Positions 1 to 34,037 of a DNA stretch of 34,037 bases are shown in pieces. Origin of the DNA: Kiritimatiellia bacterium (lineage in GTDB: Bacteria > Verrucomicrobiota > Kiritimatiellia > SLAD01); contig SKLK01000273.1 of assembly GCA_007123265.1 (NCBI GenBank), positions 1-34,037 on the forward strand, in the 5' to 3' direction. Under the pieces are notes generated by a model. The model ran no database searches and was not told the DNA's origin. It saw only the letters and a list, made by a program, of their open reading frames with translations. Both the position numbers and the translations under genes were made by a program. Position 1 is the first letter of the stretch, and each line of letters opens with the position of its first letter.

Positions 1-76
1 ACCACGCAGATGGTGCAGTCGGCGCACTAGTGTTGGTCTTTCCCGCGTTCAGCCACACCGTCGCGGCTCCTCAACG

Positions 77-2308
77 TTATAGAAGGGACAGCGCGTCGAC
101 GTCGATGGCATACGAGACCGACTTCGGCCATTTGATACCGTTCAAGACCTCGCGTAGGGGTTCCACCGCAGCCTTGACCCTGCGTGATCGTAATAGGATT
201 TGGTAGCGATAGACTCCCTTGATGCGCGCCAAGGGAGCGGGCGTACCGCCACTGCAACGAATCGCCGGGTCCAGCTTTGGTTTCAGTCGACTCACCACTA
301 GCTCACAGAGTTGGGCCACAGCTCCTTCGTCGGCTCCGCGCAGGGTTACAGAAATCACATGAGCGAAGGGCGGATAATCGAGTTCCCGGCGAAACTCGAT
401 TTCCTGATCGAAAAACCGCTCGTAATCCAGCGCCCGCGCCGCCTGAATGGCAGGATGAAACGGCGTGAACGTTTGGACGATGACTTCGCCCGACACATCG
501 CCACGGCCGGCCCGGCCGGCCACTTGTGTAATCAATTGAAACGTGCGCTCCCCGGCTCGAAAATCGGGGAGGTGCAGCCCCATATCCGCATTGATCACGC
601 CCACCAGTGTCACGTTGGGGAAGTCCAGCCCCTTGGCAATCATCTGCGTACCCAACAAGATATCGATATCACCAGCCCGGAATGCGCCCAACAACTCGCC
701 ATACGCCTCTTTTCGAGTTGTCGTATCCGCATCCATTCGTTTGATTCGCGCATGCCCGAAGCAGGCGGCTACGGCTTCCTCAACGCGTTGCGTCCCCAGC
801 CCCGCATAGCGAAAGGCGGGATCCCGGCAGTCTTGATTGGGGCAAACCGAGGGTACGGATCGACAGGCGCCGCACAGATGACAGCGCAACTCATGGGTGG
901 CCTTGTGGTAGGTCATCGACACGCTGCATGCCTCACATTCCGCGACATATCCGCAGCGCGGGCAGACCAAAGACGTGGCAAAGCCACGTCGATTCAGAAA
1001 GAGTATGGTTTGTTCTCCACGTTCCAGGCGGACGGCGATCGCCTCCATTAATGCCCGGGACAGGACATTAAGTCGTCCCTCCCGTTCCATTTCCACGCGC
1101 ATATCCACGACTTGTATGACGGGCATTTCGCGGTGATCCACCCGCGCCGGCATCGCGGCAAGCGCGTATTTTCCCGTGCGCGCGTTGTGAATCGATTCCA
1201 ACGAGGGTGTAGCCGATCCCAAGACCACCGCGCATCCTTCCAGCTTGCCCCGGACGACCGCCACATCGCGCGCGTGGTAGCGCGGAGCTTCTTCTTGCTT
1301 ATAGCTGTTTTCATGCTCTTCATCGACAATGATCAATCCGAGCGGCTCGACCGGTGCGAAAAGTGCCGAGCGGGCGCCGATCACGATGCGGGCACGACCG
1401 TTGCGTATGCGGTGCCATTCATCATGCCGTTCCCCGCCCGACAAGTGACTGTGCAACACGGCGACGATATCACCGAAGCGCGCGCGAAAGCGTTCGACAG
1501 TCTGCGGCGTCAGCGCAATTTCCGGGACCAGGACCAAGGCCCCCTGCCCCGCGTCCAGCACCTCTTGCAAGGCCTGTAAATACACTTCTGTTTTGCCGCT
1601 ACCCGTCACGCCGAACAGCAGGACAACTCCCGGATCCGATTGATGCCGGGCCGCACTAATCCGCTTCAACGCCGCGGCCTGTTGGGTCATCAGCGGCAGG
1701 GGTTGGGTCGGAACGACGTGATACTTTTCGAACGGATCCCGATTTACCTGTCGTTTCTCAATTCGGATCCACCCCTTCTTTTCCATTGCCCGCACGACCG
1801 CCAGCGTCGCCCCGGTTTCCTGCGTTAAACGTGGCAAGGCAACCACGGGCTCACGTTCCATGAAATCAAGCACCAAGGCCTGTTTAGCGGCTCGTTTTCG
1901 CCATGCGGGATCGCTGTTCACTGGCGCGTCAGTGACGCGATGGATGTAGGGAATCGCTTTGAACGCGCGCTTCACGCGCCGTACATCGCTGGGCAAAATG
2001 GTGCGGACCACCACTTCAAAGGGCGCGGCATAATACGACGACATCCAGCGCGCCAGCCGCATCACCGACGGGGTTATCAACGGGCCATCCCCCACCACTC
2101 GCCGAATCGGTTTGAGTCGGGCCACCGAGGCCTGCTCGGGCAAGCTCACCACATACCCGGTCACCTGCCGGGCCCCAAACGGGACCACCACTTGAACACC
2201 GGGCACCACCGCCGACCGTAGCGGCGCTGGAATGCTATAGTCGAACTCGCGGTCCAGCGAAAGTTCGACGATAACGCGGGCGATACCGCCTTTCACCTCA
2301 CTCACCAA
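77..2308 (-). CDS. priA: Primosomal protein N' (replication restart helicase)
   Basis: N-terminal FDYSIP...VVVPFG 3'-DNA-binding domain, Walker [22 protein letters not shown], four Cys pairs (CPRC, CEAC, CHLC, CPNQDC), [20 protein letters not shown] and C-terminal IDVDA. The true start may be a GTG at 2305 or 2296. Confidence 0.97.
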
Positions 2309-2714
2309 TCACCTTAATCAGGGCGCGCTTCTTTCGCTTACCATCCAATTCATAGTAGAAGATTTGTTCCCAGGGCCCGAAATCCAGTTCCCCTGCGGTT
2401 ATCGCCACCACCACCTCCCGCCCCATGATGGTCCGCTTCAAATGTGCGTCGGCATTATCTTCATACCCATTGTGGGCATACTGCTCGTAGGGCTTTTCGG
2501 GGGCCAATTTTTCCAGCCATTTCTCGTAATCCGCGTGCAATCCACTCTCGTCATCATTGATAAATACGCTCGCCGTGATATGCATGGCGTTAACGAGAAC
2601 AAGCCCCTCACGGACACCACTTTCTGTCACCGATGCCTGTACGTCCCGGGTGATATTGACCAATCCGCGTCGGGCCGGCACCTCAAACCACAGCTCTTTG
2701 CGCAACGTTTTCAT
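2298..2714 (-). CDS. yjbQ: YjbQ/UPF0047 family protein (secondary thiamine-phosphate synthase enzyme family)
   Basis: Motifs [20 protein letters not shown] and [21 protein letters not shown] upstream. The stop abuts or overlaps the priA start. Confidence 0.93.
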
Positions 2715-2769
2715 CTAGCCGCTCCTCTTTTTGTTTTCCTATCCGCCCTAACATGACAAACTGCCCGGC

Positions 2770-2797
2770 ATGATAGCACCGCGCACGCCTGATTCAA
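2770..2797 (-). promoter_or_regulatory. Putative sigma70-type promoter for yjbQ-priA
   Basis: Minus strand TTGAAT-16 bp-TATCAT with an extended -10 (TGC immediately before TATCAT), about 55 bp upstream of the yjbQ ATG. It lies over the first codons of the divergent helicase ORF. Confidence 0.4.
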
Positions 2798-4800
2798 ACC
2801 CTTCAGCCAGTCTGGACATCCGAGCGGACGTCGATCGCTTTTTTAGCCCGGGCGGCGAACTGGCGCGTGCGCGGCAAAACGCCACGCACCCCTTCGAATA
2901 TCGTCCCCAACAACAGCAGATGGCGGGTGAAGTCGCCGCCGCAATCGAGCGTCAGCAGCATTTGGCCATCGAGGCGGGTACCGGCGTGGGCAAGAGTTTC
3001 GCCTACTTGGTTCCGCTGATTCTGGCGGCGGTACAACAAAAGATCCAAGTCGTCGTTTCGACCTATACGATCAGCCTACAGGAACAGTTGATGTATAAGG
3101 ACATTCCATTTCTCCAGCAACATTTGGGCGTCGATTTCAAAGCGGTGCTGGTCAAGGGCCGCACCAACTACCTGTGCCTGCGGCGTCTGGCCCGCACGCG
3201 CATGCTTGAAGGGGACCTGTTCAAGGCCGGGAAAGCCCAGGAATTGGATGCCATTCAGGCGTGGGCCGATACCACAGCCGAGGGCAGCCTGCAGGACATG
3301 GACCAACAACCGTCCGCCGATATTTGGAGCTCGGTCTGCTGCGAACATGGTAACTGTCTTTGGCAGAAATGCCCTGAATACAAACCCTGTTTTCTGATGC
3401 GGGCGCGGGCGGAGGCGCAAGACGCGCATCTCCTGATTGTGAATCATCATTTGCTCTTTTCGGACCTAGCCATGCGTGTCGTTGGCGGCTCGTTCCTGCC
3501 CGATTACCGCTACCTGGTGATTGACGAGGCCCATCAAATGGAGGCGGTGGCCTCCGACCATTTGGGCCTGCGCCTGTCGCAGTACATGTTCGAGCATTGG
3601 CTGCGGCGGCTCTATATCCCCGATAGCAAGAAGGGATTGCTCAGCTATTTGCGCAAGGGCGGCGAGCCGGTCCATTTAGCGACGGTCCTTTGGGACGAAG
3701 TGCTCGCCTTCTTCGTGGAGCTGGATCAATGGGCCGATTTTCAGCGGCGCGAACAGTCTCAGCGCGTCGTGGCCCGGCCTTTGACCCTGCGTTCACATGT
3801 GACGGACCATATGGACCGTTTAATTCGCGCGTTGAAGGTGGTGGCCGAAGACGTCCCGCAACAAGATGTCCACGCCGAGCTTCAATCATGCATTCGACGC
3901 GGGGAAGACATGCGTAATGCGCTGCATGCCTTCATTCATCAATCCTGTGAAGACCACGTCTATTGGGTTGAACAGCAAGGGCAACGGCGACGGCAGGTGG
4001 TTTGCTATGCGGCACCGATTGAAGTGGGCCCGGCCCTGCGGGCTTCTTTATTCGACGAGGTGCCCTGTGTCGTTATGACGAGCGCCACCTTGTCGGTGAA
4101 TCAATCCCTCGACTATTTCACGCAGCGCGTCGGGGCTGAGCCTTGCCCGTCGGTACGTGTCGGGTCCCCGTTCGATTACGAGCGCCAAATGCGCATTCTC
4201 ATCCCTCGAAACATGCCGGACCCCAATGATGCCGAAGCCTTCGTACCGGCTTGTATCCAAGCCATTCAACGCTACACCCAACAGACCAGCGGCCACGCGT
4301 TTGTGCTTTTCACCAGTGACCGGCTCATGCGGCAGGCTGCGGAAGGAACACGGGCGTTCTTCGCTGATGCATCGATACGTCTTCTGGTTCAAGGCGACGG
4401 CCTATCCCGGCATGCGATGCTGGAAGCCTTCAAACAAGAGCCAGGGTGTGTCTTGTTCGGGCTCGACAGCTTCTGGATGGGTGTGGATGTCCCCGGCGAT
4501 GCCCTGCGCAACGTGATTATCACCCGCCTCCCCTTCGCCGTTCCGGATCAGCCTTTGATTAAAGCGCGAATGGATCGGATCCGCGAAAAGGGGGGGGAAC
4601 CGTTTATGGAGTATTCGTTGCCAGAAGCGATTCTCAAATTCAGACAGGGCGTCGGCCGCCTGATCCGTACCGGAACCGACGAGGGCGTGGTGGTGGTGCT
4701 CGACCGACGCATTATTCAAAAGCGGTATGGCCGCTTGTTTCTCAAGTCGATCCCCTCCTGCCCCGTGGAAATCATTGAAGATGAATCCGGCGCGGGTTAA
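2770..4800 (+). CDS. DinG/YoaA family Fe-S ATP-dependent DNA helicase (no N-terminal exonuclease domain)
   Basis: Q motif RPQQ, Walker A AGTGVGKS, KGRTNYLC, Cys cluster CCEHGNC...CPEYKPC, NHHLL, DEAH, TSATL, FWMGVDVPG and QGVGRLIR. Confidence 0.93.
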   Translation: MIAPRTPDSNPSASLDIRADVDRFFSPGGELARARQNATHPFEYRPQQQQMAGEVAAAIERQQHLAIEAGTGVGKSFAYLVPLILAAVQQKIQVVVSTYTISLQEQLMYKDIPFLQQHLGVDFKAVLVKGRTNYLCLRRLARTRMLEGDLFKAGKAQELDAIQAWADTTAEGSLQDMDQQPSADIWSSVCCEHGNCLWQKCPEYKPCFLMRARAEAQDAHLLIVNHHLLFSDLAMRVVGGSFLPDYRYLVIDEAHQMEAVASDHLGLRLSQYMFEHWLRRLYIPDSKKGLLSYLRKGGEPVHLATVLWDEVLAFFVELDQWADFQRREQSQRVVARPLTLRSHVTDHMDRLIRALKVVAEDVPQQDVHAELQSCIRRGEDMRNALHAFIHQSCEDHVYWVEQQGQRRRQVVCYAAPIEVGPALRASLFDEVPCVVMTSATLSVNQSLDYFTQRVGAEPCPSVRVGSPFDYERQMRILIPRNMPDPNDAEAFVPACIQAIQRYTQQTSGHAFVLFTSDRLMRQAAEGTRAFFADASIRLLVQGDGLSRHAMLEAFKQEPGCVLFGLDSFWMGVDVPGDALRNVIITRLPFAVPDQPLIKARMDRIREKGGEPFMEYSLPEAILKFRQGVGRLIRTGTDEGVVVVLDRRIIQKRYGRLFLKSIPSCPVEIIEDESGAG

Positions 4801-4803
4801 TGA

Positions 4804-4832
4804 TTGAAAAAGACCATCCATTCAGGAATACT
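4804..4832 (+). promoter_or_regulatory. Possible sigma70-type promoter for the beta-barrel gene
   Basis: TTGAAA (4804-4809), 17 bp, AATACT (4827-4832). A GGAGA RBS precedes the ATG at 4872. Confidence 0.3.
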
Positions 4833-4871
4833 CACCAGCGTCGACGTCGACGAGGAACGAGGAGATAAAAC

Positions 4872-5528
4872 ATGCAGCGGATAAAAGCAGTATTCATTTC
4901 AATGGCCCTATTGGCCTATGCCGGCCAAGCTATGGCGGACATGTACTTTGATGCCGGTGTCAAATTATGGTATGCGGAGCCCAAGGTGACCGGACGGGCG
5001 CTCATGTACGGGCCTTCAGCCGTGCTTAGTGTGGATGATCTTTATTGGGCTCGGGGCTTCTACCTCTATGGCGACTACGACTATGTGCGCGATCGGGCAA
5101 CACGTGAAGTACAGGATTTCAGCAGTTACGACGCCGAGTTGTCCGGCGGCATCAATCTGGGTATCTTCCACGTTGGGGGCGGGATTCGCTGGGCGTCTGT
5201 CGTGATTGAGACGGAAGCGGACGAGGAAGCCGAAGAGGCTCGCCGCATTCGCACGCCCCAGTCCTACGGCCCGGTGATTATCGCGGGGCTATCGCAATCA
5301 TTTGCCGAGCCGCCCTGGGGATTCACCGGCAGCGCGTGGGGCTGGTATGCCGGCACGTCCTGGATGTTCTATGATGTCAAGAACGACAAAGGAGAACACA
5401 TCAACTTTGAAGCCGGCATCACCCATATGTCGGCGGGGATCTACAAGAGTTTGGGCTATCGCTTTAAGCACACCTTCGATCACGAGCGCATGGAAGGCTT
5501 CATGGCCACCATTATGTTCGAGTTTTAG
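4872..5528 (+). CDS. Hypothetical outer-membrane beta-barrel protein
   Basis: Sec signal peptide ending AMA, alternating aromatic/Gly amphipathic strands, C-terminal FMATIMFEF with terminal Phe (BAM beta-signal-like), GGAGA RBS. Confidence 0.7.
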   Translation: MQRIKAVFISMALLAYAGQAMADMYFDAGVKLWYAEPKVTGRALMYGPSAVLSVDDLYWARGFYLYGDYDYVRDRATREVQDFSSYDAELSGGINLGIFHVGGGIRWASVVIETEADEEAEEARRIRTPQSYGPVIIAGLSQSFAEPPWGFTGSAWGWYAGTSWMFYDVKNDKGEHINFEAGITHMSAGIYKSLGYRFKHTFDHERMEGFMATIMFEF

Positions 5529-5543
5529 CGTCGGGGGAAGGGA

Positions 5544-6650
5544 CTAAGGCGTTTCGCTCAACTGCACAATGAGGTCTTCGAACGCGGATTCACCACGCAA
5601 GGGATCGAACACCCGGCGGCTCATCCAAGCCAGGGCGTGACGAGGATCCACCTGATCCACCGCCCGGGTCAACGCAGCCATGGCCTCCCGATGTTGTCCC
5701 GCTTGCGTATGCGCTTTGGCGAGCTGGAAAAGAAGCTCCGGAGTGGCGGGCATGACACGGTCTGCACGCGTCAACAGATAGGCCGCTTGCTCCCAGTGCT
5801 GTCCGTCCGCCAAAAGGGACGCTAGAGAAATCATCGGTTGCAGGTGCCGGGGTTCGAGTCCCGCATAGATTTCGAATGCGCGCAAGGCCTCGGCGGGGCG
5901 GTTTTGTTCGGCATACACCAGCGCCATATTGAACTGGGCTTGCGGATAATCGGTCTGGGCCTCGATCGCGGCGCGAAATTCCTTTTCGGCCTTTTCCAGA
6001 TTGCCTATCCGCAAATAAATCACACCCAGATTATTCGCCGATGCAGGAGACAGTGGCTCCTGTTCGCGCGCTTGCTCAAACGCAGCGGCGGCCTGCTGGT
6101 ATGCACCTGCGTCCATGTGAATAGCGGCCATTAGCGGATAGACCCCGCGCAATTGGGGGAAAATATCCAAGGCCGCTTGATAATGGTGCAGCGAGGCTTC
6201 CGTATCTTGCGTCCGTTGCGCCTGCTCGGCCTGCAGCAGATGGTAGGTGGCTCGCTTGAGCCATTCCCGGTGCCAAGGGTCACCGGTGGGGACCCGCTCT
6301 TGCTGAGAAGGGTGGTCCGTCAACAAGTCCAACAGGCCGGCATACCGCGCATCAACAGGTGGCCTCCCGGAACGTTGGACATCGACAGCACCGATCATCG
6401 GCGGAGACGTCTCAAAGCGAGCCCCATCCACCGGCTGATCGTCCGCCATTCGCGCCTGTTGAAATGAAACCACAATCACCAGCCCCACGATGGCTAACCC
6501 AAGCAGCGCGGTAAACACGTTCTGCAAACGCTGTCGCCGAAGCGACATGAGCCACACATTATCCGGAGGCGACTTCGACGGATCTGCGCCTGTTTGTAGC
6601 GGAGACGCCGGTTTCGATGAACGGGTCGTATAGATGTCATTGCGTGTCAT
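5544..6650 (-). CDS. Membrane-anchored tetratricopeptide repeat protein
   Basis: One TM helix (VFTALLGLAIVGLVIVVSF) followed by multiple TPRs (ANNLGVIYLRIG, AQFNMALVY). Start placed at ATG 6650, which forms an ATGA overlap with the upstream stop; the ORF track starts at 6662. Confidence 0.85.
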   Translation of the reverse strand: MTRNDIYTTRSSKPASPLQTGADPSKSPPDNVWLMSLRRQRLQNVFTALLGLAIVGLVIVVSFQQARMADDQPVDGARFETSPPMIGAVDVQRSGRPPVDARYAGLLDLLTDHPSQQERVPTGDPWHREWLKRATYHLLQAEQAQRTQDTEASLHHYQAALDIFPQLRGVYPLMAAIHMDAGAYQQAAAAFEQAREQEPLSPASANNLGVIYLRIGNLEKAEKEFRAAIEAQTDYPQAQFNMALVYAEQNRPAEALRAFEIYAGLEPRHLQPMISLASLLADGQHWEQAAYLLTRADRVMPATPELLFQLAKAHTQAGQHREAMAALTRAVDQVDPRHALAWMSRRVFDPLRGESAFEDLIVQLSETP

Positions 6651-7912
6651 GGTGGGGCCCATCCCCGATCCGACACATTCGGATCCTGACCTCGCGAGGC
6701 CATCGGTTGCACCTCTGCCGATACGGGATCGGTGACCACGTCCGGTGTAATGGCCGCTTCCCCGCCCATTATTTCGCGGGCCCGCTCCGCCAGTGTGGCT
6801 TCGAATTGACGGGCGATCTCAGTAAGCCGGATGGACCGGAAGGCCGGCTGCTGGAGCAAGCGATACACCACATCCGGTGCCGTCAAGTCCTCGAGCCGAT
6901 CCAAATAGCGAATCACTTCATCGATCCGCCCCATCAACGCCGTAACGGCTGCCGCGTCCACATAGAGTGATGCCCAGTCGGGCGCCACCTGAATCGCCTT
7001 TTGCAAGTGTGTCAGCGCCCCCCCATAGTCGCCCCGAGAAGCAACCAGATAGGCTTTTTCCTTCAATGCTTGCGGATTATCCGGCTGTAGCCGCAGGAAC
7101 CGGTCCAATTCCTCCTCGGCCCGGGCTTCATTGCCTTGGGCGAAATAACACAGAGACAAATTGAAGTGGGCAGGGGCAAAATCCGGATTCAAATCCAAAA
7201 TCGTATTAAACAAATCCCGGGCTTGGGCAATCCGGTTCTGATACAGCAACGCGACACCCAAATCATTGAGCCACTCGGCATTGCCCGGATCCGTTTCCAA
7301 CGCCCGTTCCAGGGCCACCTCGGCCCGGCTATAATCACCCAATTGCAGGTAGATTTGGCCCAACTCGGACCAGCCTTGGGTCAAGTGCGGCCATATTTCC
7401 AAGGCCTCTTTAAGCCGTACCAACGCCTCTTCGATATTGCCCACTGTCAATAATGCCGACGCGCGACGCTGCATAAGTATGGCCCGCCGCATCGCATCCG
7501 TGTCCAGTTCCGTTCGCACGCGGGCCCCGCCCGCTCCATCGGTCTGCTCATCCACCATCACGCCCAGACCAGGCGCGGGTTCGGTCGGGGGCGGAGGGGG
7601 GGACTGTACTTGTCGCGCCCGTGCCATGTGCCGTTGCCACGCCTGTCCGGTGATATAAATGGAGAGGAAAAGCAGACCAAACATCACCATCACGACCAAG
7701 GCAAACGTGCGGATATGGGAAATAAGGATCGCGTGGTGCAACGTCCCGGACCGGCGCCCCGCCTTGTCCCTAGTGGTCTTACGCCCAGCGTTAGCGGATG
7801 TCGGGGTACGCTGTTTGATGCCGGATACCTGACGGAGATACACCGACCCAGCCAGTGCAGCCTGTTTATCTTCACTGATAAACGGTCGTTCTTTACGTTC
7901 CGGATTCACCAT
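6647..7912 (-). CDS. Membrane-anchored tetratricopeptide repeat protein
   Basis: Basic N-terminal segment, a TM helix (FALVVMVMFGLLFLSIYI), a poly-Pro linker, then about six TPRs (WSELGQIYLQLG, LNDLGVALL, AHFNLSLCY). Confidence 0.88.
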   Translation of the reverse strand: MVNPERKERPFISEDKQAALAGSVYLRQVSGIKQRTPTSANAGRKTTRDKAGRRSGTLHHAILISHIRTFALVVMVMFGLLFLSIYITGQAWQRHMARARQVQSPPPPPTEPAPGLGVMVDEQTDGAGGARVRTELDTDAMRRAILMQRRASALLTVGNIEEALVRLKEALEIWPHLTQGWSELGQIYLQLGDYSRAEVALERALETDPGNAEWLNDLGVALLYQNRIAQARDLFNTILDLNPDFAPAHFNLSLCYFAQGNEARAEEELDRFLRLQPDNPQALKEKAYLVASRGDYGGALTHLQKAIQVAPDWASLYVDAAAVTALMGRIDEVIRYLDRLEDLTAPDVVYRLLQQPAFRSIRLTEIARQFEATLAERAREIMGGEAAITPDVVTDPVSAEVQPMASRGQDPNVSDRGWAPP

Positions 7913-7934
7913 AGTATCTATTCCTCACGGTCTC

Positions 7935-7986
7935 ACTGTACCGCGTCGGCAAGTCAGTTGCAAAGCATCGTTTTTTAGGCTATAGT
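7935..7986. promoter_or_regulatory. Divergent sigma70-type promoter pair sharing a palindromic -35 (TTGCAA)
   Basis: TTGCAA at 7958-7963. The plus-strand -10 TATAGT (7981-7986) and the minus-strand -10 TACAGT (7940-7935) are each exactly 17 bp from it. Confidence 0.6.
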
Positions 7987-8043
7987 CCCTCCGACGCTAG
8001 CGATTCTGAGAGAGGTTTCTGGGTGCATTCAAGCGAGGAAGTT

Positions 8044-9363
8044 ATGCCATCACGTTGGATTGGGCGAAGTTTAAGTTGGGTATTTCTGGCCGCTCTGCTG
8101 ATCGGGAATTTGGTCATCGGAGCGCGGTTATACTCCGAAGAGGCTGCCAAAGAAGATCAGGACACGGTTTATGACCACATGAACCTGTTCACCACCGCGC
8201 TGGAGCAAATCCGCCGCAACTATGTCGACGCAGAAAAGACTGATTATCAGTCTCTCATCTATGGCGCCCTCAAGGGGATGCTGCAATCCCTCGACTCGCA
8301 CAGTGATTTTTTGGATCCGGAGATGTTTACCGACATGAAGGACGATACCTCCGGCCACTTTGGCGGGCTCGGCATCGTCATCAGCATGCGGAACAATATC
8401 CTCACCATTGTTGCCCCGATGGAAGACACTCCCGGATCCCGGGCAGGTCTGCTTTCTGGCGACCATATCGTGGAAATTGACGGGGAATCCACAGAAGGGC
8501 TGTCGCTGCAACAAGCGGTGCGCAAGCTCCGCGGTCCACCCGATACCGATGTTGATATCAAGATACTCCGCCCTTCAACCTCGGAGATCAAGGAGCACAC
8601 GATTACCCGTGCCATTATCGCGATCGAGAGCGTCAAAGATGCCCGGCTCATCAACGACCAAATTGGGTATGTACGCATTACCCAGTTCAACAACCCAACC
8701 AGCGCGGATCTGAAGAGCGCCCTGCGGGATCTTAAGGATCAAGGCATGAAAGGCTTAATCTTGGATCTGCGCAATAATCCAGGCGGTCTATTGAGTTCGG
8801 CCATTGAGGTGGCCCAACAGTTTGTTCGTCGCGGAGACTTGATCGTTTATACTCAAGGCCGGGACGGGCGCCGGGGCCAACGGTATACGGCGCGCGAACG
8901 AAATCCGTTCTTGGATTTTCCCATGGTCGTACTGATCAATGAAGGCAGCGCCAGCGCTTCGGAAATCGTTGCCGGCGCACTCCAAGATCATCGTCGCGCC
9001 ATCCTGATTGGCGAAAAGACCTTTGGCAAGGGTTCGGTGCAAAGCATTTTGCCCTTGGATGACGGGTCCGCCTTGCGGATCACCACCGCCCAATACTATA
9101 CCCCGCAGGAACGCGTTATTGATGAACGGGGTATCGAGCCGGACATTGTCGTCTCGATTGCGCCCGAAGATTGGCGGCGGCTGTTGATCAAACGCTCACG
9201 ACCGGAGAATGCGGATGACTTTGATGATGACGAGGATTTAGAGGATGTCATCGATATCCAATTGGAGCGCGCCGTGGATGTGTTGAAAGGCATTATGATT
9301 TTTGAGGCGAACAGTGGCGACGTCCCGAATCCAGGGCGCCGTTTGGCGGCTTCAAGGCGCTGA
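8044..9363 (+). CDS. ctpA: S41 family carboxy-terminal processing protease (CtpA/Prc type)
   Basis: N-terminal hydrophobic anchor, GALKGMLQSLDSHS, PDZ FGGLGI, LDLRNNPGGLL, catalytic Ser in SASASEIVAGALQD, Lys in TFGKGSVQ, GIEPD. Start placed at ATG 8044; the ORF track uses GTG 8023. Confidence 0.95.
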   Translation: MPSRWIGRSLSWVFLAALLIGNLVIGARLYSEEAAKEDQDTVYDHMNLFTTALEQIRRNYVDAEKTDYQSLIYGALKGMLQSLDSHSDFLDPEMFTDMKDDTSGHFGGLGIVISMRNNILTIVAPMEDTPGSRAGLLSGDHIVEIDGESTEGLSLQQAVRKLRGPPDTDVDIKILRPSTSEIKEHTITRAIIAIESVKDARLINDQIGYVRITQFNNPTSADLKSALRDLKDQGMKGLILDLRNNPGGLLSSAIEVAQQFVRRGDLIVYTQGRDGRRGQRYTARERNPFLDFPMVVLINEGSASASEIVAGALQDHRRAILIGEKTFGKGSVQSILPLDDGSALRITTAQYYTPQERVIDERGIEPDIVVSIAPEDWRRLLIKRSRPENADDFDDDEDLEDVIDIQLERAVDVLKGIMIFEANSGDVPNPGRRLAASRR

Positions 9364-9407
9364 CACTCGTATGCCTTGCGTCCAGAACCGTTTAGGCCAT
9401 TGACCTG

Positions 9408-10454
9408 ATGATTGTCTTAGGTATCGAGTCGTCCTGCGATGAAACGGCGGCCGCTATTGTCGAGGACGGCCAGCAGGTGCGCTCCTCCGTAGTCTATAGT
9501 CAGATCGCCGCTCACCGCCCGTATGGTGGCGTGGTGCCGGAGATTGCTTCCCGCGCGCACGTCGACGTGATCGCCCATACCATCCAATCCGCCTTGGACG
9601 AGGCACAGGTGCACTGGTCCGATATTGACCAGATCGCTGTAACCCGGGGGCCCGGTCTTGCCAGTTCCTTGTTGGTCGGCGCGACGGCCGCTCAGGCCCT
9701 CGCTGCACGAACAGGCATTCCATTGTATGCAATCAATCACCTGGACGGGCACGTCTATTCGGTCTTCCTCTCACCTGAAGCCCCGACGCCGGATCAGGCC
9801 TGCCCGCTAGTCGTTTTGCTCGTCACCGGCGGCCACACGATGTTGGTGCGGGTGGACTCCCTCTCCCATTTTCATTTGCTGGGACAGACCCTTGATGATG
9901 CCGTCGGCGAGGCATTGGATAAAGGTGCCACCTTGTTGGGCCTGGGCTATCCCGGCGGCCCGGAAATCGAGAAAGCGGCTGCGACCGGACGGCCCGATCC
10001 GCAGCTTTTCCCGCGCGGGTTACAAGGGAGTCGGGGTACAGTGAGCGGCGGGCTCCCGCGTGACCGCTGCTTTAGTTTCAGCGGATTGAAAACCGCGCTC
10101 TTGTATTGGCTGCGGGACCAGCCCAACCTCCCTGCCGAAGCCGACTTGGCCGATGTCGCGGCCAGCTATCAGGAGGCTGCGTTTGCCGCCCTGCTCGATC
10201 GACTGGAGCGCACGGTGAAAGACGAGGGCGTCATGTATATGGCCTGCGTAGGAGGTGTCGCAAAAAACCGCCGTTTGCGCGCACAGTTGGAGACCGTGGC
10301 TGATCGGCTCGGCGTTCAATTACTTGTTGCCCCGATGCCGTATTGCACCGACAATGCCGCCATGATCGCCGGCATCGCCGGCGCGCGCACCTTGGCAGGT
10401 ATCCCGTTACAAGGGCTGGAAGACATTCAGCCCAGTGCACCGCTCGGCGCCTGA
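9408..10454 (+). CDS. tsaD: tRNA N6-adenosine threonylcarbamoyltransferase
   Basis: LGIESSCDET, YGGVVPEIASRAH, GPGL, NHLDGH metal ligands, GGHT, DDAVGEALDK, FSFSGLKT and TDNAAMI. Confidence 0.96.
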   Translation: MIVLGIESSCDETAAAIVEDGQQVRSSVVYSQIAAHRPYGGVVPEIASRAHVDVIAHTIQSALDEAQVHWSDIDQIAVTRGPGLASSLLVGATAAQALAARTGIPLYAINHLDGHVYSVFLSPEAPTPDQACPLVVLLVTGGHTMLVRVDSLSHFHLLGQTLDDAVGEALDKGATLLGLGYPGGPEIEKAAATGRPDPQLFPRGLQGSRGTVSGGLPRDRCFSFSGLKTALLYWLRDQPNLPAEADLADVAASYQEAAFAALLDRLERTVKDEGVMYMACVGGVAKNRRLRAQLETVADRLGVQLLVAPMPYCTDNAAMIAGIAGARTLAGIPLQGLEDIQPSAPLGA

Positions 10455-10461
10455 GCAGCCA

Positions 10462-12276
10462 TCACTCCCCGCGCTGGCCGTGAAAATGGAAACGGCGCTC
10501 AAAATGCATCGGCACCGCATCCCGCCCATAGGCCACGTTGAGCCCGAACTGTCGCGTCACGCGCTGAATTTCGTCCATCAGATCCGGGTCCTGTGTGCGG
10601 ATGTGCTGGCCAATTAAGTAATACAACCGTTGCCAGGCCCATAACGTACGGATCGCGGGAGCACCGGCTCCGGCCTCGTCAAAATCAATGCGGAAAAACA
10701 TATCCTTCATGTCGGCCCCGCTGCGACCAACAATCTGGACAAAGGCCTGTCGTACATCGACGGGTTTACGGCCGTACACAACGAGTGGGCGATCGAGATA
10801 AAGATGCGTCAAACTTTCGGGATACACCTGAAACCGGTCGATATCGCCAGCCCATTGCATGCGCAGGAACGTTAAGACCGGCCGACTTAACTCGCGAGCC
10901 AACTGGGCCATCGAATCAGGAATTTCTTCCCGCGCAAATGTCATAATCGTGTCACCACGATTCTTGAAGCTGAGGAAATCGAGCAAGTATTCGTTTACCT
11001 GAGGCCCGCCACCTATCGTAAACACGGATACCGCACCGGCATTGGCCGCGGTAAAGGACTCCAATATGGTGGTGCTATCCACAACCCCCGTCGTCGGTAT
11101 GCCGTCACTCACAAGTACCGCCAGGGTTGGCCGGGCGGGATTCACTTCCATCGCCAACAACGGCTCCAACGATCCGAAGACATCTGTCCCTCCGCGCGCC
11201 CGCAGCCCTTCGATGAAGGTCGCTGCCCGGGCTTGACTGCGCGGATTGAAGGGACGCAATTCGCCAAACGCCCGCTCCACGTGGTCCCTAAAAGCAATCA
11301 GATCGACTCGGTCATCCGCCGACAAACTATCCAGCCAAGCGTGCCAGCCGTGGCGCGCCTGATAAATGGTCCGCTGAGTCATGCTTCCCGATGCATCCTG
11401 AATCAACAACACATCCCGAGGCAGAACCGGCAATCCTTCGTGATCGATGCTAAATATGCGGATTTGGAAATACTCGTAGCCGGGATCGGCCGGATCACTG
11501 AATGTTTGCACCTCCAGCGCCAACAATTGTTCGATGGGGGCAATGGCCGTGATTTCCTCATCCTCTTCCGTGACAGCGTCGACACGTTCCACGGTCGTTT
11601 CTGGTGCGTCCTCCAGGTCAGGATCGATTGCCCGCTGTCCCACACCGAACGCACGCCCCGGCCCTGCCTCATTGGCGGCCCAAGCCTGTCCCTGCAACCA
11701 CTGTGCGCCCCGCTCCCGTTGTGCGCCAGCCAGCGCATCCCCTGGCACCGCGAGGTCCGGGGCATCCGGCACACGTTCAACATCCGGGATCATTCTACGG
11801 GCGAAGGTGGCGACATCGTCCGGGACGATTCGGTCCCGGATATGCACCAAATCCTGGCGGGCATCCCACAACGGCCGCTCGGCCACTGCCGCCAATTCAG
11901 CCAGCGCCCGATCTTCACCAGCCAACGGTTGACCGACATCCGCGGTAGGAGGCGGCAGGAATTCCTCTACCAGTGCTTGAAACGATTCCGGGGCCAGCAT
12001 TTCCGGCATGAAGGTCGAGGCATCGCGGGCTTCGAAACGAGCAGGTTGCTCCACTGTCCGGGGCACGTCGACCTGTACGTCCCGCAAAACCAATGACCGG
12101 ATCCGGCCATCTTCATCGATTGTGGCCAGGCGGCCAACGGGCATCGGCGGGGCAAAATGGATCAGGGCCGCATGCGCCAACAACGAGACCAGCGCGGCCG
12201 ATGCCGCCACCCACCCGTGTCGCTGCCGGGGCCGGGCGCCCAAAGGGCCCGGCCCGATATCCTCGCGAGCCACCAT
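10462..12276 (-). CDS. Membrane-anchored VWA-domain protein (VIT/ITIH-like VWA module)
   Basis: N-terminal TM helix with SLLAH, a long acidic/Pro linker, an intact MIDAS (DASGS...GGTD...SDG), VFTIG and NEYLLDFLS...RG, then a C-terminal domain with RTLWA. Confidence 0.8.
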   Translation of the reverse strand: MVAREDIGPGPLGARPRQRHGWVAASAALVSLLAHAALIHFAPPMPVGRLATIDEDGRIRSLVLRDVQVDVPRTVEQPARFEARDASTFMPEMLAPESFQALVEEFLPPPTADVGQPLAGEDRALAELAAVAERPLWDARQDLVHIRDRIVPDDVATFARRMIPDVERVPDAPDLAVPGDALAGAQRERGAQWLQGQAWAANEAGPGRAFGVGQRAIDPDLEDAPETTVERVDAVTEEDEEITAIAPIEQLLALEVQTFSDPADPGYEYFQIRIFSIDHEGLPVLPRDVLLIQDASGSMTQRTIYQARHGWHAWLDSLSADDRVDLIAFRDHVERAFGELRPFNPRSQARAATFIEGLRARGGTDVFGSLEPLLAMEVNPARPTLAVLVSDGIPTTGVVDSTTILESFTAANAGAVSVFTIGGGPQVNEYLLDFLSFKNRGDTIMTFAREEIPDSMAQLARELSRPVLTFLRMQWAGDIDRFQVYPESLTHLYLDRPLVVYGRKPVDVRQAFVQIVGRSGADMKDMFFRIDFDEAGAGAPAIRTLWAWQRLYYLIGQHIRTQDPDLMDEIQRVTRQFGLNVAYGRDAVPMHFERRFHFHGQRGE

Positions 12277-12283
12277 GTAGAAT

Positions 12284-13705
12284 CTACCCCTGCAGGTTCA
12301 TTAAGAATTCGGCATTGCTCTTGGTCTTCTTCAGTCGGTTGATCAACAACTCCATGGCCTCAACAGCCGGCACATCCTTCAAGGCCTTGCGCAAGATCCA
12401 TATCCGATTCAATTCATCCGGATGCAATAGATTTTCTTCCTTTCGCGTGCCGGACTTTTCAATATTTATGGCGGGGAAAATACGTTTGTCGACCAGATTC
12501 CGATCCAGCCCCAACTCCATATTGCCCGTTCCTTTGAACTCTTCGAAGATGACCTCATCCATACGGCTACCGGTATCCACCAGCGCCGTAGCGATAATCG
12601 TCAGACTTCCGCCGCCCTCGATGTTTCGGGCGGCACCGAAAAAGCGTTTAGGCTTATGCAAGGCATTGGCATCCACGCCCCCCGACAGGATCTTGCCGCT
12701 GTGCGGTTGCAAGGTATTATAGGCGCGAGCCAGACGTGTGATACTATCCAAAAGAATCACCGCATGCTTGCCGTTCTCCACCATGCGCTTGGCCATTTCA
12801 ATCACGATCTCCGCCACTTGAACATGGCGTTCCGGCGGCTCGTCGAATGTCGAACTCAGCACTTCCGCCTTTGTATTCCGCTGCATGTCCGTCACTTCTT
12901 CCGGCCGCTCATCAATCAAGAGGACGATGAGTTTGGCATCCGGATTATTTGCGGAAATACTATTGGCCATTTGCTGCATCAACACCGTCTTACCGGTTCG
13001 AGGCGGCGCCACAATCAAGCCGCGCTGGCCCACGCCAATCGGAGTCAACAGATCCATCACGCGCATCGAAATATTTTCCGGTGACGTTTCCAACACAAAC
13101 CGTTTATCCGGGAACAAGGGGGTCAGATGTTCAAACGGAATAAGGTTCTTGGCGGAATCCGGGGCCTTTTCATTGATGTGCTCGACCTTGAGCAGGGCGA
13201 AGAAGCGCTCCTTCTCCTTCGGTGGCCGGATTTCACCATCGATAAAGTCACCCGTCCGCAACCCGAATCGTCGGATTTGTGACGGCGACACGTAGATGTC
13301 TTCCGGGCAAGGCAAATAATTGTAGTACGGAGACCGCAGAAACCCGAAGCCATCGGGCAGAATTTCGAGGATACCTCGACCGAACAACCGTCCGTTTTGC
13401 CGCGCATTTGCCTTCAGAATCTCAAATACCAATTCGTGCTTCACCAGCGCACTCAATTCAGACAGTCCCAGACTCTCACCAAATTTTACCAGGTCAGGCA
13501 CCGTTTGAACTTGTAGCTCATGCAGCAACAGTGTCGGGCCCGGCGGCAATGGGTTCCCGTTTTCGTCGAGAACCTCCTGACGCTCCACCACCTCTTCGCC
13601 ACCCCCGTCCGGCCCATTACCCCGGTTACGGTTCTTTTGGTGATGACGACGTCCCGGACGCCCACCCGAGCGGCCACGATTTCTTGATCGTTGTTCTTCA
13701 GCCAT
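12284..13705 (-). CDS. rho: Transcription termination factor Rho
   Basis: [26 protein letters not shown], Walker [31 protein letters not shown] and [11 protein letters not shown], plus a roughly 55-aa N-terminal extension. Confidence 0.98.
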
Positions 13706-13709
13706 AGTC

Positions 13710-14318
13710 TTACTTCTCCTTTTCCAAAATTGTTTGCCAAACGGACTCGGTCTGGCGCGTTAGTTCACTTATCGTTCCTTCATTCACAATCACGTAATCG
13801 GCCCATTTCATCTTTTCCGCGACCGGCCACTGCGCGGCAAGGCGCTGTCGACACTCCTCGTGGGAGAGTCCGCGTTCCTGCAATCGTTGCCACATCACCT
13901 GCTCCGAAGACGCCACACACAACACACAATCAAAATCCTTTTCCACCCCTACCTCATAGAGCAACGGGATGATGACGCCCCGCGCCGGTTTACCACCGTC
14001 CTCCGTAACGTTCAGCCACGACCGCCAGACCTGACGAACATGCGGATGCACCAATCGATTCAGTGCTTCGCGGTCCTCCGCAGAGGCGAATACGCGTGGT
14101 CCCAAAATCTTGCGGTCGATGGTTCCATCGGCATTAAGAATCGTTTCGCCAAAATAATTTCGTACGTCCTCATAGGCTGGCCCACCCGGGGCCATCACTT
14201 CATGCGCCACTTGATCCGCGTCCAGGATCGCCACGCCCTTTCCAGCTAAGATCCGTCCCACGGCGCTTTTCCCACAGGCAATACCGCCGGTAATTCCTAC
14301 TGTAACGCTGTCTGACAA
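13710..14318 (-). CDS. coaE: Dephospho-CoA kinase
   Basis: [12 protein letters not shown]-loop, DAD, IDRKILG, LNRLVHP, IPLLYE and ADYVIVN. TTG start. Confidence 0.95.
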
Positions 14319-14338
14319 TCTCTTTTCCTCGCACGCCC

Positions 14339-16360
14339 TTACCGTTCCGGACGATACTCAAAGCCCTGATCCCGCAGGGTTGTCACCACCCGAATCACCT
14401 CTTGCGCCTGGTACTGACCGGGAAACAAGGCGACGGCTGCCCAGGCCAATCGCTCCGCCTCCTCGAGGTCACCTTCGGACAATGCCTGTCGGGCAAAGAT
14501 CGTGTGTTGATCCGCTAGTCGCTCGTCATCACGGGATCTGATCCGAAATAGCCGATACTTGGTATTACTCGCCTCTTCTTTGAACTCAAAATAGCGTGCC
14601 GCATGCGGATCGTACTCGAACAATCGTGCGGGCGCCGTTTCCGGCGGCTCCACAGCATCGACGAAATAGCGCATTTGCAGCTCCACATGGTGCGGGTAAA
14701 ACTCGCCCAACGCATACACAAAATAGTAGGCCCCATGCTGGTCTGCCCAATCCCTGAACGCTCGTTCGTCTCCCGTAAACAGCTTTCTGCCATATTGTTC
14801 AACGCGTTCTCTAATTTCCGGTGTTTCGAATTTCGGATGCAATACAATCGGACAATTTCCGTATGCCAATATCGATGCGCTCACCCCGAAGTTCGCTAGC
14901 ACCGGTTGTTCATTTCCATAGTGTCGCAGCCAATCGGTCAATTCCTGTAACTCACGATAGTACACATTGGGCCGACCCCATCGCCCCGGCTCCTCCCACA
15001 CCCGCGCCGCTTCAACCGCCCAGCCGAGGGCAAGCAGGGCGGCGAACAGATACACGGTCCAACTTCGTTGTTCCCGGGCGGAAGCCCAACAGCCGCCTAA
15101 CCATGCACATGCAAAAAGTCCCAGATAAATATGAAAGCGTACAAACAGGATATAAGCGAGGACAGACAGTATCAGGAAAAAAAAGATGTGCGCGGCTGTC
15201 GGCCTTGTCAATATACTCGAGGCATCGCGGCGTTTCCGCCAGCCCATCACGGCCAACCCGCTGGCAACCACTATGAGCACGAGAGTAGCTGGAAACAGAA
15301 TCCATGTCAATGACCATGTTGCCGAATCCAGTGCCGGCACCCACATGATGCGCTGATTAAACGTGAGTAGGGAAGGATCCATTGGTTTCACATTGAGAAA
15401 CCGGATCTTCGCGACCAGCAGTTCGGCGAAATGGCCGTAGTTCGCGCGATACCCATGGGGCACGAGCGCAAACAGTCCCCAAGGGACGGCCATGGCCGCT
15501 ATGCCCCGCCACCGGGGTGCGTGGCGCACGTGCTGCACGGCCATGCGAAGCAATAATCCATAGACCAGCAACAACGTCGGCGACATCCACAAGCCATGCG
15601 AACGATGGTAGGGTGAGAGCCATGCCACGAGGACAAGGCCGGCGGCCGGTGCCCCCCACCGCCATTGCTCCCGCAGGGCGTCGCCTGCTCCGCGAAAAAC
15701 GCGAACGCACCAAACGATCACCCACAACGCAGCGTAATACTGGATCATGTCCCAGGTCAGCAAGGCCATCCCTAAACCCAACGCGGAACCGATGACGGCC
15801 CAAATGGGACGGGGGCCGCTTTCGGACTCCCGCCAAGCGTGCAGCCAGAGGTGCGCAATCAGGAACGGAAAGGCAAAATTCTCCCGTGATATTTCGAGGC
15901 CGCTGGAACGGATCACCGTAGCCAACGACACCGCAAAGAAAGCGCCGGCAATGAAACCTGCCGAGCGTGACCGGGTCCACGCGAAGACCCATGCCGCCAC
16001 CAGCGGTGCCGACAAAGAGAACCAGACGATCATGATCCAGCGCACCCGCAGCGGCAGGGGCAACTCGCCGGGTAGTAGTCGCGCAAGGTACCCGTACACA
16101 TACTCTGCCAGCACGGTATCGGTTTTAAAGACATCAATACCATCCGGAAACTGAATCATCGGATCATGGGAAGGGATTCCTCGGCCCTCATATACGCGTT
16201 CGGTCATGCGAAATTGCAGCGCACTTTCCAACGTAAACGGCAATGCACCATCCAATCGGGCCTCATTCGCGTGCAATATAACGCCACGCGACGCGATGGC
16301 GAGCAGCCAAAGTACCAGCAATCCCGCGATCCAGAATATGTGTTGTTGTTTCGACTTCAT
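14339..16360 (-). CDS. GT-C fold polytopic glycosyltransferase, DPY19 (C-mannosyltransferase)-like rather than canonical STT3/PglB
   Basis: About 12-13 hydrophobic helices followed by a soluble C-terminal domain. Motifs FTLESALQF, DPMIQFPDG, RENFAFPF, WDMIQ, HFAELLVAK, FVRF, ELTDWLR, PIVLHPKFE...IRER and NTKYRLFRI. No WWDYG motif. Confidence 0.75.
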   Translation of the reverse strand: MKSKQQHIFWIAGLLVLWLLAIASRGVILHANEARLDGALPFTLESALQFRMTERVYEGRGIPSHDPMIQFPDGIDVFKTDTVLAEYVYGYLARLLPGELPLPLRVRWIMIVWFSLSAPLVAAWVFAWTRSRSAGFIAGAFFAVSLATVIRSSGLEISRENFAFPFLIAHLWLHAWRESESGPRPIWAVIGSALGLGMALLTWDMIQYYAALWVIVWCVRVFRGAGDALREQWRWGAPAAGLVLVAWLSPYHRSHGLWMSPTLLLVYGLLLRMAVQHVRHAPRWRGIAAMAVPWGLFALVPHGYRANYGHFAELLVAKIRFLNVKPMDPSLLTFNQRIMWVPALDSATWSLTWILFPATLVLIVVASGLAVMGWRKRRDASSILTRPTAAHIFFFLILSVLAYILFVRFHIYLGLFACAWLGGCWASAREQRSWTVYLFAALLALGWAVEAARVWEEPGRWGRPNVYYRELQELTDWLRHYGNEQPVLANFGVSASILAYGNCPIVLHPKFETPEIRERVEQYGRKLFTGDERAFRDWADQHGAYYFVYALGEFYPHHVELQMRYFVDAVEPPETAPARLFEYDPHAARYFEFKEEASNTKYRLFRIRSRDDERLADQHTIFARQALSEGDLEEAERLAWAAVALFPGQYQAQEVIRVVTTLRDQGFEYRPER

Positions 16361-16451
16361 TTCAGCATCCGCGCGTGCCTATCCGGCCGCTACGTGTGGA
16401 TGGGTACTTATCCTTCCCCCACGGGCGATTCAGGGATGTCGCTTGCGCGGG

Positions 16452-17324
16452 TCAAAAGAGGGTCGGCGAGGCGACCGCTTTAGCCAACGACTTGAACTCC
16501 ATGCGCTGATAGAAGGCATGCAGCATGCGCGCATCCGCGCGCCCCACCTGCCAATTATCCCAATCAGGATTCACCGGCAGCTCACACTGCAAGCGCGTCA
16601 TGGTCAGGTTCCGCCATACGGCTTCTTCATGTTCGCGCAAGGCGACCGCCAATTTCTCCCGTGCCACCTCATTCAGTCGCGCATATAGTTCGTCCAACGA
16701 GCCAAACGACGTCAACAATTGAGCCGCTGTCTTCGGGCCGATCCCGGGCACCCCGGGAATATTGTCCGCCACATCCCCAACCAGCGCCAACCACTCGGCC
16801 ACTTGCGATGGCTGAACACCCGTCTTGGCCTCGACCTCAGCTGGTCCCATGCGCACCTCGGACTTGGTCGGCGGAATGATGCCGATACGTCCACTGGCCA
16901 GTTGCAACATGTCCTTATCGCTGGTGGCAATCAAACTGTCGCAATCGGCATCCACCGCTTTCTGCGCAATCGTCGCCAACAGATCGTCGGCTTCGCGACC
17001 ATCCTCCATCACGTAGCCGTAGCCTGCGCCACGCAAGTACTCGTGAATCAAATCGAACTGGCCGACCAAGGGTTCAGGCATGGCCTCCCGTTGCGCCTTG
17101 TACGACGGCAGTGCGGCGATTCGTTCTGCGGCCAAGCCACCATCAAAAACGGCACAGACATGACTTGGTTTCCAGTGTTGCACCAACTGTTCTGTCATCC
17201 GGATAAAGCCATACAACGCGTTCGTCGGCACGCCGTCCCGCGTGGATAGTTCGCGAATGGCATAATAGGCTCGGTACGCAACGGCATGACCGTCGATCAG
17301 GAGTAGACATTTAGTTGAACTCAT
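16452..17324 (-). CDS. Stand-alone 5'-3' exonuclease / flap endonuclease (Pol I N-terminal domain only)
   Basis: LLIDG, PTNALYGF, VFD, YKAQR, EADD, SDKDMLQL and the H3TH motif LVGDVADNIPGVPGIGPKTA. It ends after about 290 aa with no polymerase domain. Start placed at ATG 17324. Confidence 0.92.
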   Translation of the reverse strand: MSSTKCLLLIDGHAVAYRAYYAIRELSTRDGVPTNALYGFIRMTEQLVQHWKPSHVCAVFDGGLAAERIAALPSYKAQREAMPEPLVGQFDLIHEYLRGAGYGYVMEDGREADDLLATIAQKAVDADCDSLIATSDKDMLQLASGRIGIIPPTKSEVRMGPAEVEAKTGVQPSQVAEWLALVGDVADNIPGVPGIGPKTAAQLLTSFGSLDELYARLNEVAREKLAVALREHEEAVWRNLTMTRLQCELPVNPDWDNWQVGRADARMLHAFYQRMEFKSLAKAVASPTLF

Positions 17325-17398
17325 GTGCGCAGGCTCATTCCCACCGGGCGTCACGCCCAGCGGCGTGGCGATGCGGCCTCCCGCTCGTTCGCTGTACC

Positions 17399-17416
17399 GG
17401 GCGCGTTGCCGCGCCC
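17399..17416 (-). other. GC-rich GNRA-loop hairpin downstream of the secretin gene
   Basis: Minus strand GGGCGCG-GCAA-CGCGCCC, about 35 nt after the secretin stop. There is no U-tract, so it is not a canonical intrinsic terminator. Confidence 0.35.
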
Positions 17417-17451
17417 CGAAGTCCAGCCCGCGATTTCATCACGGTGCGAGA

Positions 17452-20418
17452 TTAGTCCATGGCTTGCAAGGTCATCGCATCGGCTCGATGAATCGGCTTG
17501 CCGGCCGGATCAACCAGACGCGCCGTCACGAAAATCAACAGATTTTCCTTCCGGCTGCGAGAGCCTTCCGTGCGAAACAAGCGGCCGAGTAGCGGGATAT
17601 CGCCCAAGATTGGAACTTTGTCCTTGATCGTCACCAAGCGCTCACGCATGAGACCACCCATCACCACGGTTTGCCCGTCCCAGATAACAATACTGGTCTG
17701 CACGTTACGGCTGGCAAAGACGGGTTGCGGAATATTGAAGGTAAAGTCGCGCAGGAAGAATCGGTCTGGATTGTCCGGATCACGTCCCGGAATGGAAATT
17801 TGTGAACCATACTGAATCCAATCCACCAGTTCCGCGACTTCCGGGGCCAGTGCCAAGTCAATGGTGTACCCATCCGGTCCCACGGTGGGTGTGACATTTA
17901 GAATGACACCGGTGCGACGGGTCTCAAAGTTTTCAGGCGTGACGACCGGCGGGGTGACCAATCCACCTTCCGACTGTGTAACCGGCTCTGTCACCCGGAA
18001 TTCCGTTGGGTAGATAATCTCGGTAACGACTTCGATGGATGCGTTCACGCCGCTTCGCGTGGTCACACGCGGCGCAGACAAGACATCCACGTTTCCGTTT
18101 TGCGAGAGGGCATGCAAGACCACCCGCATTTCCGGATTCGTCAAAATACTGGAAACGCTGAGGATGTTCCCCAAGAAGGCCGCGTCCTCCATCCCTGCGC
18201 GGACCGGCTCGACGCCACCCGAGGTTTGTGCAAAGAAGCGTTGTCCGGCACTGACATTGCCGGCATCCACCTGTACGCGTTCACGGCCACCAAACGGTGC
18301 GCTGCCCCGGCGTTGCAGGAATTCGTAGTTGTCGGTAAACAACCACTGCAAGCCCAATTCACGCATATCCTCTTCAGCCACTTCAACGAAGCGCGCCTCG
18401 ATTTCAACTTGGCTCGGGACAACGTTAAGTTGTGAAAGGATTCGCTCAAAGGTCTCCAGGTTTTCCGGCGTGTTGGCCACGATCAACTGGCTAATCGTCG
18501 GATTATAGCTAATCGAGGTCCCCACGGGGAATGGGACGCCTGCCCCTTCAAAAAAGGCCTTCACATCGCCGCCACGGGTACCGGATGGGGCCCGGCGTGT
18601 ACCAAATTCCTGGGCGCCACCGAAGAAGCCTCCTGTGGGCGCGGCTTCCTCGCGCTCCTGAACCACATCCAAAAAGGAAGGTTGAACCGGATACAGTCGA
18701 GTAACCACCCGCCCCACGTCGGCGATGCCCGATGGGGTAATCACCACTACACTATCTTCAATCCGGAAACGCAGACCGGCCACTTCCGTAATGAAGCGAA
18801 CGGCTTCCATCAGCGAAATCCGGCGCAGATTTAGGGTAATCGAGGGGACACCCGAGCCCCCAGCAGGCGCGGCCGGTGCGGCATCCCATTCATCGCCCCA
18901 CGGATCGTCCATTGCACTCGGTGTGCGGCGCTCCGCGGGCGCAGCGGACACGCCTTCGGGCATACTCAAATTCAAGATGATATTGACGCCTTCCCCTTCT
19001 GGGTCGGCGGCCTCACTGGCATCGCGCAGGAAGGAAACCACATCACGAATATTGGCCTGCCGGAATTCGATGCGGGGAATGATGATGGATTCCATCCGCT
19101 CTTGCAGCCGCCGGGATGGGGTGACCAGATCCTGGGGACCGGGCCGGGCCAAGTCCTCGGGAAGAACCGCTTCGCCGCGGTGGGGCGGCGTCCATGCTTC
19201 GCGCACATCGCGCATCATTTGCTCCGTCGTTGTTCGCCGCAGGACGTCGGACGCCCGGCGCTGATCTTCGGCTATGCGGCGCAAGTAGCGCATGGCGTCG
19301 GTATTGTATGGATCGCGAATCAGTACGCTTTCAAAAAGCATTTCGGATCGGTTGAGTTCTCCGGCCTCATAGTAGGCGCGGGCCTCCTGCAGAGTGTCCT
19401 CAATTGTACGGCGCTTTTCGACGATCTCGGGCCGCCGTTCGATGGGCACAGGTTGCGCGGCTTCGGCTTCGCGACGCGCTTCCTCACGGTTGATGCGGCG
19501 CTCCAGCAAGGCCAGTCCTCGGTGCGACGGTGAGAGCTCGCGGGTACGTGCCAGGTTTCGTCGCGCTTCACGCAGGTCGCCATCGTCACGATAGATTTGC
19601 TGCGCAATGCGGAAATGGGCTTCGGCCAATCCCCGGCGGGCATTTTCCCGCTCGTCCTGACGGGCGGGGCGATCCGGTATACGTTCAAGGGCCCGGGTAA
19701 AGGCGTCTCTCGCCGCCCGGTAGTCCTCCCGATCAAGGGCCCGGTGAGCGGCGTCCAGACTCTGCAGCCCATCCACTTCCGCCGCTTGCCGCCGGACTTC
19801 TTCCTGGGCCGCCAAATCAGCGGCTACGCGATCCGCCTCGGTCCTGACGCGCGGCTCTGGTTGTGGTTCCGGAACGTCTTCCACTTCATCGATGTCCTGG
19901 ATCACGTCGACCGCCGGATCCTCCAATGGAGGCACGTCTTCTACTGGCTCTTCCTCTTCTGGGAACAGGAAATCGTCCATCCAGTCTTCGGGCGCTTCCT
20001 CCACATCGTCCGGCCACTCATCCACGTCTACATCGGTGTCTGGCACATCCTCGGGAACCGTTTCCGGGGGTACCGGGTCGTCCTCTTCATCATCCCAAAA
20101 CCAATCGTCCTCATCGCTTTCGAACAGGTCATCGAAATCAAAATCATCATCTTCCGGCGGCGCCACCGGAGGGGCGACCGGTGCTGCGGGTTCGGGGACT
20201 TCTTCGCTGACGGGCTCGACGTCAGGCACGGGCTCCGCTGTGGGTTCCGGTTCGGGCTCCGGTTCGGGCTCCGGTTGCGGCTCAGGCGCGGGTTCGGCTT
20301 CTTCGACATCAATATCGAACAAGGCATCAAAATCGAAGTCGTCAAGGGCATGGCTTGTGCCGGGCCAAATCAGAACCTGGACCAAAAATACGACGATCAA
20401 GCTATTGATGACTCTCAT
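17452..20418 (-). CDS. Secretin (PilQ/GspD superfamily; Amuc_1098-like) with acidic N-terminal extension and TPRs
   Basis: Signal peptide (..GTSHA), about 170 aa of D/E/P-rich low complexity, TPR helices, IEFRQANIRDVV N domain, QLIVANTPENLE, QVEIEARFVEV, LSAPRVTT, GVILNVTPTV, DGQTVVMGGL, KVPILGDIPLLGRLF and LLIFVTARLV. AGGAGA RBS. Confidence 0.95.
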   Translation of the reverse strand: MRVINSLIVVFLVQVLIWPGTSHALDDFDFDALFDIDVEEAEPAPEPQPEPEPEPEPEPTAEPVPDVEPVSEEVPEPAAPVAPPVAPPEDDDFDFDDLFESDEDDWFWDDEEDDPVPPETVPEDVPDTDVDVDEWPDDVEEAPEDWMDDFLFPEEEEPVEDVPPLEDPAVDVIQDIDEVEDVPEPQPEPRVRTEADRVAADLAAQEEVRRQAAEVDGLQSLDAAHRALDREDYRAARDAFTRALERIPDRPARQDERENARRGLAEAHFRIAQQIYRDDGDLREARRNLARTRELSPSHRGLALLERRINREEARREAEAAQPVPIERRPEIVEKRRTIEDTLQEARAYYEAGELNRSEMLFESVLIRDPYNTDAMRYLRRIAEDQRRASDVLRRTTTEQMMRDVREAWTPPHRGEAVLPEDLARPGPQDLVTPSRRLQERMESIIIPRIEFRQANIRDVVSFLRDASEAADPEGEGVNIILNLSMPEGVSAAPAERRTPSAMDDPWGDEWDAAPAAPAGGSGVPSITLNLRRISLMEAVRFITEVAGLRFRIEDSVVVITPSGIADVGRVVTRLYPVQPSFLDVVQEREEAAPTGGFFGGAQEFGTRRAPSGTRGGDVKAFFEGAGVPFPVGTSISYNPTISQLIVANTPENLETFERILSQLNVVPSQVEIEARFVEVAEEDMRELGLQWLFTDNYEFLQRRGSAPFGGRERVQVDAGNVSAGQRFFAQTSGGVEPVRAGMEDAAFLGNILSVSSILTNPEMRVVLHALSQNGNVDVLSAPRVTTRSGVNASIEVVTEIIYPTEFRVTEPVTQSEGGLVTPPVVTPENFETRRTGVILNVTPTVGPDGYTIDLALAPEVAELVDWIQYGSQISIPGRDPDNPDRFFLRDFTFNIPQPVFASRNVQTSIVIWDGQTVVMGGLMRERLVTIKDKVPILGDIPLLGRLFRTEGSRSRKENLLIFVTARLVDPAGKPIHRADAMTLQAMD
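20243..20297 (-). repeat. Pro-Glu (PE)n coding tandem repeat in the secretin N-terminus
   Basis: The 12-bp unit TCCGGTTCGGGC occurs at 20246-20257 and 20258-20269, with degenerate flanking copies. The region encodes EPAPEPQPEPEPEPEPEP. Confidence 0.8.
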
Positions 20419-20514
20419 CCGAATCTCCTTCTGCCAACGATAACACGCTCCCTATAAGTCGCGCCTACCCAATTTGCTTCCATCCTTATGAGCATGGAAT
20501 CGGTGTATTACCCA

Positions 20515-21615
20515 TTATTGGCCCATTTGCTCCAATAAAGCTTCAAAATCAAAATCAACTGCAGGCGCACCCCCGGTCGTACCCGCTGCCCGGGGCCGAT
20601 CCTGCGGCCGTGCTTGCTCCACAACCACTTCCTGGTTCCGATTTTCGTCCAGAATTAAAACGGTATCCCTGCGTATGTCAACGACTTTGTACGGCTGGTT
20701 CATGAGCGTTATCTCAGAACCTTCGCGCACACGGAAGATGGAGTCGTCGACGAGGAAGACCAATTCAGCCACACGTTCGTCAATGCGCACATCCGTGTCC
20801 ACGCGCAATTCAATCTGGCGACCATCGGCTCGCTCCAACTTCAAGACCGATCCATCAATGGGGCCCAAGGGTCCGGGACGGGTGCGGCGCTCGAAATCAA
20901 CCAGGCGATAGCCTTCCACCATTTCCCCGAGCGCAACGAAAAAGGTCCGGTCCCGCTCGCGCAGGTTAAGCTGGAAGCGATAGTCGCCTTCTGCGATTTC
21001 GTGAACCCCTTGGAACCGTAGCCGGAAAGGAATCTCGCGAATCTGGCGCCAACGCAGTTTCAGTGCATGCGACGGATGGTCCTCCGCATCCACGGGACTG
21101 GTACCAGCCTCAAACTCTTCGCGCACGGTAAACCCGTCACCGTCCAAGTCCCGCTCACCAATGTCGGGGTCCAGCGGATCCAACCCGAAACCGGTGAGCC
21201 ATTGATCCGGGATTCCGTCACCGGTGGTATCCCGCTCGGCTTGGGTCGGTTGCGGGTATTGGGTCCAAGGACACACTTCCGCATCATAGGGTATCGGCGT
21301 CGGCACATCGGGATTCACACTAACCACGCGCAGCTCACTGACCATCAGGGCATGGTCTCGAGCTTCCATTTGAGGTGGCTGCTCCAACCGCCGGGCAAAG
21401 GCACGAAACTGGGAGATATCGATGGCTTCGTAATGCTGATGCCCGACATCGATCCGATCCCAACTGGTATCGGTCAGCGCGCGCTGAGCCTTCTGGTTTT
21501 GGAGCAGCAGGAATAGCGCGGAGGCCAAAAGAACGACCAAGACCGCAACAATCGCAACTTTGTCGTAGTGCACTTTCAACCAAGATCGCTCTTTGGTTCG
21601 TGTCGCTGCGCTCAT
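20515..21615 (-). CDS. Amuc_1099-like pilus-system protein with Ca-binding thrombospondin type-3-like repeats
   Basis: HYDK followed by a TM helix, DTTGDGIPDQW, DLDGDGFTVREEFEAGTSP, FQLN and TFFVALGE. It lies directly upstream of the secretin (the PilP slot). Confidence 0.7.
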   Translation of the reverse strand: MSAATRTKERSWLKVHYDKVAIVAVLVVLLASALFLLLQNQKAQRALTDTSWDRIDVGHQHYEAIDISQFRAFARRLEQPPQMEARDHALMVSELRVVSVNPDVPTPIPYDAEVCPWTQYPQPTQAERDTTGDGIPDQWLTGFGLDPLDPDIGERDLDGDGFTVREEFEAGTSPVDAEDHPSHALKLRWRQIREIPFRLRFQGVHEIAEGDYRFQLNLRERDRTFFVALGEMVEGYRLVDFERRTRPGPLGPIDGSVLKLERADGRQIELRVDTDVRIDERVAELVFLVDDSIFRVREGSEITLMNQPYKVVDIRRDTVLILDENRNQEVVVEQARPQDRPRAAGTTGGAPAVDFDFEALLEQMGQ

Positions 21616-22598
21616 GATTCCTGGTCCTCTTCTGCGGCGGCATGTTTGAAGTGATACACGTCTACCTCCATACGCACACGCACACGTTCACGACCAGCCA
21701 CCACGCGATCTTCGTGGAATCGGGGCTGCGCAATCTCCTCCGCGCGGGGCCTGTCCGCGCCCGGTCGTTCGGATTCCCGCGGGGCCAACCGCGCCGCTAG
21801 CCGGGCCGAGGCGGAGGTGCCGCCCAATCCCATTTCATTGCGCAATTCCAAGCTGCGCACCACCATCAATACGGGACTGGCCACCATTCGATTGAGTGCC
21901 TCACGCAGGGCCTCATCACTGGCCATAAAGGAAAGGGTATAGCGCTCACGCGTATAGAGTCCCTCGACACCATCCGGTTCAATCCGGATTTCAGGCTCGA
22001 CGACACGCTCGGTCACGCCCCTGCGGGTGCCGGTATCAGCCAGCTCACGCTGCGTTCGCTCCACATCGAAAACTTCCCGGTCCACACTGGTGAGCTCATG
22101 GATTCCCGCGTTGATCAACAGCACACTGATCCGCTCAACCATTTGCAACTGCGACATTAAGCGCGGCACATGCTCCTGCCGCGGCAAATTCCCTGCGGCA
22201 TATTGACCAAAACCAAATTCAGCCGCCTCAGGAATTCGGACGTTGTTACGTGCCGCCAACTCCCGGATTCGCCGCATGGTTCGTTCCCGGTGTGGCGGAA
22301 ATGCCACCCGCTCTATCTCGGCTGCCTCGGCTTGGTGTGCAGACAGAGCCGACAATAGAGAGCCACGATAATTTTGCAATTGTTCCAAGTTGGCTTCCAG
22401 CCGCGCTACATTTTCATTCGACGGGAAAGGTGCCCGCCGATGCAATTGCTCAAGCACCCGCAAATTCCGCTGCAGATCGTCTTGAATCCGCGCATACTCG
22501 CGGCTGGACCGGATCAGTAGAAACACCACGATCAACGCCAACACCAAGGCGATGCCACCGCCCACCACTAAAACGGTATGTTTTTTGAAAAAGGTCAT
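21612..22598 (-). CDS. Amuc_1100-like pilus-system protein (PilO-position)
   Basis: N-terminal TM, a coiled coil, PFPSNEN, FGFGQY, and a C-terminal ferredoxin-like segment (YTLSFMASDEALREALN...VVRSLELRNE) ending VAGRERVRVRMEVD. It lies between the PilM/N fusion and the Amuc_1099-like gene with 4-bp overlaps. Confidence 0.72.
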   Translation of the reverse strand: MTFFKKHTVLVVGGGIALVLALIVVFLLIRSSREYARIQDDLQRNLRVLEQLHRRAPFPSNENVARLEANLEQLQNYRGSLLSALSAHQAEAAEIERVAFPPHRERTMRRIRELAARNNVRIPEAAEFGFGQYAAGNLPRQEHVPRLMSQLQMVERISVLLINAGIHELTSVDREVFDVERTQRELADTGTRRGVTERVVEPEIRIEPDGVEGLYTRERYTLSFMASDEALREALNRMVASPVLMVVRSLELRNEMGLGGTSASARLAARLAPRESERPGADRPRAEEIAQPRFHEDRVVAGRERVRVRMEVDVYHFKHAAAEEDQES

Positions 22599-24307
22599 AG
22601 TTCTATGGGCTCTTCCAGCACCAACATCATCCCGAATTCACGCACATAGGTATTCGGCGCAACCGGGGGCAGCAGGTCAATATCGGAACTATCGGTAAAA
22701 TGAGGCAATTCCCGCAGACTGGTTCGCAAGGCATAGACGGGCCGCTCGTCCGGAATTTTGTCCGTGTAGCCCAGACCGGATATACGGATCCGGTTAATAT
22801 TTCCCAGCTCAACCGTCGCGCTACGATCGCCCCCCCGCGCGGCACGCCCACCGGTGGCAGGATCGGGCTCCCGGGTAATGCGCTCCCGCTGCGGGACGAC
22901 GGATGTCAACCACATGCCATCCGGCAATAAGGCATTGACGTCGTCAAGAATCTCCACCCACCGCCCGGCGTTTCGGATCAATGCATGCACTTGATCAATT
23001 TGCTCGGTGACATCCGCGATCTCCTGCTCCGGCAACTGCATTTGCCGCTCTATATGCTGGAGATTACGCACCCGCTCCTCGACCCGGGATAGCCGTTGCT
23101 CGCCCAAACGGGCCAACGTGTGGAAATAGAAGGTCCACACCAGCAGAACAAAGACAAAACCAAACGCCGCCGCCAGCAGGATCGGATGCTTCTTGCGGAA
23201 TTGTTTTTCGGAAACAACGCGGGGCGGCATCAGGTCGATTTCGATCGGACAGGTCAACACGCGCCGCAACGCCAGGCCCACCACTTCGCCCAGCATGTGC
23301 GCGTCGCGACCGATCTCCTCCGCAGAGATGTCGTCGGCCACGGCCACATTCATGAACGGATTGAGATACTCGACCTCGGCCTTGAGCTTGTCCTTTAAGA
23401 AAACGTCGGTGTACGGGATAACCGAGGTGCCTCCGGTCAACAAAATGCGCTTGGGCTGCGACCCGTCTTGCTGTCCGCGGTAAAAGTTGATGCTACGATT
23501 GATCTCCGCATGCAAGCGGGTCATCACACTACGCACACTCTTGGATACCTTGTCCGCCACCTCACCGGACGGGCTTTCATACGCCCCACCCCACGCGACA
23601 AACGCCTGGGCTTTCTTCATGTCTTCGGCATCCGCAAAAGACAATTCGAACTCGCGCATGACTTGCTGCGTAATCGCATTGCCGCCGACCGGAATGCTTC
23701 GGCTAAAGACGCGATTCGCTTCAAGGAAAATCAAGTCCGTCGAGCGCGCACCCATATCGATGATCAAGGTGCAATCGCTAAGATCATCGTAATTGTAGCG
23801 TACGGCATTATACAGCGCCATGGGCGCGACATCGATCAGGTCCGGGAAAAGGCCGGCCTGCTCAACCGCTTCGGTCAATTCGGTGATGATTTCGCCCTTG
23901 ATCGCGGCCAACATCACATCGAGATCGCCTTCGGTGCCGCCGATCAATTGATAATCCCAAACGACTTCTTCGATGGGAAAAGGCACGTTCTGCTGGGCCT
24001 CGTATTCGACGATCTGTTTGACCTTGTCTTCGTCGACCGGCGGCAACTTGACGAAACGGGAAAAAACGGATTGTCCGGAAACCGAAATAAGCACCGGTCC
24101 CGGCTTGATGTCGTACTCGGCCAACATCTCTTGAATCGTGCTGACGATGTAAACATTCCGATCACCGTCGGAATGGGGATCCAATCCCAGCGGGCTGATC
24201 GCATGCTTGACGAGCTCGATCCCGCCGGATTTTAACGGGATGAATTCGGCCATTTTCAGGCCGCTTGCGCCTATGTCCAATGCCAGAATGCGGTCAGTCT
24301 TTAGCAT
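22595..24307 (-). CDS. pilM: PilM-PilN fusion (Amuc_1101-like type IV pilus assembly protein)
   Basis: Actin/FtsA-like motifs LDIGASGLK, EAQQNVPFPIEEVVWDY, IDMGARST, GGNAIT, EINRSINFY, LTGG and VGLALR. These are followed by the PilN-type IDLMP motif, a TM helix, a coiled coil and LPDGMWLTS. Start placed at ATG 24307. Confidence 0.92.
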   Translation of the reverse strand: MLKTDRILALDIGASGLKMAEFIPLKSGGIELVKHAISPLGLDPHSDGDRNVYIVSTIQEMLAEYDIKPGPVLISVSGQSVFSRFVKLPPVDEDKVKQIVEYEAQQNVPFPIEEVVWDYQLIGGTEGDLDVMLAAIKGEIITELTEAVEQAGLFPDLIDVAPMALYNAVRYNYDDLSDCTLIIDMGARSTDLIFLEANRVFSRSIPVGGNAITQQVMREFELSFADAEDMKKAQAFVAWGGAYESPSGEVADKVSKSVRSVMTRLHAEINRSINFYRGQQDGSQPKRILLTGGTSVIPYTDVFLKDKLKAEVEYLNPFMNVAVADDISAEEIGRDAHMLGEVVGLALRRVLTCPIEIDLMPPRVVSEKQFRKKHPILLAAAFGFVFVLLVWTFYFHTLARLGEQRLSRVEERVRNLQHIERQMQLPEQEIADVTEQIDQVHALIRNAGRWVEILDDVNALLPDGMWLTSVVPQRERITREPDPATGGRAARGGDRSATVELGNINRIRISGLGYTDKIPDERPVYALRTSLRELPHFTDSSDIDLLPPVAPNTYVREFGMMLVLEEPIEL

Positions 24308-24345
24308 GATCTGCGTATCTTTACCGGTTCGTTTTATGCTCTCTG

Positions 24346-24436
24346 CCTGCATCAACAGTTCGCCTCGCGGCGAGTGACCTGTCTATGCAGGACCGATGAG
24401 TATCAGACCATACCCCATTTCCATTCGCGGGGGCAA
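24346..24436 (-). promoter_or_regulatory. Putative promoter and structured 5' leader of the pilus cluster
   Basis: TTGCCC (24436-24431), 18 bp, TATGGT (24412-24407), followed by a 46-nt stem-loop (24391-24346) capped by a GCGA tetraloop. Confidence 0.45.
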
Positions 24437-24512
24437 CATTCTTTTCTGCAATCGCACATTTCAGGGACACCCGGATGTCGTGCGCGGGCACAGGCAAGCC
24501 GTACGGAACCGA

Positions 24513-25268
24513 TTACTCGCCATTCGTCGGGGGTGGCGTGGCGCCATGCGTTGCACACCACCGGGCCTGCCGCGCCACGCCCAACAAGATGCGTACATCG
24601 ACTTCCGACAAGGTGCCCCGCGAAAAAATGCGGCGCATGGCCATCATCATGTGATCCGCCTTGTCCGATTCCATAAAGCCGATTTCCAATAAGGCCGACC
24701 GCCATTGCGCAAACATGCGCTCACGCATTTCCGATGTCGCCGCCGGCACGGCCTCACGCGCCACATCGCCAGCACCGGATGCGACATACAATTCGTACGC
24801 GCACACCATCAAGGCATGCGACAAATTCAACGACGGATAGGCCTCGGTGGAGGGAATACGGATCAGCGATGTGCAAAGGGCCAAATCCTCATTGCTGAGT
24901 CCATTATTCTCCGGCCCCATAACCAATGCCACCGGACCCGCAGCGGCATGTGAAAGAAAGTCGGGCGCCCATTCCCGCGGCGTACACCGCACCTGACGAT
25001 ACAAACCATCACGCGCGGACGTACCGGTCACGTGATGGCAATCGGCAATGGCCTCCGCCAAGGTGGGGTATTCCCGATGCGCATCCCAGATTGAGCGGGC
25101 GGCGTAGGCCCATTTCACCGCATCGAAGGTATTGAAATCGTCGCGCGGAGCCGCAATGACCAGATCGCTCAACCCCATGTTCATCATCGCGCGACAGACC
25201 GAGCCCACGTTCCCGCCGTACAGCGGACTGACCAGGACTACACGAACCGGTTTGAGTGATGCGCCCAT
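24513..25268 (-). CDS. trmJ: TrmJ/LasT family SPOUT tRNA 2'-O-methyltransferase
   Basis: VVLVSP, GNVGSVCRAMMNMG, GTSAR, GPENNGLSNEDL, SLNLSHA and the C-terminal TrmJ helical domain (RRIFSR...EVDVRILLG). Confidence 0.9.
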   Translation of the reverse strand: MGASLKPVRVVLVSPLYGGNVGSVCRAMMNMGLSDLVIAAPRDDFNTFDAVKWAYAARSIWDAHREYPTLAEAIADCHHVTGTSARDGLYRQVRCTPREWAPDFLSHAAAGPVALVMGPENNGLSNEDLALCTSLIRIPSTEAYPSLNLSHALMVCAYELYVASGAGDVAREAVPAATSEMRERMFAQWRSALLEIGFMESDKADHMMMAMRRIFSRGTLSEVDVRILLGVARQARWCATHGATPPPTNGE

Positions 25269-25271
25269 GGC

Positions 25272-26339
25272 CTAAAACGGGATAAAGTTGGACTCGCGCG
25301 TGATCCGCGCGCAGGTATGCGCCATCAGTTCCGCGGTTCCCATCAGGTCGTCGAGACTAATCACTTCACACGGCGTATGCATATAGCGATTGGGGATGTT
25401 CAACAATCCTGTGGCCACCCCGCCGCGACTGACTTGGATCGCATTCGCATCCGTGCCGGTGGCGCGCGATTCCACATTAAGTTGGTAGGCAATTTTTTGC
25501 TTTTCCGCTGTATCGACAAGCAACTCGAACAATTTCGGATTGATGTTCGGCCCGCGCGTAATCACGACGCCGTCACCAACTTTGATGTCCCCGTACTTCT
25601 TGACCGCGTCCGACATGGAGGGATAATCGGTGGCAAAGGTAACATCGACGGCCAAGCCAACCTGGGGATCGATGCCGTAGGCGGCCGTCCGGGCACCACG
25701 CAAGCCGATTTCTTCCTGCACCGTCGCCACCGCATGGACTTCGGCCTCGGGATTCAATTTCGCCAAAATGCGGGCCGCCTCCAATACCGCAAACGCACCC
25801 GCTCGATTATCGAACCCCCGCCCAGCCACCAGACTGCGCTGGAGCCGGTGCAAACCACGATCAATCACCAGCGGATCGCCAATAGCAAGCACCTTCTCGG
25901 CCGCCTTGCGATCCGCCGCACCGATATCCACCCACAACTCCTCTAAGCCCGGGACTTTGTTGCGCTGCTCCGATTTCAAAAGGTGAATGGGGCACTTGCC
26001 AATGACGCCGTGCACATGACCTTTCCGGCCGCGGATAATGACATGTTGCCCTTGAGGGATTTGCGCGTCCCAGCCGCCGACCGGTTGAATCCAGCAGTAC
26101 CCCTCCTTGCTGATGTGACTGATGATAAAGCCGATTTCATCATAGTGCCCGGACAACATAATCCGGGGCGCGCCGCCGGGATTGATGACCACGTCACTGT
26201 TCCCATGACTGTCCCGACGGATGTCCGCCGCAAATGTGCGCGCCTCCTCCAGCCACACGTGGGCCGCTTCGTCTTCATAACCGGACGGGCTGACGGCCTC
26301 GATAAGCTTCGTCAGAAATTCAAGCGATCGTTTTTTCAT
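25272..26339 (-). CDS. M42 family metallopeptidase (TET-like aminopeptidase)
   Basis: SPSGYE, HYDEIG, GGWD, WVDIGA, DNRAG, VQEEIGLRGA, VDVT, TGTDA and RYMHTPCE. Confidence 0.94.
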   Translation of the reverse strand: MKKRSLEFLTKLIEAVSPSGYEDEAAHVWLEEARTFAADIRRDSHGNSDVVINPGGAPRIMLSGHYDEIGFIISHISKEGYCWIQPVGGWDAQIPQGQHVIIRGRKGHVHGVIGKCPIHLLKSEQRNKVPGLEELWVDIGAADRKAAEKVLAIGDPLVIDRGLHRLQRSLVAGRGFDNRAGAFAVLEAARILAKLNPEAEVHAVATVQEEIGLRGARTAAYGIDPQVGLAVDVTFATDYPSMSDAVKKYGDIKVGDGVVITRGPNINPKLFELLVDTAEKQKIAYQLNVESRATGTDANAIQVSRGGVATGLLNIPNRYMHTPCEVISLDDLMGTAELMAHTCARITRESNFIPF

Positions 26340-26385
26340 ATCTATACCTCTCCACTAAATCAGACGGTCTCCATTTCCCAACCTA

Positions 26386-27531
26386 TCATCGATCCGGCAC
26401 CGAGCTCAATCCATCTGCAGGTGGCCGCTCCAAGGACAAGGGCGGTGCCATACTGCGGGGACGACGCGGACGCCGGTTTTTTCGGTCAATGAATGCGCGC
26501 ACGTCGTCCATTACCAAAAGCCCGACCACGCGGCCATGGGCGATGACAGGGAAGACATCCTGTTTCGCCGCCAATAAATCCGGCAATACATGCGCCAGTG
26601 GCGCCTCGGCATGAAATCCCAAGTAGCCGCGCACGACATGCTCACGAATCGGCTGCTCCACCCCTTTGTCCCGCACAGCGTCCATCCAGCGGCGGGCCGG
26701 CAGAATACCAATGATCCCCCCCTGGTGGCCCACCAGAAAATGTTCATCACCATGCCACTGATATTCCTCTAAACAACGCCGCACCGTGTCGTCGATCTGC
26801 AGTACACCGAAATCCTTGCGCATCAACAAACCGACGGAGACATTCTTGAGCGCAGCCTTCATGCGCACCATCCGATTTTCACTATCCGCGCCCAGGAATA
26901 CGAACACGCCGATCAAGGCCAGGAACGGATTCAGATACAGCCCCACCAACACAAATCCAACCGCGACTACGCGGCCGATCCCCGACGCCCAGGCAGTGGC
27001 CAAAGGGTAACTCAAATGCATGGCCAGCACCGCCCGCAACATGCGGCCACCATCCATGGGGAAGGCGGGCAACAGATTGAACGCGATCAAAATCATATTG
27101 GCGCGAACCAAGGCGTCAACCAGTTCGGGAACCGATTGGGGAATCAGTGGAATATTGAGCCATGCGGGAAACCCGGCAAACGGCACCAGGATCGCCAAGA
27201 TGACGACATTAACCATAGGGCCCGCCACCGCGATCCACAATTCCTGCCAAGGATCCTCGGGCATCGCTTTCATGGCCGCGACCCCGCCGATCGGCAACAA
27301 GGTGATACTACTCACGCCAATCCCGAATCGAAGCGCCACAACACTGTGCCCTAGCTCATGCAAAATCACACAAACGAAAAGGAGCACGATCAGAGCCACG
27401 GCCCATGCGCTGGCTGAAGCGCCCGCATAACTCCAGCCCAGCCAGGCGATCCATCCGATCAATAAGAAGAAGCTAATGTGGATACCCAGCCGAATCCCCA
27501 GTACGCGACCAAGCGGAATCGACCACTTCAT
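26386..27531 (-). CDS. Site-2 protease (M50) with C-terminal CBS domains
   Basis: HELGH zinc motif, LLPIGGVA, IAVAGP, FNLLPAFPMDGGR and multiple TM helices, followed by a degenerate CBS pair. Confidence 0.93.
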   Translation of the reverse strand: MKWSIPLGRVLGIRLGIHISFFLLIGWIAWLGWSYAGASASAWAVALIVLLFVCVILHELGHSVVALRFGIGVSSITLLPIGGVAAMKAMPEDPWQELWIAVAGPMVNVVILAILVPFAGFPAWLNIPLIPQSVPELVDALVRANMILIAFNLLPAFPMDGGRMLRAVLAMHLSYPLATAWASGIGRVVAVGFVLVGLYLNPFLALIGVFVFLGADSENRMVRMKAALKNVSVGLLMRKDFGVLQIDDTVRRCLEEYQWHGDEHFLVGHQGGIIGILPARRWMDAVRDKGVEQPIREHVVRGYLGFHAEAPLAHVLPDLLAAKQDVFPVIAHGRVVGLLVMDDVRAFIDRKNRRPRRPRSMAPPLSLERPPADGLSSVPDR

Positions 27532-29129
27532 CGTCCCGCTCCACGGACGCGCTCAACCGCCGCCTGCCCATCCTCAATTACAATGTCCGGGTTCGCCCGC
27601 AAAAAGTCGCGAACCGCCGTGCGCGTTTGAATATCGGTCATGCGCAATCGGTTGATCGGGTCATCGGCCAATCGCCGCGCGGCCATGAAGCGGCCACCGC
27701 CCGACGCCAGAACATAACTATTCAACGCCACCGGCACCCGTTGCCGGGCGTGGATGGGACGGCCATCGGCCCAGCGCATGTTGCGCACCCGCGATCCTGG
27801 AGCGGCTTGGTCATGCAATTCGTAGTGGATGCCGTATACACCTAAGAACTGGCCACTGCGAATGTGCTCCACGTTTTGCTCAAGTATTTCCCGGATTTCG
27901 CGTACGGTCAGGAGTAGCACGCCAATCGTATTTTCGTACGGTACAATTCGCCAGATATCCCGTTCGTATACCGTGCCGGCCGCCAATGACTCATCCGACA
28001 ACCGGCCATGCAAGACAATATCCGCGCCCACGGCGGCGGCCATGGAGCGGGCAATCAATTGCTGTACCCCGGATTGGCCCGGTGTGCGGGTGCGCGCGGT
28101 TAAATCGGCCCCCAACCGGCCCACGGCTTGACGACTGCGGACGCGTGCTTCATCCAGTTGCGGCTGCAACGCGGCCTGTAACCCGGCGTGCTGCGGGTAG
28201 GCGTCGCCGACGCGAATGACGCGGGCCGAACGATCGATTACACGACGCGCAACCGTGTCGTAAACCAACGTCGCTTTCCCCAGCCAAATTCCGTAATAAC
28301 CCGCCTGCGTATACAGGACCCCGTTCACACGCACCTGATCGACCGGCTGATGACTATGCCCACCGATGATCAGGTCAAACTCGGGGAAATAGCGGGCGAT
28401 GCGATTGATTTGATTGGCAGGGCTGTCGCCAAAGGGACGATAGCCTTGGTGGACCACCAACACCATGATATCCGGACGCTCGGCCCGCACCATCGGCAGC
28501 ACCCGGCGCAACGAGTCCACCGAGTCCTCAAAGACCACGTCCCCCAACAAGTCCGGCCGAATCCAATGCGGGATATAGTCCGTGGTAAGCCCCACCAAGG
28601 CGACGCGGACCCCATCCACCTGGCGAATCAAATAGGGACGCACATCCGGAAGCGGATTCATGGCGCCGGGGCGTGTACCTACATTCGCGGCAAGCACCGG
28701 CACAGCGGATCGGCGAACCGCGTTCGCCAACACATCGATGCCCCAATCAAACTCATGATTGCCTAGCACCCACGCGTCGTACTTCAGCCAAGCCAGCGCT
28801 TCGTTCATAATCTGTCCGCGCGACAAATAGCTTTCAATGCCACCTTGATACAAATCGCCGGCATCGACCAATAAGGCATTTGGATATTGATCGCGCAGTT
28901 CTTCAATCAAAGTGGCACAGCGAAGGAGGCCGCCTAAGCCTTCCGTGCCATCGTAATCGCGCGCCGGCCAGACGTGGCCATGAAGATCGGTGGTGTGCAA
29001 AATTACAACCTGCGCCTGTCGCGCAAACGCCGACACAGGCCACATGTGGACGATCAGCCCCAGCACGCATACGAACCTCAGAGTGCGTCGCGAAAGTGAT
29101 GACCAACAGTGTCCAATGGAAAGGACCAT
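27528..29129 (-). CDS. Bifunctional metallophosphatase / 5'-nucleotidase (UshA/CpdB-like), exported
   Basis: Signal-like N-terminus (..VSAFA), HTTDLHG, DAGD, LGNHEFDWG, VVHQG, GGHSH and a C-terminal domain with PYENT and NSYVLASGGG. Confidence 0.9.
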   Translation of the reverse strand: MVLSIGHCWSSLSRRTLRFVCVLGLIVHMWPVSAFARQAQVVILHTTDLHGHVWPARDYDGTEGLGGLLRCATLIEELRDQYPNALLVDAGDLYQGGIESYLSRGQIMNEALAWLKYDAWVLGNHEFDWGIDVLANAVRRSAVPVLAANVGTRPGAMNPLPDVRPYLIRQVDGVRVALVGLTTDYIPHWIRPDLLGDVVFEDSVDSLRRVLPMVRAERPDIMVLVVHQGYRPFGDSPANQINRIARYFPEFDLIIGGHSHQPVDQVRVNGVLYTQAGYYGIWLGKATLVYDTVARRVIDRSARVIRVGDAYPQHAGLQAALQPQLDEARVRSRQAVGRLGADLTARTRTPGQSGVQQLIARSMAAAVGADIVLHGRLSDESLAAGTVYERDIWRIVPYENTIGVLLLTVREIREILEQNVEHIRSGQFLGVYGIHYELHDQAAPGSRVRNMRWADGRPIHARQRVPVALNSYVLASGGGRFMAARRLADDPINRLRMTDIQTRTAVRDFLRANPDIVIEDGQAAVERVRGAGR

Positions 29130-29139
29130 GGTGCACCCG

Positions 29140-30402
29140 TCAAGCGATCTTCAGCGTCTTGTCTTCCATGCCGAGCGCCGTCCGGTGGCCAGCCACCACG
29201 GCTTTGTCGATCCGGCACTTCTTGATCGTTCCTTTGCGCGGGACATCGTACATGACATCCAACATGATATGCTCCAAAATCGCGCGTAGCCCGCGCGCGC
29301 CGGTCCCCTTTTGATGAGCGATATGCGCAATTTCGCGTAAGGCCGAGGGTGTGAACGTGAGCTCGACGCCTTCCATGGCCAACAGCTTGGTGTACTGGCG
29401 CACCATGGAATTGCGCGGCTCGGTTAAGATCCGCACCAAGTCATCCTCGGACAAGCCGTCCAGCTTACAAACCACAGGCAACCGCCCAACGAACTCGGGA
29501 ATCAATCCGAAACGAAGCAAATCCTCCGTTTCCGCAATCAGGAGGGGCTCATCCTGGACAGACGCCGACGCCGCGCCTGAATGGCCGAAACCCAACCGCC
29601 CTTTACCGCGCCGACGCTTGATCAGCTCGTCGATCCCGACAAACGCCCCGCCGCAGATGAAGAGGATGTGCTCCGTATTGAGTTTGATATACTCTTGCTG
29701 CGGATGTTTGCGGCCGCCTTGTGGCGGAATGTTGGCGACCGTTCCTTCGAGGATCTTGAGCAGCGCCTGCTGCACACCTTCCCCGGATACATCGCGGGTG
29801 ATCGACACATTTTCCGTCTTCCGCCCAATCTTGTCGATTTCATCAATATAAATGATGCCCCGCTCCGCCCGTTCCACATTGAAATCCGCAGATTGCAACA
29901 AGCGCAACAGGATGTTCTCGACATCTTCACCCACGTAGCCCGCTTCCGTCAGCGTGGTCGCATCCGAGATGCTAAACGGCACATCCAGAATCCGGGCCAG
30001 TGTTTTGGCTAACAAGGTCTTACCGGAACCCGTCGGACCGATCATCATGATGTTGCTTTTCTCCAGCTCCACCTCGTCGTCCGCCTCGCTTCCTGCGGCG
30101 ACCAAGTCGGCTTTGTGCTTCAGCCGCTTGTAGTGATTGTGGACCGCCACCGAAAAGACTTTCTTCGCTTGATCCTGACCAATGATATACTCGTCCAACT
30201 GGGCCTTGAGCTCATGCGGCTTGGGCACCAGCAACGGTTCGGTCCGTTTTTTTTCGCGCCGCGGATTGTCTTTCGTAATGAGCGACTGGCAGAGATCAAC
30301 GCACTGATCACAAATCCATACGTTAGGACCTGCGATCAGCCGCTCCACCTCACTCTGCATCTTACCGCAAAACGAGCATTTAGGTATCCCGGTTCTGGCC
30401 AC
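29140..30402 (-). CDS. clpX: ATP-dependent Clp protease ATP-binding subunit ClpX
   Basis: Zn finger CSFCGK...[33 protein letters not shown] loop and TGARGLR. GGAG RBS with a GTG start. Confidence 0.98.
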
Positions 30403-30414
30403 ATTAACTCCTGA

Positions 30415-31041
30415 TTACGACTTCGCCGACTCCGACCCGCCTTTGCCACCTTTGGCCACCACCTCATCAACGAGCCCATAGCTCTTCGCCTCGGCGGCGC
30501 TCATAAAGAAATCGCGCTCGGTATCCCGCGCGATATCCTCGACCGATTTCTTGGTGTGAAACGATAAGATTCCATTCAAGGTATCCCGCAACCGCAAGAT
30601 TTCCTTGGCCTGAATGCTGATATCGGATGCTTGCCCCTGCACCCCACCCCACGGTTGGTGAATCATGATCCGCGCATTCGGCAAGGCAAACCGCTTGCCC
30701 GTGGCCCCGGCGGTGAGCAGCACGGCGCCCATACTGGCCGCCTGTCCCACACAATAGGTGTTCACGTCGCACTTGAGGAACTGCATCGTATCATAGATCG
30801 CCAAACCCGCCGTTACCGAGCCGCCGGGCGAATTGATGTATAGGTTGACATCCTTCTCCGCATCCTCCCCTTGCAGGAAAAGCATCTGGGCAATAATCAA
30901 GTTCGCCACATCATCGTTGATGGCCGTACCGATAAAGACGATCCGCTCCTTCAGCAGGCGCGAAAAAATGTCGTACGCACGTTCGCCCCGGCTCGTCTGC
31001 TCGACGACCATGGGCACTAGCATTTGGTTCAATTCTGACAT
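30415..31041 (-). CDS. clpP: ATP-dependent Clp protease proteolytic subunit
   Basis: [35 protein letters not shown] (Ser), MIHQP (His) and RDFF (Asp). AGGAG RBS before ATG 31041. Confidence 0.98.
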
Positions 31042-31049
31042 AAAAACTC

Positions 31050-32351
31050 CTATGGGTCGCTGATCACGGCCTGCTCCATCAACCAATCGATGGTCATGGA
31101 GCGCCGCAATTCCTCTTCGACTGTATCCACTGTATCACGCTTTTTCAACTCTGCCCGCAATTGATCCGGTTTCATCCCGTAGCCAGCAGCCAATCGCTGA
31201 ATATGTTCATCCAGCGCTTTGGCTGAAACGGTCACATCCTCCGTATCAGCAATGCGATCAAGGACAAGTTGCGCTTTGACGCGATTCTCCGCGTTGCGAC
31301 TGGCCATGTCCATGATCTCATCCTTCTTCTCCATCAGCATCTCTTGCGCCGCACCGCGTCGCGTATTCTCGCGAATCACGTCCTGAACAATCTGTGAGGT
31401 CTCACGAGAGACCGCCGTGGGCGGCAAATCGACCGACCAGTCTTTGATCAAATGATCCACAATGGCATTTCGCAATCGCTCGGTTTCCCGCTGCGAAGCC
31501 GCACGCTCGAGATCCTCGCGGATACGGGTGCGCAGTTCGGCGTCGTCCGCTACGCCCAATCGCTTATAGAACTCTTCGTCCAGCTCAGGCAGCCGTTTGC
31601 GTCGCATCCCCTTCACATCCACAAAGTATGCTGCTTTCTTGCCGGCCAACGGCTTGGCGGCAAAATCAGCCGGGAAATCAACTTGGATCTGGCGCTTTTC
31701 GCCAATTTCCGCGCCCACCACACCATCCGCAAACTCCGGAATAAAGGCGTTATCGTCGGCTTGCATCCAAAAGTCTTCGCGCTTGCCCAGCCCCTTGGTT
31801 TCCTCGCCCATGTCCTCGATCGCCTGCCCTTCACAGGTCCCTTCATAATCGACTTGAACCAAATCGCCCCGCTGCACCGGCCCCTCGGTCACCTCATCGA
31901 ACGACGCGAATTGCTCGGCGATATTGGTGATGGTCTCATCGACCTTACTTTCATCGACGGCCTCTGTCTTTCGCTCTAACGCGATACCTTTGTAGTTCGG
32001 CAAATCAAAGTCCGGCGCCACTTCCACCGTCACCGCGAAGCGCATCGGCTGCCCCAGCTCGACGATGGGCTCATCGAGGTCCATGACTTGAACCACCGTT
32101 AACGCCTTGTCCTTAATGGCCTGTTGATACCCTTCCGGAACCAATTGATCGCGCACGTCCTTTATAATGTCTTTTGCATATCGCCGCTCGACCACCTTGG
32201 CCGGGGCTTTACCGGGTCGAAAGCCGGCGATTCGCGCGACTTTTGCATACTGCTTCAGCGCCAGCTCATAATCGGCTTGAACCCGTTCCACGGGCCATTC
32301 AATCGTCAATTTTTTGCGGCATGTTCCCGCATCTTCCACTGTCACATTCAT
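31050..32351 (-). CDS. tig: Trigger factor
   Basis: Ribosome-binding signature GFRPGKAP, an FKBP-like domain ([20 protein letters not shown]...LAGK) and the conserved tig-clpP-clpX order. Confidence 0.96.
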
Positions 32352-32406
32352 CCACTATCCTCATTTCCTTGCCGTACCGGTCGGCCGTTTTTCGTAAAAG
32401 GCCGTA

Positions 32407-32435
32407 AACATAGACCCCTGCGGGTTCAAGGTCAA
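32407..32435 (-). promoter_or_regulatory. Putative sigma70 promoter of tig-clpP-clpX
   Basis: TTGACC (32435-32430), 17 bp, TATGTT (32412-32407), about 55 bp upstream of the tig ATG. Confidence 0.6.
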
Positions 32436-32820
32436 GGCAGGCGTTTGGGCAGACTATCCCTCAACGTCTTGATCTACCAAACCAGCTGAACCCCGTACGG
32501 GGCAAAGTGTTGGACACTTGTGCAAACAGACAACTTTTCGGTCAGCGCCTGACAAATGATTAACCGGTCGAACGGGTCGCGGTGGTGAAAGTCAAGAGCG
32601 CGATGAGAGGGCAGGCGGAGCGCGAGGTGGCGATTGGTTTGTTCAGGGGCTGGGTTGAGCAGGAAGACGACTCAGGCCAGACGCCTCAAGATCTACGCGA
32701 ACAAAGCCCTCCGATCTGGTTTGGCGGTGCGCGAAATTACGCGAGGAGCGTCGATCATCATGATATGGCGTCCATCCGTCTCAGCATCGACCGCAGCCGA
32801 GCTGATAGGGAAAGGATTCC

Positions 32821-33009
32821 GTGAAAGTCGGACTGGATACCATTGGCGCTGCGGCAGCCGTCCTGGCCGTTCCGAGCCTGGCAAGAGCCAAACCCGGGTT
32901 CATCGACCGCATGATCCATGCGGAATACGAAATGTCCGCAAAGGAAATGCTCTCCTTCGAGAAAGCTGCCGGGCGCCTAAGAGGCGCACGCGTGCTCACG
33001 GTGGGCTAA
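32821..33009 (+). CDS. Possible small hypothetical protein or gene remnant (62 aa)
   Basis: AAAGGA RBS-like sequence before the GTG and a signal-peptide-like AAAAVLAVPSLARA. No recognisable family. Confidence 0.25.
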   Translation: MKVGLDTIGAAAAVLAVPSLARAKPGFIDRMIHAEYEMSAKEMLSFEKAAGRLRGARVLTVG

Positions 33010-33086
33010 GGCCGTCTTGCATCAACCACACGGAATCACTGCCGATCGCTCGTATACCAGAGAACCACGAAATCCCCCAAAAGCCC

Positions 33087-33109
33087 CCGTTAGGGACAGA
33101 GAAACTGTG
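33087..33109 (+). repeat. 23-bp direct repeat, left copy (CCGTTAGGGACAGAGAAACTGTG)
   Basis: Identical to 33959-33981. Its first 21 bp also occur at 33934-33954. Confidence 0.9.
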
Positions 33110-33171
33110 TCACGAAATTCAGGAAAAGGCACGAAAGAGGTCCATTCAAAATCGTATTGCGTAGTCTCAGG

Positions 33172-33627
33172 TTACCCTATGTGTCCTGTGTCTACGCGCT
33201 CCGGCCATACGTTAAGACCAGCGAATTTGGCTAGTTCGCGTTGGCGTTCATCATAGGTGACAAACCTTTGGGGTTCGATTTGGCGGGCGAAGGCCACATG
33301 CAGGATATCCATCGTACGGCATCCGATTCGGGCCGTTTCGCGGGATAGCGCATGGAATGCGACCATAAGCGCCGTACGCGATACTCCGGGCACGAAGTAT
33401 TGGCCAATCTGCTTGCGACGTTCGTAGTGTGCGATTTGATTGGCCGCCTGTGACTCAGTCAACTCACCCCAAAAAACCTTGAGGCGCAATGCATTGCACA
33501 ACTCCGCTTCCAACATATCCCAGACGGGCAAGGGATGATCCTGACTAGCGATGAAACGCTGTAACGGCACGGATTCGGATTCAAAAATGTAAAGCTTCAC
33601 GAAAGCGCTGGTGTCGAGATAGATCAC
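33172..33627 (-). CDS. vapC: VapC family PIN-domain toxin
   Basis: YLDTSAFVKLY, a conserved Glu (EAELCNAL), RTMDILHVAFA and FVTYDERQ. The GTG start overlaps the antitoxin stop (GTGA). Confidence 0.92.
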   Translation of the reverse strand: MIYLDTSAFVKLYIFESESVPLQRFIASQDHPLPVWDMLEAELCNALRLKVFWGELTESQAANQIAHYERRKQIGQYFVPGVSRTALMVAFHALSRETARIGCRTMDILHVAFARQIEPQRFVTYDERQRELAKFAGLNVWPERVDTGHIG

Positions 33628-33854
33628 CAGCGTCCATCCCGGTCAGCCCGCACGGCATCCGTGCCCGACCGCCCGGTTGCACGTATAGCTGTGGGTAGAT
33701 GATCCTCCCAAGCGAGAACAGGTCGGGGCGCAGCGGGAATAATCCGGGCTGCGGGTCTCCCTCGATTCAAGACTTCAAAGGTTTCCCCGTTATGAACCTG
33801 CCGCTCAATTTCCGCCCAATGCGCCTTCATTTCACGAACAGATATCGTCTTCAT
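33624..33854 (-). CDS. Phd/YefM family antitoxin
   Basis: MKTISVREMKAHWAEIERQVHNGETFEVLNRGRPAARIIP matches the Phd N-terminal fold pattern. It is 76 aa and lies immediately upstream of the PIN toxin. Confidence 0.9.
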   Translation of the reverse strand: MKTISVREMKAHWAEIERQVHNGETFEVLNRGRPAARIIPAAPRPVLAWEDHLPTAIRATGRSGTDAVRADRDGRW

Positions 33855-33860
33855 AGATCA

Positions 33861-33889
33861 AGATTACACCTTAAAATACATTATGTCAA
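33861..33889 (-). promoter_or_regulatory. Sigma70 promoter of the TA operon, probably leaderless
   Basis: TTGACA (33889-33884), 17 bp, TAATCT (33866-33861), then 6 nt and the ATG. No Shine-Dalgarno sequence. Confidence 0.7.
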
Positions 33890-33920
33890 TTTTACGATAT
33901 ACAAATTGAGACTCAAGCGG

Positions 33921-33981
33921 AATCCGTTAGAATCCGTTAGGGACAGAGAAACTGAAATCCGTTAGGGACAGAGAAACTGTG
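33921..33981 (+). repeat. Stuttered tandem array of the direct repeat (right copies)
   Basis: AATCCGTTAG (33921-33930), then AATCCGTTAGGGACAGAGAAACTG at 33931-33954 and again at 33956-33979 followed by TG. Confidence 0.9.
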
Positions 33982-33999
33982 GCATGACCAGAATTCGTT

Positions 34000-34023
34000 G
34001 CCGAGCTGGGGCTCGGCGTTCCC
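34000..34023 (-). repeat. REP-like palindromic element
   Basis: Minus strand GGGAAC-GCCGAGC-CCCA-GCTCGGC: a short leader followed by a perfect 7-bp GC stem. Only one copy is visible in this window. Confidence 0.4.
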
Positions 34024-34037
34024 GGGATATCGGCGAA

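What the first reader, a model, noticed from the sequence alone, without database searches (positions are those of the whole stretch)
14339..16360. Bacterial DPY19-like enzyme: candidate protein tryptophan C-glycosyltransferase
Seen in the sequence: a 673-aa polytopic membrane protein with a soluble C-terminal domain (STT3/DPY19 architecture). It has no WWDYG motif (the equivalent slot reads VLANFG) and no obvious DxD/DHH oligosaccharyltransferase motif. Compared with metazoan DPY19 motifs recalled from memory, the matches are co-linear: FTLE45SALQF with FRTEMGLYY (which carries the catalytic Glu), DPMIQFPDGIDV with DxxTEYPxxIN, SR159ENFAFPF with LRESFSYPF, WDMIQ with WQFAQ, HFAELLVAK with HIxNLLxSKF, FVR408F with IMRLK, ELTDWLR with ELLxWIK, PIVLH508PKFETPEIRER with PIVNHPHYEDxxLRAR, and NTKYRLFRI with NSVYRVL. 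Established knowledge: DPY19 enzymes C-mannosylate Trp in WxxW/WxxC using Dol-P-Man, a modification described in animals and apicomplexans and, to my knowledge, not demonstrated on bacterial proteins. Inference: this may be a periplasmic Trp C-glycosylation (or related) system using a polyprenyl-phosphate sugar, and automatic pipelines could mislabel it as STT3 or hypothetical.
Basis: partly seen in the sequence, partly recalled or inferred. Interest (0 to 1): 0.9.

Follow-up and report, generated by a model that had tools for sequence, protein, structure and literature searches.

The report
Bacterial DPY19-type membrane glycosyltransferase
This gene encodes a genuine bacterial relative of the animal enzyme that attaches mannose to tryptophan in proteins, a family that reviews describe as eukaryote-only, and it keeps the catalytic residues, so bacteria of this group may carry out the same rare protein modification.

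Summary
The ORF is real (14339-16360, minus strand, 673 aa). It is a true DPY19-family GT-C glycosyltransferase, not STT3, PMT or ArnT. Pfam Dpy19 is its only significant family (40.5 bits against a cut-off of 27.2). 46 of 47 diverse relatives hit Dpy19 and none hits STT3 or PMT. C. elegans DPY-19 is the only GT-C enzyme among the strong PDB matches (profile E = 8.8e-33).

Only nine columns are invariant across the bacterial family. Seven of them are identical in the nematode enzyme: E45/E71 (catalytic), R151/R211, P165/P225, W203/W262, H310/H375, R408/R471 and R517/R584. The peptide-gripping loop is the best-conserved segment.

The family is large (742 clusters at 50% identity; 111 of 401 sampled genomes of the phylum) and sits among core genes.

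Not shown: the acceptor and the sugar. No TSR domains were found, and the gene does not co-occur with a DPMS-like synthase or with the adjacent secretin cluster. One hint: exported proteins of this genome carry W-[G/A/S/P]-x-W 27 times against 12.2 expected, and a Dpy19-negative relative shows no excess. The one candidate acceptor followed up did not track the enzyme.

Verdict: the homology is solid; Trp C-glycosylation is plausible (about 0.5) but untested.

The parts
14339..16360 (-). DPY19-like GT-C glycosyltransferase gene, 673 aa
   Evidence: ORF. Pfam Dpy19 40.5 bits against cut-off 27.2. Best PDB relative is 7zlg_A.
16226..16228 (-). Codon of Glu45, the counterpart of catalytic Glu71 of C. 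elegans DPY-19 (first periplasmic loop, motif PFTLESA)
   Evidence: Aligned E-to-E. Invariant in 48/48 and 47/47 sequences.
15881..15910 (-). R151-x6-S-R159-E160, the counterpart of the DPY19 'Rx6LRE' motif of loop EL2 (Ce R211...R219-E220)
   Evidence: Alignment; motif definition in PMC6801728 section 5. In A2: R151 47/47, E160 42/47, R159 29/47.
15752..15754 (-). Codon of Trp203, the counterpart of Ce Trp262 (H-bond to the donor phosphate)
   Evidence: invariant 47/47.
15137..15139 (-). Codon of Arg408, the counterpart of Ce Arg471 (salt bridge to the donor phosphate). H410 and I411 that follow correspond to K473 and L474 of the Trp(+3) pocket.
   Evidence: alignment. In A2: R 47/47; the K473 position is H20 E8 Q6 and others; the L474 position is V38.
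14804..14851 (-). P504-R519, the counterpart of the Ce active-site loop around His575-Arg584 (grips the acceptor peptide; the Pro576 carbonyl and Tyr578 contact Trp(0))
   Evidence: In A2: P509 40/47, aromatic at 511 47/47, E512 46/47, R517 47/47. Role of the loop from PMC10154233 sections 8-10.
14561..14998 (-). C-terminal soluble domain (about residues 455-600), the counterpart of the luminal 'dome' of DPY-19; inferred to face the periplasm
   Evidence: Aligned to Ce residues 417-686. No hydrophobic segment after residue 454.
14381..14548 (-). Short TPR-like tail (about residues 605-660), not aligned to C. elegans DPY-19; longer TPR arrays occur in other family members
   Evidence: TPR_14 E = 0.13 in this protein. 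Designed-TPR PDB hits at profile positions 600-650. 13/47 relatives have significant TPR_2.
16452..17354 (-). 5'-3' exonuclease gene, upstream neighbour on the same strand (context only)
   Evidence: Pfam 5_3_exonuc_N and 5_3_exonuc; conserved neighbour.
13710..14318 (-). coaE (dephospho-CoA kinase), 20 bp downstream on the same strand (context only)
   Evidence: Pfam CoaE. An RNA-library contig spans 14001-14536.
17452..24355 (-). PilM / orfA / orfB / secretin cluster, conserved next to the gene within the class (context only; not shown to be functionally coupled)
   Evidence: Pfam Secretin and PilM_2. Synteny. orfB is also present in Dpy19-negative families.

Best explanation
The gene encodes a bona fide bacterial member of the DPY19 family of GT-C glycosyltransferases (Pfam PF10034; the family of the eukaryotic tryptophan C-mannosyltransferases).

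Inferred mechanism, by homology with C. elegans DPY-19: a polytopic inner-membrane enzyme whose active site and C-terminal dome face the periplasm. It takes a polyprenyl-phosphate monosaccharide, probably undecaprenyl-phosphate-mannose, from the membrane. R408, R151 and W203 hold the phosphate leaving group. E45 acts as the general acid/base. The conserved loop P504-R519 grips an unfolded exported polypeptide. One hexose is transferred to the acceptor, most likely to C2 of a tryptophan in a W-[small]-x-W-like sequon. The short TPR tail may dock a partner or substrate.

Shown here: family membership, conservation of the catalytic, donor-binding and peptide-loop residues, wide distribution in PVC bacteria, and a core-genome location. 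Inferred: topology, donor lipid and sugar, protein acceptor, and Trp C-linkage.
For: - Family membership: Pfam Dpy19 is the only significant family, E = 1.4e-10, 40.5 bits against a 27.2 cut-off. 46/47 diverse relatives hit Dpy19 and 0/47 hit STT3, PMT or PMT_2.
- Solved relatives: 7zlg_A (DPY-19) is the only hit for the single sequence. It scores E = 4.9e-12 with profile A1 and E = 8.8e-33 with profile A2, covering chain residues 60-355 and 417-686.
- Invariant residues: the family-wide invariant columns in 47 sequences down to 21% identity are E45, R151, P165, W203, H310, P326, W340, R408 and R517. Seven of these are identical in DPY-19 (E71, R211, P225, W262, H375, R471, R584). Mutating E71, R211 or R471 abolishes or nearly abolishes activity, and W262 binds the donor phosphate (PMC10154233 sections 8-9).
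- Acceptor site: Trp(0)-contacting positions are kept, P576 as P in 40/47 and Y578 as an aromatic in 47/47. The L474 'floor', which permits Trp at +3, is V in 38/47.
- Fold: the ESM Atlas model of this exact protein (pTM 0.87) is nearest to bacterial Dpy19 clusters (TM 0.85-0.86), then to STT3/AglB (TM 0.73-0.79).
- Donor: a DPMS-like synthase exists in this genome (best PDB hit 5mlz, E = 7.3e-31), plus four further polyprenyl-P-sugar-synthase-like GT2 enzymes.
- Sequon statistics: exported soluble proteins of this genome carry WxxW 56 times against 41.2 +/- 6.4 expected (2/100 shuffles reach it), while other Trp-Trp spacings are at or below 1.0. The whole excess lies in W-[GASP]-x-W: 27 against 12.2 +/- 3.5, 0/200 shuffles. 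These sites are spread over 23 proteins; the 56 WxxW sites lie in 42 proteins and 36 paralogue groups. Controls are flat: W-[other]-x-W 29 against 28.4; the mirror pattern 11 against 12.0; cytoplasmic proteins 40 against 31.9; the Dpy19-negative relative G023 9 against 10.8 in exported proteins.
- Expression: RNA-library contigs cover parts of the gene.
Against: - No biochemical evidence exists for any bacterial member.
- TSR domains, the classical eukaryotic substrates, were not found in this 89%-complete genome (the TSP_1 control rang in no genome).
- The Trp(+3) pocket residue K473 is His in this clade and variable across the family (H20, E8, Q6 and others).
- The EL5 aromatics Y395 and F401 have no reliable counterpart (L332 and I338 in a low-confidence alignment stretch).
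- The EL5-dome disulfide said to be conserved in CMT enzymes has no conserved cysteines here, and the Pro after the EL6 Arg is missing (against the sequence).
- The DPMS-like synthase does not co-occur with the gene. It is present in Dpy19-negative families (f4 10/10, f5 17/18, f14 17/17, f16 8/8) and was found with this query in only 2 of the 57 Dpy19-positive genomes outside the class.
- The motif statistic rests on home-made gene calls, a crude export predictor, and one positive against one negative genome. Three of the 27 sites are ordinary thioredoxin FWAxWC motifs.
- The one candidate acceptor followed up keeps its WPx[W/Y] motifs in 4/4 Dpy19-negative genomes.
- 20 of the 27 sites lie in proteins with no detectable orthologue in G023, and of the 6 alignable sites 2 are kept.
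Confidence: 0.5

Rival explanations
1. The enzyme is an active DPY19-family enzyme using a polyprenyl-phosphate sugar, but its acceptor is not tryptophan C2. It would glycosylate another residue (Ser/Thr/Tyr O-linked, or Trp N1), or a non-protein acceptor such as an envelope lipid, lipopolysaccharide or peptidoglycan component. The conserved residues would then serve only donor handling and general acid/base chemistry, which are common to GT-C enzymes.
For: - The invariant residues shared with DPY-19 are mainly donor or catalytic ones (E, two R, W), and an EL1 carboxylate and an EL6 Arg also occur in STT3 (PMC6801728 section 5).
- The acceptor-pocket positions K473, Y395 and F401 are not conserved or not alignable.
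- No TSR domains were found, and the candidate acceptor motif does not track the enzyme.
- The gene sits among core genes and, in other classes, directly after rpoN in 5 of 6 loci, a position compatible with an envelope-housekeeping role.
- Two PMT_2/ArnT-like GT-Cs in the genome show that lipid-linked monosaccharides are used for other purposes as well.
Against: - The peptide-gripping loop is the best-conserved segment between nematode and bacteria, including the aromatic at the Y578 position in 47/47 sequences and P576 as P in 40/47.
- TPR tails in 13/47 members suggest protein contacts.
- The W-[small]-x-W excess is specific to exported proteins of the Dpy19-positive genome.
Confidence: 0.35
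2. It is an STT3/PglB/AglB-type oligosaccharyltransferase that transfers a lipid-pyrophosphate-linked oligosaccharide to Asn, and is merely mis-scored as Dpy19.
For: The overall fold resembles STT3: TM 0.73-0.79 to archaeal and eukaryotic STT3 clusters in the ESM Atlas. The published DPY-19 structure also notes an STT3-like variable module (PMC10154233). Profile A2 gave one PDB hit named 'dolichyl-diphosphooligosaccharide--protein glycotransferase' (8i9p_Lh, E = 4.3e-12, profile positions 4-285), which I did not examine at residue level.
Against: No Pfam STT3 hit in this protein or in any of the 47 relatives. No WWDYG motif. The nearest structural neighbours are Dpy19 clusters (TM 0.85-0.86). 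The DPY-19 PDB match is far stronger (E = 8.8e-33). The DPY19-specific Rx6[LS]RE motif and the HPx[YF]E loop are present.
Confidence: 0.04
3. It is a catalytically inactive or moonlighting membrane protein, for example a structural partner of the adjacent secretin/PilM machinery, that merely retains the DPY19 fold.
For: Tight synteny with the PilM-orfA-orfB-secretin cluster within the class: a secretin orthologue lies beside the gene in 72 of 100 fetched loci. Human DPY19L2 is best known for a structural role in sperm (recalled, not from a call).
Against: The catalytic Glu and both phosphate-binding Arg are invariant over sequences down to 21% identity, which indicates selection on catalysis. 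The secretin-cluster gene orfB is also present in families that lack the gene (f5 18/18, f14 16/17). In other classes the gene is not next to a secretin.
Confidence: 0.04

Closest known systems
C. elegans DPY-19 and human DPY19L1-L4 (tryptophan C-mannosyltransferases; Pfam PF10034; CAZy GT98 per PMC6801728 Table 1)
   Same: Same Pfam family above cut-off. Near full-length co-linear alignment. Identical catalytic Glu, both phosphate-binding Arg, the phosphate-binding Trp, the Rx6[LS]RE motif and the HPx[Y/F]E...IRER active-site loop. No STT3-type WWDYG motif.
   Different: - Bacterial, so presumably an inner-membrane enzyme facing the periplasm and using a bacterial polyprenol rather than dolichol (inferred).
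- About 20-25% identical at best.
- A TPR tail is added.
- No conserved EL5-dome disulfide.
- The EL5 sequence is entirely different and has its own invariant residues, P326 and W340.
- K473 is replaced by His or is variable.
- No Pro after the EL6 Arg.
- No TSR-domain substrates in the genome.
- Activity untested.
STT3 / PglB / AglB oligosaccharyltransferases (GT66)
   Same: GT-C fold with an STT3-like helix arrangement and a C-terminal extracytoplasmic domain: TM 0.73-0.79 to STT3 clusters. An EL1 carboxylate and an EL6 Arg are shared features (PMC6801728 section 5).
   Different: No Pfam STT3 match in any of 47 members. No WWDYG. No metal-binding DxD/ExD-type motif evident (reading). DPY-19 itself is metal-independent (PMC10154233).
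TMTC1-4 (GT105) protein O-mannosyltransferases
   Same: They are listed as GT-C enzymes using a dolichol-linked donor (PMC6801728 Table 1). From my own recall, not from a call, they are fused to C-terminal TPR repeats that help select protein substrates, an architecture analogous to the DPY19-plus-TPR arrangement here.
   Different: A different sequence family (no TMTC, PMT or PMT_2 Pfam hit). They carry out O-linkage to Ser/Thr. The TPR array is much shorter in this protein.
ArnT / PMT_2-type bacterial GT-C enzymes (lipid A or glycan modification from undecaprenyl-phosphate sugars)
   Same: Bacterial inner-membrane GT-Cs that use a polyprenyl-phosphate monosaccharide made by a small GT2 synthase. 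Two such PMT_2 proteins and several such synthases exist in this genome.
   Different: No PMT_2 match for this protein or for its 47 relatives. ArnT acceptors are lipids or glycans, whereas the conserved peptide-binding loop here points to a polypeptide.

Membership tests
DPY19 / Pfam PF10034 (GT98-type C-mannosyltransferases) | Scores above the curated Pfam gathering threshold | tested here: met
   40.5 bits against 27.2, residues 70-523 on profile positions 67-563 of 653. 46/47 diverse relatives match, best E = 1.2e-27.
DPY19 / Pfam PF10034 | Closest solved structure by sequence is DPY-19, over most of its length | tested here: met
   7zlg_A is the only hit for the single sequence. Profile A2: E = 8.8e-33, chain residues 60-355 and 417-686.
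DPY19 / Pfam PF10034 | Catalytic carboxylate in EL1 (Ce Glu71; Asp tolerated) | tested here: met
   E45 aligns with E71. E in 48/48 and 47/47 sequences.
DPY19 / Pfam PF10034 | Rx6LRE motif in EL2 (essential per PMC6801728); its first Arg is Ce R211 | tested here: met
   R151-x6-S-R159-E160. In A2: R151 47/47, E160 42/47, R159 29/47; Leu is replaced by Ser in this protein.
DPY19 / Pfam PF10034 | Donor-phosphate ligands Arg471 and Trp262 | tested here: met
   R408 47/47 and W203 47/47.
DPY19 / Pfam PF10034 | Conserved Pro in TM12 after the EL6 Arg | tested here: not met
   Ce has R471...P478. The bacterial consensus after R408 has no Pro.
DPY19 / Pfam PF10034 | Active-site loop His575-Arg584, with Pro576 and Tyr578 contacting Trp(0) | tested here: met
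   H508-P509-K510-F511-E512...R517. In A2: P 40/47, aromatic 47/47, E 46/47, R 47/47.
DPY19 / Pfam PF10034 | Trp(+3) pocket: Arg211, Lys473 and a Leu474 floor | tested here: inconclusive
   R151 is invariant. The K473 position is His in this clade (45/48 in A1) and variable family-wide (H20, E8, Q6 and others). The L474 position is V in 38/47.
DPY19 / Pfam PF10034 | EL5 aromatics Tyr395 and Phe401 lining the Trp(0) groove | tested here: inconclusive
   The HMM alignment places L332 and I338 there, but that stretch is gapped and of low confidence. The bacterial EL5 has its own invariant W340 and an F/Y at position 334 in 44/47. A structural superposition is needed.
DPY19 / Pfam PF10034 | Disulfide tethering EL5 to the luminal dome (stated to be conserved in CMTs) | tested here: not met
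   No invariant or near-invariant Cys in A1. This protein has Cys only at positions 218, 418, 424 and 503.
DPY19 / Pfam PF10034 | 13-helix GT-C fold with a C-terminal extracytoplasmic dome | tested here: inconclusive
   The ESM Atlas model (pTM 0.87) is nearest to Dpy19 clusters (TM 0.85-0.86) and STT3 clusters (TM 0.73-0.79).
DPY19 / Pfam PF10034 | Transfers mannose from polyprenyl-P-Man to C2 of Trp in WxxW/C | not testable with these tools
   Indirect hints only: a W-[GASP]-x-W excess in exported proteins and a DPMS-like synthase in the genome.
STT3 / PglB / AglB (GT66) | Pfam STT3 match and a WWDYG motif in the C-terminal domain | tested here: not met
   No STT3 hit in this protein or in 47 relatives. 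No STT3 found in the genome. No WWD in the sequence.
PMT / PMT_2 (GT39, ArnT-like GT83) | Pfam PMT or PMT_2 match | tested here: not met
   None in this protein or in 47 relatives. The genome's two PMT_2 proteins are elsewhere, on contigs C107 and C33.

The most novel reading that the evidence does not exclude
PVC-group bacteria (Kiritimatiellia, other Verrucomicrobiota and Lentisphaerota, Candidatus Auribacterota, possibly Omnitrophota) possess an ancient, widespread protein tryptophan C-glycosylation system. A periplasm-facing DPY19 enzyme would modify W-[small]-x-W sequons in exported proteins as they emerge from the membrane. This would be the first C-glycosylated proteome in prokaryotes. 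The patchily distributed eukaryotic DPY19 enzymes (holozoans and alveolates) would then trace back to such a bacterial lineage, or share an ancestor with it.
Probability: 0.35. Interest if true: 0.9.

Novelty: new variant of a known kind. Interest (0 to 1): 0.7.

Why it matters
Tryptophan C-mannosylation is a carbon-carbon protein glycosylation. Two of the papers I read state that it, or C-ManT-like sequences, are restricted to metazoans and their unicellular relatives plus alveolates (PMC6801728 and PMC8724618, passages read).

A large, catalytically intact bacterial DPY19 family would have three consequences:
- It makes the existence of this modification in prokaryotes directly testable.
- It offers an evolutionary source, or a sister group, for the eukaryotic enzymes.
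- It could provide small, possibly bacterially expressible enzymes for installing C-glycosyl-Trp on recombinant proteins and for mechanistic work on enzymatic C-C glycosyl transfer.

If the acceptor turns out to be something else, the family still defines an uncharacterised core envelope glycosyltransferase of PVC bacteria.

Tried and rejected
- N-terminal fragment (residues 1-140) alone against the PDB: no hit. The E45/E71 alignment appeared only with the diverse profile.
- NCBIfam: nothing significant.
- Donor by co-occurrence: the DPMS-like synthase is near-universal in the class whether or not Dpy19 is present, and was rarely found outside it with this query. Five Dpy19-positive genomes outside the class have only 29-35%-identical small GT2 enzymes. 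The sugar is unassigned.
- Functional coupling to the secretin cluster: rejected as obligate, because orfB occurs in Dpy19-negative families.
- TSR domains: none found. The TSP_1 search rang in no control genome, so that negative is weak.
- Conserved WxxW in syntenic neighbours (PilM, orfA, orfB, secretin, VWA): none.
- Multi-WxxW exported proteins: mostly without a Pfam family.
- Candidate acceptor C23:4876-6351 (two WPIW motifs): the motifs are equally conserved in Dpy19-negative genomes.
- Site-by-site comparison with G023: 20 of 27 sites have no orthologue there, so the test is underpowered.
- Promoter and terminator scan around the gene: at chance level.
- RNA-library contigs cover only parts of the gene (no depth over 15311-15912 or 16214-16514), and DNA carry-over is not excluded.
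- The A2-profile PDB hit 8i9p_Lh was not examined at residue level.
- Eukaryotic DPY19 sequences could not be obtained as stored proteins, so no bacteria-eukaryote tree was built.
- Supplementary files of the papers (for example the DPY19 logos in Figure S1 of PMC6801728) were not seen.


Full report
**1. Observation**

The window has an ATG-to-stop ORF of 673 codons at 14339..16360 on the minus strand. It has hydrophobic segments up to about residue 454 and a 219-residue tail without them. It contains no WWD(YG) motif (read). All nine are reproduced by computed HMMER alignments to the solved C. elegans DPY-19 chain 7zlg_A.

One assignment needs correcting. The counterpart of Arg211 is R151. 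R159-E160 match R219-E220, the end of the published 'Rx6LRE' motif (PMC6801728 section 5, read).

**2. What it is**

- Against Pfam-A the only significant family is Dpy19 (PF10034): E = 1.4e-10, 40.5 bits against a gathering score of 27.2, residues 70-523 on profile positions 67-563 of 653. No STT3, PMT or PMT_2 model appears even at E up to 10.
- NCBIfam has nothing significant.
- Against all PDB sequences, the single protein hits only DPY-19 (E = 8.5e-4).
- A profile of 48 close relatives (A1) hits it at E = 4.9e-12 over chain residues 188-685.
- A profile of 47 diverse relatives down to 21% identity (A2) hits it at E = 8.8e-33 (116.7 bits) over chain residues 60-355 and 417-686.
- The better-scoring PDB entries are designed TPR proteins that match only the C-terminal tail.
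- One further GT-C-named entry (8i9p_Lh, E = 4.3e-12, profile positions 4-285) was listed. I did not examine it.
- Scanned individually, 46 of the 47 diverse relatives match Pfam Dpy19 (best E = 1.2e-27). None matches STT3, PMT or PMT_2. 13 of 47 have significant TPR_2 repeats.
- The ESM Atlas holds a model of this exact protein (pTM 0.87). Its nearest structural neighbours are two bacterial clusters in which 62-68% of members carry Dpy19 (TM 0.85-0.86). Archaeal and eukaryotic STT3/AglB clusters follow (TM 0.73-0.79). This agrees with the published remark that DPY-19 has an STT3-like variable module (PMC10154233, passages).

**3. Active site**

I read sections 8, 9 and 10 of the DPY-19 structure paper, plus further passages. 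It reports the following:
- Glu71 is the catalytic acid/base. [quoted passage not shown]
- Arg471 and Trp262 bind the donor phosphate.
- Arg211 and Lys473 sandwich Trp(+3), and Leu474 forms the floor of that pocket.
- Tyr395, Phe401, Tyr578 and the Pro576 carbonyl hold Trp(0).
- The loop His575-Arg584 grips the peptide and activates the donor.

In the diverse alignment A2 only nine columns are invariant: E45, R151, P165, W203, H310, P326, W340, R408 and R517. By the alignments, seven of them are identical in DPY-19: E71, R211, P225, W262, H375, R471 and R584. The other two lie in EL5, where the alignment is unreliable.

A column census gives:

| DPY-19 position | Residues in A2 (47 sequences) |
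|---|---|
| P576 | P 40 |
| Y578 | F 32, Y 13, W 2 |
| E579 | E 46 |
| H577 | K 45 |
| L474 | V 38 |
| K473 | H 20, E 8, Q 6 and others (H in 45/48 of the close set A1) |

The catalytic and donor machinery and the Trp(0)-contacting loop are therefore conserved. The +3 pocket is only partly conserved.

Features not conserved:
- The EL5-dome disulfide has no conserved Cys here.
- The Pro that follows the EL6 Arg is missing.
- The 'ExE' just after TM1 reads D-G-A in this protein (alignment).

**4. Distribution and context**

- The word-indexed search found 270 relatives. The best 120 are 42-60% identical, apart from the window's own protein. Most carry a precomputed PF10034 hit. Most are unnamed or 'hypothetical protein'. 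One is named 'C-mannosyltransferase dpy-19 family protein [Verrucomicrobia bacterium]' and one 'MFS family permease'.
- The exhaustive search of 1.84 billion representatives found 742 clusters at E <= 0.001, 596 at <= 1e-10 and 227 at <= 1e-30.
- In 401 genomes sampled from the phylum, 111 have a match (59 of 185 genera). That is 53 of the 132 other genomes of the window's class and 57 of 268 outside it. Families f4 (0/10), f5 (0/18), f14 (0/17) and f16 (0/8) have none.
- None of 14 control genomes matches PF10034.
- Record titles of the best 80 species-representative loci are all MAGs of Kiritimatiellia, Verrucomicrobiota, Lentisphaerota or 'PVC group'. The exceptions are one Omnitrophota and one 'Rhodocyclaceae', the latter possibly mis-binned.
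- Two distant representatives belong to Candidatus Auribacterota.
- One copy lies in a closed 3.2-Mb genome named 'Lentisphaerota bacterium ZTH'.

The window itself is core genome: PriA, a helicase, TPR proteins, an S41 protease, TsaD, a VWA protein, Rho, CoaE, the gene, a 5'-3' exonuclease, a secretin/PilM cluster, a SpoU methylase, M42 and M50 peptidases, ClpX, ClpP and trigger factor.

Within the class the order is PilM-orfA-orfB-secretin-(exonuclease)-DPY19-(CoaE-Rho-VWA). Among the 100 fetched loci, a secretin orthologue lies beside the gene in 72, orfB in 65 and VWA in 50, with many loci cut by contig ends. In six loci from other classes the gene directly follows rpoN in five.

The secretin-cluster gene orfB is also present in Dpy19-negative families (f5 18/18, f14 16/17; not found in f4, 0/10). 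I therefore read the adjacency as conserved ancestral synteny, not as coupling.

**5. Donor**

The genome has 14 GT2 matches. Five are small polyprenyl-phosphate-sugar-synthase-like proteins, none reaching an NCBIfam equivalog cut-off.

One of them (contig C66, 255 aa) has the Pyrococcus dolichol-monophosphate-mannose synthase as its best PDB hit (5mlz, E = 7.3e-31). This DPMS-like gene is present in 129 of the 132 other class genomes, including the Dpy19-negative families. With this query it was found in only 14 of 268 genomes outside the class, and only 2 of those 14 are among the 57 Dpy19-positive ones. Five Dpy19-positive genomes outside the class have small GT2 enzymes that are 29-35% identical to it.

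The other GT-C candidates in the genome are two PMT_2 proteins. No PMT or STT3 was found in this 89%-complete assembly.

A lipid-linked monosaccharide donor is therefore plausible. Mannose is an inference from homology: Glu71 was proposed to exclude glucose in DPY-19.

**6. Acceptor**

No TSP_1 or TSP1_spondin domain was found (the TSP_1 control rang nowhere). No syntenic neighbour has a conserved WxxW.

I called genes crudely (longest non-overlapping ORFs weighted by GC3) and predicted export with a simple N-terminal hydrophobicity rule. Within-protein shuffles served as the null model.

- In 282 predicted exported soluble proteins of this genome, WxxW is the only Trp-Trp spacing in excess: 56 against 41.2 +/- 6.4 (2/100 shuffles reach it). 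The other six spacings have ratios of 0.67-0.97. Cytoplasmic proteins give 109 against 104.4.
- Membrane proteins show a generic excess at several spacings in both genomes.
- In a closed Dpy19-negative genome of the same class (G023, 2.4 of 2.95 Mb), 223 exported soluble proteins give 35 against 37.5 +/- 6.7.
- DPY-19 prefers small residues at +1. In this genome 27 of the 56 sites have G, A, S or P at +1 (background 0.29), against 9 of 35 in G023.

| Set | Pattern | Observed | Expected |
|---|---|---|---|
| G000 exported | W-[GASP]-x-W | 27 | 12.2 +/- 3.5 (z = 4.2; 0/200 shuffles) |
| G000 exported | W-[other]-x-W | 29 | 28.4 |
| G000 exported | mirror W-x-[GASP]-W | 11 | 12.0 |
| G000 cytoplasmic | W-[GASP]-x-W | 40 | 31.9 |
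| G023 exported | W-[GASP]-x-W | 9 | 10.8 |
| G023 cytoplasmic | W-[GASP]-x-W | 21 | 22.0 |

(All rows.)

The 56 WxxW sites lie in 42 proteins and 36 paralogue groups. The 27 small-(+1) sites lie in 23 proteins. Three of the 27 are ordinary thioredoxin FWAxWC motifs.

Results against the hypothesis:
- The best candidate is a conserved 491-aa exported protein with two WPIW motifs. It has orthologues in 190 of 401 genomes, including Dpy19-negative families. Its WPx[W/Y] motifs are as well kept in four Dpy19-negative genomes (motif 1 is WPxW in 4/4) as in 27 positive ones.
- 20 of the 27 sites lie in proteins with no detectable orthologue in G023. Of the six alignable sites, two keep WxxW, one keeps only the first Trp and three keep neither.
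- A replicate in a second positive genome could not be fetched.

The motif signal is thus a real but fragile hint.

**7. Expression**

The gene is held in full by four DNA runs labelled as salt-lake, soda-lake or alkaline-sediment metagenomes, which may be the source of the assembly. Contigs from one RNA library of the same sample cover 14001-14536, which spans the 3' end of the gene and the start of coaE, and 14879-15056. The secretin gene is covered throughout. DNA carry-over cannot be excluded.

**8. Literature**

[quoted passage not shown] PMC9338275 speaks of co-evolution of TSR domains and DPY19 at the emergence of metazoans (passage). In the 2026 review PMC12990085, the passages found for 'bacteria' concern lectins and C-Man-Trp degradation only.

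Seven searches produced no listing or passage describing a prokaryotic DPY19. 'PF10034' matched only Plasmodium gene identifiers. I did not read those papers in full, and supplements were closed.

**9. Verdict**

Membership in the DPY19 family is established by sequence, with most defining residues met and three secondary features not met. The most likely function is a periplasmic, polyprenyl-phosphate-hexose-dependent glycosyltransferase acting on unfolded exported proteins. Trp C-glycosylation is the leading reading (about 0.5), and a different acceptor is the main rival (about 0.35).

It is a new variant of a known kind: a bacterial, TPR-tailed, TSR-independent branch of a family that the reviews I read describe as eukaryote-only. 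Databases already flag the domain, but nobody appears to have studied it.

Noticed in passing
window 17452-20418 (-): The 988-aa secretin has an N-terminal stretch of about 190 residues that is extremely acidic and Pro/Glu/Asp-rich (PEPEPE... and DDDFDFDD runs). Both DNA and RNA contig depth spike about 100-fold at 20127-20427, so this low-complexity coding stretch recruits contigs from many organisms.
   Followed up: no
window 20515-24355 (-): The PilM homologue is 586 aa, with a PilM_2 domain in residues 26-365 and a long extension. It is followed by two conserved ORFs (328 and 366 aa) with no significant Pfam family (one weak sub-threshold HBM hit). orfB orthologues occur in 189 of 401 genomes of the phylum. 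These are probably unrecognised PilN/O/P-like parts of a PVC secretin machine.
   Followed up: partly
L028, L029, L031, L032, L033 (loci from other classes of the phylum): In 5 of 6 loci outside the window's class, the Dpy19-like gene lies directly downstream of rpoN (sigma-54) on the same strand.
   Followed up: partly
G290:C1:878712-880607; G173:C6:44148-46355; G182:C59:9402-11696: In one nearly closed genome the Dpy19-like copy is interrupted by several in-frame stops, so it may be a pseudogene. In two others the match is split into two pieces separated by about 250 bp within one open frame, which suggests an insertion in the middle of the protein.
   Followed up: no
G000 contig C66:5471-6238 (locus L004): A DPMS-like polyprenyl-phosphate-mannose synthase (best PDB hit 5mlz) is present in 129 of the 132 other genomes of the class, but was found in only 14 of 268 genomes of the rest of the phylum at E <= 1e-35. 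It is a class-wide trait whose acceptor pathway is unknown.
   Followed up: partly
G000 contig C23:4876-6351 (loci L119, L242): A conserved 491-aa exported protein without a Pfam family carries two copies of a [F/Y]-x-[L/M]-W-P-[I/L/F]-[W/Y] motif. The motifs are kept across 31 orthologues from different families.
   Followed up: yes
G000 contigs C188:2369-7669, C266:14192-16960, C257:33-5024: Three very large exported proteins share a W-G-L-W motif. Two of them share the longer context S-W-G-L-W-A-N-S-G, which suggests an undescribed repeat or domain.
   Followed up: no
window 12284-13705 (-): Rho has an Arg/Gly/Asn-rich low-complexity N-terminal extension of about 60 residues before the Rho_N domain.
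   Followed up: no
PDB entry 8i9p chain Lh: The diverse family profile A2 matched, at E = 4.3e-12 over profile positions 4-285, a 935-residue chain named 'dolichyl-diphosphooligosaccharide--protein glycotransferase'. Profile A1 did not match it. It may reflect the shared GT-C N-terminal module or a compositional artefact.
   Followed up: no
protein P0091: One public copy of this family is named 'MFS family permease' by its source, which is a likely mis-annotation.
   Followed up: no
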